Assembly: GCA_963730605.1 (NCBI GenBank)
Contig: CAVSSM010000001.1
Span: 384,001 to 448,000, forward strand
DNA length: 64,000 bases
DNA from: an uncultured Chlamydiae bacterium
GTDB taxonomy: Bacteria > Chlamydiota > Chlamydiia > Chlamydiales > SM23-39
Direction of reading: 5' to 3'
Shown: piece after piece, positions 1 through 64,000 of the stretch
How positions within the stretch are numbered: the stretch's first letter is position 1
Layout: each line of letters begins with the position of its first letter
Position numbers and translations under genes: made by a program
The notes under the pieces: model-generated
What the model was told of the DNA's origin: nothing
Database searches by the model: none
What the model saw: only the letters and a program-made list of their open reading frames with translations

Positions 1-172
1 TGAGGACGGCGCCGTACTTATTGTAGCCGACCCAGATGCGGGCGGCGTCTTCGACCTCGCGCAAATCGGCGAGAGGAAACCATTCGAGCACCCCTGGCTG
101 AAGCAGCCAATCAACGAGGTATTTTTGGTCGGAATCAACAGCTAAACGAATCGTCAACGAACTTTCGCTCAT
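1..172 (-). CDS. GNAT family N-acetyltransferase, partial (runs off the window start)
   Basis: ATG at 172 overlaps the stop of the upstream GNAT (ATGA); translates MSESSLTIRLAVDSDQKYLVDWLLQPGVLEWFPLADLREVEDAARIWVGY, paralogous to 169..666. Confidence 0.75.
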   Translation of the reverse strand, partial: MSESSLTIRLAVDSDQKYLVDWLLQPGVLEWFPLADLREVEDAARIWVGYNKYGAVL

Positions 173-666
173 GAAAAAAAATGCTCCATCAATACGCGGG
201 TTTTTTTGCACCCGTCAATGTGGACGAAATTCTCTTGCCTAGCAAATTCGATAAAGTTGAGTTTCTGCAATAGAGGCATAAGCGGGCTCGGCTCATAGAG
301 TTCCGCATGGACGCTCTCTAAACGGAAACGGGTCTTCGCAAGATGGAGGAGGTTGCGAATCAGGTCGGTGCCAATCCCTTTCCGCCTGTGCTCAGGATCG
401 ACGATGATATAGAAGGAACAGTGATGTGCGACTTTTTTATAAGGCATGAGGAAAAGGGTGCCGATGGCGCAAGGGATATTTTGCAAAGTTCCCGTCAAGC
501 TTGCCTTGAATTTCGAAAAACCGATCCAATTTTTTAGCGCTTCTTCCATTTCACCAGGCCCAAAAGGAAAATCGTCGCAAGCGTCCGCCGCCGAAAAGCA
601 CCTGTTTAGAAAAGCAAGGTCGCCCTGATCAGAGAACCGGATATCGAAATCTGCAAGTAGAGTCAT
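169..666 (-). CDS. GNAT family N-acetyltransferase (chlamydial YhhY-like)
   Basis: Acetyl-CoA motif A VDPEHRRKGIGTDL; adjacent to prfB as in chlamydiae. Confidence 0.85.
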   Translation of the reverse strand: MTLLADFDIRFSDQGDLAFLNRCFSAADACDDFPFGPGEMEEALKNWIGFSKFKASLTGTLQNIPCAIGTLFLMPYKKVAHHCSFYIIVDPEHRRKGIGTDLIRNLLHLAKTRFRLESVHAELYEPSPLMPLLQKLNFIEFARQENFVHIDGCKKTRVLMEHFFS

Positions 667-667
667 C

Positions 668-1760
668 CTATCCGAATTCCTTGAGATAGGCGTTCACGAA
701 TTCGTCGATTTCACCATCCATAACCGATTGGACATTTCCAATCTCCACTTTTGTGCGGGTATCTTTGACAAGAGTGTAGGGCTGAAAGACATAATTGCGG
801 ATTTGGCTACCCCAGGCGATTTCTTTTTTCTCCCCGCCGAGATGAGACATTTTCTCTTGTCTTTCCAAAACTTCTTTTTCATAGAGTTTGGACTTGAGCA
901 TTTTTAAGCAAGTTTCTCGGTTTTGCACCTGGCTCCGCTCGCTTTGGCAGGAGACCACAAGCCCTGTTGGGATATGGGTCATCCGGACAGCAGAATCGGT
1001 CTTATTGACGTGCTGGCCCCCCGCCCCAGAGGCGCGGAAAGTGTCCACTTTGATTTCTTCGGGACGGACCTCGATCTGGATGTCCTCGATGATCGGGGTC
1101 ACGTCGACGGAGGCGAAACTGGTATGGCGCTTCGCGTTCGCATCGAAAGGAGAAATCCGGACGAGCCGGTGCACCCCCTTCTCCGATTTGCAATAGCCGT
1201 AGGCGAACGGGCCGGTGAACCGAAAGGTCATGCTCTTGATCCCAGCTACTTCCCCCTCAAGGCGGTCGATCAGATCTACCTTCCACCCTTTTCGGGAAGC
1301 GTACCTCTGGTACATACGGGAGAGCATCGCGGCCCAATCGCAAGACTCGGTCCCGCCGGCTCCCGCGTTGACCTCCAGATAACAATCCCTGTTGTCCAGT
1401 TCTCCGGAGAGCATTTTTCGGATTTCCAGATCGCCGAGCCGCCTCTCTATGTCAAGCAAATTCTCCATGAGCTCTTTGACAAGGTCGGAATCTCCGAGCG
1501 ATTCCGCTTCCGGCAATAGATCCTTAACATCCTGAAACCGGCTCTTCAACTCGTTATAAGGAACTGTCCAGAGCTTTAAGCGATTGCTGTCTTCAATGAT
1601 TTTTTTAGCGGCGTCGCCATCGTCCCAAAAGTCGGGAGAGGCCATTTTCTCATCTAACCTGCGGACTTCTTCTTCTTTGACCGCCAGGTCAAAGATACCT
1701 CCACATCGCGCTTAAGCGCTCATCGATCGATTTCAGTTTTTCCTGGGTTTCAAATTGCAT
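668..1760 (-). CDS. prfB: Peptide chain release factor 2, with programmed +1 frameshift (join 1760..1692 and 1690..668)
   Basis: GGQ motif (GAGGQHVNKT) and SPF specificity motif; N-terminal exon MQFETQEKLKSIDERLSAMWRYL from ATG 1760, followed by CTT TGA C. Confidence 0.97.
1688..1703 (-). promoter_or_regulatory. prfB +1 frameshift site with internal Shine-Dalgarno sequence
   Basis: Minus strand reads TGGAGGT-AT-CTT-TGA-C, the canonical RF2 autoregulatory signal. Confidence 0.95.
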
Positions 1761-1821
1761 GGGAGGCCTCCTTACCCAACTTTTATCACACTAAGGACCA
1801 AAATTCAAGGCAAATAACTGT

Positions 1822-2583
1822 CTAGGGCGTTTCGCCAAGCTGCCATTTCCGAAGGAGCGCCTGCAGCCTCTTCTTCTTCTTGAGAAGAGCCAGGCTTTTG
1901 TTGAATTGGGCAAGGATGTAGGGCTGCTTGCTCTTTAGGACGATGAGATGAAGCCCTGCATCGCTCAAGGGGGGGCCCGCGATCTTCAATCTCCCTGCAA
2001 AAAGATCGCTGACATAACTGCCTGCAAGAACGCGGTTGAGAAGAGCCCCTTCGATTTCTCCATTGGCCACCGCGTCGAGCAAATTGGCAATCGATGGGTA
2101 GTTGCGGACGATCAGCCCCTCATGTTTCTGAAGAATGAGGACCGCGGGATCCCCTGCGATCACCCCGATGTGTTCGCCGCTCATTTTATCCAGGTCGCTC
2201 TTAGGCCCTCCCTCCGGCACGATGAGCACGGGACCGATGTCTAGAAAGTTATGGGAAAAATCGTAGAGGGCCAAATTGAATTCATAAGGAGGAAGCGATG
2301 AGAGGACGGCTTGATACTGCCCCTGTTTCATCCCCTCGAAAAGAGCGTCCCAATTCGCTGCAATGCGCTCGAACTCCAGTCCGCTCTGTTTTGAGATGTC
2401 GAGGAGGAGCTCTTCGGTAAAACCGTTGACGTAAGAGTTTTGCGCGCCGAAAACAAGAGGATACCAATTAGAATCGACCCCAATTTTTATGGGGCCGCGG
2501 CCTCCACGATCACAGCCACAGCCACAGCCGTGCAAAAATATTGCAGAAATGCAGACCGCTATAAAAACAAAGGGACGCATCAT
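1822..2583 (-). CDS. Amino-acid ABC transporter substrate-binding lipoprotein (SBP family 3, FliY-like)
   Basis: Lipobox LHGC; IKIGVDSNWYP...WDALFEGMKQGQYQAVLS...YDFSHNFL pattern; divergent from hemH. Confidence 0.85.
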   Translation of the reverse strand: MMRPFVFIAVCISAIFLHGCGCGCDRGGRGPIKIGVDSNWYPLVFGAQNSYVNGFTEELLLDISKQSGLEFERIAANWDALFEGMKQGQYQAVLSSLPPYEFNLALYDFSHNFLDIGPVLIVPEGGPKSDLDKMSGEHIGVIAGDPAVLILQKHEGLIVRNYPSIANLLDAVANGEIEGALLNRVLAGSYVSDLFAGRLKIAGPPLSDAGLHLIVLKSKQPYILAQFNKSLALLKKKKRLQALLRKWQLGETP

Positions 2584-2649
2584 TGAGAGGATTCTACAGG
2601 ATTGTTTTTTAGTTTGCAAAGATTAGCTGCGTAAGACAAATTTTTTTCC

Positions 2650-3627
2650 ATGCCAGAAGCCTATCTTCTCGTCAATTTCGGCGGACCCCGGGAAGCTCTG
2701 GAAATCGAGCCGTTTCTCAAAGAAATCCTTTGCGACCGTGACGTAATCCGCACCAAATTTCCAGAGTGGCTGCACAAATGGATGTTCGGGCGGATCGCGA
2801 AAAGGCGCGCCCTCAAGATACGGGAAGACTATGAACGGATCGGGTTTTCGCCGATCTATGAGGACACTGAAACCCTGAGACTCGCCCTTCAACAGAGCTC
2901 CGGTGTCCCTGTTTTCACTTTCCACCGCTACCTGCCTGCAACGCATAAGAGAGCGCTCTTCCAAATCGAAGAATGCAACGCTTGCGAAATCCGCGCTCTG
3001 CCGTTATTTCCCCAATTTTGCTATGGGACTACGGGGAGCGTTGCAAGGTTTTTCTCCAAGAATCTGCCCCCAGCGGTTGTCCGAAAACTCCGTTGGGTCA
3101 AATCTTATGCGGAGCATCCTTCTTTCATCAAGGCGTGGCACGAGCGGATCTCCCGATTTCTGGCGGATCGGAATCTGGATGACAAAGATACCTTCCTATT
3201 TTTTTCCGCGCACGGAGTGCCCCGAACGTTTATCGACGAAGGGGATCCTTACAAAGAGGAGTGCGAGCGTTCCTTTACGAGGGTGATGGAAGGTTTCCCG
3301 AATATCCCGGGACGCCTTGCCTATCAATCGAAATTCGGGCGGGGGGAATGGCTCCGCCCCTACACAGAGGAAGAATGCAAAACCGTCTTAACCTGGGCTG
3401 AAGGGAGGAAACAAATCGTTTTCGTGCCCATTAGTTTTACCTCCGACCATATCGAAACCCTTTTCGAGATCGAAGAACTCTATTTGCCCTTGATCCGCTC
3501 GAGCGGACTCAACGCCCACCGGTGCCCGGCTTTGAATCTCGATCCTGAATGGATCTCGGCGCTTCAAGCAATTGCCAAACAGCCGGACCTCTCTCCCAAC
3601 CAAGCTGTGATCCGTAAAAACTGCTGA
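2650..3627 (+). CDS. hemH: Ferrochelatase
   Basis: LLVNFGGP, PLFPQF, FSAHGVP, GDPY, YQSKFGRGEWLRP and SFTSDHIETLFEIE motifs. Confidence 0.95.
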   Translation: MPEAYLLVNFGGPREALEIEPFLKEILCDRDVIRTKFPEWLHKWMFGRIAKRRALKIREDYERIGFSPIYEDTETLRLALQQSSGVPVFTFHRYLPATHKRALFQIEECNACEIRALPLFPQFCYGTTGSVARFFSKNLPPAVVRKLRWVKSYAEHPSFIKAWHERISRFLADRNLDDKDTFLFFSAHGVPRTFIDEGDPYKEECERSFTRVMEGFPNIPGRLAYQSKFGRGEWLRPYTEEECKTVLTWAEGRKQIVFVPISFTSDHIETLFEIEELYLPLIRSSGLNAHRCPALNLDPEWISALQAIAKQPDLSPNQAVIRKNC

Positions 3628-3775
3628 ACTGGCGTAAGAAATAACCAAAACTTATCCTCTCCTCCAAGGAATTGATCCCAATTTGATCCCGAGGCGGGAA
3701 ACCCGGCCCTTCCCATTCCGAAATGTCCACCCGGACATTTCTCCATGGGCCCCTAGGCCTGGGTTGTTCACACTG

Positions 3776-4033
3776 TTAGCGATATACTTCGCGTCGGTGC
3801 CCTATCTTCACGACCAAAACAATGAGTTTTTTTTCAACGACTGTATAGAGCACTCGATAGTCCTCTTGCCTTATCCTGTATAGATCCTCGTGTCCGGACA
3901 ACTTCTCGTATCCAGGAGGGAATGGATTGGAAGCCAATTTGTCGATGCGCCTAGAAATCTTCTTCTGGTCTACCTGAGAAAGGTCGGCAAGCCGTTTCTC
4001 TGCCGTTCTTGAGAATTCAATTTTGTAGGTCAC
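3776..4033 (-). CDS. RelE/ParE family type II toxin
   Basis: YKIEFSRTAEKRL...KLSGHEDLYRIRQEDYRVLY...KIGHRREVYR; overlaps the antitoxin stop codon. Confidence 0.92.
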   Translation of the reverse strand: MTYKIEFSRTAEKRLADLSQVDQKKISRRIDKLASNPFPPGYEKLSGHEDLYRIRQEDYRVLYTVVEKKLIVLVVKIGHRREVYR

Positions 4034-4296
4034 AGATCAAGCTTGCGCTTGATTGATTCCCAAGAAACGGCTCCGTTTTTCTTTACGTCTGCCAAAGCTT
4101 TGCGGGCATCATCCAGGTCGATTCGATCTTCGATGGCTTCAAGAGCCTCCAAGTCTTCGATCGAAACGATAGCAACCAGCTTCGTACCTTTCCTGGTCAG
4201 GACAATCCGTTTCCCAGCATAAGCAACTTTGTTAGCAATCTCGGATAAGTTGCTTCGCGCATCGGAAAAGGAGTGCTCTTCAGAATGAGTAGTCAT
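4030..4296 (-). CDS. Phd/YefM family antitoxin
   Basis: SFSDARSNLSEIANKVAYAGKRIVLTRKG, the Phd/YefM N-terminus. Confidence 0.92.
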   Translation of the reverse strand: MTTHSEEHSFSDARSNLSEIANKVAYAGKRIVLTRKGTKLVAIVSIEDLEALEAIEDRIDLDDARKALADVKKNGAVSWESIKRKLDL

Positions 4297-4317
4297 ATTT
4301 ACTCCAATATGAGGCTA

Positions 4318-4343
4318 TTGTACCATTTGTACCATTTGTACAT
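4318..4343 (-). promoter_or_regulatory. Probable TA operator/-10 region: TTGTACCAT x2 plus TTGTACAT
   Basis: Tandem 9-mers just upstream of the antitoxin; contain a TGTACA palindrome like YefM operators and a minus-strand TGGTACAAT extended -10. Confidence 0.6.
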
Positions 4344-4458
4344 CAATACATAAATTATTTTAACAAAAGTCGCTACAAATAAGAGACTTGAGGAAATCTA
4401 CCGAAACTTCTTATTCGGATAGCCTTCAACTGAGATGATTTGGTGGGGATTTAGGTTC

Positions 4459-4487
4459 TTGCATTCTTTTCCATCAAATGATAGATT
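4459..4487 (+). promoter_or_regulatory. Putative sigma70/66 promoter of the pyr operon
   Basis: TTGCAT-17 nt-TAGATT with a TG extension, 12 nt before the carA ATG. Confidence 0.55.
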
Positions 4488-4499
4488 CATAAGAGCCTT

Positions 4500-5546
4500 A
4501 TGATCCCATCCAAGCTCATTCTCGAGTCAGGGGAAACCTTTTCTGGACTTGCGCCGGAGTGGCAAAAGGGAATTTTTTTTGGGGAGGTAGTCTTTACAAC
4601 CGGCATGACCGGATACGTCGAATCGCTCACCGACCCCTCTTACGCAGGTCAAATCCTCGCTTTCACCTACCCTCTAATCGGCAATTACGGGGTGCCAGGC
4701 AAGAACTTTTGGGAATCGGGTAGAATTCAGGCAAGCGGCGTCGTCGTCGGGACGGCCAGCGCCTCCTCCGAACACTGGCATGGAAAGCAATCCTTCCTCG
4801 AATGGCTCGCTGCCGAGCAGGTTCCTTTGATCTCGAACATTGACACCAGGGCATTGACGAAGCACTTAAGGAAAAATGGTGTGGTTTTAGGTGCGATCAG
4901 TAATAACAAGGTCCCCCCTTCTTTTCAAAATCCGCATGAGACCGACCTGATCGCGAAAGTGACCTGTAAAGAAAGAAGGGAGATTGTTATAGGAAAAGGG
5001 CTGAAGCGGGTCATCGCTGTCGACTGCGGGATGAAGGAAAATATCGTGCGCTGTCTCTCCCGTTTGCCAATAGAGATCGTCCGCGTCCCTTACAACTACG
5101 ACTATTCCAATGAAGAATTCGACGGCCTTTTCATTTCTAACGGACCCGGCGATCCGGCAGAGGCCCGTGCGACGATCGCCGTATTGAAAAAAGCCCTTGC
5201 CCGGAAAAAGCCGACGTTTGGGATCTGCCTCGGAGCGCAGCTTATGGCGCTTGCGATCGGGGCTAAAACGTACAAATTGAAATTCGGCCATCGGGGGCAG
5301 AACCACCCCTGCCTCGACCTAAAACAAAATAAAGCGATCCTCACGTCGCAAAACCATGGCTACGCGATTGAGAAAAGCAGCTTGCCCGGCGATTGGGAAA
5401 CCACCTTCATCAGCCTCAACGACCGTTCCGTAGAAGGGATCGCCCACAAGGCGCTCCCCTTTTTCGCGGTCCAGTTCCATCCCGAAAGCCATCCCGGCCC
5501 CACCGACGCCGCCTATTTGTTCGATCAATTTTACGAGTTATTATGA
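4500..5546 (+). CDS. carA: Carbamoyl-phosphate synthase small subunit
   Basis: GEVVFTTGMTGY, LTDPSY, SNGPGDP, FGICLG, QFHPE. Confidence 0.97.
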   Translation: MIPSKLILESGETFSGLAPEWQKGIFFGEVVFTTGMTGYVESLTDPSYAGQILAFTYPLIGNYGVPGKNFWESGRIQASGVVVGTASASSEHWHGKQSFLEWLAAEQVPLISNIDTRALTKHLRKNGVVLGAISNNKVPPSFQNPHETDLIAKVTCKERREIVIGKGLKRVIAVDCGMKENIVRCLSRLPIEIVRVPYNYDYSNEEFDGLFISNGPGDPAEARATIAVLKKALARKKPTFGICLGAQLMALAIGAKTYKLKFGHRGQNHPCLDLKQNKAILTSQNHGYAIEKSSLPGDWETTFISLNDRSVEGIAHKALPFFAVQFHPESHPGPTDAAYLFDQFYELL

Positions 5547-8500
5547 ACAAAGTACTCATTCTAGGCTCGGGAGGGCTCCGCATCGGCCAGGCCGGGGAAT
5601 TCGACTATTCCGGCTCCCAGGCGATCAAGGCTTTGAAGGAAGAGGGTCTGAAAACCGTCTTGGTCAATCCGAATATCGCGACCGTCCAGACCGATTTCGA
5701 GATGGCCGACCAGATCTACTTCCAACCTTTGAATGCGGCATCGATCGAAAGGATCATCGCGAAAGAAAAACCGGACGGCATCCTCCTCAGTTTCGGGGGA
5801 CAAACGGCATTGAACCTCGGCCTCGAATTGGACGAGCTCGGCATTTTAAAGCGGTATCAGACCCAAGTCCTCGGGACTCCCATCGAAGCGATACGGCTGA
5901 CGGAAGACCGGGACCTTTTCAAACAAAATCTTTTGGCAATAGGCATCCAGACGCCAAGAAGTTTCGCAGTGAGTAGGGTGCCGGAAGCTCTCGCCGCAGC
6001 GAAAAAGATCGGCTATCCCGTCATGATGCGCTCTGGATTTTCTCTCGGCGGCCTCGGCTCCGGCAAAATCGAAAGCGAAAAACAACTCGAAAGCGCGGCC
6101 GCCTGCGCCCTCCAGGGCGCCCCGCAAATCCTGATCGAGCAATACCTTTTCGGCTGGAAAGAGCTCGAATATGAAGTCGTCCGCGACCGTGACGACCAAG
6201 CCCTTACGATCTGCAACATGGAAAACCTCGATCCGATGGGCATTCATACGGGAGAAAGCATCGTCGTCGCTCCGACGCAAACTTTAAATAACCAGGAATA
6301 CCATTTGCTCCGCGAGATTGCGATCAAGGCCGCGCGCCATTTCAAGATCCAAGGGGAATGCAATGTCCAATTCGCCCTCGATCCGAAATCAGGGGAATAT
6401 CTCGTCATCGAAATGAATGCGCGCCTCTCCCGCTCGAGCGCCCTCGCATCGAAAGCGACCGGTTATCCCCTCGCTTTCGTTGCCGCCAAGCTCGCCCTTG
6501 GCTATCGGCTCGACCAGATCCCCAATGCGATCACGAAAAAGACAACCGCATTTTTCGAGCCTGCCCTCGATTATGTCGTCGTCAAAATCCCAAGGTGGGA
6601 TACGCAGAAGCTAAAGATTGCAGACCGCTCTATCGGAACTGAGATGAAAAGCGTCGGCGAGGTCATGGCGATCGGCCGCACCTTTCCCGAAGCTCTACAA
6701 AAAGGGATCCGGATGCTCAATATCGGCTCGTCAGGCATCGACGACCCTCCGGAAAAAATCGATGACCTACACGAGGAGATCCGCCATCCTACCGACCGGA
6801 GGATTTTTGCCCTCTACCAATTTTTCAAACAGGGAGGCGCGGTCGCCGATGCTAAAGAGATGTCCCAAATCGACCCCTGGTTCTTGCATCATATCCGCGA
6901 CCTTGCCTTATTCGAGCTGACTTTAAGGAGAGGAAAATTAGATCCTCCTCTTCTGAAACAAGCAAAACAGCTCGGGTTTTCCGACCGCTCCATCGGCAGG
7001 CTCAAGAAAAAATCGGAAAATGAGATCCGAGCCTGCCGTTTGAAAAACCAGATCGTCCCATTCGTCAAACAGATCGATACTTTGGCTGGAGAGTTCGACA
7101 CCGAGACGAATTACCTCTACATGACATACCAAGCATCCGTTCACGACGTCGCATGCTCGAAGAAAAAACCCCTTTTCATCCTCGGCTCAGGCCCTTACTG
7201 CATCGGCTCGTCGGTCGAATTTGATTGGTGCGCAGTCAATATGGCCAGGCACCTCAGGCGTATGCGAAAGGAGGTTGTCCTCATTAACTCCAATCCGGAG
7301 ACCGTGTCGACCGATTTCGACGAATCGGACAGGCTCTATTTCGAAGAACTGACCTTGGAAAGGGTGAAGGATATCGCCGATTTCGAAAGCCCGAAAGGGA
7401 TTATCGTCTCGGTGGGCGGGCAGATTGCCAATAACCTGGCCCATCCGCTGCATCTGGCAAAGTATCCGATCCTAGGCACGCCGGCTGCAATGATCGATCG
7501 GGCCGAAAACCGGGACTCCTTCTCATCGCTCCTCCGGAAATTAGGTATCGATCAACCTCAGTGGCAGCGGGCGACCACCCTCAAGAAAGCGGAGGAGTTT
7601 GCCGCTCAAGTCGGCTACCCCGTGTTGATCCGTCCGTCCTACGTCCTTTCAGGCGCCGCGATGAACGTGATCTGGAATAAAAATGAACTCGAACAGTTCC
7701 TCAAAGAAGCGACGATCATCTCTCCCGACCATCCGATCGTCCTTTCCAAGTTCATCGAAGACGCGAAGGAGCTTGAGATCGACGGGGTTGCGCAGAAAGG
7801 AAAGATCGCCATCTCCGCCATCAGCGAACATGTCGAAAATGCCGGCATCCATTCCGGCGACGCGACCATCGTCCTCCCCCCTCAACGCCTCTATCTCGAA
7901 ACGATCCGCCGCGCGAAATCGATCGCCGCCGACATCGTCCGGTCGCTCCAGATTTCCGGCCCTTTCAATATCCAGTTCATCGCTAAAGACCAAAGGCTCC
8001 AAGTGATCGAATGCAACGTAAGAGCCTCCCGTTCATTCCCGTTCGTGTCGAAAGTCACACGGAGCAATTTCATCAAAATCGCGGCTGAGGCGATCCAGGG
8101 CAGACACAAACCCAAACCGTTCGAGACCCTCGAGCTCGATTACGTCGGGGTCAAGACGCCCCAATTCTCCTATAAGCGGCTCAAAGGGGCCGATCCGGTC
8201 GCCAATGTCGAGATGGCGTCCACCGGGGAAGTCGCCCATATCGGCGATTCCTACTACGAAGCCTTTTTTGCCTCGTGGCTATCGACGGAGCAAAAACTCA
8301 AGGGCAAACGGCTTCTCGTGAGCGCGAGCCTCGAATTCAGGCCAAAACTCCTCGACCCCCTGATGGTTTTGGAAAACAAAGGCTGGGACCTCTTTGCTAC
8401 GCAAGGGACCCACGCATTTCTTACGAGCCGGGGCGTCGGTTCAGTCTCCGTCTACAAAGTGGGGGAAAGGTACGAGCCCAATGTAGCCACCTTGCTGAAA

Positions 8501-8704
8501 GACCAGAAAGTGGATCTGATCATCAATCTGCCAAGGGCCCAAGAAAGGAACGACGAAGCCGGATTCAAGATCCGCCGCCTCGCGATCGATTACCATATCC
8601 CGCTGATCACAAATCCCCAGATAGCGAGAGATTTCCTGCAATGCCTGGCCGAAATCGATCACACCCGCCTCCCCGTCTGCTCCTGGGCCGAAATCGGGTC
8701 TTAA
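5543..8704 (+). CDS. carB: Carbamoyl-phosphate synthase large subunit
   Basis: KVLILGSGGLRIGQAGEFDYSG, two ATP-grasp halves, C-terminal MGS domain; ATG 5543 overlaps the carA stop. Confidence 0.97.
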   Translation: MNKVLILGSGGLRIGQAGEFDYSGSQAIKALKEEGLKTVLVNPNIATVQTDFEMADQIYFQPLNAASIERIIAKEKPDGILLSFGGQTALNLGLELDELGILKRYQTQVLGTPIEAIRLTEDRDLFKQNLLAIGIQTPRSFAVSRVPEALAAAKKIGYPVMMRSGFSLGGLGSGKIESEKQLESAAACALQGAPQILIEQYLFGWKELEYEVVRDRDDQALTICNMENLDPMGIHTGESIVVAPTQTLNNQEYHLLREIAIKAARHFKIQGECNVQFALDPKSGEYLVIEMNARLSRSSALASKATGYPLAFVAAKLALGYRLDQIPNAITKKTTAFFEPALDYVVVKIPRWDTQKLKIADRSIGTEMKSVGEVMAIGRTFPEALQKGIRMLNIGSSGIDDPPEKIDDLHEEIRHPTDRRIFALYQFFKQGGAVADAKEMSQIDPWFLHHIRDLALFELTLRRGKLDPPLLKQAKQLGFSDRSIGRLKKKSENEIRACRLKNQIVPFVKQIDTLAGEFDTETNYLYMTYQASVHDVACSKKKPLFILGSGPYCIGSSVEFDWCAVNMARHLRRMRKEVVLINSNPETVSTDFDESDRLYFEELTLERVKDIADFESPKGIIVSVGGQIANNLAHPLHLAKYPILGTPAAMIDRAENRDSFSSLLRKLGIDQPQWQRATTLKKAEEFAAQVGYPVLIRPSYVLSGAAMNVIWNKNELEQFLKEATIISPDHPIVLSKFIEDAKELEIDGVAQKGKIAISAISEHVENAGIHSGDATIVLPPQRLYLETIRRAKSIAADIVRSLQISGPFNIQFIAKDQRLQVIECNVRASRSFPFVSKVTRSNFIKIAAEAIQGRHKPKPFETLELDYVGVKTPQFSYKRLKGADPVANVEMASTGEVAHIGDSYYEAFFASWLSTEQKLKGKRLLVSASLEFRPKLLDPLMVLENKGWDLFATQGTHAFLTSRGVGSVSVYKVGERYEPNVATLLKDQKVDLIINLPRAQERNDEAGFKIRRLAIDYHIPLITNPQIARDFLQCLAEIDHTRLPVCSWAEIGS

Positions 8705-8708
8705 ATTT

Positions 8709-9740
8709 ATGTCGATCAAAAACGCCTTGCTGAAAGCGGCTCTTGCCCTAGCTCCGACTCCCCGACTTCCCCGAGGCCAAAGGCGCATCCTATGCATAGC
8801 GACGACCGCCCTCGGAGACACCCTCTGGGCAACTCCTGCCCTCGAATCGCTCCGCAAATCATTCCCTGACTGTTTTCTTACCGTTCTCACATCTCCCATC
8901 GGCATGCAAATCTTGAAGCACAACCCGCATGTGGACAAACTCTTCCTGGCCGAAGAGCCCTTCCTCCCTAAGTTTTTTCGCTTGCGGCGGGAGCTCTACG
9001 CCGAAAAATTTGATACAGTGCTCGTCTTTCACGCATCGCAGCGCCTCTCCCTGCCTTTGGCCGCTGCCATTGGCGCTTCCCGGATCGTCGGCACTGAGAA
9101 GATGAATAAAGGTCTCGACTCCCTTTTGACCGATCCTCTCCCCAACATCCGGCAGCATGAAATTATCCGCCGCCTCAAAATGGTTGAGCATATCGGGGGC
9201 GCTATCCACACTGAGACTCTCTCCCTCTTTCTGCAACCCTATGAACGGCTCCCGAAGAGAGAGGGGCGATGGGTGGCCCTTCATCCCGGATCGAAAGACG
9301 GGTTCAAAAGGTGGCCAAAGGAAAAGTTCGCCGAGGTCGGCCGCGCCCTGAAGGAAAAGCTAGGAGTAGAAATCTTAATCACAGGCTCGAAAGAGGAAGA
9401 AGTACTGATGCGGCAGACGGCAGCCATGATCCCTGGAGCACAGCTATCTGAGAGCAACCTCCCCTTCCGCTCCTTTGCCGCCCTGCTCGAACAGATGGAC
9501 CTCCTCATCTCTAACGATACCGGTCCTTTTCATGTCGCATGCGCCCTTAACACTCCTGCCATCGGACTCTACGCCGCAACCGATCCGTTCCTTTGCGGCC
9601 CTCACCGAGGAACGGCAGTAGCGATCGCGAAAAAAAGCTCCTGCACCCCATGTCTCAAAAGAAAATGCCGCTCCCCCTTTTGCCTTTTGCAGATCGGGCC
9701 TTGCGAAGTTATTGAAGCTGCGGTAAAAATATTGTCGTGA
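8709..9740 (+). CDS. Glycosyltransferase family 9 (heptosyltransferase-like)
   Basis: ALGDTLWATP, LHPGSKDGFKRWP, ISNDTGPFHVACA, C-terminal CTPC..C motif. Confidence 0.9.
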   Translation: MSIKNALLKAALALAPTPRLPRGQRRILCIATTALGDTLWATPALESLRKSFPDCFLTVLTSPIGMQILKHNPHVDKLFLAEEPFLPKFFRLRRELYAEKFDTVLVFHASQRLSLPLAAAIGASRIVGTEKMNKGLDSLLTDPLPNIRQHEIIRRLKMVEHIGGAIHTETLSLFLQPYERLPKREGRWVALHPGSKDGFKRWPKEKFAEVGRALKEKLGVEILITGSKEEEVLMRQTAAMIPGAQLSESNLPFRSFAALLEQMDLLISNDTGPFHVACALNTPAIGLYAATDPFLCGPHRGTAVAIAKKSSCTPCLKRKCRSPFCLLQIGPCEVIEAAVKILS

Positions 9741-10663
9741 CCATTACGACCCAATCCTTCCTAAAAGACTCTGACCTGATCGCGATTTCCGATCTTTCTC
9801 GAGAAAGTCTGGAACTGATCCTCCAAACGGCCCAAAAACTCGACCTGGATCCCCAGCCGAGCCTTCTCAAAGGATCGATCCTCGCCGCCTGCTTCTTCGA
9901 TCCTTCGACCCGAACCAGGCTTTCCTTCGAGACAGCGATGCTGAAAGGGGGAGGCTCCGTCATTGGATTTTCCGACAGCGCTAACACCTCCGTAAAAAAG
10001 GGGGAATCTCTCTCCGACACCATCCGGGTCATCGGCTCCTATGCCGATATCATTGTCATCCGACATCCGCAGGAAGGCTCCGCCCGGGCTGCGGCCGATG
10101 CGACGCCCCAACCGGTCATCAATGCCGGAGACGGGGCCAACCAACACCCAACACAAACGCTGATCGACCTCTACTCCATCGCTAGATGCCAAGGAAAAAT
10201 CGACGACTCTCTCCATATTGCAGTTGCGGGGGATCTCAAATTCGGCAGGACCGTCCACTCTCTTTGCCAAGCGCTGGCCCACTATGGGAGCCGCCTTTAC
10301 TTCGTCTCGCCGGAGGCTCTCTCTCTTCCCGACTCGGCCCAGCATGAATTGAGAAAAAAGGGGGTAAAGTTCTCCTTCCATTCATCCTTGGAAGAGGTGC
10401 TGCCAAAAGTCGATGTCCTCTATATGACCCGGATCCAAAAAGAGCGCTTTTCCACGATAGAACCGATCGCAAACCCCTGCCTTCTCAAAAAGAAACATCT
10501 CGAGAAGGTCAAACCCAACTTCCGGATCCTCCATCCCTTGCCCAGGGTCGAAGAAATCGAGAGATCGATCGACCCGACCCCTTACGCCTATTATTTCCAG
10601 CAAAGCTCGCACGGAGTTCCAGTCCGGGCGGCTCTTTTAGCGCTCATGTTGGGAAAAATATGA
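9737..10663 (+). CDS. pyrB: Aspartate carbamoyltransferase catalytic subunit
   Basis: FFDPSTRTRLSF, NAGDGANQHPTQ, HPLPR. Confidence 0.97.
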   Translation: MTITTQSFLKDSDLIAISDLSRESLELILQTAQKLDLDPQPSLLKGSILAACFFDPSTRTRLSFETAMLKGGGSVIGFSDSANTSVKKGESLSDTIRVIGSYADIIVIRHPQEGSARAAADATPQPVINAGDGANQHPTQTLIDLYSIARCQGKIDDSLHIAVAGDLKFGRTVHSLCQALAHYGSRLYFVSPEALSLPDSAQHELRKKGVKFSFHSSLEEVLPKVDVLYMTRIQKERFSTIEPIANPCLLKKKHLEKVKPNFRILHPLPRVEEIERSIDPTPYAYYFQQSSHGVPVRAALLALMLGKI

Positions 10664-11124
10664 ACCGAATGCTTTCCGTTTCAGCGATCAAAGAAGGAAC
10701 CGTCATCGATCATGTCGCTGTAGGCAACGCCCTGAAAATCATCAGCCTCCTGAAATTAGCTGATAATGAAGCCTGTGTGACCGTTGGGCTGAATCTCAAA
10801 AGCCAGTCTATGGGGCTGAAAGACTTGATCAAGGTCGAAAATCTCACCCTCATACCTGCGCACGCTGCGCAAATCGCTATATTCTCGCCCAGGGCTACGA
10901 TCAACGTCATCGTGAACTACAAAGTGGCAAAGAAATTCCCAGTGCAAATGCCGGAGGCGATTCAGTCCGTTCTCAATTGTCCGAATGACCGCTGCATCAC
11001 TCATAGCGAACCGGTGCAGACGCTTTTCACAGTGGAGGAAAATAACGGCTCCGTTCTTCTTCGCTGCCGCTTTTGCGAGAAGCTCTTCTCTCAAAACATC
11101 GTCCATGAGAAGAATACGATCTAG
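10660..11124 (+). CDS. pyrI: Aspartate carbamoyltransferase regulatory subunit
   Basis: AIKEGTVIDH, KDLIKVEN, zinc motif CPNDRCIT...CRFCEK. Confidence 0.95.
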   Translation: MNRMLSVSAIKEGTVIDHVAVGNALKIISLLKLADNEACVTVGLNLKSQSMGLKDLIKVENLTLIPAHAAQIAIFSPRATINVIVNYKVAKKFPVQMPEAIQSVLNCPNDRCITHSEPVQTLFTVEENNGSVLLRCRFCEKLFSQNIVHEKNTI

Positions 11125-11135
11125 AGGGATAAGAT

Positions 11136-12359
11136 ATGATCGAAATCAGAAAAGTCCAAACGACAGACGGCCACCGGATCGACCATTTTGTTGAAAGCGA
11201 CTCCCAATTTTCGATCGAAGCGCAAGACCTGATGCTTTTTCCCGCCTTGATCGATCCCCATGTCCATTTCCGCACTCCCGGCGCTGAACATAAGGAAGAT
11301 TGGGAGACAGGCGCACGCGCGGCGATCGCGGGTGGCGTCACCACCGTTTTTGACATGCCGAATAACGACCCCCCTTGCATCACCTCCGAGCGCCTGTTAG
11401 AAAAAAAACGGCTTATCGAAACTCAGATCGCGAAAGCCAAAATCCCCTTGCGCTACCGCCTCTTTTTCGGGGCCGACGCGAAGCATCTTGGTGAAATTTC
11501 GAAAGTAAAAAACCAGATCGCGGGATTAAAAATTTATATGGGCTCATCGACCGGCGGCCTCTTGATGAGCGAGCGTACAAGCTTGGAAGAGGCGTTCCGG
11601 ATCGCCGGCCTCCATGACATTTTGATCGCGGTCCATGCCGAAGATGAACACTTGATCCGCGCAACCGAAAAAAAACATGCTGGAAACTCCGACCCTCGCC
11701 TCCATTCCGTCATCCGGAGTCCCGCCGTCGCCGCAAAGTCGGTCGCCCTTGCGATCGAACTTGCGAAAAAACATAAGACAAGGCTTTACATCGTCCATGT
11801 GAGCAGTAAAGAGGAGCTCGACCTGATCCGAGATGCGAAAAAAGAGGGCTTGCCTGTCTACGCAGAGGCGGCGCCGCATCATCTGTTCCTCTCCGACGCT
11901 GCATACGCCAAATTGGGAACGAAAGCCTTGGTCAATCCGCCGCTGAGAAGCTCGAAAGATTGCGAGGCGCTCTGGGAAGCGGTGAGCGATGAAACGATCG
12001 ACACGATCGGGACCGATCACGCGCCTCATACCCTCGAGGAGAAAAACCGACCCTATGGTTCGGCCCCTTCGGGATTTCCCTCGATCGAACTCTATTTTCC
12101 CCTTCTTTTGAACGCCTACCACGAAAAAAAGCTATCTCTTGAGCAGATCGTCTCTCTGACCCATACCCGCCCTCAGGAAATTTTCGATCTTCCTCTCAAT
12201 GAGGATATCGTGCTCGTCAACCTGAATAAAAAAAAGCAAGTAGCCGACTCAGAGCTCCACACAAAAGCGAAGTGGTCTCCCTATGCCGGCTGGATCCTTC
12301 AAGGTTGGCCTCGGTATACCATCCTCGGCGGACAACTCTTTGACCTTGAGAAAATTTGA
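11136..12359 (+). CDS. pyrC: Dihydroorotase (type I)
   Basis: IDPHVHFRTPG, DMPNN, VNPPLR, GTDHAPH; operon context. Confidence 0.93.
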   Translation: MIEIRKVQTTDGHRIDHFVESDSQFSIEAQDLMLFPALIDPHVHFRTPGAEHKEDWETGARAAIAGGVTTVFDMPNNDPPCITSERLLEKKRLIETQIAKAKIPLRYRLFFGADAKHLGEISKVKNQIAGLKIYMGSSTGGLLMSERTSLEEAFRIAGLHDILIAVHAEDEHLIRATEKKHAGNSDPRLHSVIRSPAVAAKSVALAIELAKKHKTRLYIVHVSSKEELDLIRDAKKEGLPVYAEAAPHHLFLSDAAYAKLGTKALVNPPLRSSKDCEALWEAVSDETIDTIGTDHAPHTLEEKNRPYGSAPSGFPSIELYFPLLLNAYHEKKLSLEQIVSLTHTRPQEIFDLPLNEDIVLVNLNKKKQVADSELHTKAKWSPYAGWILQGWPRYTILGGQLFDLEKI

Positions 12360-13417
12360 GTACAATGCCCCCGATCTACGATATTTTCAAAACGTATCTT
12401 GAAAACGCAAGCGAGGGTCCCTTTTTTTCGAAAGTGATTCCAAAGTTCGAGAAAGCGGCGTGTCCGATCGACTTTCTCGGCTTCAAGCTGAACTCGCCTC
12501 TGGGAGTGCCAGCCGGCCCGCTTCTCAATTCGAAATGGATCGCTCTTGCCGCTCGGCTGGGATTCGATCTCCCCACTTATAAAACCATCCGCAGCTTCTC
12601 TCATCCTGGGCATCCCCTTCCAAATATCGTCTTCATCGAAAGGCTCTCCCCTTCCAAGGCGCGAAAAATCGAGCGCCCCGGCGATCAAAGCTCTATTTCA
12701 ATCACCAACTCTTTCGGGATGCCCTCCATGTCTCCCGAATTTCTCACGCAGGATATTGAAAAAGCTAACCTCGCGCTAAACCCGGGGCAAGTGATGATCG
12801 TCTCGGTCGTCGGAACTCAGTCCAAGGAAAAAAGCTTCGTCGATGATTTCGTCCAGACCGCTCGCTTAGCCAAAGAGGCGGGAGCGAAAATCATTGAGGC
12901 CAATTTCTCTTGTCCTAACGTAGACAAGCAAGAGGGCTGTCTTTATATGAATAGCGAGACTGTAGCGGAATTTGCCGGGAAAATCAGAGCCGCGATCCGG
13001 CCCATCCCCTTAATTCTCAAAGTAGGCTCTTTTACAAACGTCAAGCAAATGCAAAGCGTGATGATCGCTGCCGCACGCGCCGGATGCGCAGCGTTATGCG
13101 GCCTTAACTCCGTGAGCATGGAAATCGTAGACCAGAGTGGCAATCCCGCTCTTGGACCATCGAGGCTGACGGGCGGGGTCTGCGGAGATGCGATCCGGGA
13201 AGATGGATTTCGCTTTATGAAAGATGCTTCGGCCATTAAAAAGTCTGAAAAACTGGATCTCGAACTTCTTGGATGCGGGGGGCTGATGCTTCCAGAACAT
13301 CTTGCATCGATTCTGGACGCAGGGGCATCGATCGCAATGAGCGCGACAGGGATGATGTGGGATCCATTTCTTGCCATTCGCTTCCGGGAGGTTAAGTATG
13401 CAAACACTCATCCATGA
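12356..13417 (+). CDS. pyrD: Dihydroorotate dehydrogenase-like flavoprotein
   Basis: NSFGMPS, EANFSCPN, GGVCG, GCGG FMN TIM-barrel motifs; sits between pyrC and pyrE. Confidence 0.75.
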   Translation: MSTMPPIYDIFKTYLENASEGPFFSKVIPKFEKAACPIDFLGFKLNSPLGVPAGPLLNSKWIALAARLGFDLPTYKTIRSFSHPGHPLPNIVFIERLSPSKARKIERPGDQSSISITNSFGMPSMSPEFLTQDIEKANLALNPGQVMIVSVVGTQSKEKSFVDDFVQTARLAKEAGAKIIEANFSCPNVDKQEGCLYMNSETVAEFAGKIRAAIRPIPLILKVGSFTNVKQMQSVMIAAARAGCAALCGLNSVSMEIVDQSGNPALGPSRLTGGVCGDAIREDGFRFMKDASAIKKSEKLDLELLGCGGLMLPEHLASILDAGASIAMSATGMMWDPFLAIRFREVKYANTHP

Positions 13418-13982
13418 ACTGCATGAATTAGGGGCCCTGAAATTCGGCACCTTCACTTTGAAAAGCGGGATCGCATCCCCCTTTTACATCGACCTTCGGC
13501 TTACCGTCTCTTTTCCAAAGCTCCTCGTTACCATCGCCGATAAGATCAAGAGCGCCGTACAAAGTTGCTCCTTCGACTTTGTCTGCGGCGTCCCTTATAC
13601 CGCGCTTCCGTTTGCCACCGTTTTTTCGATCCGCCAAGAGATCCCGATGGTGCTGAAACGAAAGGAAAAAAAGCAGCATGGGACTGGCAAGATGTGCGAG
13701 GGGGTCTTTGCGAAGGGTAAAAAATGTCTAGTCATCGAAGATGTGATCACCTCTGGCCAAAGTATCTTAGAAACCATCACAGCTCTTGAAAATGAGGGGC
13801 TGATCGTCCAAGATGTGGCCGTTCTCGTCGACCGTGAGCAAGGCGGGCGGGAGTTACTGGAGAGCAAGGGGGTTCGTGTCCACCCGGTTTTGACGATCCG
13901 GCAAATCGCTCATGAACTTTCAAGCAAAGGAAAAATCGATGCAGCCGCAGCAACTACAATCCGCGCCTTCATTGGAAAATAG
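13398..13982 (+). CDS. pyrE: Orotate phosphoribosyltransferase
   Basis: FTLKSGIASPFYIDLR, GVPYTALP, VIEDVITSG PRPP-binding motif. Confidence 0.95.
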   Translation: MQTLIHELHELGALKFGTFTLKSGIASPFYIDLRLTVSFPKLLVTIADKIKSAVQSCSFDFVCGVPYTALPFATVFSIRQEIPMVLKRKEKKQHGTGKMCEGVFAKGKKCLVIEDVITSGQSILETITALENEGLIVQDVAVLVDREQGGRELLESKGVRVHPVLTIRQIAHELSSKGKIDAAAATTIRAFIGK

Positions 13983-13987
13983 GATGG

Positions 13988-14152
13988 CGCGACTTTGTAC
14001 ATTTTTTGCCGAGCAGATCTATAGGAAGCGCTCTGCAAATTCTTTATTCCTTCGCGAAATTCATAGCCGAAGGCACTATTAATGAGCGAAGAGATAAAGA
14101 ATTCGCCAGAGGTTCTCTATGGAGATGCCGGCAAAAAATGTACAAAGTCGAG
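13988..14152. mobile_element. Palindromic MITE family A, 165 bp, at the pyrE/pyrF junction
   Basis: 22-bp perfect inverted repeat CGACTTTGTACATTTTTTGCCG; flanked by GATGG/GATAG; homologous to 16844..17008. Confidence 0.85.
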
Positions 14153-14888
14153 GATAGAGCTCGCTGTCCACCCAGTCGCAAAAAAGCTTCTCAGCCTCAT
14201 GGCTGAAAAGCGGACCAATTTGAGCCTTGCCTGCGATGTATCTACAAAAAAAGAACTGCTCCGCTTTGCTGATCTGATTGGACCCTACATTTGCGTATTA
14301 AAGACCCATATCGACATCTTAGAAGATTTTACGCTTGATGTGACAATCGAGCTCAAGCGCCTTGCCGCGAAACACGGCTTCCTCCTCTTCGAAGACCGGA
14401 AGTTTGCCGATATCGGCCAAAACGTTGCTTTGCAATACGCCAAAGGAATTTACCGGATCGCCGATTGGGCCGATCTGACCAACGCACATATCGTTCCAGG
14501 TCCGGGCGTCATCGACGGCCTCCGTAAAGTCGGAGAGCCTCTCCAAAGAGGCCTTCTTCTCATTGCTGAGATGAGCTCGGAGGGTACCCTTGCCTTCGGT
14601 GCGTACGGCGAAAAGGCCCGCCAGATGGGAGAAGCCAACTCCGATTTTGTCTGCGGGTTCATCTCACAAAGGCGTTTGAGCCCTCTTCCCGGAATGATCC
14701 ATTTCACTCCTGGGGTCAATCTCCAAAAAGGGAAAGACGCCCTTGGACAAAGATATAGGACGGTCGAAGACGCCCTCGTCAAGCAAAGCAACGACATCAT
14801 CATCGTCGGCCGCGATATTTTGAATGCGGCCGACCCAGTCGCTGCCGCGGCCCTCTATCGGGACAGAGGCTGGAATGCGGTCCACTAA
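14082..14888 (+). CDS. pyrF: Orotidine-5'-phosphate decarboxylase (first about 24 aa MITE-derived)
   Basis: LKTHIDIL, FEDRKFADIG, TPGV, DIIIVGR; resembles the eukaryotic/UMPS-type enzyme. Confidence 0.93.
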   Translation: MSEEIKNSPEVLYGDAGKKCTKSRIELAVHPVAKKLLSLMAEKRTNLSLACDVSTKKELLRFADLIGPYICVLKTHIDILEDFTLDVTIELKRLAAKHGFLLFEDRKFADIGQNVALQYAKGIYRIADWADLTNAHIVPGPGVIDGLRKVGEPLQRGLLLIAEMSSEGTLAFGAYGEKARQMGEANSDFVCGFISQRRLSPLPGMIHFTPGVNLQKGKDALGQRYRTVEDALVKQSNDIIIVGRDILNAADPVAAAALYRDRGWNAVH

Positions 14889-15840
14889 GATCTATATCAT
14901 CATTTTAAACTGGAACGGAAAGAAAGACACGATCGAGTGTTTATCCTCGCTATCGAATGTCGCCTTTTCCAGCTTCCAGCCCCTTGTTGTCGACAATGGG
15001 TCGACCGACGGCTCCGTAAAAGAGATCCGCGCCGCTTTTCCCAATGTGCCCATCCATGAAACCGGCGCAAATCTAGGGTTTGCGGCAGGCAACAACCAGG
15101 GGATCGAATGGGCCCTTTCTAAAAACGCGGAGTGGATCCTTCTTTTGAATAACGATACCGTCGTCTCCCCTGATTTTCTGACAGCGTTTATGCGGGCCGC
15201 AAAGCAGCAGCCGAAGGCCAAAATCTTAGGGGCGAAAATCTATCGGTATTCCGAACGAAACACGATCGACCACCTCGGAGGATTTTGGAATCCCCGAATC
15301 GGGGAATTCGAGAGCCTCGCGCAAAACCGGATGGATGACGGGGTCTCTTTCGAGGAGATGGAACAAGTCGAAACCGTCTGCGGCGCCGCCCTTCTCATGC
15401 ACCGGTCGGTTCCGGAGAAGATAGGGCTTCTGGAGCCCCGTTTTTTTCTTTTTTGGGAAGAGACCGACTTTTGTACGCGGGCTCGCCGTTCAGGGTTCGA
15501 GGTTTGGACGGCGCCTCAAGCGAAGATCTGGCACAAGGTATCCTCTTCCTTTATCGGCGGAAAACCCCATATGCATTATTTTTGGTGGAGAAGCCGCCTC
15601 CTCTGGATCGAGCGAAATTGCCCCTTTAAAGAGAGAAAAAAACTCTATGGAAAAGTCATTTTTCCCGAACTTTGGAAGCACCTTCGCCATTTTCTTTTGA
15701 AATCGGTCCAAACGCTGCTCACGCAAAATCCGGCAGCGTCGGAAAAAGCCCGCCGCTATCGAGCCGGCCTCGCGGGAGCCCTTCACTACTCGCTCGGCCG
15801 TTTCGGCAACTGCCCGAAGTGGATCTATTTTCGTAAATAA
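14875..15840 (+). CDS. Glycosyltransferase family 2
   Basis: IIILNWNG, VVDNGSTDGS, NLGFAAGNNQG, LLNNDT, FWEETDFC. Confidence 0.92.
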   Translation: MRSTKIYIIILNWNGKKDTIECLSSLSNVAFSSFQPLVVDNGSTDGSVKEIRAAFPNVPIHETGANLGFAAGNNQGIEWALSKNAEWILLLNNDTVVSPDFLTAFMRAAKQQPKAKILGAKIYRYSERNTIDHLGGFWNPRIGEFESLAQNRMDDGVSFEEMEQVETVCGAALLMHRSVPEKIGLLEPRFFLFWEETDFCTRARRSGFEVWTAPQAKIWHKVSSSFIGGKPHMHYFWWRSRLLWIERNCPFKERKKLYGKVIFPELWKHLRHFLLKSVQTLLTQNPAASEKARRYRAGLAGALHYSLGRFGNCPKWIYFRK

Positions 15841-15848
15841 AAGGATAA

Positions 15849-16229
15849 TCAGATCTTACCTTTTTCAAAAAATCGAGCAATCTCTTCCTTGGCCACTTCC
15901 CCTTTTGCAACATCGAGTATCAGATTTTCGAAAGCGTAATCGCTGAATTTGATCGGAGTGCCGTTGGCTTGCAAAAATAGGTAAGCTGCGCCACCCCCAG
16001 TTCTCTTATTCCCATCATTAAAAGGATGGTTTCGGACAATGGAAAATAGGTAGATCGCCGCTTTTTCGAATACTCCAGGATATAAGTCTTCGCCAAACAT
16101 AGTCGACTTGGGAAGTTCGATCACAGAATGAAGCAAGTTTTTATCGCGGATTCCAGCTAGACCGCCGAATCGCTTCACCATGCTGGAGTGAATCGTCAAA
16201 AGCTCTTCGAGAGTTAGGTATTCGATCAT
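15849..16229 (-). CDS. Doc/Fic family type II toxin (death-on-curing)
   Basis: Fic motif HPFNDGNKRTG; 126 aa; overlaps the upstream small gene. Confidence 0.92.
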   Translation of the reverse strand: MIEYLTLEELLTIHSSMVKRFGGLAGIRDKNLLHSVIELPKSTMFGEDLYPGVFEKAAIYLFSIVRNHPFNDGNKRTGGGAAYLFLQANGTPIKFSDYAFENLILDVAKGEVAKEEIARFFEKGKI

Positions 16230-16474
16230 TTGTCAGCAAGTCGTTTCAGCATGGGAGCCTTTTCATCCAGAAATTCTTTGAGAAGCTTATTGAATTTTCT
16301 TTTTGAAATCCTCTTGTGCTTCACAGCTTTTGTCTCGGGGCTAGGCAAATGTTCAATGACAAACTGGCGTAACGATACCCCTTCCGCAGTGGCAAGCATC
16401 TTGATGTACGTGTGTTGATCAATAGGAACGTCGATCGTCAATCTTACGCTCTCTTGTCTCGAATGGTGAGCCAT
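16226..16474 (-). CDS. Putative antitoxin (RHH-like)
   Basis: VRLTIDVPIDQHTYIKMLATAEGVSLRQFV ribbon-helix-helix pattern; C-terminal PMLKRLADK like Doc partners; GAGG RBS. Confidence 0.75.
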   Translation of the reverse strand: MAHHSRQESVRLTIDVPIDQHTYIKMLATAEGVSLRQFVIEHLPSPETKAVKHKRISKRKFNKLLKEFLDEKAPMLKRLADK

Positions 16475-16624
16475 TATGCCTCCTCTGGGATTTTCTCTCT
16501 ACCATATTTTACCGTATCGCCGTAAATCAGTCAATTCGCTGCAAAGAAATTCTTGTAGAGGTCTTATCCCTAAAAAATCAGCACCTGGAATGCAGTTTAT
16601 TGTTTAGTTATGGGAAAGCCTCTC

Positions 16625-16663
16625 CTCGACTTTGTACATTTTTTGCCGGCATCTCCATAGAGA
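16625..16663. repeat. MITE family A terminal fragment
   Basis: 39 bp identical to the reverse complement of 14114..14152. Confidence 0.85.
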
Positions 16664-17230
16664 CAGATTCAGTCGCTTCACAGTTTCCTGTATCGGTTGG
16701 TAACCTGACCTAGAATCTGTGATCTCCTTAATCCTTTCTTTCGCTCTTTTGAGAGCTTTCTTTGAGGCATGATACTGGCAATATTTCCGATTCGGATCCT
16801 TTTCGAACTGTTGCCATTCGGAAGACCCTTCGGTCCGTAGTAGCTCGACTTTGTACAATTTTGTGGCGGCATCTCCGAGAGAATCGCTGGCAAATTTTTT
16901 ATTTCTCCGCTCATTAATAGCGCCTTCGGCTATGAATTTCGCGAAGAAATAAAAAATTTACAGAGCGCTTCCTCTAGATCTGCTCGCCAAAAATTGTACA
17001 AAGTCGAGAGTAGATGTTCCCATCAATCGGCTCTCCCATCTAATGTTGAAACTTACTCGTAACGAGGCTATCGGTTCACGGGTTCCCATTGTGGCTCATG
17101 CATTTGTCTGTTGAGGCTTCATCCCGAAAATTTCGTCTCAAGATGCTCAACTTCCTACACGTGTCACTCAATAATTCACATGACAGACACCTTTCATTCT
17201 GCTAGTTTAGCCAAGCTTCGCTTGGCGCAC
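16664..17230 (-). mobile_element. Degenerate group II intron (5' RNA domain plus maturase fragment), interrupted by a MITE
   Basis: Minus strand begins GTGCGCCAAGCGAAGCTTGGC (GUGYG 5' end); 16664..16790 encodes HASKKALKRAKERIKEITDSRSGYQPIQETVKRLN, similar to the group II intron maturase (GIIM) domain. Confidence 0.7.
16844..17008. mobile_element. Palindromic MITE family A, 165 bp, full copy
   Basis: Ends CTCGACTTTGTACAATTTT / AAAATTGTACAAAGTCGAG; perfect 5-bp direct repeat AGTAG on both flanks. Confidence 0.9.
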
Positions 17231-17249
17231 ACAAAGTCGAGATTTCCAA

Positions 17250-17395
17250 GTAACCGCCGTCCACTCAAGGAGATCCTGATAGAAGGGGTTTTTTGCTTAC
17301 TATTGTGAATATGGCCGTTCTTTTTAACCTGAGTTGACGAGCAGGATGGGCATTTGCATTCCATAGGAGGGCTCCATTTTAAAAAACCCAACTAT
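17250..17395 (-). mobile_element. IS1-family transposase 5' remnant
   Basis: MECKCPSCSSTQVKKNGHIHNSKQ from ATG 17364, an InsA zinc-ribbon pattern. Confidence 0.7.
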
Positions 17396-18412
17396 TCGTC
17401 CTTGCCAACGGCGCAAACCGCTATCTCATCCAAATCTCGTTTCTAAACTTGTGCAAATACTGGTGGACGCGGTAGAAATGAACCCCGAGAAGCACTGGAA
17501 AGAGAGCGATTTTAAGAAGCTAACAGTCGCCGCCTCGACTGCCAGGCGGCAATTTACTAACCCGCTACGCAAATAGGAGATAATTTATCCAGGTAAACGG
17601 AGATTGTTCAGATCGAGGCGCCCGAGGCAGGCAACCCCGAAGTGGGTTGTCGAAGCAGGGCAACGCAGAGATGGAGAATCTACGTCCTGAAGAAATGTCT
17701 CATATTTGCACAGCGGGTTAATAAAAAACGATTTGGGATGACCTTTGTCGCCTATGCCAGGGCGAGAAGGATGGGTCTTGCCATGAAACAAATAAGAGTT
17801 GGGAAAGCAGTGATCGACGTGAGAGCTTCGAGCGACTATGAATCGGGAAGCGGCTTTAGAGACGCTTTTTCGCGGATTATGGGAACGGCTCCCTCAAAAG
17901 CTGATGACCAGAAAGTATTGAAAACATCTTGGATCGACACTCCCTTAGGGCCCATGCTCGCCGTCGCGGATAACCAGGCGCTTTATTTGCTGGAGTTTGT
18001 CGACCGAAGAGGGTTGGAAAAGGAGGTCGAGCATCTCCGGAGGAAAACAAAACTCCCCATCATCCCAGGCAAAACGGAGCCCATAGAGCAAATCGAGGCT
18101 GAGCTGGGAAGCTACTTTTCAGGGAAAACGCCGGAGTTCAAAACGCCTCTTTTCCCAAATGGCTCCCCGTTTCAAAAAAGGGTTTGGGAAGAATTGCAAA
18201 AAATACCCTACGGGCAAACGCGGTCTTATGCGGCAGTAGCAGCGGGGATCGGAAAACCGACGGCGTTTCGCGCCGTCGCCTTGGCCAATGGGGCGAACCA
18301 GTTTGCCATCGTCATCCCTTGCCACCGCGTGATCTACAGCAATGGAGAGCTTGGAGGCTATGGCGGCGGAAAGAAAAACAAGGAGTGGTTGCTTAAGCAT
18401 GAAAAACGATAA
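17394..18412 (+). pseudogene. ada: Bifunctional Ada regulator/O6-methylguanine methyltransferase, 5'-truncated and MITE-disrupted; Ogt domain still open
   Basis: RPCQR..PLSHPN..LVDAVEMNPEKHW..STARRQF|KKRFGMTF split by an insertion; C-terminal PCHRV active site. Confidence 0.85.
17557..17721. mobile_element. Palindromic MITE family B, 165 bp, inserted in ada
   Basis: Imperfect inverted repeat TAACCCGCTACGCAAATAGGAGA / TCTCATATTTGCACAGCGGGTTA; TA duplication; removal restores ttt aaa aaa cga (FKKR). Confidence 0.85.
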
Positions 18413-18956
18413 AAAGCGGTGTTTTGGTTCAAACCAAGCATTCTACGCGGAATACCACGACCAAGAATGGGGCGTTCCTGTCCATGATGACAAGCGTCTA
18501 TTCGAGATGTTGATCCTCGAGGGCGCTCAGGCTGGCTTAAGCTGGGAAACGATCCTCAAAAGACGCGAAGGATACCGGAGAGCCTTTCACCAGTTCGATC
18601 CGTCCTTGGTTGCTAAAATGACCGACAGCGAATTAAACAAACTCCTTACGAATGAGGGCATTATTCGGAATCGGTTAAAAGTCTACGCCGCGCGCCGAAA
18701 TGCGCTAGCCTTTATCCAAATTCAGAAAGAGTTTGGGTCCTTCGATCGGTATGTTTGGAACTTTGTAGGAGAAAAGCCGATCGTGAATCGCCGCAAGTCT
18801 CTCAAGGACATTCCCTGTACAACAGCCGAAAGCGACGCCCTCTCGAAAGACCTCAAGAAACGGGGCATGACTTTTGTCGGCTCCACGATCATTTATGCTT
18901 TCATGCAAGCAGTCGGCCTCGTCGATGACCACCTCGCCGACTGTTGGCGGTCGTAA
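18399..18956 (+). CDS. tag: DNA-3-methyladenine glycosylase I
   Basis: YHDQEWGVPVHDD, LEGAQAGLSW, IIRNRLK, FVGSTIIYAFMQAVG...DDH...C. Confidence 0.95.
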   Translation: MKNDKKRCFGSNQAFYAEYHDQEWGVPVHDDKRLFEMLILEGAQAGLSWETILKRREGYRRAFHQFDPSLVAKMTDSELNKLLTNEGIIRNRLKVYAARRNALAFIQIQKEFGSFDRYVWNFVGEKPIVNRRKSLKDIPCTTAESDALSKDLKKRGMTFVGSTIIYAFMQAVGLVDDHLADCWRS

Positions 18957-19144
18957 AGAACATCGTAAGAACATCCTCGACAAAATAGCTCTATTCGCTT
19001 TAAAATCCGTCCTGTTCACCAGGGGTGCCTTCCATGGCTGAAAGAACGCAGGATGCGTTTAACCCTTACGACCCGATCTAGGTAATACTAGCGTGGGAAG
19101 TGTGGAAATATCTTCCTTTTTGGTGAACACAAAAAGGAGAATCT

Positions 19145-19363
19145 ATGTCAACGGAATCCATTGCACAAAATAATCGATCAAAAACGAGTGGGCTTCTTGC
19201 CCCCTTAGAAGGGCTCTATAAAGCCTATGCTGACTGCTCTAAGTGGTGCGATGAAAAACGTCCCCCAGGAAACCTATCGCCCACCCAAATAGAGCAAATG
19301 CTGCAAGCCTGTCAAAAAGAATGCAGGCAGTATCAAGCTCGCAGCCCTGCCAATACTCTTTAG
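19145..19363 (+). CDS. Small hypothetical protein with paired CX3C motifs
   Basis: Strong RBS AAGGAGA; CSKWC and CQKEC. Confidence 0.55.
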   Translation: MSTESIAQNNRSKTSGLLAPLEGLYKAYADCSKWCDEKRPPGNLSPTQIEQMLQACQKECRQYQARSPANTL

Positions 19364-19579
19364 GGAGTTTTTGAGCCGGTTTTTCGCTCGTTTTTGGCGA
19401 TCCCTTAAGAACGAACCGAAAAATCGGCCAATGCTATTCCAAAAGCGGGCGATGCCTTCAATCTTACGGGACATCCGTCAACTTGCGAAAATAGGCTTGA
19501 GAGCCGTTTTTGAGATACCCTTTGCAATGTAGCCCACAACAACGCCATCGATTTCAGCCACGAATAAGGAGCGATCGGG

Positions 19580-19723
19580 CAATGCTGTCAACTTAAGCAA
19601 AACTCGGGGTTCTACCCGATCCAGCAAGGGAGCAAAGTCTCTTTCCAGCCTCGTAAATTGGGTTTATGAAGGTGCAGCCCTTTGGCGAGTTTTAAGGGCG
19701 GAACCCTTAAGTTGACAGCATTG
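19580..19723. mobile_element. MITE family C, 144 bp
   Basis: 18-bp perfect terminal inverted repeat CAATGCTGTCAACTTAAG. Confidence 0.75.
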
Positions 19724-19843
19724 TTTGAACGCTCAAAAGAGGATCAGTGCCAGGGCACTTTTTTTAAAGGAAGTTTTTGTTAGACTGCATTCCTACCCAG
19801 AAAATGGGAATGCGCTCCTGTTGTAAGAAGGCGCAAAGGATTC

Positions 19844-21124
19844 GTGACTTTGGGTTTCTCAGTAAAAATTCAGCGCAGCGTTATCTTTGCCGTTACTTTT
19901 GGGAATTTATTAGAATGGTATGAGATCTATCTTTACGTTTATTGGTCCCCAATTATTGCAGAGTTATTTTTCAAACCTCGCGCCGGAGGCAGCAACTTAA
20001 TCTTTACTTTGCTGATTTTTGGCCTCGCTCTTTTAGCTCGCCCTATAGGGGGCTTTTTCTTTGGAAGGCTCGGTGATCGCATTGGAAGAAAGAGAGCTTT
20101 TATCCTTTCGTTGCTAATGATGACGATCCCTACAGTAGTAACAGGCCTTCTGCCAACGCGCGCGCAAGTCGGAGTTTTAGCGCCTATACTCTTAACGTGT
20201 ACGCGGTTTTTACAAGCATTTCCCGCTGGGGGAGAATTGCCCGGAGCTTTCTGCTTTCTATACGAAAGCGCGCCACTTCAGCATCGCCGATATTTCTGCA
20301 GCTGGGCCTTTTTTGGAGTGCTATTAGGACTTTTCATCAGCACAATTGAATGCTTTTTACTAGACCTCTTTTTATCCGAACAAGATTTGATCACATGGGG
20401 TTGGCGCCTTTCATTTCTTATTGGAGGGCTCTTGGGCCTTTGCGGCCTGTTCCTCCGCTCCCGATTACATGAGACCCCTCTTTATCAGGAAATGGCAAGA
20501 CATTCTACTATCACGAAGACGCCTTTCTTACAGGTCTTGCGAGACAATAAAAAAGAATTATTTCTGGGAATGTTATTTTGGGTTTTTAATTCTTCATCCA
20601 CATTTTTTATTACCGTCAACGCTTCTGAATACCTTAACATTCTATTAGGGAACAGTAGCCACTTTATTACTATAATTATTTCAAGCAACATACTCATTCT
20701 ACTTGTAGCACCCTTACCTCTTTTTGGTTTTTTAGCAGATAAAATCAACAACAAGAAGATGTTAATATGGTCTGTGGTAGGTGGCATTTTATTACTCGGA
20801 CCTCTGAGCTATTTTGTTGTTCATCCTTCTTTATTTGGGCTGGGTTTAGCGATGGTCATTTTCATTCTCTTTGCCAGTTGTAACACAGCTTTGCTTCCTT
20901 ACAGCACGGCTGCATTATTTCCTACTCGCGCACGATATACTTGCATAGGGATCTGCTTTAATACTATAGATTCTGTTGTCGGAGGCTTTACCCCATTTCT
21001 TATACTCTACTTAACACAAGTTACAAAATATGAGGGGATGTTTAGCCTAGTTATTTTATTATTCGGGATTATTTCACTATTTTCTTATGTCTGCATGAAA
21101 GAGAAGCATTCTATCAATAAGTAA
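19844..21124 (+). CDS. MFS transporter, MHS/ProP-like
   Basis: GNLLEWYE, ARPIGGFFFGRLGDRIGRK, GGELPG, WGWR, LHETP. Confidence 0.92.
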   Translation: MTLGFSVKIQRSVIFAVTFGNLLEWYEIYLYVYWSPIIAELFFKPRAGGSNLIFTLLIFGLALLARPIGGFFFGRLGDRIGRKRAFILSLLMMTIPTVVTGLLPTRAQVGVLAPILLTCTRFLQAFPAGGELPGAFCFLYESAPLQHRRYFCSWAFFGVLLGLFISTIECFLLDLFLSEQDLITWGWRLSFLIGGLLGLCGLFLRSRLHETPLYQEMARHSTITKTPFLQVLRDNKKELFLGMLFWVFNSSSTFFITVNASEYLNILLGNSSHFITIIISSNILILLVAPLPLFGFLADKINNKKMLIWSVVGGILLLGPLSYFVVHPSLFGLGLAMVIFILFASCNTALLPYSTAALFPTRARYTCIGICFNTIDSVVGGFTPFLILYLTQVTKYEGMFSLVILLFGIISLFSYVCMKEKHSINK

Positions 21125-21130
21125 ACCTAT

Positions 21131-22126
21131 TTACAAATCGTTGGAGACATGTGTCCTATGAATAGCTCGAATGGGATGAAAAAACCGCTTCCAGTTATTT
21201 TGCCCTTCATTCTCAGATCCCTGTAATGCCAAATAGAGAGGCCATTGGTGTTCTTCTAAAGAAGCACAATAGCATGCAACAGACTTCCATAGCAAAAATC
21301 GCATTAAATTCGATTTATTTTCACTGATAACAGCATTAAAAAAGAGATTTTCTTCAAATCGCGTCAGACAGGTTATACCAACCAGTGCATTACCTTCTAA
21401 AACAGCAAACACTTCCTTATTTTTTATATCATCATCAAAAACAAACTGATGAGCCAGCATCACTTCTTTCTTAAAATCAACGCCTTTATTTTCTAAATAT
21501 TCAGATGTTCTTTCCAATAACTTCAACCCATCATTTTTAAATGAGCAGTTGTATGTGGTAAATATATAGTTATCTTTTCTTGAAAATTTATTAATAGCAG
21601 ACCTTGTATGAGGACTGACTTGAAGATTTATAAATTTTTTAATGTCATAAACAAATTCCGGGAACGTATTGTCATCACGAAATGAATATTTGCTCCATGG
21701 TTCTATGGTTTCCCTGAAGCCTAGCTTATTCCATAACAAAACCTTATCTTGATCAATGTTTTTGATGATGCTTGTTACGGCTAAATTTTTAGCTGCTTCT
21801 GCTATCTCACAGACTAAAGTTTCAGATTTATATCCGAGATGATTTACAACAATTAGCGCACAATCCCGACAATCCAGCACATTGGTTCTTAAATATAAAT
21901 AAACAATCCCATGACTATTCTGATAATAAAACCCTCGTTTTCGAGTAGCTTGAACAATGTAAGGCCAATTATAAGAAAACGCAGACCGATCTATATCGCT
22001 AATCTGTACAAATTTATAAAACAATTCTTCGCTATTCTCATCGACATCTATTGCACGTAATGTTCCTGGCAACAAAGAACAAAGAGGAGAGATAATATTC
22101 GGGGTTGTTAATTCTTTAAGATTCAT
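21131..22126 (-). CDS. DUF2156/tandem-GNAT (aminoacyl-tRNA-dependent transferase-like) protein
   Basis: EFVYDIKKFINL...RSAINKF...QGSENEGQNNWKRFFHP resembles the DUF2156 / PG-lysyltransferase C-terminal fold; no TM segments. Confidence 0.5.
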   Translation of the reverse strand: MNLKELTTPNIISPLCSLLPGTLRAIDVDENSEELFYKFVQISDIDRSAFSYNWPYIVQATRKRGFYYQNSHGIVYLYLRTNVLDCRDCALIVVNHLGYKSETLVCEIAEAAKNLAVTSIIKNIDQDKVLLWNKLGFRETIEPWSKYSFRDDNTFPEFVYDIKKFINLQVSPHTRSAINKFSRKDNYIFTTYNCSFKNDGLKLLERTSEYLENKGVDFKKEVMLAHQFVFDDDIKNKEVFAVLEGNALVGITCLTRFEENLFFNAVISENKSNLMRFLLWKSVACYCASLEEHQWPLYLALQGSENEGQNNWKRFFHPIRAIHRTHVSNDL

Positions 22127-22899
22127 TCAGAAGGACCTCTAAAGGGCTTTTTATCCATTTTTTTTGCTATGAAGATCGCAAAAGGAGAGCAAAAAGATTC
22201 ATCCTTCCACGCATAGGGATCTCCCAGAGCACCGCAAGGATAATGGATTTGTAAGATATCCATCCCCGCTTCTCTAATGCACTCAAGGTAATCTTCTTCT
22301 CTCCAAAAATAGTCATAGAATTCCATTTTGGGGGATTTCAGGGCTAACTTAACCATTTTCCCACTGAAAAGGTTGCTGTTTTCCATAAAATTCACATTGA
22401 AAGTTGACCATTTTCTAAATAAAGAATGCAACTGCTCACTCCCCGTAATAGCTATAAATATTCCCTCCTCTCGCAAAAAAGAGGATGCTTTGCTTAGATA
22501 GGCGATAATATCTTTTTTAGAAGATAGTTCTAGAAGCACAAAACTGGAAAAAACCAGATCAAAGCGCGAGACAATCTGTAATTCATTAACATGGCAGAAG
22601 CGGATATGGGGAAAATTTCCACGCGCCTTTTCTAACATATTAAAACTGATATCTGTTCCTGTAACATCAAAGCCCAATTTGTACAAAAAAGAAGCGGAAG
22701 ATCCTGTTCCCGCCCCATAATCTAAAGCCCTCCTCCCTGTTACAAACTGCTGAATAAAGGCTGGAATATCCCTATAAGCCAAGTATCGATGGGGTGCCTG
22801 GTGAGTCTGCAAATAATAGTGAGCTTGTACGTCGGTTTTATCTTCAGCAGACTTATAGACAACCGCCCCGCTTCTCTCAATCGTTCCTGTTGTTCTCAA
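22123..22899 (-). CDS. Class I SAM-dependent methyltransferase
   Basis: ALDYGAGTG, GTDISFNML, FDLVFSSFVL. Confidence 0.9.
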   Translation of the reverse strand: MRTTGTIERSGAVVYKSAEDKTDVQAHYYLQTHQAPHRYLAYRDIPAFIQQFVTGRRALDYGAGTGSSASFLYKLGFDVTGTDISFNMLEKARGNFPHIRFCHVNELQIVSRFDLVFSSFVLLELSSKKDIIAYLSKASSFLREEGIFIAITGSEQLHSLFRKWSTFNVNFMENSNLFSGKMVKLALKSPKMEFYDYFWREEDYLECIREAGMDILQIHYPCGALGDPYAWKDESFCSPFAIFIAKKMDKKPFRGPSE

Positions 22900-23083
22900 G
22901 AAAGGCCTTACTTAATATGTATTTTCGTGAGCGCGGGATTCAGTTTCTAGTAAAATTCTCATCACTACCCAGCACATTGTTTAAATATTTTTTACAGGAA
23001 TCATCATGCTTCTTTGCGAGATTTTAATCAATATTCAAAGTGGTTTGATATATTCAAAGGAATTATTTAGTACAATTCTCACC

Positions 23084-23305
23084 TTTCCATTGTATGCTTG
23101 GCGCTTCCACGGTTTCATCTTGCTAGGTTTTTTCCCTTGATATAATAGGGGGAAGAAATCCCTGGTTTCATGGTTCGGAAAGTTTTTTCCCGGCGCTGAC
23201 CATTCTCGGTGCTGTTATTGCTTTGCTGGTTGTATTCTGGAACCAGAAAAAAGTCCCGGTCGCTCCGATCCCGTTTTTTCCTCCGCCCGTTTCGCCGTAT
23301 GAACA
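23084..23305 (+). repeat. Degenerate duplicate of the promoter and 5' end of the HlyD-family gene (27419..27637)
   Basis: About 220 bp near-identical direct repeat; indels break the frame. Confidence 0.9.
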
Positions 23306-23392
23306 CAAGATCGAGCAATGCGCTGGGACGCAAAAGGCGCTCAATAAAATTCACTCAAAATGAGTGGGCGCGGTATGTAACATTCTCCAAAT

Positions 23393-24769
23393 CTAACCGC
23401 GCACCGTATAGTTCTTATTTTCCATCCCCCGATGAAGAAGGGGGGGATGTGCATAGTTACCCTTTTTGGGAAAAGCAGAAGAATCTGCAACACTTCCACG
23501 GAAAAGAATCAAATCTTCCCCTTCCATAATCACTTGATGGAAGCTGTGATCGGCATGAAAAGGTAAAGGAGCTGGTTCAAAAGGATTGTGTTTGCTGGAT
23601 ATGGCACCCATGAGCGCAGTTGTTCGAGAGGCGGCAGAAGACCCGTTCTCATCTTCTTTCAAGATGGTTTTATGGAAAATTTCTTTTAAGTATACACCTG
23701 GCACAATTTTTGAAAAGTCAACATCCGCCAGCAACTGCATTTCATGAAAAGCTTTTTTGAGCTTGTAGATTTTTTCAATGTGAAGTTTAGGAATCATGAG
23801 CTCGACCCGCTGAGACTGAAGTTTTTTCAAACAATCTTGAATGAATTCCATACTCAAACGGCTTTCAAGATCGCTTAATCTTTTGGCGTTATTGGGTAAA
23901 AAGATCAATTTGTAAAAATTTCTTCCATTTTTTGACTGATAAGGAATTCGGACTAATTTAAAATCGTCTTTCTCTTCGTAATAGTCAAAATGATTGATTT
24001 GGCGCATCATCCAAATAGTTTCTGATTTTCCGCTCCCAAAATCAAAAGGCTTTTGGATCGTATGCTCAGGTTTAAAAGGCGCCGCCCATGATGCTTTAAA
24101 TTCGTTTTTTGACTGTAAAATGAAAGAGAGGTTATTGGCAAGAGGATCAAACTGATTATCTGACATTTTTGAAATTAATTCGTGGATTTCTTGATCTGCA
24201 TTATCTGTTTGGTTTAATTTATAATCTTTTTGAATGAGATCCCAAAAAGATTGATTTATGGCACGAGCATCCGGTATAATGATGTCATTCGTTCCATCTA
24301 ATTGACGTGAGATTTTTCCTAAACAAGAAATAAAATCTTGTTCGTTTATTTCATTTGGTTTTAATTTCTGGGCTATAAGCTTTTTTGTGTTATCCGAAGC
24401 TCCTGCAAATAACATGCCTGTAACGGCCATCACAGTAAGCGGTGAAATCCAGGAACTATGATCTGATGAAGCCAATTTGGTTAAAAGATTTTTCGAAAAA
24501 TCGCCTATTAAAGGAAGGCATGCTTTACAGGCGGTAATATCTGGGATAATATCTGGAGGCGGCGGCATATGTTTTTTTGGTACATTGGAAGTAGAGCTTA
24601 TGACGGCATATGAGATGATTGCCCCACCCACAAGGCTCATGATCCCAAGAGCCACTTTCATCCAAGTCGGCTTGGTTGCAATTGGCTTGAATCGATTCGT
24701 CTGAGATGCATTGACCTTGTTTTGAAGAGAAAATGCTGTAGTTTTTTTTGAGGGATGAATCGCGGTCAT
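23393..24769 (-). CDS. Serpin family protein with N-terminal extension and TM helix
   Basis: WISPLTV, FKASWAAPFK..T..KPF, MMRQ, RIPY, FLP, LMIPK, hinge EDENGSSAASRT, FHADHSF, ILFRGSV. Confidence 0.88.
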   Translation of the reverse strand: MTAIHPSKKTTAFSLQNKVNASQTNRFKPIATKPTWMKVALGIMSLVGGAIISYAVISSTSNVPKKHMPPPPDIIPDITACKACLPLIGDFSKNLLTKLASSDHSSWISPLTVMAVTGMLFAGASDNTKKLIAQKLKPNEINEQDFISCLGKISRQLDGTNDIIIPDARAINQSFWDLIQKDYKLNQTDNADQEIHELISKMSDNQFDPLANNLSFILQSKNEFKASWAAPFKPEHTIQKPFDFGSGKSETIWMMRQINHFDYYEEKDDFKLVRIPYQSKNGRNFYKLIFLPNNAKRLSDLESRLSMEFIQDCLKKLQSQRVELMIPKLHIEKIYKLKKAFHEMQLLADVDFSKIVPGVYLKEIFHKTILKEDENGSSAASRTTALMGAISSKHNPFEPAPLPFHADHSFHQVIMEGEDLILFRGSVADSSAFPKKGNYAHPPLLHRGMENKNYTVRG

Positions 24770-24784
24770 AAGTCTGCCTTTATT

Positions 24785-27127
24785 TTAATATGGATAAAAT
24801 TCTCGAAAATCATGCTTAGATTGGGATGCGGTTGAGGTTAATGCAAATGGTTCAAAGGATCGAATTTTTTGTTGATTAAATGGGATATAAATATCTGAAG
24901 TAATTATAGTCATTTGTATTTCGTTCGCAATTTTCTGGATTGTATTGAAATCAAACTTTTGATTTGCAGAAAGAAGAAAAATAGCGCTTGATGGATCCAA
25001 TGCAGAAACGCAGGAATGCTCTATCTTGTTTAAAACAAGCTCTTCTTTCTTAGACGGATCCCCTGGGTCTGTTTCTCTCCATAAAACCAAGCGATTTTCT
25101 GTCGTTGGATCGTAATATCCTTGAAGAATGACCGCTCTTAATTTTCCAAGTTTGGAAGCCTTGGTGATTTCATCGCAGATGTCATTGGCTTTTTTAACAA
25201 CTTTATATTTCCAATCGAATTTATCAGCGATTCGACCAAAAAACTCTGGATTTAAACGAGGATCCATCTGTTTGTTAGGATCATAAGCGGCGGAGAGAAA
25301 AAGCAATTTATCTTTGGGATCTTCCTTGCAAAGCCGGACATGCTCTTGGGATTTTGCCCAATCAGGAGAGAACGGCACATGCGATCGAGATTTGTAATAC
25401 TCATTGATTGCTTCAATTGCGACGAGTTCCCGGTCGTGTAATTTATTCCACTCCATGTTGGAGCAAGTAGGATAGTGAGATTGAAAGATTCTAAAAATAT
25501 TGGAATCTGGAATATCTCGAGACGGATGGGATTCCGATGAGTGATATAGCATCAGGGGATCTTCCGATAGCAAATGCACATAATCAGGATAAACAAAAGA
25601 TCTGGCTGCGAGAACAGTTCTTTTTGTTTTTTCGGCAAGGCGGTGGGCAAAATTATTATAAGCGTCGTCCCCTTCAAGAGCCCCCACATTACAGCTAATT
25701 AAAGCGACTCTTCCAGATGGCTGCAAACCTTCAAAGCAAGAGGAAAGGTCAGAATTGAAATCGCTCAACCAATCGTTCCATGATTGACATTCGTTTGCCA
25801 AACAGGTTCCTCTAGGGATGCCGTGACCTTCTATCACCACATTGGCTAATCTTCCAACTTTAGCAGCATCCTTTATCTCTTTGCATACTTCATCGTATGA
25901 AGAAATAATTTTATACTTTATGTCGCATTTTTGATTTATTCCTTTTAGTAAAGGGATGATTCGCGGAGGAATTAAAACGTTTTTATCGTTCCCATACTCA
26001 TCTTTATCAGTACTGGGAGGTGCAACAAGAAAAAGTAGTTTATCTCTTTCGTCGTCTCGTTGCAATCGCAGCGCTTCCTGCGTTTCTTTAAAAGATTGTT
26101 TGCCAACGGACAGGATTTGCATCGCCGTGAGCTCTCTTGGATGCAGCTTTTGTTCATCGAGGTCAGGGCATGGTGGGCAGACGCAATTTGGATTTGAAGA
26201 AGTAGATTTTGTTGTTGCATCGCAATCCGGGTAGAAAGTTTTAAAGATACCTTGTTGAGGATTGTTTGGTGACGACCCAGATATTGCAAAAGGATTTATT
26301 GTTTCGATGAGATCGATCAGTGCCTGATCATCATTACTGTCAAAAGCAACCACGGTCTTCTGTCCAAGGACAGCAATGGTCTGAGCGATATTGTCATATG
26401 GATCCCCGTTCTTTGGAGATCCACAATCAAATCCCAATAATATAATTTTTCCCGAATCTTGCAGACCTTTAAAGCAGCTCTTGAGGTCAGGTATATCCGG
26501 ATATAGTACCGTCGAAAGGCTGTCTTCATCGAATGCAGCGACATAAATATTCACTAATTTTCCGGTTTTTGCGCCTTCCTCTATTATCTTGCACATCTCA
26601 TCGACAGATGAAAATAGAGCATACTGTAGATCCAATTTGTTATTAAGTTGTAGGAGTATATTGCTCAGATCCATAGGATCAATTCCCATCGAAAGAGGTG
26701 AAAGAACGATGGCTTTTTCTCGGGTATCATCGCTTCGTAATCGGAAATATTCTTGAGCTTCAGAGATTTGGAGTGGAGAATTGGCTGTATCGAGCGTTTT
26801 GATTACTCTTTTTTCCTCGGATCTTAAGAAGATCTCATCCAAATCAAAACAGTTGAACGACCTACAATTTAGATAGTTGGACGATGGGCATGTTGGATAG
26901 CTTCGATAGCCTAGATCGCTATCATCCATCATACATTTTGAATAAAAATCTGGATAGGGAATTGCTGCTACTTTGGGAGAGGTTAAAAGTGTCGAAACGA
27001 AGATTTTCATGACTGAGATGGCAAGATTCTGGATTGGCGAACGTGCAGTAAATGAAACGGAAAAGTGAGATCCGAAGGATGTAGAGACAGCCAGAGCTGC
27101 AGCAGTGTTTAAAATTGAGGTTGTCAT
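24785..27127 (-). CDS. Three-repeat protein with caspase-fold (clan CD, DUF4347/C80-like) domains; only the middle repeat keeps the His-Cys dyad
   Basis: Three ~230-aa repeats; repeat 2 has VVIEGHG (H435) and VALISCNVG (C479). Confidence 0.6.
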   Translation of the reverse strand: MTTSILNTAAALAVSTSFGSHFSVSFTARSPIQNLAISVMKIFVSTLLTSPKVAAIPYPDFYSKCMMDDSDLGYRSYPTCPSSNYLNCRSFNCFDLDEIFLRSEEKRVIKTLDTANSPLQISEAQEYFRLRSDDTREKAIVLSPLSMGIDPMDLSNILLQLNNKLDLQYALFSSVDEMCKIIEEGAKTGKLVNIYVAAFDEDSLSTVLYPDIPDLKSCFKGLQDSGKIILLGFDCGSPKNGDPYDNIAQTIAVLGQKTVVAFDSNDDQALIDLIETINPFAISGSSPNNPQQGIFKTFYPDCDATTKSTSSNPNCVCPPCPDLDEQKLHPRELTAMQILSVGKQSFKETQEALRLQRDDERDKLLFLVAPPSTDKDEYGNDKNVLIPPRIIPLLKGINQKCDIKYKIISSYDEVCKEIKDAAKVGRLANVVIEGHGIPRGTCLANECQSWNDWLSDFNSDLSSCFEGLQPSGRVALISCNVGALEGDDAYNNFAHRLAEKTKRTVLAARSFVYPDYVHLLSEDPLMLYHSSESHPSRDIPDSNIFRIFQSHYPTCSNMEWNKLHDRELVAIEAINEYYKSRSHVPFSPDWAKSQEHVRLCKEDPKDKLLFLSAAYDPNKQMDPRLNPEFFGRIADKFDWKYKVVKKANDICDEITKASKLGKLRAVILQGYYDPTTENRLVLWRETDPGDPSKKEELVLNKIEHSCVSALDPSSAIFLLSANQKFDFNTIQKIANEIQMTIITSDIYIPFNQQKIRSFEPFALTSTASQSKHDFREFYPY

Positions 27128-27255
27128 TGATTTCCTAGCAATAAATATGATTCCTAATCAGCAAACACATTACATATCATTTGTATAAAATAAACAATTA
27201 AAATAATTTTTTGTAAAATAAATTGAACGTATATCATTAATCTTTTTAAAATCCT

Positions 27256-27424
27256 AAGGATGCACTCCCACCTCACCCGCCAGTTGGGTCGCCGTTTTTT
27301 CTCTCTGCAGGATCTCCATTACTGCCAAGCTTGAACTCAGGAGAATGTTTCCTTCGTATCCGGGTCATTTTCTACCTCCATTTTCACGAAGGTTATTTGT
27401 TCAGGGGGGATAGCAAAATTTCCA
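27256..27424 (-). mobile_element. IS3-family left end and orfA remnant
   Basis: TG start at 27424; MTRIRRKHSPEFK..VMEILQREKTATQLAGEVGVHP from ATG 27368 (frameshifted). Confidence 0.7.
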
Positions 27425-27503
27425 TTGTATGCTTGGCGCTTCCACGATTTCATCTTGCTCGGGTTTTTCCCTTGATATATAGGGGGAAGAAACCCCTGGT
27501 TTC

Positions 27504-28466
27504 ATGGTTCGGAAAGTTTTTTTCCCGGCACTGGCCATTTTCGGTGCTGTTATTGCTTTGCTGGTTGTATTCTGGAGCCAGAGAAAAGTCCCGGTCGCTC
27601 CGATCCCGTTTCCTCCGCCCATTTCGCCGTATGAACATTCGATCGCAGGAGAGGGGATTGTCGAAGCCGCTTCTCGCAACATCTCGATCGGATCCCCTTT
27701 CAGCCAAATCATCACCAGGGTCTTTGTCTTGGAAGGCGATGTCGTCAATGCGGGCGATCCGATCTTTTTGCTAGATACCCGCGTGTTCGATGCGCAAGCA
27801 GAGGCCGCCCGCAGCCAAATTGAGGCGGCAAGAGTCAATGTCGAAAATACCAAGGATCAGTTTTCGTTTTACGAGCGGTTAAGGGATAGACGGGCGGTTA
27901 GCGAGCAGCAATACGACCAGACCTACTATGCGATGCGAGAGGCCGAAGAGCAATTGAATGTCGCCGTCGCTAATTTGGCCGTTATCGAGGCCAGTATCGA
28001 TCAATCGCTCATCCGCGCGCCGATTGGCGGAAAAATTTTGCAGGTCAATGTGCATGTGGGGGAAGTAGCCCCGAATACTCCCCCCCAATCATCGCAGCTC
28101 TTGATTCCCTATGGTTCGGCAAACTATCCTCTGATTCTCATGGGAACGGTCGATCCGCCGAATTTGAGGATCGATATCGACGAAGAAGATGCCTGGCGCT
28201 ATCGAAATGGCGCCCCTGCAACGGCATTTGTTCGGGGCAATAGCCACATCAACTACCCACTCGAGTTTGTGCGTCTCGAACCCTACATCGTCCCCAAAGG
28301 CTCCTTCACCGGCGCGACGACGGAACGGATCGACACGCGCGTTTTGCAGGCGCTTTACCGCTTTCCGAAAGGGGATTTATTTGGCGTTTATCCGGGGCAA
28401 GTCCTGGATGTCTATCTTGAATCAACCATTCCCCAAACCAGCCTAAGAGTAAAGGGGTCCAAGTGA
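27504..28466 (+). CDS. HlyD/MacA-family periplasmic adaptor
   Basis: N-terminal TM; lipoyl half-motifs VLEGDVVNAGDPIFLLD and IRAPIGGKILQVNVHVGE. Confidence 0.9.
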   Translation: MVRKVFFPALAIFGAVIALLVVFWSQRKVPVAPIPFPPPISPYEHSIAGEGIVEAASRNISIGSPFSQIITRVFVLEGDVVNAGDPIFLLDTRVFDAQAEAARSQIEAARVNVENTKDQFSFYERLRDRRAVSEQQYDQTYYAMREAEEQLNVAVANLAVIEASIDQSLIRAPIGGKILQVNVHVGEVAPNTPPQSSQLLIPYGSANYPLILMGTVDPPNLRIDIDEEDAWRYRNGAPATAFVRGNSHINYPLEFVRLEPYIVPKGSFTGATTERIDTRVLQALYRFPKGDLFGVYPGQVLDVYLESTIPQTSLRVKGSK

Positions 28467-28468
28467 TA

Positions 28469-28623
28469 CCAAATATCAGAAATAACTTTGAGTTTGGTTA
28501 CGTCAGCTCTGCAACAAATTTTTCGTCTTCACTCGTGCCTTGCCTTTGGGCAATGGTCACTCGTTCCAGACAAAAAATTTGTGCAGCTTCCTTGCCAAAC
28601 TCAAAGTTATTTCCGATATTTGG
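28469..28623. mobile_element. Palindromic MITE family D (about 155 bp plus TA duplication) at the adaptor/OMF junction
   Basis: Inverted repeat ATACCAAATATCAGAAATAACTTTGAGTTTGG / CCAAACTCAAAGTTATTTCCGATATTTGGTAT. Confidence 0.85.
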
Positions 28624-28624
28624 T

Positions 28625-30127
28625 ATGAAGTGGCGCATCTCTGGGTTTTGGTTATTGATGTTGAGCGGTTGCATGGTGGGCCCCAATTACCAAACGCCTG
28701 AGATTTGCATGCCGGAGGCCTTTGCCGAAGAGAAGCTGTCCGTTGAGACAGAATCGCCCTCTGAATGCGATTTGTCAAGATGGTGGAAGCAATTTAACGA
28801 TCCGCTCCTCGACTGCCTGATCGCGGAAGCGGTGAAAAACAATTACGACTACGCCATTGCGCTCGAGAAAATCGAGCAAGCTCGGGCCCAATACCGGATC
28901 GAAAATTCGTATCTTTGGCCTGAGTTTGATTTTAATGCCGTCTCGACGCGCAACCGCAACAGCCAAAATCTGATCTCACCGACATCCTCTGGCGCATCGA
29001 CCTCGCCCGACGGAGCCGCATCGACCTTGCCCCGGTACAGCAACTTCTTTCTCTTGGGATTCGATGCGATCTGGGAATTTGATTTCTTCGGCAAATACCG
29101 CCGCGCGCGCGAATCGGCGCTCTATTCCTGGGAGGCATTCATCGACAACGCCGAAAACGTCCTCATCACCGTCGTCAGTGAAGTAGCTCTTTATTATACC
29201 AACATCCGGGCGATCCAGCAGCAAATCGAACTTACCCTGAAAAAAATCGAAGCTCTTGAGAGAGAGCTTGCTTTGCAAAAAGATCTCCAACAGGCAGGCC
29301 TCTTCAGCCAAATTCAGGTGGATGCGCAAATCTCATCTCTTGAAACGACCCGCGCAACCCTTCCGACACTTTATGCATCGCTCAAGCAAACGATCTATGG
29401 CCTTGGGCTTCTCCTTGGGCGCCCGCCTGAAAAGCTGACGGCCGAATTTGATACTGCAGGATCGATTCCGTTTGCAGCGGGCAAAGTGCCTGTCGGCCTG
29501 CCATCTGACTTGCTGCGAAGAAGGCCCGATGTGAGACAAGCGGAGAGGCAGTTAGCGGCTGCCACCGCAGAAATTGGCTATTATGTGGCAGACCTATTTC
29601 CCCACATATCTTTAACCGGCAGCACATTTGCCGGGGGTACCTTTACGGGTGGGGTCGGCGGAGGATCGGCCGCCGGTTGGGAAAGCACGAAAATCGGCTC
29701 CTTGCTCAAAACCGCGAGCAATTTTTTTAGCGTAGGCCCGGCGCTCAATTGGGATCTCATCGATTTTGGCCGAACGAAGGGCAACATCGCGGTCCAGACA
29801 TCGCTCGCAAAACAAGCCGAATTGGCCTATGAAGAAACCGTTATCTTAGCGCTCAAAGATGTAGAAAGCGCCCTTGTCGCCTATTTTCAGGAGCAAAGGC
29901 GCATCACGTTTTTGGGTCATGAAGTCGCCGCCAATCAAGACGCCCTCGCTTTGACGGAAGATTTGCTAGACGCAGGGCTCGCATCGGAGCTCCAAGTTCT
30001 AGAAGCTAAAAAGACGCTTCTCGACTCAGAGAGTTCTCTCGTATCGAGCGAACAATCGCTCACCGGCGATCTCATTTCTCTCTATAAAGCATTAGGAGGA
30101 GATTGGGCATGCTCCTGTACGCCTTAA
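28625..30127 (+). CDS. TolC/OprM-family outer membrane efflux lipoprotein (in-frame GTG at 28463 possible)
   Basis: Lipobox LSGC-MVGPNYQTP, WWKQFNDPLL, DLLRRRPDV, LYKALGGDW. Confidence 0.93.
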   Translation: MKWRISGFWLLMLSGCMVGPNYQTPEICMPEAFAEEKLSVETESPSECDLSRWWKQFNDPLLDCLIAEAVKNNYDYAIALEKIEQARAQYRIENSYLWPEFDFNAVSTRNRNSQNLISPTSSGASTSPDGAASTLPRYSNFFLLGFDAIWEFDFFGKYRRARESALYSWEAFIDNAENVLITVVSEVALYYTNIRAIQQQIELTLKKIEALERELALQKDLQQAGLFSQIQVDAQISSLETTRATLPTLYASLKQTIYGLGLLLGRPPEKLTAEFDTAGSIPFAAGKVPVGLPSDLLRRRPDVRQAERQLAAATAEIGYYVADLFPHISLTGSTFAGGTFTGGVGGGSAAGWESTKIGSLLKTASNFFSVGPALNWDLIDFGRTKGNIAVQTSLAKQAELAYEETVILALKDVESALVAYFQEQRRITFLGHEVAANQDALALTEDLLDAGLASELQVLEAKKTLLDSESSLVSSEQSLTGDLISLYKALGGDWACSCTP

Positions 30128-31263
30128 AAATGCTCGCGGGCGATAAACTCAAATACATCGGCCTCATCGTCGCTCTCAGCTTTGCATCGTTCATCATCTC
30201 TCAGCAAGGCTCGATCTTCATCGGAATCATGCTGCGCACCTTTGGCTTCATCGCAGATACATCCCAACCCAATATCTGGGTGGCCGATCCCACCGTGCAA
30301 TACATCGCCGACATCAAGCCGCTGCGCAATCAAGATCTCTATCGCGTCAGGAGAATCGAAGGTGTGGAGTGGGCGGTGCCGATGTTCTACGGCACTATCC
30401 CCGCCCGTCTTGTCGACGGGACATTTCAAACGTGTATTTTCATCGGCATCGACGATGCGACCCTCATCGGCGGCCCTCCGCGGATGCTCGAGGGCAAAGT
30501 AGAAGATTTGCGTGGTCCAGACGCCGTGATCGTCGATCATGTGGGCGCCACGACGAAACTCTCCTCTCCCGGCCCGGGCGGAACGATATTGCCGCTCCGC
30601 GTCGGAGATTGCATGGAACTCAACGACAACCGCGCCTCTGTTGTCGGAATTTGCCAAGTTTCCCGCACATTCCAATCGCAGCCTGTCGTGTACACAACCT
30701 ACAACCGCGCGACGACATTTATTCCGGCCCAGCGAGATATCCTCTCGTTTGTCCTCGTTAAAGCCAAAGACGGCGCCGACGTCGAACAATTATGCCAGCG
30801 CATCCGAGGCACGACAGGCCTTGCCGCCTATTCCGTGTGGGACTTTAAGAAACTCACCATGCTTTATTACACAAAAAATACCGGCATCGTGATCAATTTC
30901 GGCGTCGCCGTCCTTCTCGGCATCGTCATCGGCATTGTGATCGCCGGGCAGACCTTTTTCAACTTTACCGTCGACAATCTCCCCTACTTCGGCATTTATA
31001 AAGCCATGGGCGCAGACAACAAGCTGCTGACGAAAATGATCCTGGTCCAGGCTCTTGCCGTCAGCGCGATCGGCTGGGGCATCGGTATCGGCGCGGCGGC
31101 CGTATTTGGCTATTCATTCCACAACACCGAGCTCTCATTCAGCATGCCTTTCTACATCTATCTCATGAGCATGATGTCGATGTTCTTCATTTGCATGATC
31201 GCCGCGATCTTCAGCTTGCTGAAAGTCAGACGGCTAGATCCGGCTATCGTCTTCAAAAGTTAA
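30103..31263 (+). CDS. ABC transporter permease (MacB/DevC-like)
   Basis: One N-terminal TM, periplasmic domain and FtsX-like C-terminal TMs; ends RRLDPAIVF. Confidence 0.9.
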   Translation: MGMLLYALKMLAGDKLKYIGLIVALSFASFIISQQGSIFIGIMLRTFGFIADTSQPNIWVADPTVQYIADIKPLRNQDLYRVRRIEGVEWAVPMFYGTIPARLVDGTFQTCIFIGIDDATLIGGPPRMLEGKVEDLRGPDAVIVDHVGATTKLSSPGPGGTILPLRVGDCMELNDNRASVVGICQVSRTFQSQPVVYTTYNRATTFIPAQRDILSFVLVKAKDGADVEQLCQRIRGTTGLAAYSVWDFKKLTMLYYTKNTGIVINFGVAVLLGIVIGIVIAGQTFFNFTVDNLPYFGIYKAMGADNKLLTKMILVQALAVSAIGWGIGIGAAAVFGYSFHNTELSFSMPFYIYLMSMMSMFFICMIAAIFSLLKVRRLDPAIVFKS

Positions 31264-31307
31264 CTTTTTTCTCGCCAAGATGGATGAATATCTTGCATAT
31301 CTAGTCC

Positions 31308-32021
31308 ATGGACAATAGCGACATGAATGCGAAGAATTCAGAACCGGCCGTCATTTGCAAGGGGATCCAGAAACATTTCGGCGAAGAGGCGACCCGTGTG
31401 GACGCGCTCCGCGGGATCGATCTCGAGGTAGAGAAAGGCGAGCTCCTGATGTTGATGGGCCCCTCGGGCTCCGGGAAAACAACGCTGATCTCGATCATCT
31501 CGGGCATTTTGACCCAAAGCGAAGGAGAGTGCCTGGTTTCGAATCTCAACCTGAACCAAATGCCCGATGAGGAGAAAGTCCATTATCGGGGCAAGTACAT
31601 CGGGTTCGTCTTTCAGATCTTCAACTTGATCCCAACGCTGACGTGCCGGGAAAATGTCTCCATCCCGCTCATTCTCAATGGGGTCGACAAGAAGACGGCG
31701 CTAGAGCGATCTCATGATCTTCTCAAACGTTTGGGCATTCCAGAAAAAGCGCATAAATTGCCCGCAGAGCTGTCTGGCGGACAGCAGCAGCGGGTCGCGA
31801 TCGCTCGCTCGATCATCCATGATCCGACGCTCGTCGTCTGCGACGAGCCGACCAGTTTCCTCGATCACGAAACGGGAAAAATGATCATGGAGCTCTTGCG
31901 CGATATTGTGAAACAAAAAGGGGCCACGCTCATCGTCGTCACGCACGATGTGCGGATCATTTCCTTTGCCGACCGGATCGTCAATATCGAAGACGGCCGC
32001 GTCGTGGAAAGAAGCCAATAA
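31308..32021 (+). CDS. ABC transporter ATP-binding protein (LolD/DevA-like)
   Basis: GPSGSGKTT, LSGGQQQRVAIAR, CDEPT, VVTHD. Confidence 0.95.
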   Translation: MDNSDMNAKNSEPAVICKGIQKHFGEEATRVDALRGIDLEVEKGELLMLMGPSGSGKTTLISIISGILTQSEGECLVSNLNLNQMPDEEKVHYRGKYIGFVFQIFNLIPTLTCRENVSIPLILNGVDKKTALERSHDLLKRLGIPEKAHKLPAELSGGQQQRVAIARSIIHDPTLVVCDEPTSFLDHETGKMIMELLRDIVKQKGATLIVVTHDVRIISFADRIVNIEDGRVVERSQ

Positions 32022-32100
32022 TTACAATCTCTAGGCTCTTTGCATAATTGTTGCAATAATTGTAAAAATATTTTATCGCTTGAATTTATGGCGACGGTCA

Positions 32101-33228
32101 CTTTATACCGGACAAAAAATAAATTCATAGCGTGCAACCACCTGTAAAACACGAAAGTAGTCGCCTGAATTTTCTCAGAATCCACCTCCCAAAAATCGCC
32201 CTACGGATCAGATTTAGCCCCTCCCTAAAGAGGCTCCTCGCCTTTCTCCCGTGAGTTTTGACCTCTATCGCCTGTATCTGATCCTTGATATCCCCCATTC
32301 GATATGCCCAGCAGAAAGCGATCGCGAGGACGAACACCATCTTCTCAATCTTGATCGATGATGTGTGTGTCCTCCATTCGGAACCCACGGGTCTTCAAAC
32401 AACCGAACATGGTTTCGATTTCCCAACTCCTCCTATGCATCCCCAGAGGATTCTCGAATTTATAGCTGGAGACTACGATCATTTGCTCCTTGGCGCCTTT
32501 TCTCTTTTCGATCGAAACGTAGAGAGAAAGACCCCAGAGGTTAATGGGGTGATTCACAACTTTTTTCCGTGAGAGCCATTTCCGTAGGCGTCCTATTGGA
32601 AGTTTGCCGTTCTCTCCGATTTCGACCATGGAGTTCTGTTTAACCCTGATGATGAATGGGATCTTCTGTTCGATTAGAAAGCGGAACCACTGCGTTCCTA
32701 TGAACTCGCGATCCGCAAGAAGTACCTCGATTCTGCTGATCCCGAGATGTTCCACGACCCGCTTTAGGAGATCGATCCTATCCTCCGCACATGAGTTGCC
32801 TTCAAGATTCGGCACAACCCAGAGTAGTGGAATGCCAATGCCTCTGTAAGCGATCGAGAGCATCAAAATATTGGGGATTAGAGTGCACTTATCGCCGAGT
32901 GGAAACAGGCGGAAAACCAGAAGAACGATCCTACTCATGTCGAAGGTAAAACCGGTGAAGAATCGGCAGACTCTACGATACGATGACTCCTCCTTGGCCT
33001 CTGACTTGAAGGCTGAAGCAATTTGGGTCAGGTTTATGGTTCTGACAACGAACAGAGCCTGAATGATTTGCCCTAGACAGGCGAGACGGCACTTGTGCCA
33101 ATCGAAAAAAATGGATAAAGTTGCTTGCAACTCGCTGATGTGTTTCATTATACCTCGATGCTTGAAAGACAACGAGATATGATCGGCCTTCAGCGAGCCA
33201 TTGTCAGCAACTTATTTTTTGTCCAGTA
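32101..33228 (-). mobile_element. IS4-family element with a frameshifted, internally deleted transposase (32125..33148)
   Basis: Ends CTTTATACCGGACAAAAAAT / ATTTTTTGTCCAGTA(CAGAG); LLADREFIG, RRSWEIETMFGCLKTRGF. Confidence 0.85.
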
Positions 33229-34460
33229 CTACAGCGTTTCATTAATTTTGACATAATTTCTTGATAAAAAATATACTTGACGCCTTGTAAAATTCGTGGG
33301 AGTGCAGGTATGCGAAAGAAGTATAAAGTCAAGTTAACACCTAGTCAGCGCAAGCAATTACTCGAAGTTGTGCATAAAGGAAAGCAGAAGGCAAAAACAA
33401 TCACTCATGCTCGAATACTATTGCAGGCAGATTCTGGTGAAGAGGGGCCGGGTTTGAGAGCAAAAGCTATTGCGGCAGGGTTGAATATTCACGAACGCAC
33501 TGTACATCGAGTCAGAGAATCTTTCGCAAACGATGGACTGGAAGCTGCTTTGCACCGAAAAAAACATCGCCAATACAAACCAAGAAAACTCGATGGTGAT
33601 CAAGAAGCCCATCTGGTTGCCATATGTTGCGGGGCCCCTCCGGAAGGGCGCAAAGAATGGACCTTGAGATTGTTAAGCGAAAGACTGGTTCAGCTAGAAG
33701 TTATTGATTCTATTTCCAGAAGCACAGTCCATCGCACTTTAAAAAAAATGAACTTAAGCCCTGGCTAAAGAAAGAATGGTGTATTCCTCCTGAGGAAAAC
33801 GCTGACTTTGTTTGCCGAATGGAAAATGTGTTAGGCCTCTATAAGTGCCCATACAATCCAGAATATCCAATGATTTGCATGGATGAGTCGAGTAAGCAAC
33901 ACGAGGCAGGAAAGCTGGATAACATTCCAGCAAAACGAGGTAAGGTTGAACGCTTTGATACAGGATATGAGCGCAATGGCGTGAGTAATATTCTGCTGAG
34001 TTTTGAGCCACTAACAGGGAAACGATACATTGATGTTTCGGAGAGAAGGACTCGATTGGATTGGGCCAAACATATACAGAAACTTGTAGAGGAGCATTAT
34101 CCCAAGGCAAAAAACATCCTCTTGGTCTGCGATAATTTAAATATCCATACAGGTGCTGCTCTTTATGAGCTTCTGCCGCCCAAAGAGGCGAAAAGGATCG
34201 TAGACCGTCTGGAATTTCGTTATACGCCGAAACATGGGAGCTGGTTAAACATGGCAGAAATCGAATTAAGCCACCTTTCCAGGCAATGTTTAAACCGACG
34301 CCTAAGAGACATAGTCGAGGTTAAAAAAGAAGTTGCCTCCTGGCTAGAGGGCAGAAACAAGGATGCGCATGTTATAGACTGGCGCTTCACAGTTGAGGAC
34401 GCAAGAATCAAGCTAAAAAAGCTTTACCCCACAATTGGCAAAATTAATGAAACGCTGTAG
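33229..34460 (+). mobile_element. IS630-family element (orfA 33310..33768, orfB to 34460, -1 frameshift at an A8 run)
   Basis: 22-bp terminal inverted repeat CTACAGCGTTTCATTAATTTTG, TA duplication; DDE motifs MDE, CDNLNIH, SWLNMAEIE. Confidence 0.95.
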
Positions 34461-34467
34461 TACAGAG

Positions 34468-34665
34468 GCCGTAGACGAGAGATCTCAGGAATGGGTCATG
34501 GGAATTTCTGTCGCGATTATGGCTATTGCCTTGGCAGTTGCTGGATTTTCCGCTCAATTTGCCCCAATATTCGGAGTTCATACCCTCGTTTTCATTGGGA
34601 GCCTTCTCCTTGGGGCAAGCGGTCTTCTAATGAAAAAATACTGTTCTCATCTTAGGAAATCATAG
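34468..34665 (+). pseudogene. C-terminal remnant of an MFS transporter
   Basis: AVDERSQEWVMGISVAIMAIA resembles the last helices of 41330..42538; 5' part lost at the IS junction. Confidence 0.5.
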
Positions 34666-35717
34666 CCATTTGGAGGCATCGATCAGAAGGCCTGATGTGT
34701 TGCCGGGTCCTTGCATCTCCGGGCAGATGACCTCTTCGATTTGCAGAGCCTCCATGGCGCCAATGAGAAAGAGGAGATCAGAGAGCAGATAGGCGGCGTT
34801 TGGATCAGATTTTGGGCTGAGATCGTGATCGCTTTTTCCGAGCCGCTTTTCAATGAGTTGCCACAGGTCTTCTTTCGTAAAAGTCCCCTTTCCGACTCCT
34901 TTCTGAACGTTTGGGAACATGGCGCCAATCCCGACTACTGTTGGGCTCTCTTTCACCCAAGCAGGCGCCTCTTGAAATTGTGCGATAGTCCACGCAATCG
35001 CTTGCTTTGCCTCTTCTCGGGTGATCGGGTTTGGAGTGGATGTTTGACTTAAGGCTTTCTTTTGTATTTCTTGAATGAGATGGTTTTTCATCGGTACTTT
35101 GCCAAGAGACTTATTGTAGGATTGAAGGTTTCCATCGATTTCTCGCGTAAATTGAGTGCTTCCCCCTCCATTTTCCCAAATGAGCGCTCCCTTGTGGCTG
35201 TCCACAACCCCTTCCGCTTTGAGAGAACTGTAGCCAAGTGCGGCCTCTTCATTTTGCGAGAGGAGAAAGATCGAAATGCCTGATTCCTTGGCAAGGAGAT
35301 CCAATACTTCAGAGCCATTGCGGGCGACCCGATATGCATCAGTGGCTCCCGCAACAAACTTACACACAAGAGCCGGTTTTCCCGTTTTTCGTTGCATCTT
35401 TTGGATTGCAGAGCCAAGTTGAGCGACGATCTCTTCAGGAATGTTTTGGTTCGGATCTCGGTCGATAGAATCTCGAACGGGAATGGGTACCGATTCTGTG
35501 GCAGCCATCTCTACGATCCTCCCCCCTTTCGGATCGACCCAGGCCGCTTGCATTTTGAGGTTGCCGGAGCCAAGATCGAATGCCACTCGATACTCAAGCG
35601 CCTCATGGAGCTTTTCCGAGGCAATCTTTTCCTTAAGGGGGGCGGGTGAGCCGTAGACTGCAACCCACTCATCCCCAATAAAATAGTCATCAACCAAAAA
35701 ATAGTCTGTAATAACAT
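34660..35717 (-). CDS. Ppx/GppA-like ASKHA phosphatase; probable signal peptide is one nucleotide out of frame at a C6 run
   Basis: AFDLGSGNLK, ATDAYRVARNG, LSQNEEA, WENGGGSTQF; ATG 35717 gives MLLQTIFWLMTILLGMSGLQSTA. Confidence 0.75.
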
Positions 35718-35837
35718 ATCTTCTCTTTTTTCACAACTATACTAGCATTTCCATTGAAGGTCAACAAAACATACATTTGTAGTTGATGTTTATTGCCAAA
35801 AACTACATATTAACAGCAATTAACAAGATTTAGGAAG

Positions 35838-38648
35838 ATGATGACGAATAAAATCTTTAGCACCTCTGCATTGCCAGCCCCGATTCCCCCGACTCCCGCA
35901 ACAAACTCACAATCCCTTCTGTCAGCGGCTATAGAGCCGGCCAGCTACCGGGCCTCTCATCGAAAAATGGCAGCGATTTTAGAAGCGCCTCCCAAATACA
36001 ACAGCCCGTCCTCCATTGTCTGGTTTGGCGATGAGCATTCGACAGAGATCGCCTTAGTAGGAGGTAAAGGGGCCAGTCTTTCAGTTTTGCAGTCTGTACC
36101 AGGAGTTCGGGTGCCTGAAGGGTTTATCGTAACAACCGAAATCTATCGACAATTCGTCGCCTCCAATCCCGCCTTAAAACAAGAATTGGAGGTACTAGAC
36201 GATCTATCCGACGCTTGGCTTTCCGCTATGATCGAATCGGGCGGAAGCTCGACTCCAGAAATCCGCGATCTGGAAACGCAAATAACGGAAGAGACCTCTC
36301 GCGTTAGGGAGAAATTTTTTGAAACGGCTTTCAGCCCCGCCCTCTATGAATCTTTGATGGAGCAATATAAGGCGCTTTCACTCTTAGTGAATGAGGCAAA
36401 CGTCCCGGTTGCAGTGAGAAGTTCTGCGATAGCGGAAGACCTCCCGAATGCCTCTTTCGCGGGACAGCACGATACGTTTCTCAACAGACAAGGAGAAGAG
36501 CAGATCCTCCATTCCGTCGCCCTTTGCTGGGCCTCGCTTTTTCATCCTCATACTGTGCAATACCGCAATCAACTCCGCCTCTTGCTTGCCCTTGAAAAGG
36601 GAGATCCGGCGATCGGTGTTGGTTTAAGACACAGCGTTGTGAAACTCGCCGTCGTCATTCAACGCTCTCTTCAATCCGCTGTGGCAGGAGTTGGATTTAA
36701 CGTGAATCCCTCTGGAGAAGCCAAAATCCACATTGAGACGAATTATGGATTGGGAGCAACGGTTGTCAGCGGCCTTGCGAATCCAGATTCCTGGGAAGTA
36801 GACCCGGAAGCCCAAACCTTGCTCGCTTCAGTCATGGGAGACAAGGAAATCAAGGCGATCGCCAAAGAACACGGAGACGTCGAATACCTCCCCATCCCTG
36901 AAATAGATCGGCACCGCTTTACCATCGACAAAGAAAGAGTCATGGAAATCGCAAGATCGATCCGCACGATCGGAGAGTACTATCAAAAGCGATTTGGTTA
37001 CAAATTTATCGATACAGAATTTGCCATTGACCCGCAAGGCGTCCTCTACTTTCTCCAAACAAGGCCTGAAACTGTTTTCTCCTCTTCTTCTTCGATTACT
37101 GTCACGGGAATTCCGAAAGAGAGCGCATCAAACGCCAATATGATTTTCCATGGAGGCTCTACCGGCTATCCAGGGGCCCACACTGGGCGTTTGGTCTATG
37201 CGAGAACTCCTAAAGAGGCCCTTGAAAAAATCAGCCAGGGCGACATCCTCGTCACCTCAAAAACCACTCCGGAGTGGACCATTGTATTCCCCAAGCTCGG
37301 CGGGATCATTGTCGATGTGGGAGGAGTTCTTAGCCATACAGCCATTGTGGGAAGAGAACAGCGCATCCCGACACTTTTAGCGACAGCCAATGCCACCAAA
37401 GAGCTCGCCGATTGGGATGGAAAAATCGTAACCCTCGACTCCTTGAATTCAGTTGTTTTTGAAGGAGCTCTCGAGATCTTCGAGGGGAAGATCGAAAATT
37501 TCGTTCGCCCCGAACTTCAAAATTCTGGCCTCGTTCAAGACTTAGAAATGCAAATCCACCGGATCGACGAGGAAGGAAAATGGACGAGCCGGCCGAATAT
37601 GCCCCTCACTTCGATGCAGCTGGACTTTATTCAAAAAGCCTATGATGAGATCAGCGAGAGGCTCGAATTGGAAGTGCCCTTGCGCTACAAGGTGATTAAC
37701 CAGCGCATTTACATCCAAATCGAGGATGATAAAGGCCAGCCTGCCGCCTACGCGAACCTCACGGAAGCGCTTCTCAAATGGGGCCTTGACCGCCTGGAAG
37801 GGTTGTTTGACGACCGAGTCGTTACCGTGAAGCAATTCCAAGAGCTGGCAGATCATTTTGAGCCTACTCCGGAAAAGCTGCGGCAATTTGGCCAGGTTTA
37901 TCAGAACTGGATGGTCCACTTCCTCAGCCGAGGCCGCTTTGGCCACGGCGCCGTTGCCATTCTCATGCAAGAGCAGATGAATCAGATCCCCGACCCTGCG
38001 CTCCTCTCTTCTTATCTCCACCTCCGTTTCCCCATGGCGAACTTGAGCTATGAAAAAGAGAAACAGCACGCTCGGCTAGCAAAGGAGCTGACCGATCTTG
38101 GGATCGCCAAGAACGCGGATGCCGAGGAAACAAAATCTCTCCTGCAAGCCAAGTACCCAGAAACCTGGCAACGAATTGCCGATTTTGCCAGAAGTTATGA
38201 GCATACTTCTTCAGAAAACATGGTCTCTTCCGTCCCCTACGACACGGTTCTGGAGCAGCTTCTTATGACGCTCGGCGATGCGGAGCACGAACCCGCGTCC
38301 GCAACTCTTACGCCGCAGCAAATCGCAAAAATGGACCTTCTCTTTGCTCAAAACCCAGAGCTCAGACGGACCATGGTCTTGGCTCACCGCCACCTCTACC
38401 AGAAAGAAAATGAGCATCATATCGTTGCAAGAGCTCAACATCAGATCCATGAGAAACTGCAACAATACGGAGAAATGCTGGTCGTTCGGGGTCTTCTCAG
38501 GTCGCCCGAGGAGGTCTTTAACCTCCAGATTGAAGAAGTGGCGAAAATGGCCGAGAGCGTTCAAAGTCCTGTAAAGCGAGTGCTAGAGCTCTCGCCTCTC
38601 TGGGTTCGGAAAAGAAGCTTCGATCCGGTTCAAAAGACAGGATCATAG
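35838..38648 (+). CDS. PEP-synthase/RPH-like dikinase: ATP-grasp, phospho-His swivel and C-terminal helical domain
   Basis: VGGKGASL, VAVRSSAIAEDLPNASFAGQHDTFLN, DTEFA..LQTRP, GGVLSHTAIVGRE; no pyruvate TIM barrel. Confidence 0.85.
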   Translation: MMTNKIFSTSALPAPIPPTPATNSQSLLSAAIEPASYRASHRKMAAILEAPPKYNSPSSIVWFGDEHSTEIALVGGKGASLSVLQSVPGVRVPEGFIVTTEIYRQFVASNPALKQELEVLDDLSDAWLSAMIESGGSSTPEIRDLETQITEETSRVREKFFETAFSPALYESLMEQYKALSLLVNEANVPVAVRSSAIAEDLPNASFAGQHDTFLNRQGEEQILHSVALCWASLFHPHTVQYRNQLRLLLALEKGDPAIGVGLRHSVVKLAVVIQRSLQSAVAGVGFNVNPSGEAKIHIETNYGLGATVVSGLANPDSWEVDPEAQTLLASVMGDKEIKAIAKEHGDVEYLPIPEIDRHRFTIDKERVMEIARSIRTIGEYYQKRFGYKFIDTEFAIDPQGVLYFLQTRPETVFSSSSSITVTGIPKESASNANMIFHGGSTGYPGAHTGRLVYARTPKEALEKISQGDILVTSKTTPEWTIVFPKLGGIIVDVGGVLSHTAIVGREQRIPTLLATANATKELADWDGKIVTLDSLNSVVFEGALEIFEGKIENFVRPELQNSGLVQDLEMQIHRIDEEGKWTSRPNMPLTSMQLDFIQKAYDEISERLELEVPLRYKVINQRIYIQIEDDKGQPAAYANLTEALLKWGLDRLEGLFDDRVVTVKQFQELADHFEPTPEKLRQFGQVYQNWMVHFLSRGRFGHGAVAILMQEQMNQIPDPALLSSYLHLRFPMANLSYEKEKQHARLAKELTDLGIAKNADAEETKSLLQAKYPETWQRIADFARSYEHTSSENMVSSVPYDTVLEQLLMTLGDAEHEPASATLTPQQIAKMDLLFAQNPELRRTMVLAHRHLYQKENEHHIVARAQHQIHEKLQQYGEMLVVRGLLRSPEEVFNLQIEEVAKMAESVQSPVKRVLELSPLWVRKRSFDPVQKTGS

Positions 38649-38657
38649 TCTGTTCTT

Positions 38658-40436
38658 TCATACAGGCGCCTCAGGCAAAAATCCGCCTACTTGCATATTC
38701 CACATTCTCGCGTACAGCCCTCTTTTGCTCATCAAAGCGGTATGTGCGCCTTCTTCGACAATCTTGCCTTGATCAAAGACCAAAATCCGGTCCATGTGGG
38801 AGAGTGTTGACAGACGATGCGCAATCACAATAGTTGTCCGATTCTGCATGAGCTTTTCTAGACTGTCTTGAATGTATCGTTCCGTTACAGAGTCAAGAGA
38901 AGAGGTCGCTTCGTCCAAAATGAGAATAGGAGCGCCCGCTAAAATCGCGCGAGCGATTGCAATCCTTTGCTTTTCCCCTCCCGAGAGCTTAGTCCCTCGT
39001 TCTCCTACTTTTGCTTCATAACCATGAGGAATATTCCGGATGAACTCATCGCAATGGGCGAGGTGCGCCGCGCGGAGCATTTCCTCCTCTGTTGCTTCCG
39101 GCTTTCCATAGTTAATATTTTCTCTGAGCGTTCTGTGAAACAACACGGGGTCTTGAGGGATCAATGCAATCTGGCTGCGCAGGGACTCCAAGGTAACATT
39201 CGCAATTTCTTGACCATCGATGAGGACACGGCCGCTTTCCAGAGGGAAAAATCGCAAGATCAAGTTGATGAAGGAGGATTTCCCCGCGCCTGAGTAGCCG
39301 ACGAGGCCCACTTTTTCTCCTCCATGGATTTTGACCTGTTTGTTCTCGAATAGTTTTTGCTCTCCGTAGTGAAAATGAACCTTGTCAAAGACAATTTCAC
39401 CCATGGAGATTTTCAGGTCTTGCGCACCTGGCCTGTCTCCCAAATCTTGGACATCGCTCATGAGGGAATAGGCTTGCTTGGCCATCCCAAAAGATTGGAA
39501 TAAAGTGGGTAAAGAAATGCCGACGTTCCATAAGATTGTAATGAGGCTCCAGAGAGTCATGAACACCTGAACAGCTTGTCCAGTGGTGATTTGACCGTGG
39601 ATCCATAAGTAGAGAAGAGAACCGTTGATTCCGAGAACAAATCCAAGGAAATGAACGATAGAGATATAGCAGAAGGTCTTCTGAGTATACCGCTTTGCTG
39701 CAATATTTGTTTCCGCTTCCTTATTTTGGAAAGGAGCAATGGTATTTTTTTCATATTGAAAGCGATAGAAGAGATTAACAGCAAAATTGTTGGTAAAACT
39801 GTCGACAATTTTGCCAAGGAGTGTGCTTCGCGCTTCTCCGTGGCGGTGTTCTAAACAATCGATGGGACGAGTGACTGTGAGAGAAATTCCGATATGAATC
39901 ATAAGCCATGTAAACCAAATGCATGCGAAGAGAGGATGTATAAACCACAGAACAACCACTCCTGAAATGCATGCCACAAAAGAAGGGATGATGGGCCAAA
40001 ACAATTGCGAAATAATCGTTTCCACTTGGCTGGTCATATCTGTGATTTTATTTGCAAGACTCCCAGCAAATCGTTCATTGAAGTAGCGGGGAGAATGATG
40101 CTGGATATGGTCGAACATGGCCATGCGGAGATTTGCCTGAAGTGTTGGAATACCCTTGGCAAGAAGAAAGCCCATTGTGCGGGAGGCTACTTCGGTGAAA
40201 ATGACTAAACATATCGCTCCAATGATCGGCGCTTGCAATGCTTGCCATGCGGCCAGGCGATCTCCGTCGAAGCGGGTGAAAATATCTACAACTACATGCA
40301 AAATATAAGGCCACGCCAAAGCCTCTAGAGGCCACGCCAAGGAATCCAGAAGAAAAATGAAGGCAAAAAGCCATTTTTGAAGTCGGACATACTTCCATAT
40401 AAAACTGATAAGCTCTCTATAAGAAACCACTTTCAC
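38658..40436 (-). CDS. ABC exporter, fused TMD-NBD (MsbA/MdlB-like)
   Basis: Six-TM N-terminus; GYSGAGKS, LSGGEKQR, ILDEATS, IAHRLST. Confidence 0.93.
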   Translation of the reverse strand: MKVVSYRELISFIWKYVRLQKWLFAFIFLLDSLAWPLEALAWPYILHVVVDIFTRFDGDRLAAWQALQAPIIGAICLVIFTEVASRTMGFLLAKGIPTLQANLRMAMFDHIQHHSPRYFNERFAGSLANKITDMTSQVETIISQLFWPIIPSFVACISGVVVLWFIHPLFACIWFTWLMIHIGISLTVTRPIDCLEHRHGEARSTLLGKIVDSFTNNFAVNLFYRFQYEKNTIAPFQNKEAETNIAAKRYTQKTFCYISIVHFLGFVLGINGSLLYLWIHGQITTGQAVQVFMTLWSLITILWNVGISLPTLFQSFGMAKQAYSLMSDVQDLGDRPGAQDLKISMGEIVFDKVHFHYGEQKLFENKQVKIHGGEKVGLVGYSGAGKSSFINLILRFFPLESGRVLIDGQEIANVTLESLRSQIALIPQDPVLFHRTLRENINYGKPEATEEEMLRAAHLAHCDEFIRNIPHGYEAKVGERGTKLSGGEKQRIAIARAILAGAPILILDEATSSLDSVTERYIQDSLEKLMQNRTTIVIAHRLSTLSHMDRILVFDQGKIVEEGAHTALMSKRGLYARMWNMQVGGFLPEAPV

Positions 40437-40477
40437 GCCCCTAGGTGTTTGCCCATTGCTATATCATCTCGACTTTG

Positions 40478-40976
40478 GGCGTTGTTGCGTAAATAGCCGC
40501 GGATGAGGTTCTACTTGCCCTCAAGCCAGTGAGTCTATAAATTTTTTGTCGCTTACACAAAAAGTTTAGGCTCAACATGACACCCGAGAAAGATACGATC
40601 CCTCCCAAGAAGAAAAGTACCTCATCCGCAACCGGCGAGAGTATAACCAATCGCTGGTGAATCGGGGAAGCATCACTTTTTGGTTCGATGAAAATGCCAT
40701 CCAAAAATGGTACTCAGTCGAGAGATCCAACAAACCAGGCCGGCCAGATACCTATTCGGACGATGCAATTCGATGCGGCTTACTCATCAAAGCGGTATTC
40801 CGGACAGCCCTTCGCGCTTTGCAGGGGGTTCCTCACATCGATCATCGTAATCCTGGATCTCGATCTCGTGTGCCCCCATTATTCCGTCTTTTGTCGTCGG
40901 GCTAAGGGTCTTCAAATCCCGTTGAGAAGACTGCTCAAACCCGGAGAAAAACTGAATGTTATATTCGACTCAACAG
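40478..40976 (+). mobile_element. IS5-family (IS903 group) truncated remnant
   Basis: Left end GGCGTTGTTGCGTAAATAG; YNQSLVNRGSITFW, GRPDTYSDDAI, ALRALQG, FDST. Confidence 0.8.
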
Positions 40977-41329
40977 AGGGATTATTGGTCTCCTTCCTCC
41001 CAAAAGCAGAGCAATGGGAGATCCTGAAAATGGTCTATCCTGAGACTCGTTCGCAAAAAATCTATTTCGCGATTCGCAATCAGAGTTGCGATTTTCCTGC
41101 TGTTGAAAAGGAGACACTTGCTCTACGCGACTTTCTTTATCAAACAATGACGATCTTCGGAGAGCGGCACTTTATTGAATAAGTGCCTACAAAAGCGGGT
41201 TGCCAAACGAGGTCAATAGGGCCCCCATAAATGGGGCTCGATATTTTTCGACTATAAATTTACAATGACTTGCTCAAAAAACGAAAAATCTAATGTTTAG
41301 GTTCTCTCAAAATAGTACCATGAGCCACG

Positions 41330-42538
41330 ATGATCATTTTGACCCTTTGCCTTCTTCTCTTTATCAACGCCATGAGCATCGGATTGGTCTTTCCTATTTT
41401 CGCCTCGCTATTTTTTGCAAGTGGCGAATCTCTATTTGCTAGCGATGCCAGCACCTATATCAAAACCCTATCGTATTCCATGATTTTAGCTCTGCCGAAT
41501 GTCTGCATGATCTTGGGAGCGCCGTTTTTAGGAAGAATGTCCGATCATGTAGGTCGTAAATCAGTGCTCGTTCTGGGCCTTGTCGGCGTTGCTACGAGCT
41601 TTTTCCTATCAGCTACGGCCATTTCTATCGGCAGCTTACTGCTCTTGTTTGCCAGCCGCGCTCTGGCGGGCTTTATGGATGGCTCGGAAGGGGTCGCCCA
41701 GGCGGCTATTGCAGATATCAGCCATCCTAAGGAAAAAGCCCGCCATATGGGGTTCGCGACATTCGCAGGAACTATTGGCTTCATTATAGGGCCTGTAGTC
41801 GGCGGATTTTTAGCAGAACCAACATTAACAGGAAAATACCATTTCCAAATACCATTTATCGCTTCATTTGTATTAACATTATTAAATGCCGTTTTTTTAT
41901 ATTTTTATTTCCCAAAACAACCATTGAGCCATGACTACCCTGCAAAAATCAGCTATCTCACTATTCTAACCAAGGGCTTCATCATCCTTTTCGACAAACG
42001 AGTCCGTCTCTATTCATTCATATTGTTTATTGTACACTGGTCGCTCGCGATGTTCTATCAGCTTTGCATCTTGTTTTTAGTCGACCAGTATCACTATTCT
42101 TCTGGAGACCTTGGCCTATTCACCATGTTTTTAGGGATGTGTTTTAGCGGCGGGATCTTTTTTGTGATCCACGCCCTGTTGAACCGCTTTGCGCATGCTT
42201 TCTTGCTAAAAATGGGGATCGGATTTTTGATTGTTTCTCTTTTCAGCGCTTTACTTCTCAATCATTCCGAGATCTTCCCCTGGGTTGCAGTAGTGCCTAT
42301 GATGCTCGGGATTGCCATGATGTACAACGTGCTCTTGTCTTTTCTCTCTAATGCAGTCTCAGATAGAGAACAGGGAGATGTGATGGGAAGCGGAACTTCG
42401 CTCAAGGCTCTTGCCTGGTTAAGTTCGGGCCTAGTAGTCAGTTGGCTATACCCCCATGTCGTTACCATTTTGATTCTTATGACAGGCTTTGCATTGTTAG
42501 GATTGATCAGCACCAGAAGGTTGCGTCACTCCGCATGA
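41330..42538 (+). CDS. MFS transporter (DHA1/TetA-like)
   Basis: LGRMSDHVGRK motif A, AQAAIADIS, GFIIGPVVGG motif C. Confidence 0.92.
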   Translation: MIILTLCLLLFINAMSIGLVFPIFASLFFASGESLFASDASTYIKTLSYSMILALPNVCMILGAPFLGRMSDHVGRKSVLVLGLVGVATSFFLSATAISIGSLLLLFASRALAGFMDGSEGVAQAAIADISHPKEKARHMGFATFAGTIGFIIGPVVGGFLAEPTLTGKYHFQIPFIASFVLTLLNAVFLYFYFPKQPLSHDYPAKISYLTILTKGFIILFDKRVRLYSFILFIVHWSLAMFYQLCILFLVDQYHYSSGDLGLFTMFLGMCFSGGIFFVIHALLNRFAHAFLLKMGIGFLIVSLFSALLLNHSEIFPWVAVVPMMLGIAMMYNVLLSFLSNAVSDREQGDVMGSGTSLKALAWLSSGLVVSWLYPHVVTILILMTGFALLGLISTRRLRHSA

Positions 42539-42830
42539 GTATTTTTATTTGAAAGCACTTCATTTGCGGCTCGTAAAGGACTTGGGATAAAATTGGCGTT
42601 GTAGTTGCCTTCTACGCTGAATGGGTTGTAGTTATAATGCAGCATGATTGCCCACGATGTTGAAGTGGTCGATGGAATTGGGTTGGCAAACCATCCGAAT
42701 GGGATATCATAGCGCTTACTCGAATAGAGAAAGGCTAATTTATCCGAAGGCATCGGGATTAGTTGGGTATAGTCTGCTGGACGAACCTCATCATACGCAG
42801 CTTCAGTTGGATATTGATCTGTGCGTAAAG
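42526..42830 (-). pseudogene. C-terminal fragment of an unknown conserved-looking protein cut by IS630
   Basis: Open frame YSSKRYDIPFGWFANPIPSTTSTSWAIML ends at the IS boundary. Confidence 0.5.
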
Positions 42831-43951
42831 TATACCGCTCGTGATTCAAAATTTTGATGCGTGAAAATTTCCCTTGACTGCACAATGGCTGCGTGAATTT
42901 TTTAACCGACTCAGAACGACAGGAACTCAAACTCCGGCACCGGGGGGACCGCGATGGGCGGGTGCGTGATCGAATAAAGGCTGTTCTCCTCTATGATGAG
43001 GGGTGGGCTCCCAAAGACATTGCCAGGGTTCTGTTGATTTCTGACGAAGCAGTTCGTCACCATGTTGACGCATACAAAACGTCGAAAAAATTGCGCCCCG
43101 AAAGCGGCGGCTCCGAGGAGAAACTATCCCAAACGCAGTCCGAGCAACTTGAGGCTCATCTTCAAGAACACACGTACCTTTACGTCAAGGATATCGTCGC
43201 ATATGTAGAAGTGACTTTCGGTATTGTCTATACCGTCCACGGATTGAGGGATTGGCTGCGAAGACACGGATTTTCCTACAAAAAACCCGCCGTTGTACCC
43301 GGGAAAGCCAACAAAGAGCAGCAACAAAAGTGGCTCGCCGGATACGAGAAACTCAAGGCAGAACTCCTCGAGGATGAGACTATCTGCTTTATTGACGGCG
43401 TTCATCCAACGCACAATGTGCAGCCTGCTTATGGGTGGATCAAAAAAGGCGTGCGTAAAGAGATCCCAGCAAACACAGGACGTGCCAGGCTCAATCTTTC
43501 AGGGAGCATCGATGTCATCACCCACAGTGTGGTAATCCAAGAAGACGAGACTTTAAACGCAGAATCGATAATCCGGTTTTTCCAAAAGATCGAAGAATTT
43601 TACCCGAGTAAACGAAAGATCCATGTATTTTGCGATAATGCACCGTACTATCGGAATAGGGCTGTGAGGCAGTACCTAGAAACGGCAAAAGTTTGTTTGC
43701 ACTTTTTACCGCCCTATAGCCCCAATCTAAACCCGATAGAACGACTGTGGAAATGGATGAAGGAGCGGGTAGTTTACAATACTTATTACGAGTACTTTGA
43801 AGACTTTAGAGGAGCGATTCTTGGTTTTTTCGCTGTATTGGCGACTATGACCGCGGAGTCAACTTTAGGCCGGGATTTAAGAAGCCGGGTTAGGGATAAA
43901 TTTAGTCCCTTTCAGGCACCTGCTGCCAAGTTTTGAATTTCCTTGGGTATA
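42831..43951 (+). mobile_element. IS630-family element with single-ORF transposase 42893..43936
   Basis: Imperfect inverted ends TATACC..ATTCAAAA; FIDGVHP, FCDNAPYY, LPPYSPNLNPIERLW. Confidence 0.95.
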
Positions 43952-44317
43952 ACCATCCACGACAAGCGTGGAGGCTTTTTGACACCCAACTCCGAAGAGC
44001 GGTGATTTATGGTCAGCCGTGGCTGCCACTTTACGGACGATTTACTTCGATCCGAAGATCTAGCACCCGTTGCTCAACCGATAGATCGAGCAAGAGTCAG
44101 ATTTAAGCGTCTGTTTCTTGCGCCAGCCCGAAGGCTTAACAAATAGGGTCGGGATTATTCCCGAGGCGGAGACAACTTAATGCCGTTGCACACCCTAAAA
44201 TGTGCTAAGTTTAAGAGTGGGAACATTTAAATACAAGGAGCGCCTTCCTCCAACAGCACAAGGCTGTTGGTTTCCGGCGTTAAATTTTGATGAAAAAGGC
44301 TTTCAAAGGAAGCTCAT

Positions 44318-44578
44318 TTTTGCCGATGACCGGACTCCCCCTGAGCTGACGTGCGAGACGATCGTCCCGTCATTTCGGGCTCCGGTTCGCAGCGGCCACC
44401 CCAATGACGATGCGTCGTTGAGGACCCCGGCCAAAGCTGCTCATTTCGAGTCCTCTCAGAGCCAATACTCTCGAGGCCCCCTTTCCGCAAGGAAAGGAGC
44501 GAGCCAAAGTATTGGCTCGCGTGGGGCTGAAAGATGGAGAGCTCCGCTCGTAATATGGCTCCGAGTCACCGGCAAAAA
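44318..44578. repeat. tRNA-Leu 3'-end-derived structured cassette 1
   Basis: Starts TTTTGCCGATGACCGGACTC, ends with inverted GTCACCGGCAAAAA. Confidence 0.7.
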
Positions 44579-44614
44579 CGAAAAAGGGGAAGCAAAGTGT
44601 CCCCCGTTTTTGGA

Positions 44615-44660
44615 GGCAATCGGACGTAATCAGGACTTTTTATTGGAGTAAGCTCAAAGA
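44615..44660 (+). other. Serine-recombinase att half-site (P' arm) 1
   Basis: GGCAATCGGACGTAATCAGGACTTTT; homologous to 54517 and 56979; inverted relative to CGTCCGATTG at 56781. Confidence 0.7.
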
Positions 44661-44725
44661 ATCACTTGCCGTTCTGTGGCAAAATCAATGATTTTGCTAT
44701 ACTTTTGAAAAAAGAGAGGCTTTTT

Positions 44726-44965
44726 ATGAGTCCGACAGTTTTCAAGGAAGGGCCTTTTCGATTCTTCTTTTTCTCCAGGGAAGAGCCTCGAATGCATGTG
44801 CATATTTCTTGTCCTGATGGAGAAGCCAAATTTTGGATAGAGCCTATTATTTCTTTAGCTACATATCGTGGTCTAAATAAGAAACAACTGAATCAAATGC
44901 AATTATTAGTGGAGAAACATATTGATGAAATCCTCAGCTCTTGGAAAAACCATTTTTCCAGTTGA
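44726..44965 (+). CDS. DUF4160 family protein (HicA-like putative toxin)
   Basis: MSPTVFKEGPFRFFFFSREEPRMHVHI...EAKFWIEP. Confidence 0.88.
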   Translation: MSPTVFKEGPFRFFFFSREEPRMHVHISCPDGEAKFWIEPIISLATYRGLNKKQLNQMQLLVEKHIDEILSSWKNHFSS

Positions 44966-45182
44966 AATCAACATTACCCGGTTTGGTTTGTGGCTGTGTC
45001 TTAGTGACGAAGAATTCTTCTTGACCTACGAAGAATATCCATTCTTTAAGAATGCTACCATTCCAGATATCTATGATGTAGAGCTTCATCATGACACCCA
45101 TCTGCATTGGCCAACTCTTGATGTCGATCTTAATGTTGCTATCCTAAAAAATCCCCATCACTTTCCTTTGATCGCACACTAA
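44925..45182 (+). CDS. DUF2442 family protein (usual DUF4160 partner)
   Basis: GLWL..EEFFLTYEEYPFF..ATI..LHWPTLDVDL. Confidence 0.85.
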   Translation: MKSSALGKTIFPVEINITRFGLWLCLSDEEFFLTYEEYPFFKNATIPDIYDVELHHDTHLHWPTLDVDLNVAILKNPHHFPLIAH

Positions 45183-45234
45183 ATACCACCATCCTGCCGA
45201 ATCCATCAAGAGGTCAAAAAGCTACTTAAAACGT

Positions 45235-47049
45235 TCAACCTCGCCTTGCAGTTGAGCCAAAAAATATGCTAGGAAAGTAACTTCGGAATAAAGAGATGGC
45301 CTCTTTAATAAACAGTCCACAGAAATAGAGAATTGTTCCCGCTCCTATTACTATAAGTACTCGCACAAAAAAAGAGCTTTTTGTGAATATTGTCTGGTCA
45401 ATAGAACATTTATACATTCAGCTAGTACCTGACCACAAAAGTTTTCATGGGTAGAGCCTCTTCATTTTCACTCGCGCATCTGGGATAGCAAATCCCCAAA
45501 GGATCTTTGCCCGTCTAGCATTTCTATCTGATACATAAGCGGCCACCTCTCTACCGAGAACTTCTTTTGAGCCTATTCGCCTTTTGAGGCACTGACCGCC
45601 AAGAACAGAAATTTCAATCTCTGCCATGTTCAACCAACTTGCATGTTTTGGCGTATGGCGCACCTCTAATTTCTTAATGATCCTCCTGGCTTCTTCGGGC
45701 TCAAACGTCTCGTAGAGATTAGCCAGTCGATGCGTATTCAAATTGTCCATGACAACCCTAATTTTTTCTGCCTCGGGAAAATGTTTGTCCACCAGATCCT
45801 TCATGCACTCGGCAAAATCTTTTTTTGTTCTCTGGTCTGTGACTTTTATTTCCCGCCAGCCTCCCAAGGGCTGTACAAAAACAAAGAGGTTGCTTGTTCC
45901 ATTCCTTTCGTACTCATAATCTCGGCGTTTGACTCTCCCTGGCACTGCGGCAATTGGCGCCAACACATCATCTACCAATTGGACTGGTGTTTCATCAAAA
46001 CACACAACGGGTTTCTTTTCGTTCAGCGGCTCCTCATATAAATCTAAAACATCTTCCATCCGACAAATATACTCGTAATCCACTTCTGGAACACACCAAC
46101 TCTTTACTTGCCATGGCTTTATTTCGTTTTTTTTAATGTTCTGCGAACCGTTTCGTCCGATATGGAATCTGTCAACTCTAGCGTAATGCAACGATCCGCA
46201 AGTAGCTGCATTGTCCAGCAGGCGCGTCCTTCGGGCGCCTCGCTGCAAGCAAGCGCGATTAAATGGGCTTTAGCCTTTCCAACCATCTTCTCCGGTCTTC
46301 CGGATCGCGCTTTTTCATTGAGTGATTGTTGTAGCCCGTGTTCACAGTAGGCTTTTCTTGTATTGTAAACGCTCACCTCGCTGCACCGTAGCAAAGAGGC
46401 AATCTCTTTATCTGGTTTCTTCTCATCAGCGAATAACAGAGTTTGCGCTCTTCTGATAATCCGCGCGGATGACTTCCCTTTTCTAACAATGTCCTCGAGT
46501 TCGCTGCGCACCTCAACTGTGAGATGAACGGACCATTTTTTGTTCATAGCTGCCTCCAAATGAAAGGCATATATGGAACACTATTCAAACATTTTTTTAA
46601 AAACTTTTGTGGTCAGGTACTAGCCCCTCATCATGCTTTATCATTCCATGGATCTTGCCAAAAAGTTCACCTGGATAAACATAGGATATCGCAATTTGTT
46701 CCCCTGGCGTTATTATCGGGAAAACGAGAGCCGATCCATCTTTTAGTTGTTTGGTTGCATACTCTATCGCTGGAAAAACTTGAAAAGTCTCGGGTAAGTG
46801 AAGATGTATGATTTGTACATTTTTTGCCTCCTTTTTTCCATCATTTCTCAATATGAGATTGCGAGTGGAAATAACTTCTCCATTCGTCATTTTAACGTGA
46901 CCTGGCAAAGTTGTATAGGCTATTATACGAGGATTCCTTTGCCATCTAATAGCAAGATATGCAGAAAGAATAACAGAGAGTATTACGATCATACTCTCAA
47001 TTAAAAGACGGGCATCTAACATATTTATTATAAAACTGGATGCTCTCAA
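45235..47049 (-). pseudogene. Membrane protein gene split by IS630 (N-part 46623..47049, C-part 45235..45422)
   Basis: Removing the IS joins KHDEGL to AECINVLLTRQYS; terminal TM lies in another frame after a T-run. Confidence 0.6.
45425..46620 (-). mobile_element. IS630-family element (orfA 46119..46559, orfB to 45445; A-run frameshift)
   Basis: 21-bp terminal inverted repeat GTACCTGACCACAAAAGTTTT, TA in CTAG target; CFDE, MDNLNTH, SWLNMAEIE. Confidence 0.95.
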
Positions 47050-47111
47050 TCGAATGACAGAACTTGGGATGCCGCAAAGTTACAAGGTGGTCGGTTAAAA
47101 TCAGGCGGCGA

Positions 47112-47572
47112 TCAAGCAGCTAGCTGCTTGAAGGCAATTGCGCAACAAAGCCGATGCTCGATCGACAGTACCAAAATATTGATGTGAGTTTTACCCCATT
47201 TCCAGTTCGTCCGGTCTAACAGCAAAACGCACTGTTCACCCCATGTGAAGAATTTACAGGCGAGAATGACGATAAAGCTCATATCGAAGGAAAAACCGCC
47301 GAAAAATCGTTGAATTCTTCGATAGACGGACTCTTCCTTTGCCTGGGAGCAAAAGGCCTGGGCTATTTGGGTGAGATTTACGCTCCTGACAAGGAACAGG
47401 GCCTGTAGAATTTGGATCAGGAACGAAATTCGGGCTTTGTTCCAATCCAAGAAATGAATTAAAGTAGTCTCTAACTCGCTGATCTGTCTCATTATACCTC
47501 GCTGCTTAGTAACCAACGAGATATGGTGCCACTTCAGCGGGTTTCTTTCTTCAAATCATTTTTTGTCGTGTA
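47112..47572 (-). mobile_element. IS4-family 5' remnant (diverged relative of 32101..33228)
   Basis: MRQISELETTLIHFLDWNKAR..SVYRRIQRFF..LDRTNWKWGK. Confidence 0.85.
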
Positions 47573-48803
47573 CTACAGCGTTTCATTAATTTTGACATAA
47601 TTTCTTGATAAAAAATATACTTGACGCCTTGTAAAATTCGTGGGAGTGCAGGTATGCGAAAGAAGTATAAAGTCAAGTTAACACCCAGTCAGCGCAAGCA
47701 ATTACTCGAAGTTGTGCATAAAGGAAAGCAGAAGGCAAAAACAATCACTCATGCTCGAATACTATTGCAGGCAGATTCTGGTGAAGAGGGGCCGGGTTTG
47801 AGAGCAAAAGCTATTGCGGCAGGGTTGAATATTCACGAACGCTCTGTACATCGAGCAGAGAATCTTTCGCAAACGATGGACTGGAAGCTGCTTTGCACCG
47901 AAAAAAACATCGCCAATACAAACCAAGAAAACTCGATGGTGATCAAGAAGCCCATCTGGTTGCCATATGTTGCGGAGCCCCTCCGGAAGGGCGCAAAGAA
48001 TGGACCTTGAGATTGTTAAGCGAAAGACTGGTTCAGCTAGAAGTTATTGATTCTATTTCCAGAAGCACAGTCCATCGCACTTTAAAAAAAATGAACTTAA
48101 GCCCTGGCTAAAGAAAGAATGGTGTATTCCTCCTGAGGAAAACGCTGACTTTGTTTGCCGAATGGAAAATGTGTTAGGCCTCTATAAGTGCCCATACAAT
48201 CCAGAATATCCAATGATTTGCATGGATGAGTCGAGTAAGCAACACGAGGCAGGAAAGCTGGATAACATTCCAGCAAAACGAGGTAAGGTTGAACGCTTTG
48301 ATACAGGATATGAGCGCAATGGCGTGAGTAATATTCTGCTGAGTTTTGAGCCACTAACAGGGAAACGATACATTGATGTTTCGGAGAGAAGGACTCGATT
48401 GGATTGGGCCAAACATATACAGAAACTTGTAGAGGAGCATTATCCCAAGGCAAAAAAGATCCTCTTGGTCTGCGATAATTTAAATATCCATACAGGTGCT
48501 GCTCTTTATGAGCTTCTGCCGCCCAAAGAGGCGAAAAGGATCGTAGACCGTCTGGAATTTCGTTATACGCCGAAACACGGGAGCTGGTTAAACATGGCAG
48601 AAATCGAATTAAGCCACCTTTCCAGGCAATGTTTAAACCGACGCCTAAGAGACATAGTCGAGGTTAAAAAAGAAGTTGCCTCCTGGCTAGAGGGCAGAAA
48701 CAAGGATGCGCATGTTATAGACTGGCGCTTCACAGTTGAGGACGCAAGAATCAAGCTAAAAAAGCTTTATCCCACAATTGGCAAAATTAATGAAACGCTG
48801 TAG
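47573..48803 (+). mobile_element. IS630-family element, near-identical to 33229..34460 with a 1-nt deletion in orfA
   Basis: Same 22-bp terminal inverted repeat and TA duplication; 1231 vs 1232 bp. Confidence 0.95.
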
Positions 48804-48906
48804 TACAGAGGCGCGTTTTATGGATAATAGAATTTATTATAAATTAATGTACTTTAAATCATCAATTTGATACAATATTTATTATAAAATCATTATATGA
48901 TAAAAA

Positions 48907-50409
48907 ATGACTAGCAAGATTAACTCAACGCATTCATATTCATCCGCAGAGAACATATCTCTTGAGGACCGTTATGCGGATTTAATTTTCCAAGACTTTA
49001 GTGTTTGGAAAAAATGTGATTTCCAAGATTATACCCGGTGCCAAAACGAATGGCCGCCCCAAAATATTAAACCCCACCTTGATCAATCAACGCCCGGGGC
49101 GATAGTTGCAACGGGTACAGAGCGGGGATTTTTCGATCTCCTTTTTTCTGATGAAGGGCTTTGCATAGGGTTGATTTCTCGAGACATTAATCCCCGTGCG
49201 AAGGCCTATATTGATTTCAATGTTCTATTGCTGCGTATCTCTCAAAATATGCAAGAATATACAGAGCTATCGGACCCCATTCCTTGGTCTTCAAATGACT
49301 ATGATGCCATTATGTCCAAGCGCATCGCCGTGATTACTGAAAAAACTCAAATGAGTGATCTACCACAGCGGGTTAAAAACTATTACCTGAAACACATCAA
49401 GACATTGGGAAGTGCTTATCTCCACCTTGGGACACATGGAGATTGGAGAAAAGAGAACCGCCTCAGTGCGTGCTGGTATCATCAAGATGAAGAGCAGTTT
49501 TTAAAGCTCCAACGATATGCCAGGGCCGGGAATATCATTGCTACTGTTGGTGATATCAACGACCTTAGGTTTTTGAAAGAGACAAAAATCAATATTGTTG
49601 ATACATCCAACATCCATGAGTATTGCGTTGTCAATTTACAAGGAGAAGGAGACTTCTCTCCCCGGGTGATTTGGACAGAATTATCTCTTGGAGACACACG
49701 GTATCATTCGTCCCCCCATACCCCCTATAAGCCTTTAAATACAGAGGAAGAGAAGGAATTCCAAATGTGGATTACACTATTCCAGCAAGTCCATTGCGAC
49801 ATAATAAGTGACAAGAAAAAACATTATTTTCAGATTGTGAATGAAAAATTAAAATTAGAGGCATCCGCTCCGTGCAATAACCCTAAAGAAGTCCTTCATA
49901 AACTGCGAAAATATATGCAAGAAAGTATTCTTACCGACCCCAACAAGCGAATTCTTAACGATCCAACTCTAGGATATATCTGTTTAAGTAATCTGAGTGA
50001 AATTAACAAATTAAGTCCTGAACAGATGAGCATTCTCTGCCGCAATCCACAAATTCGGCAGCATCTTCCCTTTTTACTTGGAGAAATTCGTAGCTTAAAA
50101 CCTGAACACTATATCGCCCTCATGAAAATCGAGGGAGCAAAAGAAGAATTCGAAAAACAATGCCTTCAACTCAACATCAACTTCGTTCATTTAGATTACT
50201 TCGGAGCTAGTCAGCGTGCTATATTGACTCAAGAATTGGGCCCTGCAAGATTGGCAAAACTCAAACTACGTGTCGCTCTGTCACGTCTTGCGCAATCCAT
50301 CCAAAGAAGATTGCCCTCCCCTGTCCAGGTCGCCATCATAGTTGGAGGACTTGCTACTCTAGGAGGTTACTGGGCGCTGCGCGGGGCAGATTTTACTCCT
50401 TCTGAGTAA
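48907..50409 (+). CDS. Hypothetical protein with C-terminal TM anchor, effector-like
   Basis: 500-aa ORF after an AT-rich promoter region; Ser/Thr-rich N-terminus; VAIIVGGLATLGGYWAL tail. Confidence 0.7.
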   Translation: MTSKINSTHSYSSAENISLEDRYADLIFQDFSVWKKCDFQDYTRCQNEWPPQNIKPHLDQSTPGAIVATGTERGFFDLLFSDEGLCIGLISRDINPRAKAYIDFNVLLLRISQNMQEYTELSDPIPWSSNDYDAIMSKRIAVITEKTQMSDLPQRVKNYYLKHIKTLGSAYLHLGTHGDWRKENRLSACWYHQDEEQFLKLQRYARAGNIIATVGDINDLRFLKETKINIVDTSNIHEYCVVNLQGEGDFSPRVIWTELSLGDTRYHSSPHTPYKPLNTEEEKEFQMWITLFQQVHCDIISDKKKHYFQIVNEKLKLEASAPCNNPKEVLHKLRKYMQESILTDPNKRILNDPTLGYICLSNLSEINKLSPEQMSILCRNPQIRQHLPFLLGEIRSLKPEHYIALMKIEGAKEEFEKQCLQLNINFVHLDYFGASQRAILTQELGPARLAKLKLRVALSRLAQSIQRRLPSPVQVAIIVGGLATLGGYWALRGADFTPSE

Positions 50410-50728
50410 CTATATTAATTTAATTTGAGCTTAAGCAGCTTTCGATCCAGCCCCCCCCGAACCTAGCCCACAGCTCTCTTAACGCATCCTGAGCCGAATC
50501 TAGGCCATTGTTGGCGATTCCATTAGAGAGGAGGCGCTGGAAGCGGACGATCTTTTTTATAGTGAAAACAGGCAGTAAAACTCATCCGTTTTCTGGTTTG
50601 CCGGCTTGGAAAGCCAGACACGGCATACTGGCTCTTAGTTTTCGCGCGGATCGACATAAATTGTTTGAGTGCCCAAGCTTTCAATAATTTTTATGATCTT
50701 TTTGATGTGTCAACAATAAGGTGATATG

Positions 50729-51643
50729 GAGCCTATCTCCTACTCATTAACCTAATCCAAACAAAACACATTCTCTCACCCAGTAAAGTAATACGCCGAG
50801 CATCAAAAAACCTTCCCAATATCTCATTCTTCTTTCCCATCGCACAACCAATCGTCGGTATTTTCGTTGTAACCACGAGATTCCTCGCTCCACTTTCCAT
50901 CGGTGGTTTTCTAGGACTTTCGTTTGTTGTTCCGCGTTGTCCCGTCCCATTCTTCAGTGAGAGATATACGGAAATAACTTCATCGCCAAAATTTGCAACC
51001 GCAATTCTTCCGCATCATACCCCTTATCTGCTTCCACGATCGGTGTTATTCCGCGTGCTACGAGAGGCTTTAGCCACCCGCTGATTTTTTTTTATCAGGG
51101 GAATCACCTCCTTTCGTTCATCACCGGCAGCCCCCGTACTTGTGGTCCTAAGAGGTTGACCTAAACCGTCGACAAGCAGGTGAGTGGTAACGCCTTTTCC
51201 TTTGTAACCATGGTCTACTTTTTCTCCGCCTCCCTTCCCAGCAGAAAAAAAACCATCAATTGCCAATCGGGTTAAATCGATCATTTTCCACTCCAGACAA
51301 ACTTCCTGCAATGCAGCGAGTACGCGCTCTAGAATTCCATTCTCTTTCCACAATCCCAGATATCGATGTGCACAAGATTTCGACGCCCATTGTTCACCGG
51401 TCGGCACGTCGCACCAACGCGCTCCGGTTGTCAGCACCCAAATCAAGGTATTGAGAACTTTTCTTGGATGCATTGGTTGCGTTCCGCTTACTGCTATTCC
51501 CCACGGATAAGGAATCAACGGCTCTATAACAGCCCATTCATGATCGTTAAGTCCTACGAACTTGCCCATCGATACAACTCCTTTAAAATCAGGGCAAATA
51601 CGGTATCACATAAAGAATTTATTTAACAAGGAGGGATAGGCTC
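50729..51643 (-). mobile_element. IS5-family element with a frameshifted transposase (51569..50747)
   Basis: Ends GAGCCTATC; LNDHEWAVIEPL, VLTTGARWCDVP, ADKGYD, RWKVERGISW. Confidence 0.9.
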
Positions 51644-51665
51644 ATATTTTTAAGAGCCTGTTTCC

Positions 51666-52031
51666 CTAATCTCCAAAACTGCGCGCATGTTCAAATGCAT
51701 AATCGATAACTGGTTCTAGATTTTCGAGTACTTCATTGGAATTTTCTCCTCGTTTCAAAGCGTTCTCAGCTTCGCGAAGCGCTTTTAAAAGAAGATTGAA
51801 TTCTTGATCTATCTTCGAGCTATCATCTGGCTGATGAGGGCGATAGATTATTGGCGCTGGTTTGGGCTTCTCTTTGATGAACAGGCTTGCTATGGCTAAA
51901 ACTCCCAATCCAAGTCCTAACCAAGATCCAACCCCCCACGAAGTATCAACAGGCCTACGATCCCATATGTTGATATTTTCATTCACTGTTCCGCTTACAT
52001 GGATATCCTCACGGATAGTCAAATAATCCAT
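51666..52031 (-). CDS. Hypothetical membrane protein
   Basis: One TM helix; GAGGG RBS. Confidence 0.55.
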   Translation of the reverse strand: MDYLTIREDIHVSGTVNENINIWDRRPVDTSWGVGSWLGLGLGVLAIASLFIKEKPKPAPIIYRPHQPDDSSKIDQEFNLLLKALREAENALKRGENSNEVLENLEPVIDYAFEHARSFGD

Positions 52032-52154
52032 TTTCCCTCTATTTTCATTGGACTGATTCGTTTCGTGGACGAAATCATAGACCAGCGAAAGATTTCCGTC
52101 TTGTACGAATTAGTTTTTTAATGTATAACTTAGTTCAAGTAGGATGGTTTTGGA

Positions 52155-52358
52155 ATGGAAATTTTGACCACGAAAGAAGTGTGCGCCCTGCTCAAGACTA
52201 AGCGTCTGTCCCTCTATAAACTTGTGAAGTCAGGCGAGATCCCGGCATTTCGCATGGGGCGCTCTTGGAAGTATGAGCGGACGGCGATCGAGGCCTGGAT
52301 CCGGAAGAAGATGCAACAAAACAATAAAGCAATAAAACAAGTCGTTCCACGTGGCTAA
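52155..52358 (+). CDS. Excisionase-like helix-turn-helix protein (HTH_17)
   Basis: ILTTKEVCALLK..SLYKLVKSGEIPAFRMGRSWKY. Confidence 0.88.
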   Translation: MEILTTKEVCALLKTKRLSLYKLVKSGEIPAFRMGRSWKYERTAIEAWIRKKMQQNNKAIKQVVPRG

Positions 52359-53472
52359 GAAGAAGTCGATAGCTGTATCACATGATGTCGTTGATCGCGA
52401 CAGCTACATCAAGGTCTTTGACCAGCTAAAGTCTGACATCAGGCAAACACAGCTGAGAACGGCCCTTTCGATAACGAAAGAGGTGGTTCTTTTGTATTGG
52501 CGAGCCGGGAAGGTTCTCTCAGAGAAAGTCCATAAGGAAGGGTGGGGATCAAAAACCATGGAGCGCTTAGCTATAGATCTAAAAAGCGAGTTCCCAGATG
52601 TTGGCGGATTCTCTCTAAGGAATCTTCACTACATGCGCAAATTTGCTAAAAGCTACCAGGACGTCAATTATGCAGCAGCTGCTGCACAAATTCCCTGGGG
52701 ACACAATATCCTGCTCTTGGACAGGCTTGATGATCCAGTCAAGCGTCTGTGGTACATCCAGCAAGCGATCGAGAACGGATGGAGTCGCAGCGAGCTAGAA
52801 GCTTGGATTGATTCAAATCTGTATGGACGAAAGGGGAAAGCCATCACCAATTTCAAAAAGACGCTCCCTTCTCCTCAATCTGAACTAGCCGAACAGGTTG
52901 TGAAAGATCCCTATAATTTCGACTTTATAACGCTGGCTACCGCCTACAAAGAGAAAGAGCTGGAACAGGGGATCATGGACCATCTTCAGAATTTTTTGGT
53001 GGAGTTAGGGGATGGGTTTGCCTTTCTTGGAAGACAGTACTGCATAGAAGTGGAAGGTGAGGATCATAAGCTCGATCTCTTGTTTTATCACGTGAAATTG
53101 CGCTGCTACATCGTAGTTGAGCTAAAGGCTACGGCATTCGATCCAAGAGACGCTGGCCAGATGAACTTTTATCTTTCTGCTGTCGATGATCTCCTCAAGC
53201 ATCCAGATGATCAGCCATCGATCGGGATTCTGCTTTGCAAGACGAAAAACAAAGTAAAAGTTGAATACGCCCTCCGAGACATCCACAAGCCGATGGGCGT
53301 CGCTGCATATGAAACTAAAATCGTTTCTTCCTTGCCCAAGAAGTTGAAGGGGACCTTACCTACAATTGAAGAGATCGAGGCCGAACTGTCTGCGGTAAAA
53401 ACGCTAGAGACGCGAGCTTCGGTTCGCAGAAAGCCATCAAAGAAGAAACGGCGCAGGAACCAACCTCAATAA
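52351..53472 (+). CDS. YhcG/DUF1016 PD-(D/E)XK nuclease-domain protein
   Basis: GFSLRNLHYMRKF, IPWGHN, KDPYNFDF, LDLLFYH..VVELK, GQMNFYL. Confidence 0.93.
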   Translation: MAKKKSIAVSHDVVDRDSYIKVFDQLKSDIRQTQLRTALSITKEVVLLYWRAGKVLSEKVHKEGWGSKTMERLAIDLKSEFPDVGGFSLRNLHYMRKFAKSYQDVNYAAAAAQIPWGHNILLLDRLDDPVKRLWYIQQAIENGWSRSELEAWIDSNLYGRKGKAITNFKKTLPSPQSELAEQVVKDPYNFDFITLATAYKEKELEQGIMDHLQNFLVELGDGFAFLGRQYCIEVEGEDHKLDLLFYHVKLRCYIVVELKATAFDPRDAGQMNFYLSAVDDLLKHPDDQPSIGILLCKTKNKVKVEYALRDIHKPMGVAAYETKIVSSLPKKLKGTLPTIEEIEAELSAVKTLETRASVRRKPSKKKRRRNQPQ

Positions 53473-53717
53473 ACGCCTCTATTTTCGACGACCGCGCCTC
53501 GATCCATATCAAGTAGCCATCTCTCTGTTTTTTGAATTTGAGCCTCTCTTTGAGCCGTAAGGCACGACCGCTTCATCGGCTTCTTTAAGAATTAGATCTG
53601 CTCGACCTCGCCAAACGGCCTTAGAATCGATTATCTCAGGTCGCGACATATCAAGTAGCCATTAGGTTAGTCGATCGATTTTTTGGGCTTGCAATTCGTT
53701 AAGAGAAAAGCGCCCCG

Positions 53718-53870
53718 TTAGGAGAGGCGCTCGATTTGTTTGTTTTTCAGATAGCTGTCGATACCAGCAACGATTCCACAAATAGCACACAGGCCAAATA
53801 CAACCGCTACATTAGGTGCGGTAATAGTTGGAAATACTTTGTATGGTGTGAATTGTTCTACGAGAGTCAT
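53718..53870 (-). CDS. Small 50-aa membrane peptide (not in the ORF track)
   Basis: GGGGA RBS; MTLVEQFTPYKVFPTITAPNVAVVFGLCAICGIVAGIDSYLKNKQIERLS. Confidence 0.45.
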   Translation of the reverse strand: MTLVEQFTPYKVFPTITAPNVAVVFGLCAICGIVAGIDSYLKNKQIERLS

Positions 53871-53991
53871 TCCCCCAATTTCTTAGAGCAGGATGTTTTT
53901 CAAGAAATAAGACTATCCTGTTGTCTTCAAAAACATCTTGCTTTTTTACGCTAACGGAATTAACTAAGCTCATAAGAATCACCGTGTTAAT

Positions 53992-54450
53992 TTAGGAAAC
54001 TCCGGATACCTTTGCCGCTGCACAACAAGTCATGCAACCAGCATATCCTGCCGGAGTTAACAAGAAAGCAGTGCAAGTAGCCTGAGCCGCTGCAGCTTTA
54101 GCATCGGCAGCTGCTCCAGTTTGGTCATTAGTAAAAAATTTAATTCCCGCTGTGAGTAGATTAGTCGCGGCCCGCCCACCCCCTGCAATGGGATTGCTGC
54201 AAATAGTAGGACAATCAAAAGCTATCCCTAGAGCTGGTCCAACCACTTTTCCCAATACCTCTACAGACAGTTTTCCATTTTCCATCACTTCTTTTGTCTT
54301 GGTTTTGACAATTTCCGCTCCTTGTTCGCACGTCTCTACGCAGACCCTTTCTGGAGCGTCATCTTTCCCACCGGGAAGAGGTTCGCAAGCCATTTGGCAG
54401 ACCTGTTTAGTTCCTGGATCTCTTGCTTGTGCCACTGGCAAATTCGACAT
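53992..54450 (-). CDS. Cys/Ala/Gly-rich hypothetical protein
   Basis: CQMAC, CVETC, CPTIC and CMTCC motifs; may be 5'-truncated by the IS4 end remnant. Confidence 0.6.
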   Translation of the reverse strand: MSNLPVAQARDPGTKQVCQMACEPLPGGKDDAPERVCVETCEQGAEIVKTKTKEVMENGKLSVEVLGKVVGPALGIAFDCPTICSNPIAGGGRAATNLLTAGIKFFTNDQTGAAADAKAAAAQATCTAFLLTPAGYAGCMTCCAAAKVSGVS

Positions 54451-54469
54451 GGCGTTTTCGGTATAGAAC

Positions 54470-54508
54470 CAGGTGGTTGCACGCTATGAATTTATTTTTT
54501 GTCCAGTA
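54470..54508. mobile_element. Isolated IS4 right-end remnant
   Basis: Reverse complement of 32106..32144 (GGACAAAAAATAAATTCATAGCGTGCAACCACCTG). Confidence 0.8.
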
Positions 54509-54516
54509 CGACAAAG

Positions 54517-56798
54517 GGCAATCGGACGCTTTTAGAACTTTTGATTGGAAAAAATTTAAATGAAAAATTTATAACCATGCCGAAATTGTATTAACTATTT
54601 TAATCGTTTAAATAAAACACAATTAATGATATCGTGCAGATTAAATAAAAAAAGGAGCAGATATATGCAAGCAATTGAAATGAATATTGTACACAACGAT
54701 CTTATCTCTGATACGAGCTCTGATCAGCGCATTGCAGAACCATTGATTGCTACAGAAGCTGGCACATACTCTAAAGCCTCCGCAAGAAGAATAAGAATCG
54801 AATCTCAATCAGCACAATCGAGAATCGAAGATCAAATTGCTTGTGGTGGAGATCTCCCTCTCAATAAGGAAAATGCAAAGCGACGATTGCAGTACTTAGA
54901 TCAAATAATCGCAAAATCTTTTGGCGAATATTCCAATGCTTTAGTATTCATATACACATACGAAAAATTAGCCCTTCATATTTACTTGGGAAATACAGCT
55001 GAAGCAGTAGCTTGTTTATCAAAGCTGCAGGAACTAGAGAACGTCCAACCTTGTTCTGACGATGAGGACGACGTATTTATAGAAGGAAAAACTGCGCATG
55101 CTTTATTAGGTTGGGCAGCAGGCGATGGTACAGCTGAAGTAATGGACCTCGCAACATTCCCTGATCCGGTAACCCTTTTATTGTTAAAAGCAAAAGGCAT
55201 TCCGCTCCCTGAACCATACTTTTCTGTTGATGACTCTTTTACTGGCAACAAAGAAATCGATGAAAAACTTTTTTCTCGCAATTACCAAGAAGCACTCACA
55301 CTCTTAGACAAACAGCTAAAGGGCAACAAACTATTTGTGCTAGATCGAGAGATCTTCTTGCAAGCACGGGGTTTGTGTAAAGCAATATTGGACGATTATG
55401 AAGGAGCGCTTCAAGATTATAATGAAATTATAGATTCTCATCCATCTTTTAATATCCAAGAACTCCCATTAATTCGTGGCTTGATTCATTTCTTAAATAA
55501 CGATCCGGAAAAAGCTCGAATCGATATCTGGCCTCCTCTCAAAGAAGAAATGACACTACACGATTATTTTTGGAAAAAATTTAACCAGATCAATGATAAT
55601 TTGTCAGGATTCGCGATCGTAAAAATTCTCGATCTCTAGCAGTTGTGCTTCATTCCAGATCGAATAGCTCCGACCTCCTGCGCTGGGATACGGGGGTCAT
55701 GTTTGCCCGGAGTTACGTCTTACAGCTGAGCGACAACATCAAGCGAAGCAAGGAACAGGCGGCTAAGTCGGGAGCTTGGATCGGGCAGGCCCCGATTGGT
55801 TACAAACATTCGGTTGATGAGAAGGGCGGCAAAACGATCGTCCTCGATCCCGAAAGAGCCCCTCTCATCCGCAAACTCTTTGATCTCTATGCAACAGGTA
55901 AAACTATTCCCTTCTCGCCCTTAAAGAAGAAGCGGAAAAAATGGGGTTGAGAACGAAAAGAGGACAGAAGGTAGCGAAGTCCCAGATCGATGACATTCTC
56001 AAAAATTCCTTTTACTGCGGCACGATGGAAAGCAAATATGGGACCATCCAACATCGCTATGAGGCTCTCATCTCCCCTTCTCTTTTTCATCAAGTTCAGA
56101 ATGTAACCGCGGGATTCCATAAGAAGCCTTTTAAAGCGCTTAACGAACCCTTTGTCCTTCGAGGTATGGTCACTTGCGCCCATTGCGGCTGTTTGATCAC
56201 TCCCGAGATTAAGAAAAAAAGATACCTGTATTACAGCTGTACCAATGCGAAAGGGAACTGCAACCGGATCTATGTTAGGGAAGAGCCACTGGTCGATTCT
56301 TTGTCATCGTATTTTGACCAAATAGCTTTAAGCCAATCTCAGATCGATGAGGTAACGGGGTATTTGAAAGAGATCCATGACACCGAGAATCGATTCCACA
56401 AAGAGTGTATGGATAACCTCCGAAGAGAACAGGAAAAAATTCAAAAACGTCTCAGCCAGATGTACGATGACAAGCTGGACGGGCTGATCGACGAAGCCAT
56501 GTATCTCGACAAGATCCGGACTTACAAGGCTCGCCAGGCCGAAATCTTGGAAGAGATGGGGCGCCACCACGATGCTGATGAGAACTTCTACGTGACGGCC
56601 AACATGGTGATGAACCTGGCTGCTCGCTCCCGAGAAATCTTCCTGAGTTCTGAAGTGACCGAAAAACGCCAAATTTTAAATTTGGTATTTCAGAACTTGC
56701 AATTGAATGATCAGAAAAACCTGATTCTCGAGGTAAAAGAGCCGTTTTTAACCATGATAGGGATCAAAAACGGCACCATTCGTCCGATTGATTGCCGG
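54517..56798 (+). mobile_element. Degenerate serine-recombinase island (P' arm to P arm)
   Basis: Left end GG|CAATCGGACG, right end CGTCCGATTGATTGCC|GG followed by tRNA-like TGACCGGACTC. Confidence 0.7.
54665..55639 (+). CDS. TPR-containing hypothetical protein
   Basis: [23 protein letters not shown] and [21 protein letters not shown]-like repeats; AAGGAG RBS. Confidence 0.7.
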
Positions 56799-56801
56799 TG
56801 A
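55645..56801 (+). pseudogene. Large serine recombinase, N-terminally truncated and frameshifted
   Basis: [31 protein letters not shown], zinc ribbon CAHCG..YYSC..C, coiled coil; catalytic Ser domain absent. Confidence 0.88.
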
Positions 56802-56937
56802 CCGGACTCACCCTCGGCGGGCGAGCGAAGCGCTCGCCCCGTCATCTCGGGCTCCGATTCGGTCGCCATCGAGACGCCGGTCGCCCTCATTTCTCGTCCT
56901 AAAAACGATCCCCCGGACCGTTTTTTCACCGGCAAAA
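56792..56937. repeat. tRNA-Leu 3'-end-derived structured cassette 2
   Basis: TTGCCGGTGACCGGACTC (18/18 match to the tRNA) ... inverted TCACCGGCAAAA; shares CCCGTCAT(T/C)TCGGGCTCCG with cassette 1. Confidence 0.75.
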
Positions 56938-56978
56938 TTGGGCCGATGGACTAACAGGACAATAACTTCAATTTTGCA

Positions 56979-57025
56979 GGCAATCGGACGTAATCAGAAC
57001 TTTCGACTAGAAAAAGCTCAAAGAA
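56979..57025 (+). other. Serine-recombinase att half-site (P' arm) 3
   Basis: TTTTGCA-GG-CAATCGGACGTAATCAGAACTTTCGAC. Confidence 0.7.
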
Positions 57026-57241
57026 AAGCTTACAATTTTTTTATACAACACACGAACCTATCCTCCAATTCTTAATGATTCATTTATGGTCGATTTTGAG
57101 GCGATTTTTCGTCGTCGACCGCCCGAAGTAAATATCGGGACGGTGATCTTTACGAGGGCGGAGGCGCGAAAAGCGCCCAAAAGCGTGCCGTAAAGGGATC
57201 GTGAAGAATTGGAGGATAGGTTCACCTGTAATATCAAGTAT

Positions 57242-58135
57242 ATGCCTATGGATCAAGCCGATGAGTCGATCTTAGTTCCCTCTTCTCCCTCTTTTGAATC
57301 TCTCAAAAAGCATAACCAGCATGGCATGGAATATTGGAGCGCGCGAGATCTTCAGCCTTGCCTCGGGTATTCTCAGTGGCGTCGTTTTGAAAATGCGATC
57401 AAAAAAGCTATGGAATCTTGTAAACAGTCAGGAAACAACCCCGATGATCACTTTGCCGGCGCCGGCAAACCGATCCCTGGCGGCAAAGGATCGTCTCAAG
57501 TAGTTGATGATTACCATCTTTCGCGCTTTGCCTGCTATCTCATCGCTCAAAATGGAGATCCCAGAAAACCAGAAATCGCCCAAGCCCAAAAATACTTCGC
57601 GATTCAGACCCGCCGCCAGGAAATCTCCGATCAAATGGCTGCCGATATGGAACGGGTTGAGATGAGAAATCAAGCATCAGCGGAGTTTAAAGCTTTGTCT
57701 GGGGCCGCTCGAGAGGCTGGCGTTCAAAACGCTATGTTTGGCATCTTCCATGACGCTGGCTACAAGGGGCTTTATGGTGGATTGGGAGTTGATGCAATCA
57801 AATCTCGCAAAGGGATTGCCCAAAAAGAACAACTCATGGATCGAATGGATACGACCGAATTGGCTGCCAATCAGTTTCGAATGACACAAACGCGAGAAAA
57901 GTTAAAACGGGAAAATATCAAAAATCAAAGAGATGCGATAGAAACTCATGAAATGATAGGTAAAGGGGTGCGTACCCTAATCGAAGAATTTGGCGGCACT
58001 CCTCCTGAACATATTCCTCCAGCTGAGTCCATCAAAAAAATTGAGAAACGATTGAAAGCTACCCAACCTCGATTAACCCTCGATCCTAAAGATACACTAG
58101 GCGTCCAGGATCATTCAGAGATCAGCGAAGAATAA
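57242..58135 (+). CDS. dinD: DNA damage-inducible protein D (BRO-N family)
   Basis: EYWSARDLQPCLGYSQWRRF, LSRFACYLIAQNGDPRK..AQKYFAIQTRRQE, GYKGLYGG, ELAANQFR. Confidence 0.9.
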   Translation: MPMDQADESILVPSSPSFESLKKHNQHGMEYWSARDLQPCLGYSQWRRFENAIKKAMESCKQSGNNPDDHFAGAGKPIPGGKGSSQVVDDYHLSRFACYLIAQNGDPRKPEIAQAQKYFAIQTRRQEISDQMAADMERVEMRNQASAEFKALSGAAREAGVQNAMFGIFHDAGYKGLYGGLGVDAIKSRKGIAQKEQLMDRMDTTELAANQFRMTQTREKLKRENIKNQRDAIETHEMIGKGVRTLIEEFGGTPPEHIPPAESIKKIEKRLKATQPRLTLDPKDTLGVQDHSEISEE

Positions 58136-58174
58136 TTTTGGCTCGGGGAAAACCAATGAATGTGAGACACATTA

Positions 58175-58678
58175 TTAGTGGTCTTCACTCGAATTTATAA
58201 GATCCTTTTTCTTGATGTAAAAGTTAGTTTTTGAGCCACCGCTGTCGTTTAATGTATAAATTCCAAAGTTTTTACAGGCATTCAAACCAATAATTGTATT
58301 TGGAATGATCCTGATTTCGTAGAAATTTCCACAAGAATTCTTCTTATTTATTTCTGCAAATTCTGAATCAGTGGCTACTACTTTGATTGCAGCATTTGAG
58401 TCTAGAGATGTCAATATGTCAGGATTGACGGATTTTAGGAAGGCATCGAGGTCGTTTTTGAGGGTCCTATTTAGTTCCTCGTTTCGGCCCTTGCCAAGGT
58501 TGCATAGAACGCAAAGGGTTTGAAGATTTGATAAGTCGTTTATGCCTCCTTTTGCAACAGGAATGATGTGGTCAACGTGCAATTCGACGCCAGATTTGCC
58601 GCAAATTTTACACGTATAAAGATCTCTCTTCCATACCTCCAGCCGCTTTTTTGGTCCTATGTATTCTCTTTTGCCCAT
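58175..58678 (-). CDS. HNH endonuclease
   Basis: RDLYTCKICG..LHVDHIIPVAKGG..NLQTLCVLCN. Confidence 0.92.
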   Translation of the reverse strand: MGKREYIGPKKRLEVWKRDLYTCKICGKSGVELHVDHIIPVAKGGINDLSNLQTLCVLCNLGKGRNEELNRTLKNDLDAFLKSVNPDILTSLDSNAAIKVVATDSEFAEINKKNSCGNFYEIRIIPNTIIGLNACKNFGIYTLNDSGGSKTNFYIKKKDLINSSEDH

Positions 58679-58729
58679 TCTTCAATATGATTTATATATG
58701 CTAAGAAAGCAAAAAAAGCGCCTTCTTTT

Positions 58730-59072
58730 TTTTGCTGGTGACCGGGCTCCTTTCGCGCGGGCACACGAAACGTGTGTCCCGTCTGGCGAAAGCCGCTTCC
58801 CATACCAACGATGATGCATCGTTCCCGGGCGACGGCGGTGATCCTCAATTTACTTCGACTTGGATCAGGGGAAGGGGCTTCGCCTCGCTCCCTTCCCCTA
58901 GCCCCTTTCCCCGCACGCGTGTACTTCGTCACGCGTGGGACGCCCTCGTGCACGGGCTTCGCCTGTTGCTGCCGGGCCGGCGATCCTCCCCGGTTTTGCC
59001 AAGGGCAAAACATCGGAGAGGATTCGAGTCCAGTACGGAAGCCGCACTGGCGGCTTCCTCACTCGGCAAAAA
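58730..59072. repeat. tRNA-Leu 3'-end-derived structured cassette 3
   Basis: TTTTGCTGGTGACCGGGCTC ... GGATTCGAGTCCAG[hairpin]TCACTCGGCAAAAA, with several GC-rich hairpins. Confidence 0.7.
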
Positions 59073-59074
59073 TG

Positions 59075-59098
59075 AAAAAGCCCCGCTAAAGCGGGGCT
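59075..59098 (-). terminator. Rho-independent terminator of tRNA-Leu
   Basis: Stem AGCCCCGC-TAAA-GCGGGGCT followed by a T-run on the minus strand. Confidence 0.85.
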
Positions 59099-59103
59099 AT
59101 TTT

Positions 59104-59186
59104 TGCCGGTGACCGGACTCGAACCAGCACTCAATTGCTTGAAGTAGATTTTGAGTCTACCGCGGCTACCATTACGCCACACCGGC
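59104..59186 (-). tRNA. tRNA-Leu (CAA), CCA not encoded
   Basis: GCCGGTGTGGCGTAATGGTAGCCGCGGTAGACTCAAAATCTACTTCAAGCAATTGAGTGCTGGTTCGAGTCCGGTCACCGGCA cloverleaf with long variable arm. Confidence 0.96.
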
Positions 59187-59241
59187 TTGAAAATAAAGCG
59201 CTCATGATAGTCCAGATAGCCCTTTTATAGAAAGAAGTCTC

Positions 59242-59420
59242 AGAGACTGTACACAAACTCAGGTGGCAACAAGTGGCTGAGCGAGACAAAGTCAGATCGA
59301 AGGAGCGAAGCTCCAGTTCGAGCGAGGAAGACATTCTTGAATACGAAGGATTCCGAGCGAGAATCGATATGGCAAAGTCGCAGCCAGCCAATTGTCACCC
59401 GAGTTTGTGTACAGTCTCTC
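59242..59420. mobile_element. Palindromic MITE family E (about 179 bp)
   Basis: Inverted repeat AGAGACTGTACACAAACTC(A/G)GGTG; flanked by the 7-bp direct repeat AAGTCTC. Confidence 0.8.
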
Positions 59421-59452
59421 AAGTCTCCGACAATAAAAGGTTTCAAAGAAAT

Positions 59453-60301
59453 TCATGGGGAACCCCGCGGATAGCCTTGGTTCGCCTTGGCCCATTCGTA
59501 AACCACCCTCTCCTTGCGCTCCTTGTCGAAACGAACCTGGAGTGTGATATAGGCGTGCGGATGGCGGTTGTCCTCGTCGCGTCCCTCCTCTTTCCGGAAC
59601 ACCCTGATAAAAATTTCTTTATTCATCCAAGGCTGGATGGCAGCGGCAGCGTCTGATTTGTCATATCGCTTGAATTCAAGGTATTCCCGATCCTTGTTAT
59701 AGAGAGGCGTTTCTTGATAATACTGCATGAGGAGGCCTGCGATCTCCAGCGTTCGGTCTTCCATCCCTTGGACATAAAAATCGACCTCCGCGCCAATCTG
59801 ATGCTTCGAAAAGCGGTTTTCCTTGGAAGCGTCAGAATAGGTATTGTGCTGGGGACACCTATGCCCGCAGGTGACGACCACTCGCTTGCCCGTCTTCTTC
59901 TGGATGTAATTGAGCAGGTCGATCAAAATCGGATAAACCCCCTCCTTGCCGGCAATGATGGGCAGGCCATGGCGGCCGCTCCCCTCGCAGTCTAGGATCG
60001 GCTCTCTATCGACTATAAGGAGAGGCGGATTGACCGGATTCCCCTTGCATCGGAAATATTCCCTCGTGATCCGAGGTAGGTTCGCCTCCGCTTCCCAGGG
60101 ATAGATGGAGCGAGGCGTATGGGCAGGAGCCGCAAGAAGATAAAAACAATCTCCCTGGTTCCGGTAGATCGTTTCGGCCTTGCAATTGCGGCGGCGCAGC
60201 TTCTCTCTCTCAGACTGTTCCAAGCGGCCGCAGCCAAGAGTGAGGCAGATTATTCCAAGATAGACTATAGACCCGAATAGGGAGAGGCGGGAGCCTGTCA
60301 T
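59453..60301 (-). CDS. Conserved chlamydial lipoprotein (CT465-like, peptidase M15-like fold)
   Basis: Lipobox TLGC; ITREYFRCKG, VTCGHRCPQHN, SKHQIGAEVDF; next to the AtoS/AtoC-like pair as in chlamydiae. Confidence 0.75.
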   Translation of the reverse strand: MTGSRLSLFGSIVYLGIICLTLGCGRLEQSEREKLRRRNCKAETIYRNQGDCFYLLAAPAHTPRSIYPWEAEANLPRITREYFRCKGNPVNPPLLIVDREPILDCEGSGRHGLPIIAGKEGVYPILIDLLNYIQKKTGKRVVVTCGHRCPQHNTYSDASKENRFSKHQIGAEVDFYVQGMEDRTLEIAGLLMQYYQETPLYNKDREYLEFKRYDKSDAAAAIQPWMNKEIFIRVFRKEEGRDEDNRHPHAYITLQVRFDKERKERVVYEWAKANQGYPRGSP

Positions 60302-61418
60302 GTCTGAATTTGTTGTCAAAAACCATCCGCCAAAGCGAGCTGAAGATACGTTACAAGACGCTTGCCCCCCTGTCAATAAAGAGCTGGCTCAATGCTGCCT
60401 TTTCCTGAATGAGGCCCTCAAAAATGTCCAGGATGCCTTTATGTTCATCAATCTCTCTGGGACACTCCTCGTTGCCAATGAGGCAGCCTCTAAATTCTTT
60501 TCCCTGCCGGCCGTTCCTGTGGGGCGAAAATTTTGGGATCTCTTTGCCGATGACTATTTCGGTTTTTCGATGAGGGAATCACTGGCATTCGGCCTAGCAC
60601 GCCGCCTCATCTATAAAAGCCATAGGCCCTTAGAACTGGAAATATCGGCCTCCTTCCTTTTTGTTGGGCCGCTTTTTGCCCATGGCCTTGCCCTCATTGC
60701 TCGCGATATCAGCGAGCGGCTGCGGCTGCAGGCGAGAGGCCATCAGAATGACCGAATGAGAGACTTAGGCATTATGGCGGCTCAAGTGGCTCATGAGATT
60801 CGCAACTCGCTGGGAGGGATCCGGGGATTTGCGTCGCTACTCTCTCGCGATCTTCGCGAAGAGCCCCATTTGAAGGAGATGGCCGCAGCGATTATCGAAG
60901 GGACCAAGGCGTTGGAAAAACTCGTGGCGGGACTCCTCCATTACGCCCGGCCCATCCAGCTTCAGCCAGAGACAAAAGATCTCAGAGTCTTGATCAAGGA
61001 GACCGCCAAATTCGCTGAGGTGGATCCGTCGTTTCCTCCTTCGGTGAAAATGACGCTCCATATCCCCAACGATCCGGCCTTAGCGCCTGTCGACGGCCAA
61101 GCGTTCAAATCCGCTCTTTTGAATCTGATCTTCAACGCGGTGCAAGCGATGCCCGATGGAGGCCGCCTAACTCTTTCACTGCTTAAAGTAGAAGGGTGCT
61201 GTCAAATCGAGGTCGCCGATACGGGGATCGGGATGGACTCGGACACTCTCGAGCATCTTTTTTCTCCCTTTTTCACGACAAAGAAAAAGGGAAACGGCCT
61301 CGGGCTTGTCGAAACAGAAAAAATCGTAAAAGCGCATAGAGGCTCGATCGATGTCCGCTCTCAAATTGGAAGGGGATCTACCTTCACCATCACATTGCCT
61401 CTAAGGAGAGGGACATGA
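60300..61418 (+). CDS. PAS-domain sensor histidine kinase (AtoS/CtcB-like)
   Basis: H-box AHEIRNSLGGI, N-box NLIFNAVQAM, G1 DTGIGM, G2 GNGLGL; start codon uncertain. Confidence 0.92.
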   Translation: MSEFVVKNHPPKRAEDTLQDACPPVNKELAQCCLFLNEALKNVQDAFMFINLSGTLLVANEAASKFFSLPAVPVGRKFWDLFADDYFGFSMRESLAFGLARRLIYKSHRPLELEISASFLFVGPLFAHGLALIARDISERLRLQARGHQNDRMRDLGIMAAQVAHEIRNSLGGIRGFASLLSRDLREEPHLKEMAAAIIEGTKALEKLVAGLLHYARPIQLQPETKDLRVLIKETAKFAEVDPSFPPSVKMTLHIPNDPALAPVDGQAFKSALLNLIFNAVQAMPDGGRLTLSLLKVEGCCQIEVADTGIGMDSDTLEHLFSPFFTTKKKGNGLGLVETEKIVKAHRGSIDVRSQIGRGSTFTITLPLRRGT

Positions 61419-62753
61419 TTGAAAAAATACTCGTCGCAGACGACGATCCCCTGATGCTCCGCTTCATTGCCGAGACGCTGCGGCGCCGCGGGAAAGAAGT
61501 GTCTACCGCCAAAAATGGCTTTGAGGCGATCCGGATGATGGAGATAGAGCCCTACGATTTGCTCATAAGCGACGTGAGGATGCCTGTGAAAAGCGGCGTC
61601 GAGGTCATGTTGGCCATGAAAAAACTCCATCCCTACGGCCTCTCCATATTGATGACAGCTCACGGCAGTATCGAAGCCGCTGTCGAGGCGATACGCCTCG
61701 GGGCGTTCAACTACCTTTTGAAGCCGTTTTCTCCCGATGCTCTCGAGACGGCCGTGCAAAAAGCCGAAGAGCATGTGCGGCTGGTCAAAGAGAACCGGTT
61801 TCTGAAAGAGGAAAAGGATTTCCGCTTAGTGGCCAAAAGCGCTGAGATGCAGCGGATCGTCCAGGATTTGGAAAAGATTGCTCGTTCGAACGCCAGTGTT
61901 TTCATCACAGGAGAATCAGGCACAGGCAAAGAGGTCGTTGCGGCAGAGATCCACCGCCGCTCCATCCGTTCGTCCTCTCCATTCATCAAAGTCAACTGCG
62001 CAGCCATCCCCGAAACCCTCGTCGAATCTGAATTTTTTGGACATGAACGGGGGGCCTTTACCGGCGCCGTCGTAAAAAAGACGGGGCGTTTCGAGCTCGC
62101 CGACAAAGGGACCCTTTTCCTCGATGAAGTGACCGAAATCCCTATCGTTTTACAGCCAAAACTCCTCCGAGCAATCCAAGAGCAAGAATTCGAACGGGTG
62201 GGAGGAACAAAGCCGGTCAAAGTGAACGTCCGGTTTCTTGCCGCCTCGAACCGGAGCGTGCAGGAAGCGATCGAGACCAAGACGCTGCGAGACGACCTTT
62301 ACTATCGCTTAAGCGTCATACCAATCCATATCCCTCCGCTAAGAGCCCGCACTGAAGATATTTTGCCCTTAGCTCTCCATTTTCTTGAAAAAGCCTGCGC
62401 GGAAAACCATAAACCAGCCAAAACCTTTACCGAAAGAGCGGTCGAGAAATTACTCAAATACTCTTGGCCAGGCAACGCGAGGGAACTCTCGAACATCATC
62501 GAGAGAACCGTCAGTGCTCGACTTCGATCCGGTCATCGATGCAGAGCATCTCTATTTGGAGCGGGAAGAAAAGCCGCCCGGAAAAGACATTTGTCCAGGA
62601 ATTACGCTACACGAATTGGAAAAGCGGCTGATTTTGGACACCTTCGAAGCGTATCATCAAAACCGAACGAAAACGGCATCTGTTCTCGGCATTAGTGTCC
62701 GCACTCTCAGGAACAAACTGCACGAATACGGCCTCGAGGGCAACGGGTTTTAG
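61415..62753 (+). CDS. Sigma-54 dependent response regulator (AtoC/CtcC-like), with a frameshift near 62514
   Basis: REC domain, GESGTGKE, GAFTGA, WPGNARELSN; Fis-type HTH (QNRTKTASVLGISVRTLRNKL) lies in another frame. Confidence 0.9.
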
Positions 62754-62918
62754 AACAATACTTGACGTACTATTAACCTGAGTTTTGGGTTCATTTGCCT
62801 GAGCTTCAATTTCTTTCGGCATCTTTTTGACTTTTCGCCTCGGCAAGATGCTCGTCCCGATATTGCTCTCGGCTCCAAAGCGCAAAAATATGCTCGAAAT
62901 ATCCTTGAATCTCATAGA

Positions 62919-62950
62919 CTCGACTTTGTACAATTTTTGGCGAGCAGATC
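62919..62950. repeat. MITE family A left fragment, interrupted by ISAs1
   Basis: CTCGACTTTGTACAATTTTTGGCGAGCAGATC, identical to the reverse complement of 16977..17008. Confidence 0.85.
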
Positions 62951-64000
62951 CAGGGCGAGCGCATCAAAAAAACAGCATTTTTCTAGTCCGTACCTCCCTA
63001 CTTTATTGACTGTTGAGTAAAAATTTTACGATCATAGACGCCTTTTTCAGGAGGCACTATGATTCAAGCAACCAACATTAGCATTTACATCGAGATGATT
63101 CCCGATCCACGAACCTGTCGGTTGGACCACGACTTCGTTGGTATTGTGACGATTGCGTTACTGGCCAAGATTTGTGGCGCTGAGGGATGGGAAGATATGG
63201 AGGAATTTGGGTTAAGCCGTATCGATTGGCTCCAATCCTTCCTCGAGTTACGAGCTGGTATCCCATCACCAGACACCTTTCGGCGGGTTATTTGCCACAT
63301 TGATCCGACCGCATTTCTAGAGGCATTCTTGGAATGGATTAAAGCGGTACAGAACATCGTTCCTGAATTGATAAATATAGATGGGAAGACTCTCCGATCT
63401 GCGTCAAAACGAGGAGAACACTCCCTCCATATTGTCTCTGCCTGGTGTGATAAAAACCATATGGTTTTGGGACACCTTCGCAATGATTCCAAGTCCAATG
63501 AGGTCAAGGCGATCCCCGAGTTGCTCAAGCAACTGGTGTTGCCGGAAGGTAGCATCGTCACGATAGACGCAGCAGGCACACAGAAAAATATCGCCAGTCA
63601 GATACGCGATATGGGAGCGGATTATGTATTAGCCCTGAAGGCAAATCAACCCACCCTTCAGGATGAAGTGGCGAATTATTTCGACCAGGCAGCAGAGGCC
63701 GGAGATGAATATGCACCGTTGAACATTTTTCAAACGGAGGAGAGAGGTCATGGACGAATGGAGTTCAGAAAGATTTATGCGACGGATGATTTGGACTGGT
63801 TGCCTCAGAAGAACGAGTGGGTGGGCCTACGGTCTATCATCAAATTAGACTCGGTGAGATGGGCAGAGGGCAAAAGACAACAGGAAATCAAGTATTACAT
63901 CAGCAGTTTACCACCCGAAGCGGAAACCCTCTCTCGTGTGATTAGAGGGCATTGGAGCATTGAGAGCAGATGTCATTGGGTATTGGATGTGGTATTCGCC
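62951..64000 (+). mobile_element. ISAs1-family element; transposase from 63059 runs off the window
   Basis: Left end CAGGGCGAGCGCATC; IPDPR, GIPSPDTFRRV, IDGKTLR, SKSNEVKAIPELL, VTIDA, YVLALKANQ, IRGHWSIE. Confidence 0.93.

Follow-up and report, generated by a model that had tools for sequence, protein, structure and literature searches.

The window, by which we mean the whole 64,000-nucleotide stretch of DNA analysed here, contains a single tRNA gene according to both ARAGORN and Rfam, tRNA-Leu(CAA), and this gene stands at the right-hand end of an ordered series of repeats, genes and gene remnants. From left to right, an attB-like remnant (44290-44337) is followed by fold-back module A, arm A, and 10 kb that contain IS630-family copies along with other genes; next come an IS/MITE end, arm B, a TPR-like ORF, a large serine recombinase (LSR) pseudogene, fold-back module C, and arm C; genes with Bro-N and HNH domains and fold-back module T then lead up to the tRNA gene. 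The features referred to below are as follows (strand given where one applies).

44290-44337, + strand: outermost copy of the tRNA-Leu 3′ end, TTGCCGATGACCGGACTC (44320-44337), with a degenerate terminator-like flank
44324-44613: fold-back module A, GC-rich, between a core copy and arm A, with a REP-like palindrome
44617-44661, + strand: arm A (P′ half of an att site), following TTGGAGG, encoding QSDVIRTFYWSKLKE by translation
54470-54513: repeated IS/MITE end abutting arm B, in place of the expected chromosomal flank
54517-54563, + strand: arm B (GG and P′ arm), encoding QSDAFRTFDWKKFK-stop by translation
54626-55639, + strand: TPR-like ORF abutting the truncated 5′ end of the LSR gene, with TPR matches near or below the curated cut-offs
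55642-56801, + strand: LSR pseudogene, from alignment to an intact 514-aa homologue and domain search
56781-56798, + strand: P arm and core in the coding end, CGTCCGATTG (an inverted arm-core copy) and then ATTGCCGG
56792-56809, + strand: exact 18-nt copy of the tRNA-Leu(CAA) 3′ end, source of the TGA; an attR-type junction
56796-56977: fold-back module C, a 182-nt insert with TTGC on either side, which parts the P arm from arm C
56978-57025, + strand: arm C (AGG and P′ arm), encoding QSDVIRTFD-stop-KKLKE by translation
57209-58135, + strand: Bro-N domain gene, the first gene past arm C
58175-58678, − strand: HNH endonuclease gene
58732-59103: fold-back module T, which starts TTGCTGGTGACCGGGCTC and whose last part is a palindromic terminator immediately left of the tRNA gene
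59104-59186, − strand: tRNA-Leu(CAA), the integration target (ARAGORN, Rfam)

The ORF at 55941-56801 ends ...KNGTIRPIDCR, with its stop TGA at 56799-56801. It contains matches to PF07508 (Recombinase; E 1.7e-7) and then PF13408 (Zn_ribbon_recom; E 2.3e-8), and the pseudogene has a cysteine cluster (CAHCGC...YYSCTNAKGNC). A profile of the LSR family matches two PDB entries, 4KIS (A118 integrase; E 1.1e-11) and 3BVP (TP901-1 catalytic domain; E 7e-10); a single-sequence phmmer search of the PDB gave zero matches. In an AlphaFold2 model of the homologue P0035, long predicted helices (residues 338-385 and 391-416) lie between the zinc-ribbon strands, as in a coiled-coil insertion in the zinc ribbon, and the window LSR aligns across this stretch.

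Alignment with an intact 514-aa homologue from the same genus (genome G002; 66% identity) shows the window copy to be incomplete: residues ~108-193 are covered in one frame and residues 194 to the end in another, with a frameshift near 55897-55902. The window LSR lacks an N-terminal resolvase-type catalytic domain with the nucleophilic serine, and codons 1-107, including the catalytic serine, were not found anywhere in the assembly (83% complete), in which there are also no other copies of the LSR family. Because the intact homologues contain PF00239 (their N-terminus is MKALLLARVSSKEQ), the window LSR is a broken member of the family and does not define a separate one. Judged from its sequence, the recombinase is dead, and nothing at the locus is active now.

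The end of the pseudogene lies within a repeat of the tRNA gene. An initial annotation of the locus had read the recombinase as ending IRPIDCR-stop, with the TGA supplied by tRNA-like sequence; the letters agree, and the stop-bearing sequence proves to be a genuine repeat of the tRNA end: TTGCCGGTGACCGGACTC (56792-56809) matches 59103-59120, where the tRNA-Leu(CAA) 3′ end lies in reverse complement, at all 18 nt. It lies 2.3 kb from the tRNA gene itself. With up to two mismatches allowed, the 18-mer has four copies in the window (44320, 56792, 58732, and 59103) and none in 100 shuffles. The outermost of these belongs to a segment (44290-44337) of attB-like form (B-core-B′), whose left flank, by direct reading, resembles the hairpin left of the tRNA gene (59071-59103).

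The same arrangement recurs in relatives. Matches to the window LSR were identified in 19 of 61 related genomes (the window's own, G000, being counted), and at 8 of 16 loci the LSR 3′ end meets or runs over a called tRNA-Asn, tRNA-Leu(CAA), tRNA-Tyr, or tmRNA gene on the opposite strand, producing tails such as LRMLDSNQRPID, WRWRESNSRP, and GWGRLDSNQRRP. By a crude motif count, tRNA-like tails are present in 77 of the best 120 database homologues, those of the Leu type stopping at ...IDCR; some of the homologues have Chlamydiota or Rhabdochlamydiaceae as source labels.

A second kind of C-terminus is also found. The comparison of homologous LSR C-termini called for by the initial annotation revealed a D/G-x-F-R-T-x-D-W tail in 5 of the 134 proteins retrieved (P0030, P0035, P0081, P0121, and P0127; for example, NWRWRDAFRTFDW... 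and GWGRLGRFRTFDW...), the rest being tRNA-encoded at that point. Natural DNA junctions with the tail fused occur in G047, G051, and G015. The split-tail design holds for the family and can be read directly in one relative, G014 (same family, other genus), which has two LSR C-terminal fragments 2 kb apart. The first reads IRPIDCRWPDSNQHPIARSRF-stop (IRPIDCRWPDSNQ...) and runs into tRNA-Leu(CAA); the second reads, in contiguous DNA, ...IRPIDCRQSDVIRTFDWKKLKEKL..., i.e., IRPIDCR-QSDVIRTFDWKKLKEKL... (also given as IRPIDCRQSDVIRTFDWKKLKEKLEVF...). The tail junction of G014 is attached to an LSR fragment only, and no full-length Leu-type LSR with a tail was found in a protein search (10 matches, none spanning the tail).

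Intact elements have the tail at their other end. In the G002 element (~16.5 kb), a tRNA-Tyr-derived block closes the 514-aa LSR gene and recurs ~16.5 kb upstream, where DDFRTFDWQKIQ follows it in the same frame; the element also encodes a RepB-primase/DUF3987 protein and metabolic cargo. The intact element of G032 has the equivalent tail, DAFRTFDWSGM, ~13 kb away, and in both genomes the far (attL) end reads ...WGRLD(D/A)FRTFDW... in the LSR frame. The R of RTFDW is placed 10 residues past a conserved Pro in each of the four target classes; beyond the W the tails diverge, and that of G047 stops at once.

Taken together, the G014 junction, the tails of the five proteins, and the attL tails of G002 and G032 indicate that the C-terminus encoded would differ between the excised and the integrated form. 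The attP site lies within the integrase coding sequence in the family (G014, G002, and G032) and, we infer, did so in the window. The earlier proposal that circle and integrated form make different recombinase isoforms can thus be kept for the family but not for the window pseudogene, which makes no isoforms at present because its catalytic N-terminus is missing and its frame is shifted. Neither joints nor a circle junction were detected in four soil-metagenome runs (Logan contigs, at a depth of about 2-5 that gives no power either way); among the 10 runs covered by the run search, none had half of the sampled words.

In the window, the tail peptide is encoded by the arms. The sequence CAATCGGACG occurs exactly four times (shuffle mean 0.12, with 0 of 100 shuffles reaching four), in the arms at 44617, 54519, and 56981 on the + strand and at 56781-56790 on the − strand, inside the recombinase end. 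Translation of the three arms gives the peptides originally reported for 44617, 54519, and 56981, all of the type QSD(A/V)(F/I)RTFDW. Two more arms are located elsewhere in the genome (C1:460601 and C10:9609, the latter doubled within an assembly palindrome), making five distinct copies in total, and identity among arms is 63-85%. The order of an arm and then a Bro-N gene recurs on contig C10. A three-arm array resembling that of the window is present at tRNA-Asn in G051.

The initial annotation joined the GG at the recombinase end to the arm at 54519, extending the frame. A join of this kind is contiguous in G014, but the partner of the window LSR may be arm A or arm B, which fit equally, and the left flank of arm B is an IS end. 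Loose ends of metagenome contigs place this 54470-54513 stretch in several contexts. The suggestion that three independent islands integrated here is plausible given the divergence among the arms (63-85% identity), though the locus could equally well be a composite or a tandem array.

The position of the crossover, put at the GG by the initial annotation, can be refined by comparing cores. The attP-type core in G014 is TTGCAGG, and arms C, D, and C10 have GCAGG before CAATCGG; the cores of the tRNA gene and of recombinase-to-tRNA junctions are TTGCCGG or TTGCCGA. The differing position is thus A in attP and attL and C in attB and attR, and since this sole difference travels with the right-hand arm, the exchange is placed in TTGC, probably 2-5 nt left of the GG. 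The inverted repeat CGTCCGATTG-ATTGCCGG-CAATCGGACG is likewise centred on TTGC. The predicted peptide is unaffected by the shift because CGG and AGG both encode Arg. We also considered whether the arm block GCAGGCAATCGGAC is a displaced tRNA end; none of 39 tRNA genes matches it, and the idea was dropped once G014 had revealed TTGCAGG as an attP core.

Amino-acid-level conservation of the arms, as claimed initially, has some support in codon periodicity. Across six Leu-type arms (16 codons), pN/pS is 0.32 in the tail frame versus 2.35 and 0.88 in the other frames, values that are indicative only because the arms compared are few and related. Among 13 arms, variable sites in RTFDW occupy four of five third positions, three of five first positions, and one of five second positions; one variable first position is a synonymous AGA/CGA difference, and the variable second position is the stop in the decayed arm C. 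This pattern suggests that the tail may be under selection at the peptide level. A DNA-level constraint contributes as well, since the tail DNA doubles as the P′ half-site, and a spacing constraint would by itself preserve the frame.

A rival reading is that the anatomy is as proposed but RTFDW is conserved only as recombinase-bound P′ half-site DNA, its translation being incidental. The P arm does contain inverted arm motifs (CAATCGGACG exactly, and GTTTTTGAT, which matches ACTTTTGAT at a near-mirrored distance), and the joined window site has 17-19 of 32 dyad matches, where the 95th percentile of shuffles is 17. The divergence of the tails straight after the W, where G047 stops, fits the same reading, as does the AlphaFold2 model of P0035 (70 aligned sequences), in which tail residues 490-509 have pLDDT <50 and there is thus no hint of a docking place for the tail; the authors of the DsiB study considered a function for the overlapping C-terminal part unlikely (PMC3146451). 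Period-3 variation, however, would not be expected of a binding site, and the variation falls mostly at third codon positions and includes the synonymous AGA/CGA difference, with pN/pS favouring the tail frame over both others. Natural attP-type junctions of other subfamilies, moreover, lack significant symmetry in the gapless dyad comparison, with 13-16 of 32 matches where the 95th percentile of shuffles is 17-18. We consider this explanation unlikely, though it deserves to be taken seriously. Dyad symmetry as a general property of these sites was rejected, being significant only at the joined site of the window and not in G051, G047, or the predicted attP of G002.

Far less credible, in our view, is the possibility that the arms are the ends of an unrelated repeat (a MITE, an IS, or the fold-back modules themselves) and that the in-frame join is coincidental. 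An IS/MITE end does abut arm B, GC-rich modules precede arms A and C, and the arms are scattered, with five distinct copies in the genome; but the join occurs naturally in contiguous DNA in G014, and for other target classes in G047 and G051, databases contain tail-fused proteins, and in intact elements the arm lies exactly at the far boundary, behind the tRNA-derived block. Barring assembly errors, the junctions of G014 and of the intact elements already contradict it. It is similarly very improbable that a tyrosine integrase made the tRNA-Leu island and that the serine recombinase is cargo or a resolvase: repeats of tRNA 3′ ends are the classic signature of tyrosine-integrase islands in the published account cited here (PMC4383910), and tyrosine recombinase genes sit close to other tRNA genes of this genome, but the window has no match to a tyrosine recombinase (PF00589; the sole match on contig C1 is at 6780-7268), the LSR ORF crosses the repeat, and 8 of 16 related loci have a tRNA or tmRNA gene overlapping or abutting the LSR.

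Fold-back modules are located exactly at the att cores, and each has a copy of the tRNA end at its start and a palindromic terminator, like the one adjacent to the tRNA gene, at its end. Simple integration does not account for modules A and C, which lie between core and arm. The junction at which module C is inserted is contiguous, with no insert, in G014; in the window's own form, 56744-56955 is covered unchanged by one contig of metagenome run X2. A metagenomic ORF (P0135) reads from IDCR through such a module into an arm, and module-like sequence adjoins tRNA-Leu(CAA) in other genera. An Rfam search at permissive thresholds of 56700-59300 and 44100-44750 returned only the tRNA and matches at chance level, and no RNA family for the modules. 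The notion that the modules are scars of deleted elements was dropped because their ends are B′/B-like rather than P′/P-like. On our reading of the sequence, the modules would multiply the att core, and elements would have taken two of the four cores.

We regard it as highly probable that integrative elements formed an array at tRNA-Leu(CAA) that has since decayed, its LSR pseudogene coming from a family in which attP likely lies inside the last recombinase codons. In integrated members of the family the LSR frame leaves the element and enters a tRNA or tmRNA gene in reverse complement, with IRPIDCR-stop as the outcome in the window; at attP-type junctions the frame runs on into the conserved ...D-x-x-R-T-F-D-W tail, and the tail-encoding P′ arm stands at the far end of the intact elements described above. 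The enzyme would regain the tail on excision and lose it on integration, with crossover presumably in the shared TTGC. The tail, if selected as a peptide, probably modulates the activity, direction, or stability of the circle-form enzyme, by analogy with phage Mx8, and the three arms would represent at least three acquisitions into att cores multiplied by fold-back modules behind the tRNA gene.

A bolder version can be drawn from the same sequences, and we offer it as a speculation that is rather improbable as it stands. The D-x-x-R-T-F-D-W tail may act as a directionality or dosage switch, the complete integrase being made from the circle only and integration amputating its tail, and the same recombinases may in addition be the agent behind the gene-less, tRNA-adjacent fold-back modules, which are sited exactly at the putative TTGC crossover core and would multiply attB and drive the accretion of islands.

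An integrase C-terminus altered by integration has published precedents, in DsiB (2011) and in phage Mx8. DsiB of the Dehalococcoides ssrA islands is a CcrB-like serine recombinase of ~540 aa (McMurdie et al. 2011; PMC3146451). By the published description the 3′ end of its gene extends into the tmRNA gene or into a direct repeat of that gene, and the islands occur in tandem; its authors noted that the C-terminal parts are divergent and raised the possibility that full function exists perhaps only on the circle (PMC3146451). As in those islands, so far as that description extends, the LSR ORF of the chlamydial family runs across the att site into a tRNA or tmRNA 3′ end, tandem arrays with repeats of tDNA 3′ ends are formed (in the window, four 18-mers and three P′ arms), and the insertion point is in the T-loop/acceptor region. 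In the description cited, DsiB is accompanied by a small serine recombinase, DsiA, and a six-gene module, unlike the family studied here; no second resolvase-domain ORF (DsiA-like) and no DsiB-type module was found among the 19 ORFs of the window or the 12 ORFs of the G002 element. A further difference from DsiB, with its divergent C-termini as described, is that the circle-form tail of the chlamydial family has a conserved motif and that the targets include several tRNA genes as well as tmRNA.

Phage Mx8 carries attP within int, and the gene acquires a different 3′ end on integration; the enzyme (IntP/IntX) is reported to be altered in its properties and not inactivated (PMC6070905). The placing of attP in the integrase coding sequence and the integration-dependent 3′ end are shared, on the accounts cited, with the family described here (PMC6070905, PMC4383910). 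Mx8 Int is, however, a tyrosine recombinase and the enzyme of the window family a serine recombinase, so the likeness is one of design, not of family; altered activity was, by that account, demonstrated by experiment for Mx8, whereas the window family is known from sequence.

In domain order (catalytic domain, recombinase domain, and zinc ribbon with coiled coil), the family resembles the A118/LI, TP901-1, phiC31, and SPbeta integrases. In those phages attP is not known to overlap the integrase ORF, and protein-coding genes make up most of the targets. For phiC31 integrase, a preprint reports that the extreme C-terminus forms part of the surface at which the directionality factor is bound (bioRxiv 10.1101/2025.05.02.651858). 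In 2014 the Islander paper stated that no serine integrase was known to have a tRNA gene as its target (PMC4383910). Full-text searches of literature available without subscription turned up no account of this family from chlamydia-like bacteria, and none of a conserved tail on the circle form.

For one-way insertion of DNA, serine integrases are the principal tools, and how direction can be chosen without a separate factor is an active question. The window copy is a fossil, and its value is therefore as a pointer to intact relatives, such as the elements of G002 and G032. With this family, the range of serine integrases comes to include tRNA and tmRNA genes, targets that the 2014 account gave as known for tyrosine enzymes only (PMC4383910), and an integration event that rewrites the C-terminus of the enzyme responsible for it would provide a natural case in which to study self-limiting integration.

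Three GC-rich fold-back modules lie in the window, each at a junction resembling one of the att sites:

44324-44613, module A, at an attL-like junction
56796-56977, module C, at an attP-like junction
58736-59102, module T, at an attB-like junction

All three begin with a copy of the tRNA-Leu 3' end and finish with a palindromic terminator, and the site that each occupies is exactly the TTGC att core of the large serine recombinase. Within module A lies a palindromic, REP-like repeat, 36-43 nt long (44389-44431), which has 39 further matches in the genome, distributed over eight contigs. On a second contig of this genome (C2:272872-273432), a module-like unit occurs three times in tandem with a period of 184 nt, running into a tRNA-Tyr-like gene called by ARAGORN (C2:273412-273487).

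The window also carries insertion sequences, including the following IS630-family (DDE_3) copies:

33226-34464, IS630-family copy
42893-43936, IS630-family copy
45445-46559, IS630-family copy
47569-48807, IS630-family copy

Two copies have terminal inverted repeats of 28-29 nt in common, and the 300-nt stretches at 33513-33812 and 47856-48155 match each other with 100% identity. A 39-nt sequence at 54470-54508 recurs 22 kb away in the opposite orientation (32106-32144; 97% complementary); because it is also present in several other contexts among metagenome contigs, it represents the end of a repeated IS or MITE. A TPP riboswitch was identified at 19011-19117 (Rfam RF00059, 65.8 bits).

Outside the window, a fifth arm (the P' half-site encoding an RTFDW-type tail; QSEVIRTFDWSK...) was found on the same contig at C1:460601, 12.6 kb past the right end. 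The distance to the 3' end of tRNA-Arg(TCG), an end that likewise begins TTGCA, is approximately 150 nt, and the arm may have been left behind by integration at a secondary site. Contig C10 (9604-10576; locus L021) holds a perfect inverted duplication, with about 970 bp between the cores of its arms, in which a truncated Bro-N-like gene comes after an arm; this structure probably arose as a fold-back during assembly. In a genome of another genus (G020:C4, position 1051; locus L045), 680 nt separate tRNA-Leu(CAA) from a truncated arm (TTTTTTGCAGG-CAATCGGACGTAA...).

The metagenome protein P0135 (191 aa) is encoded by an open reading frame that extends from the recombinase end, IRPIDCR, across a module-like stretch to a stop at GNRT, which is the arm in another reading frame; the order recombinase-module-arm is therefore found again outside this genome. 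The shared position at the att core suggests that the origin or spread of the fold-back modules may be linked to this recombinase family.
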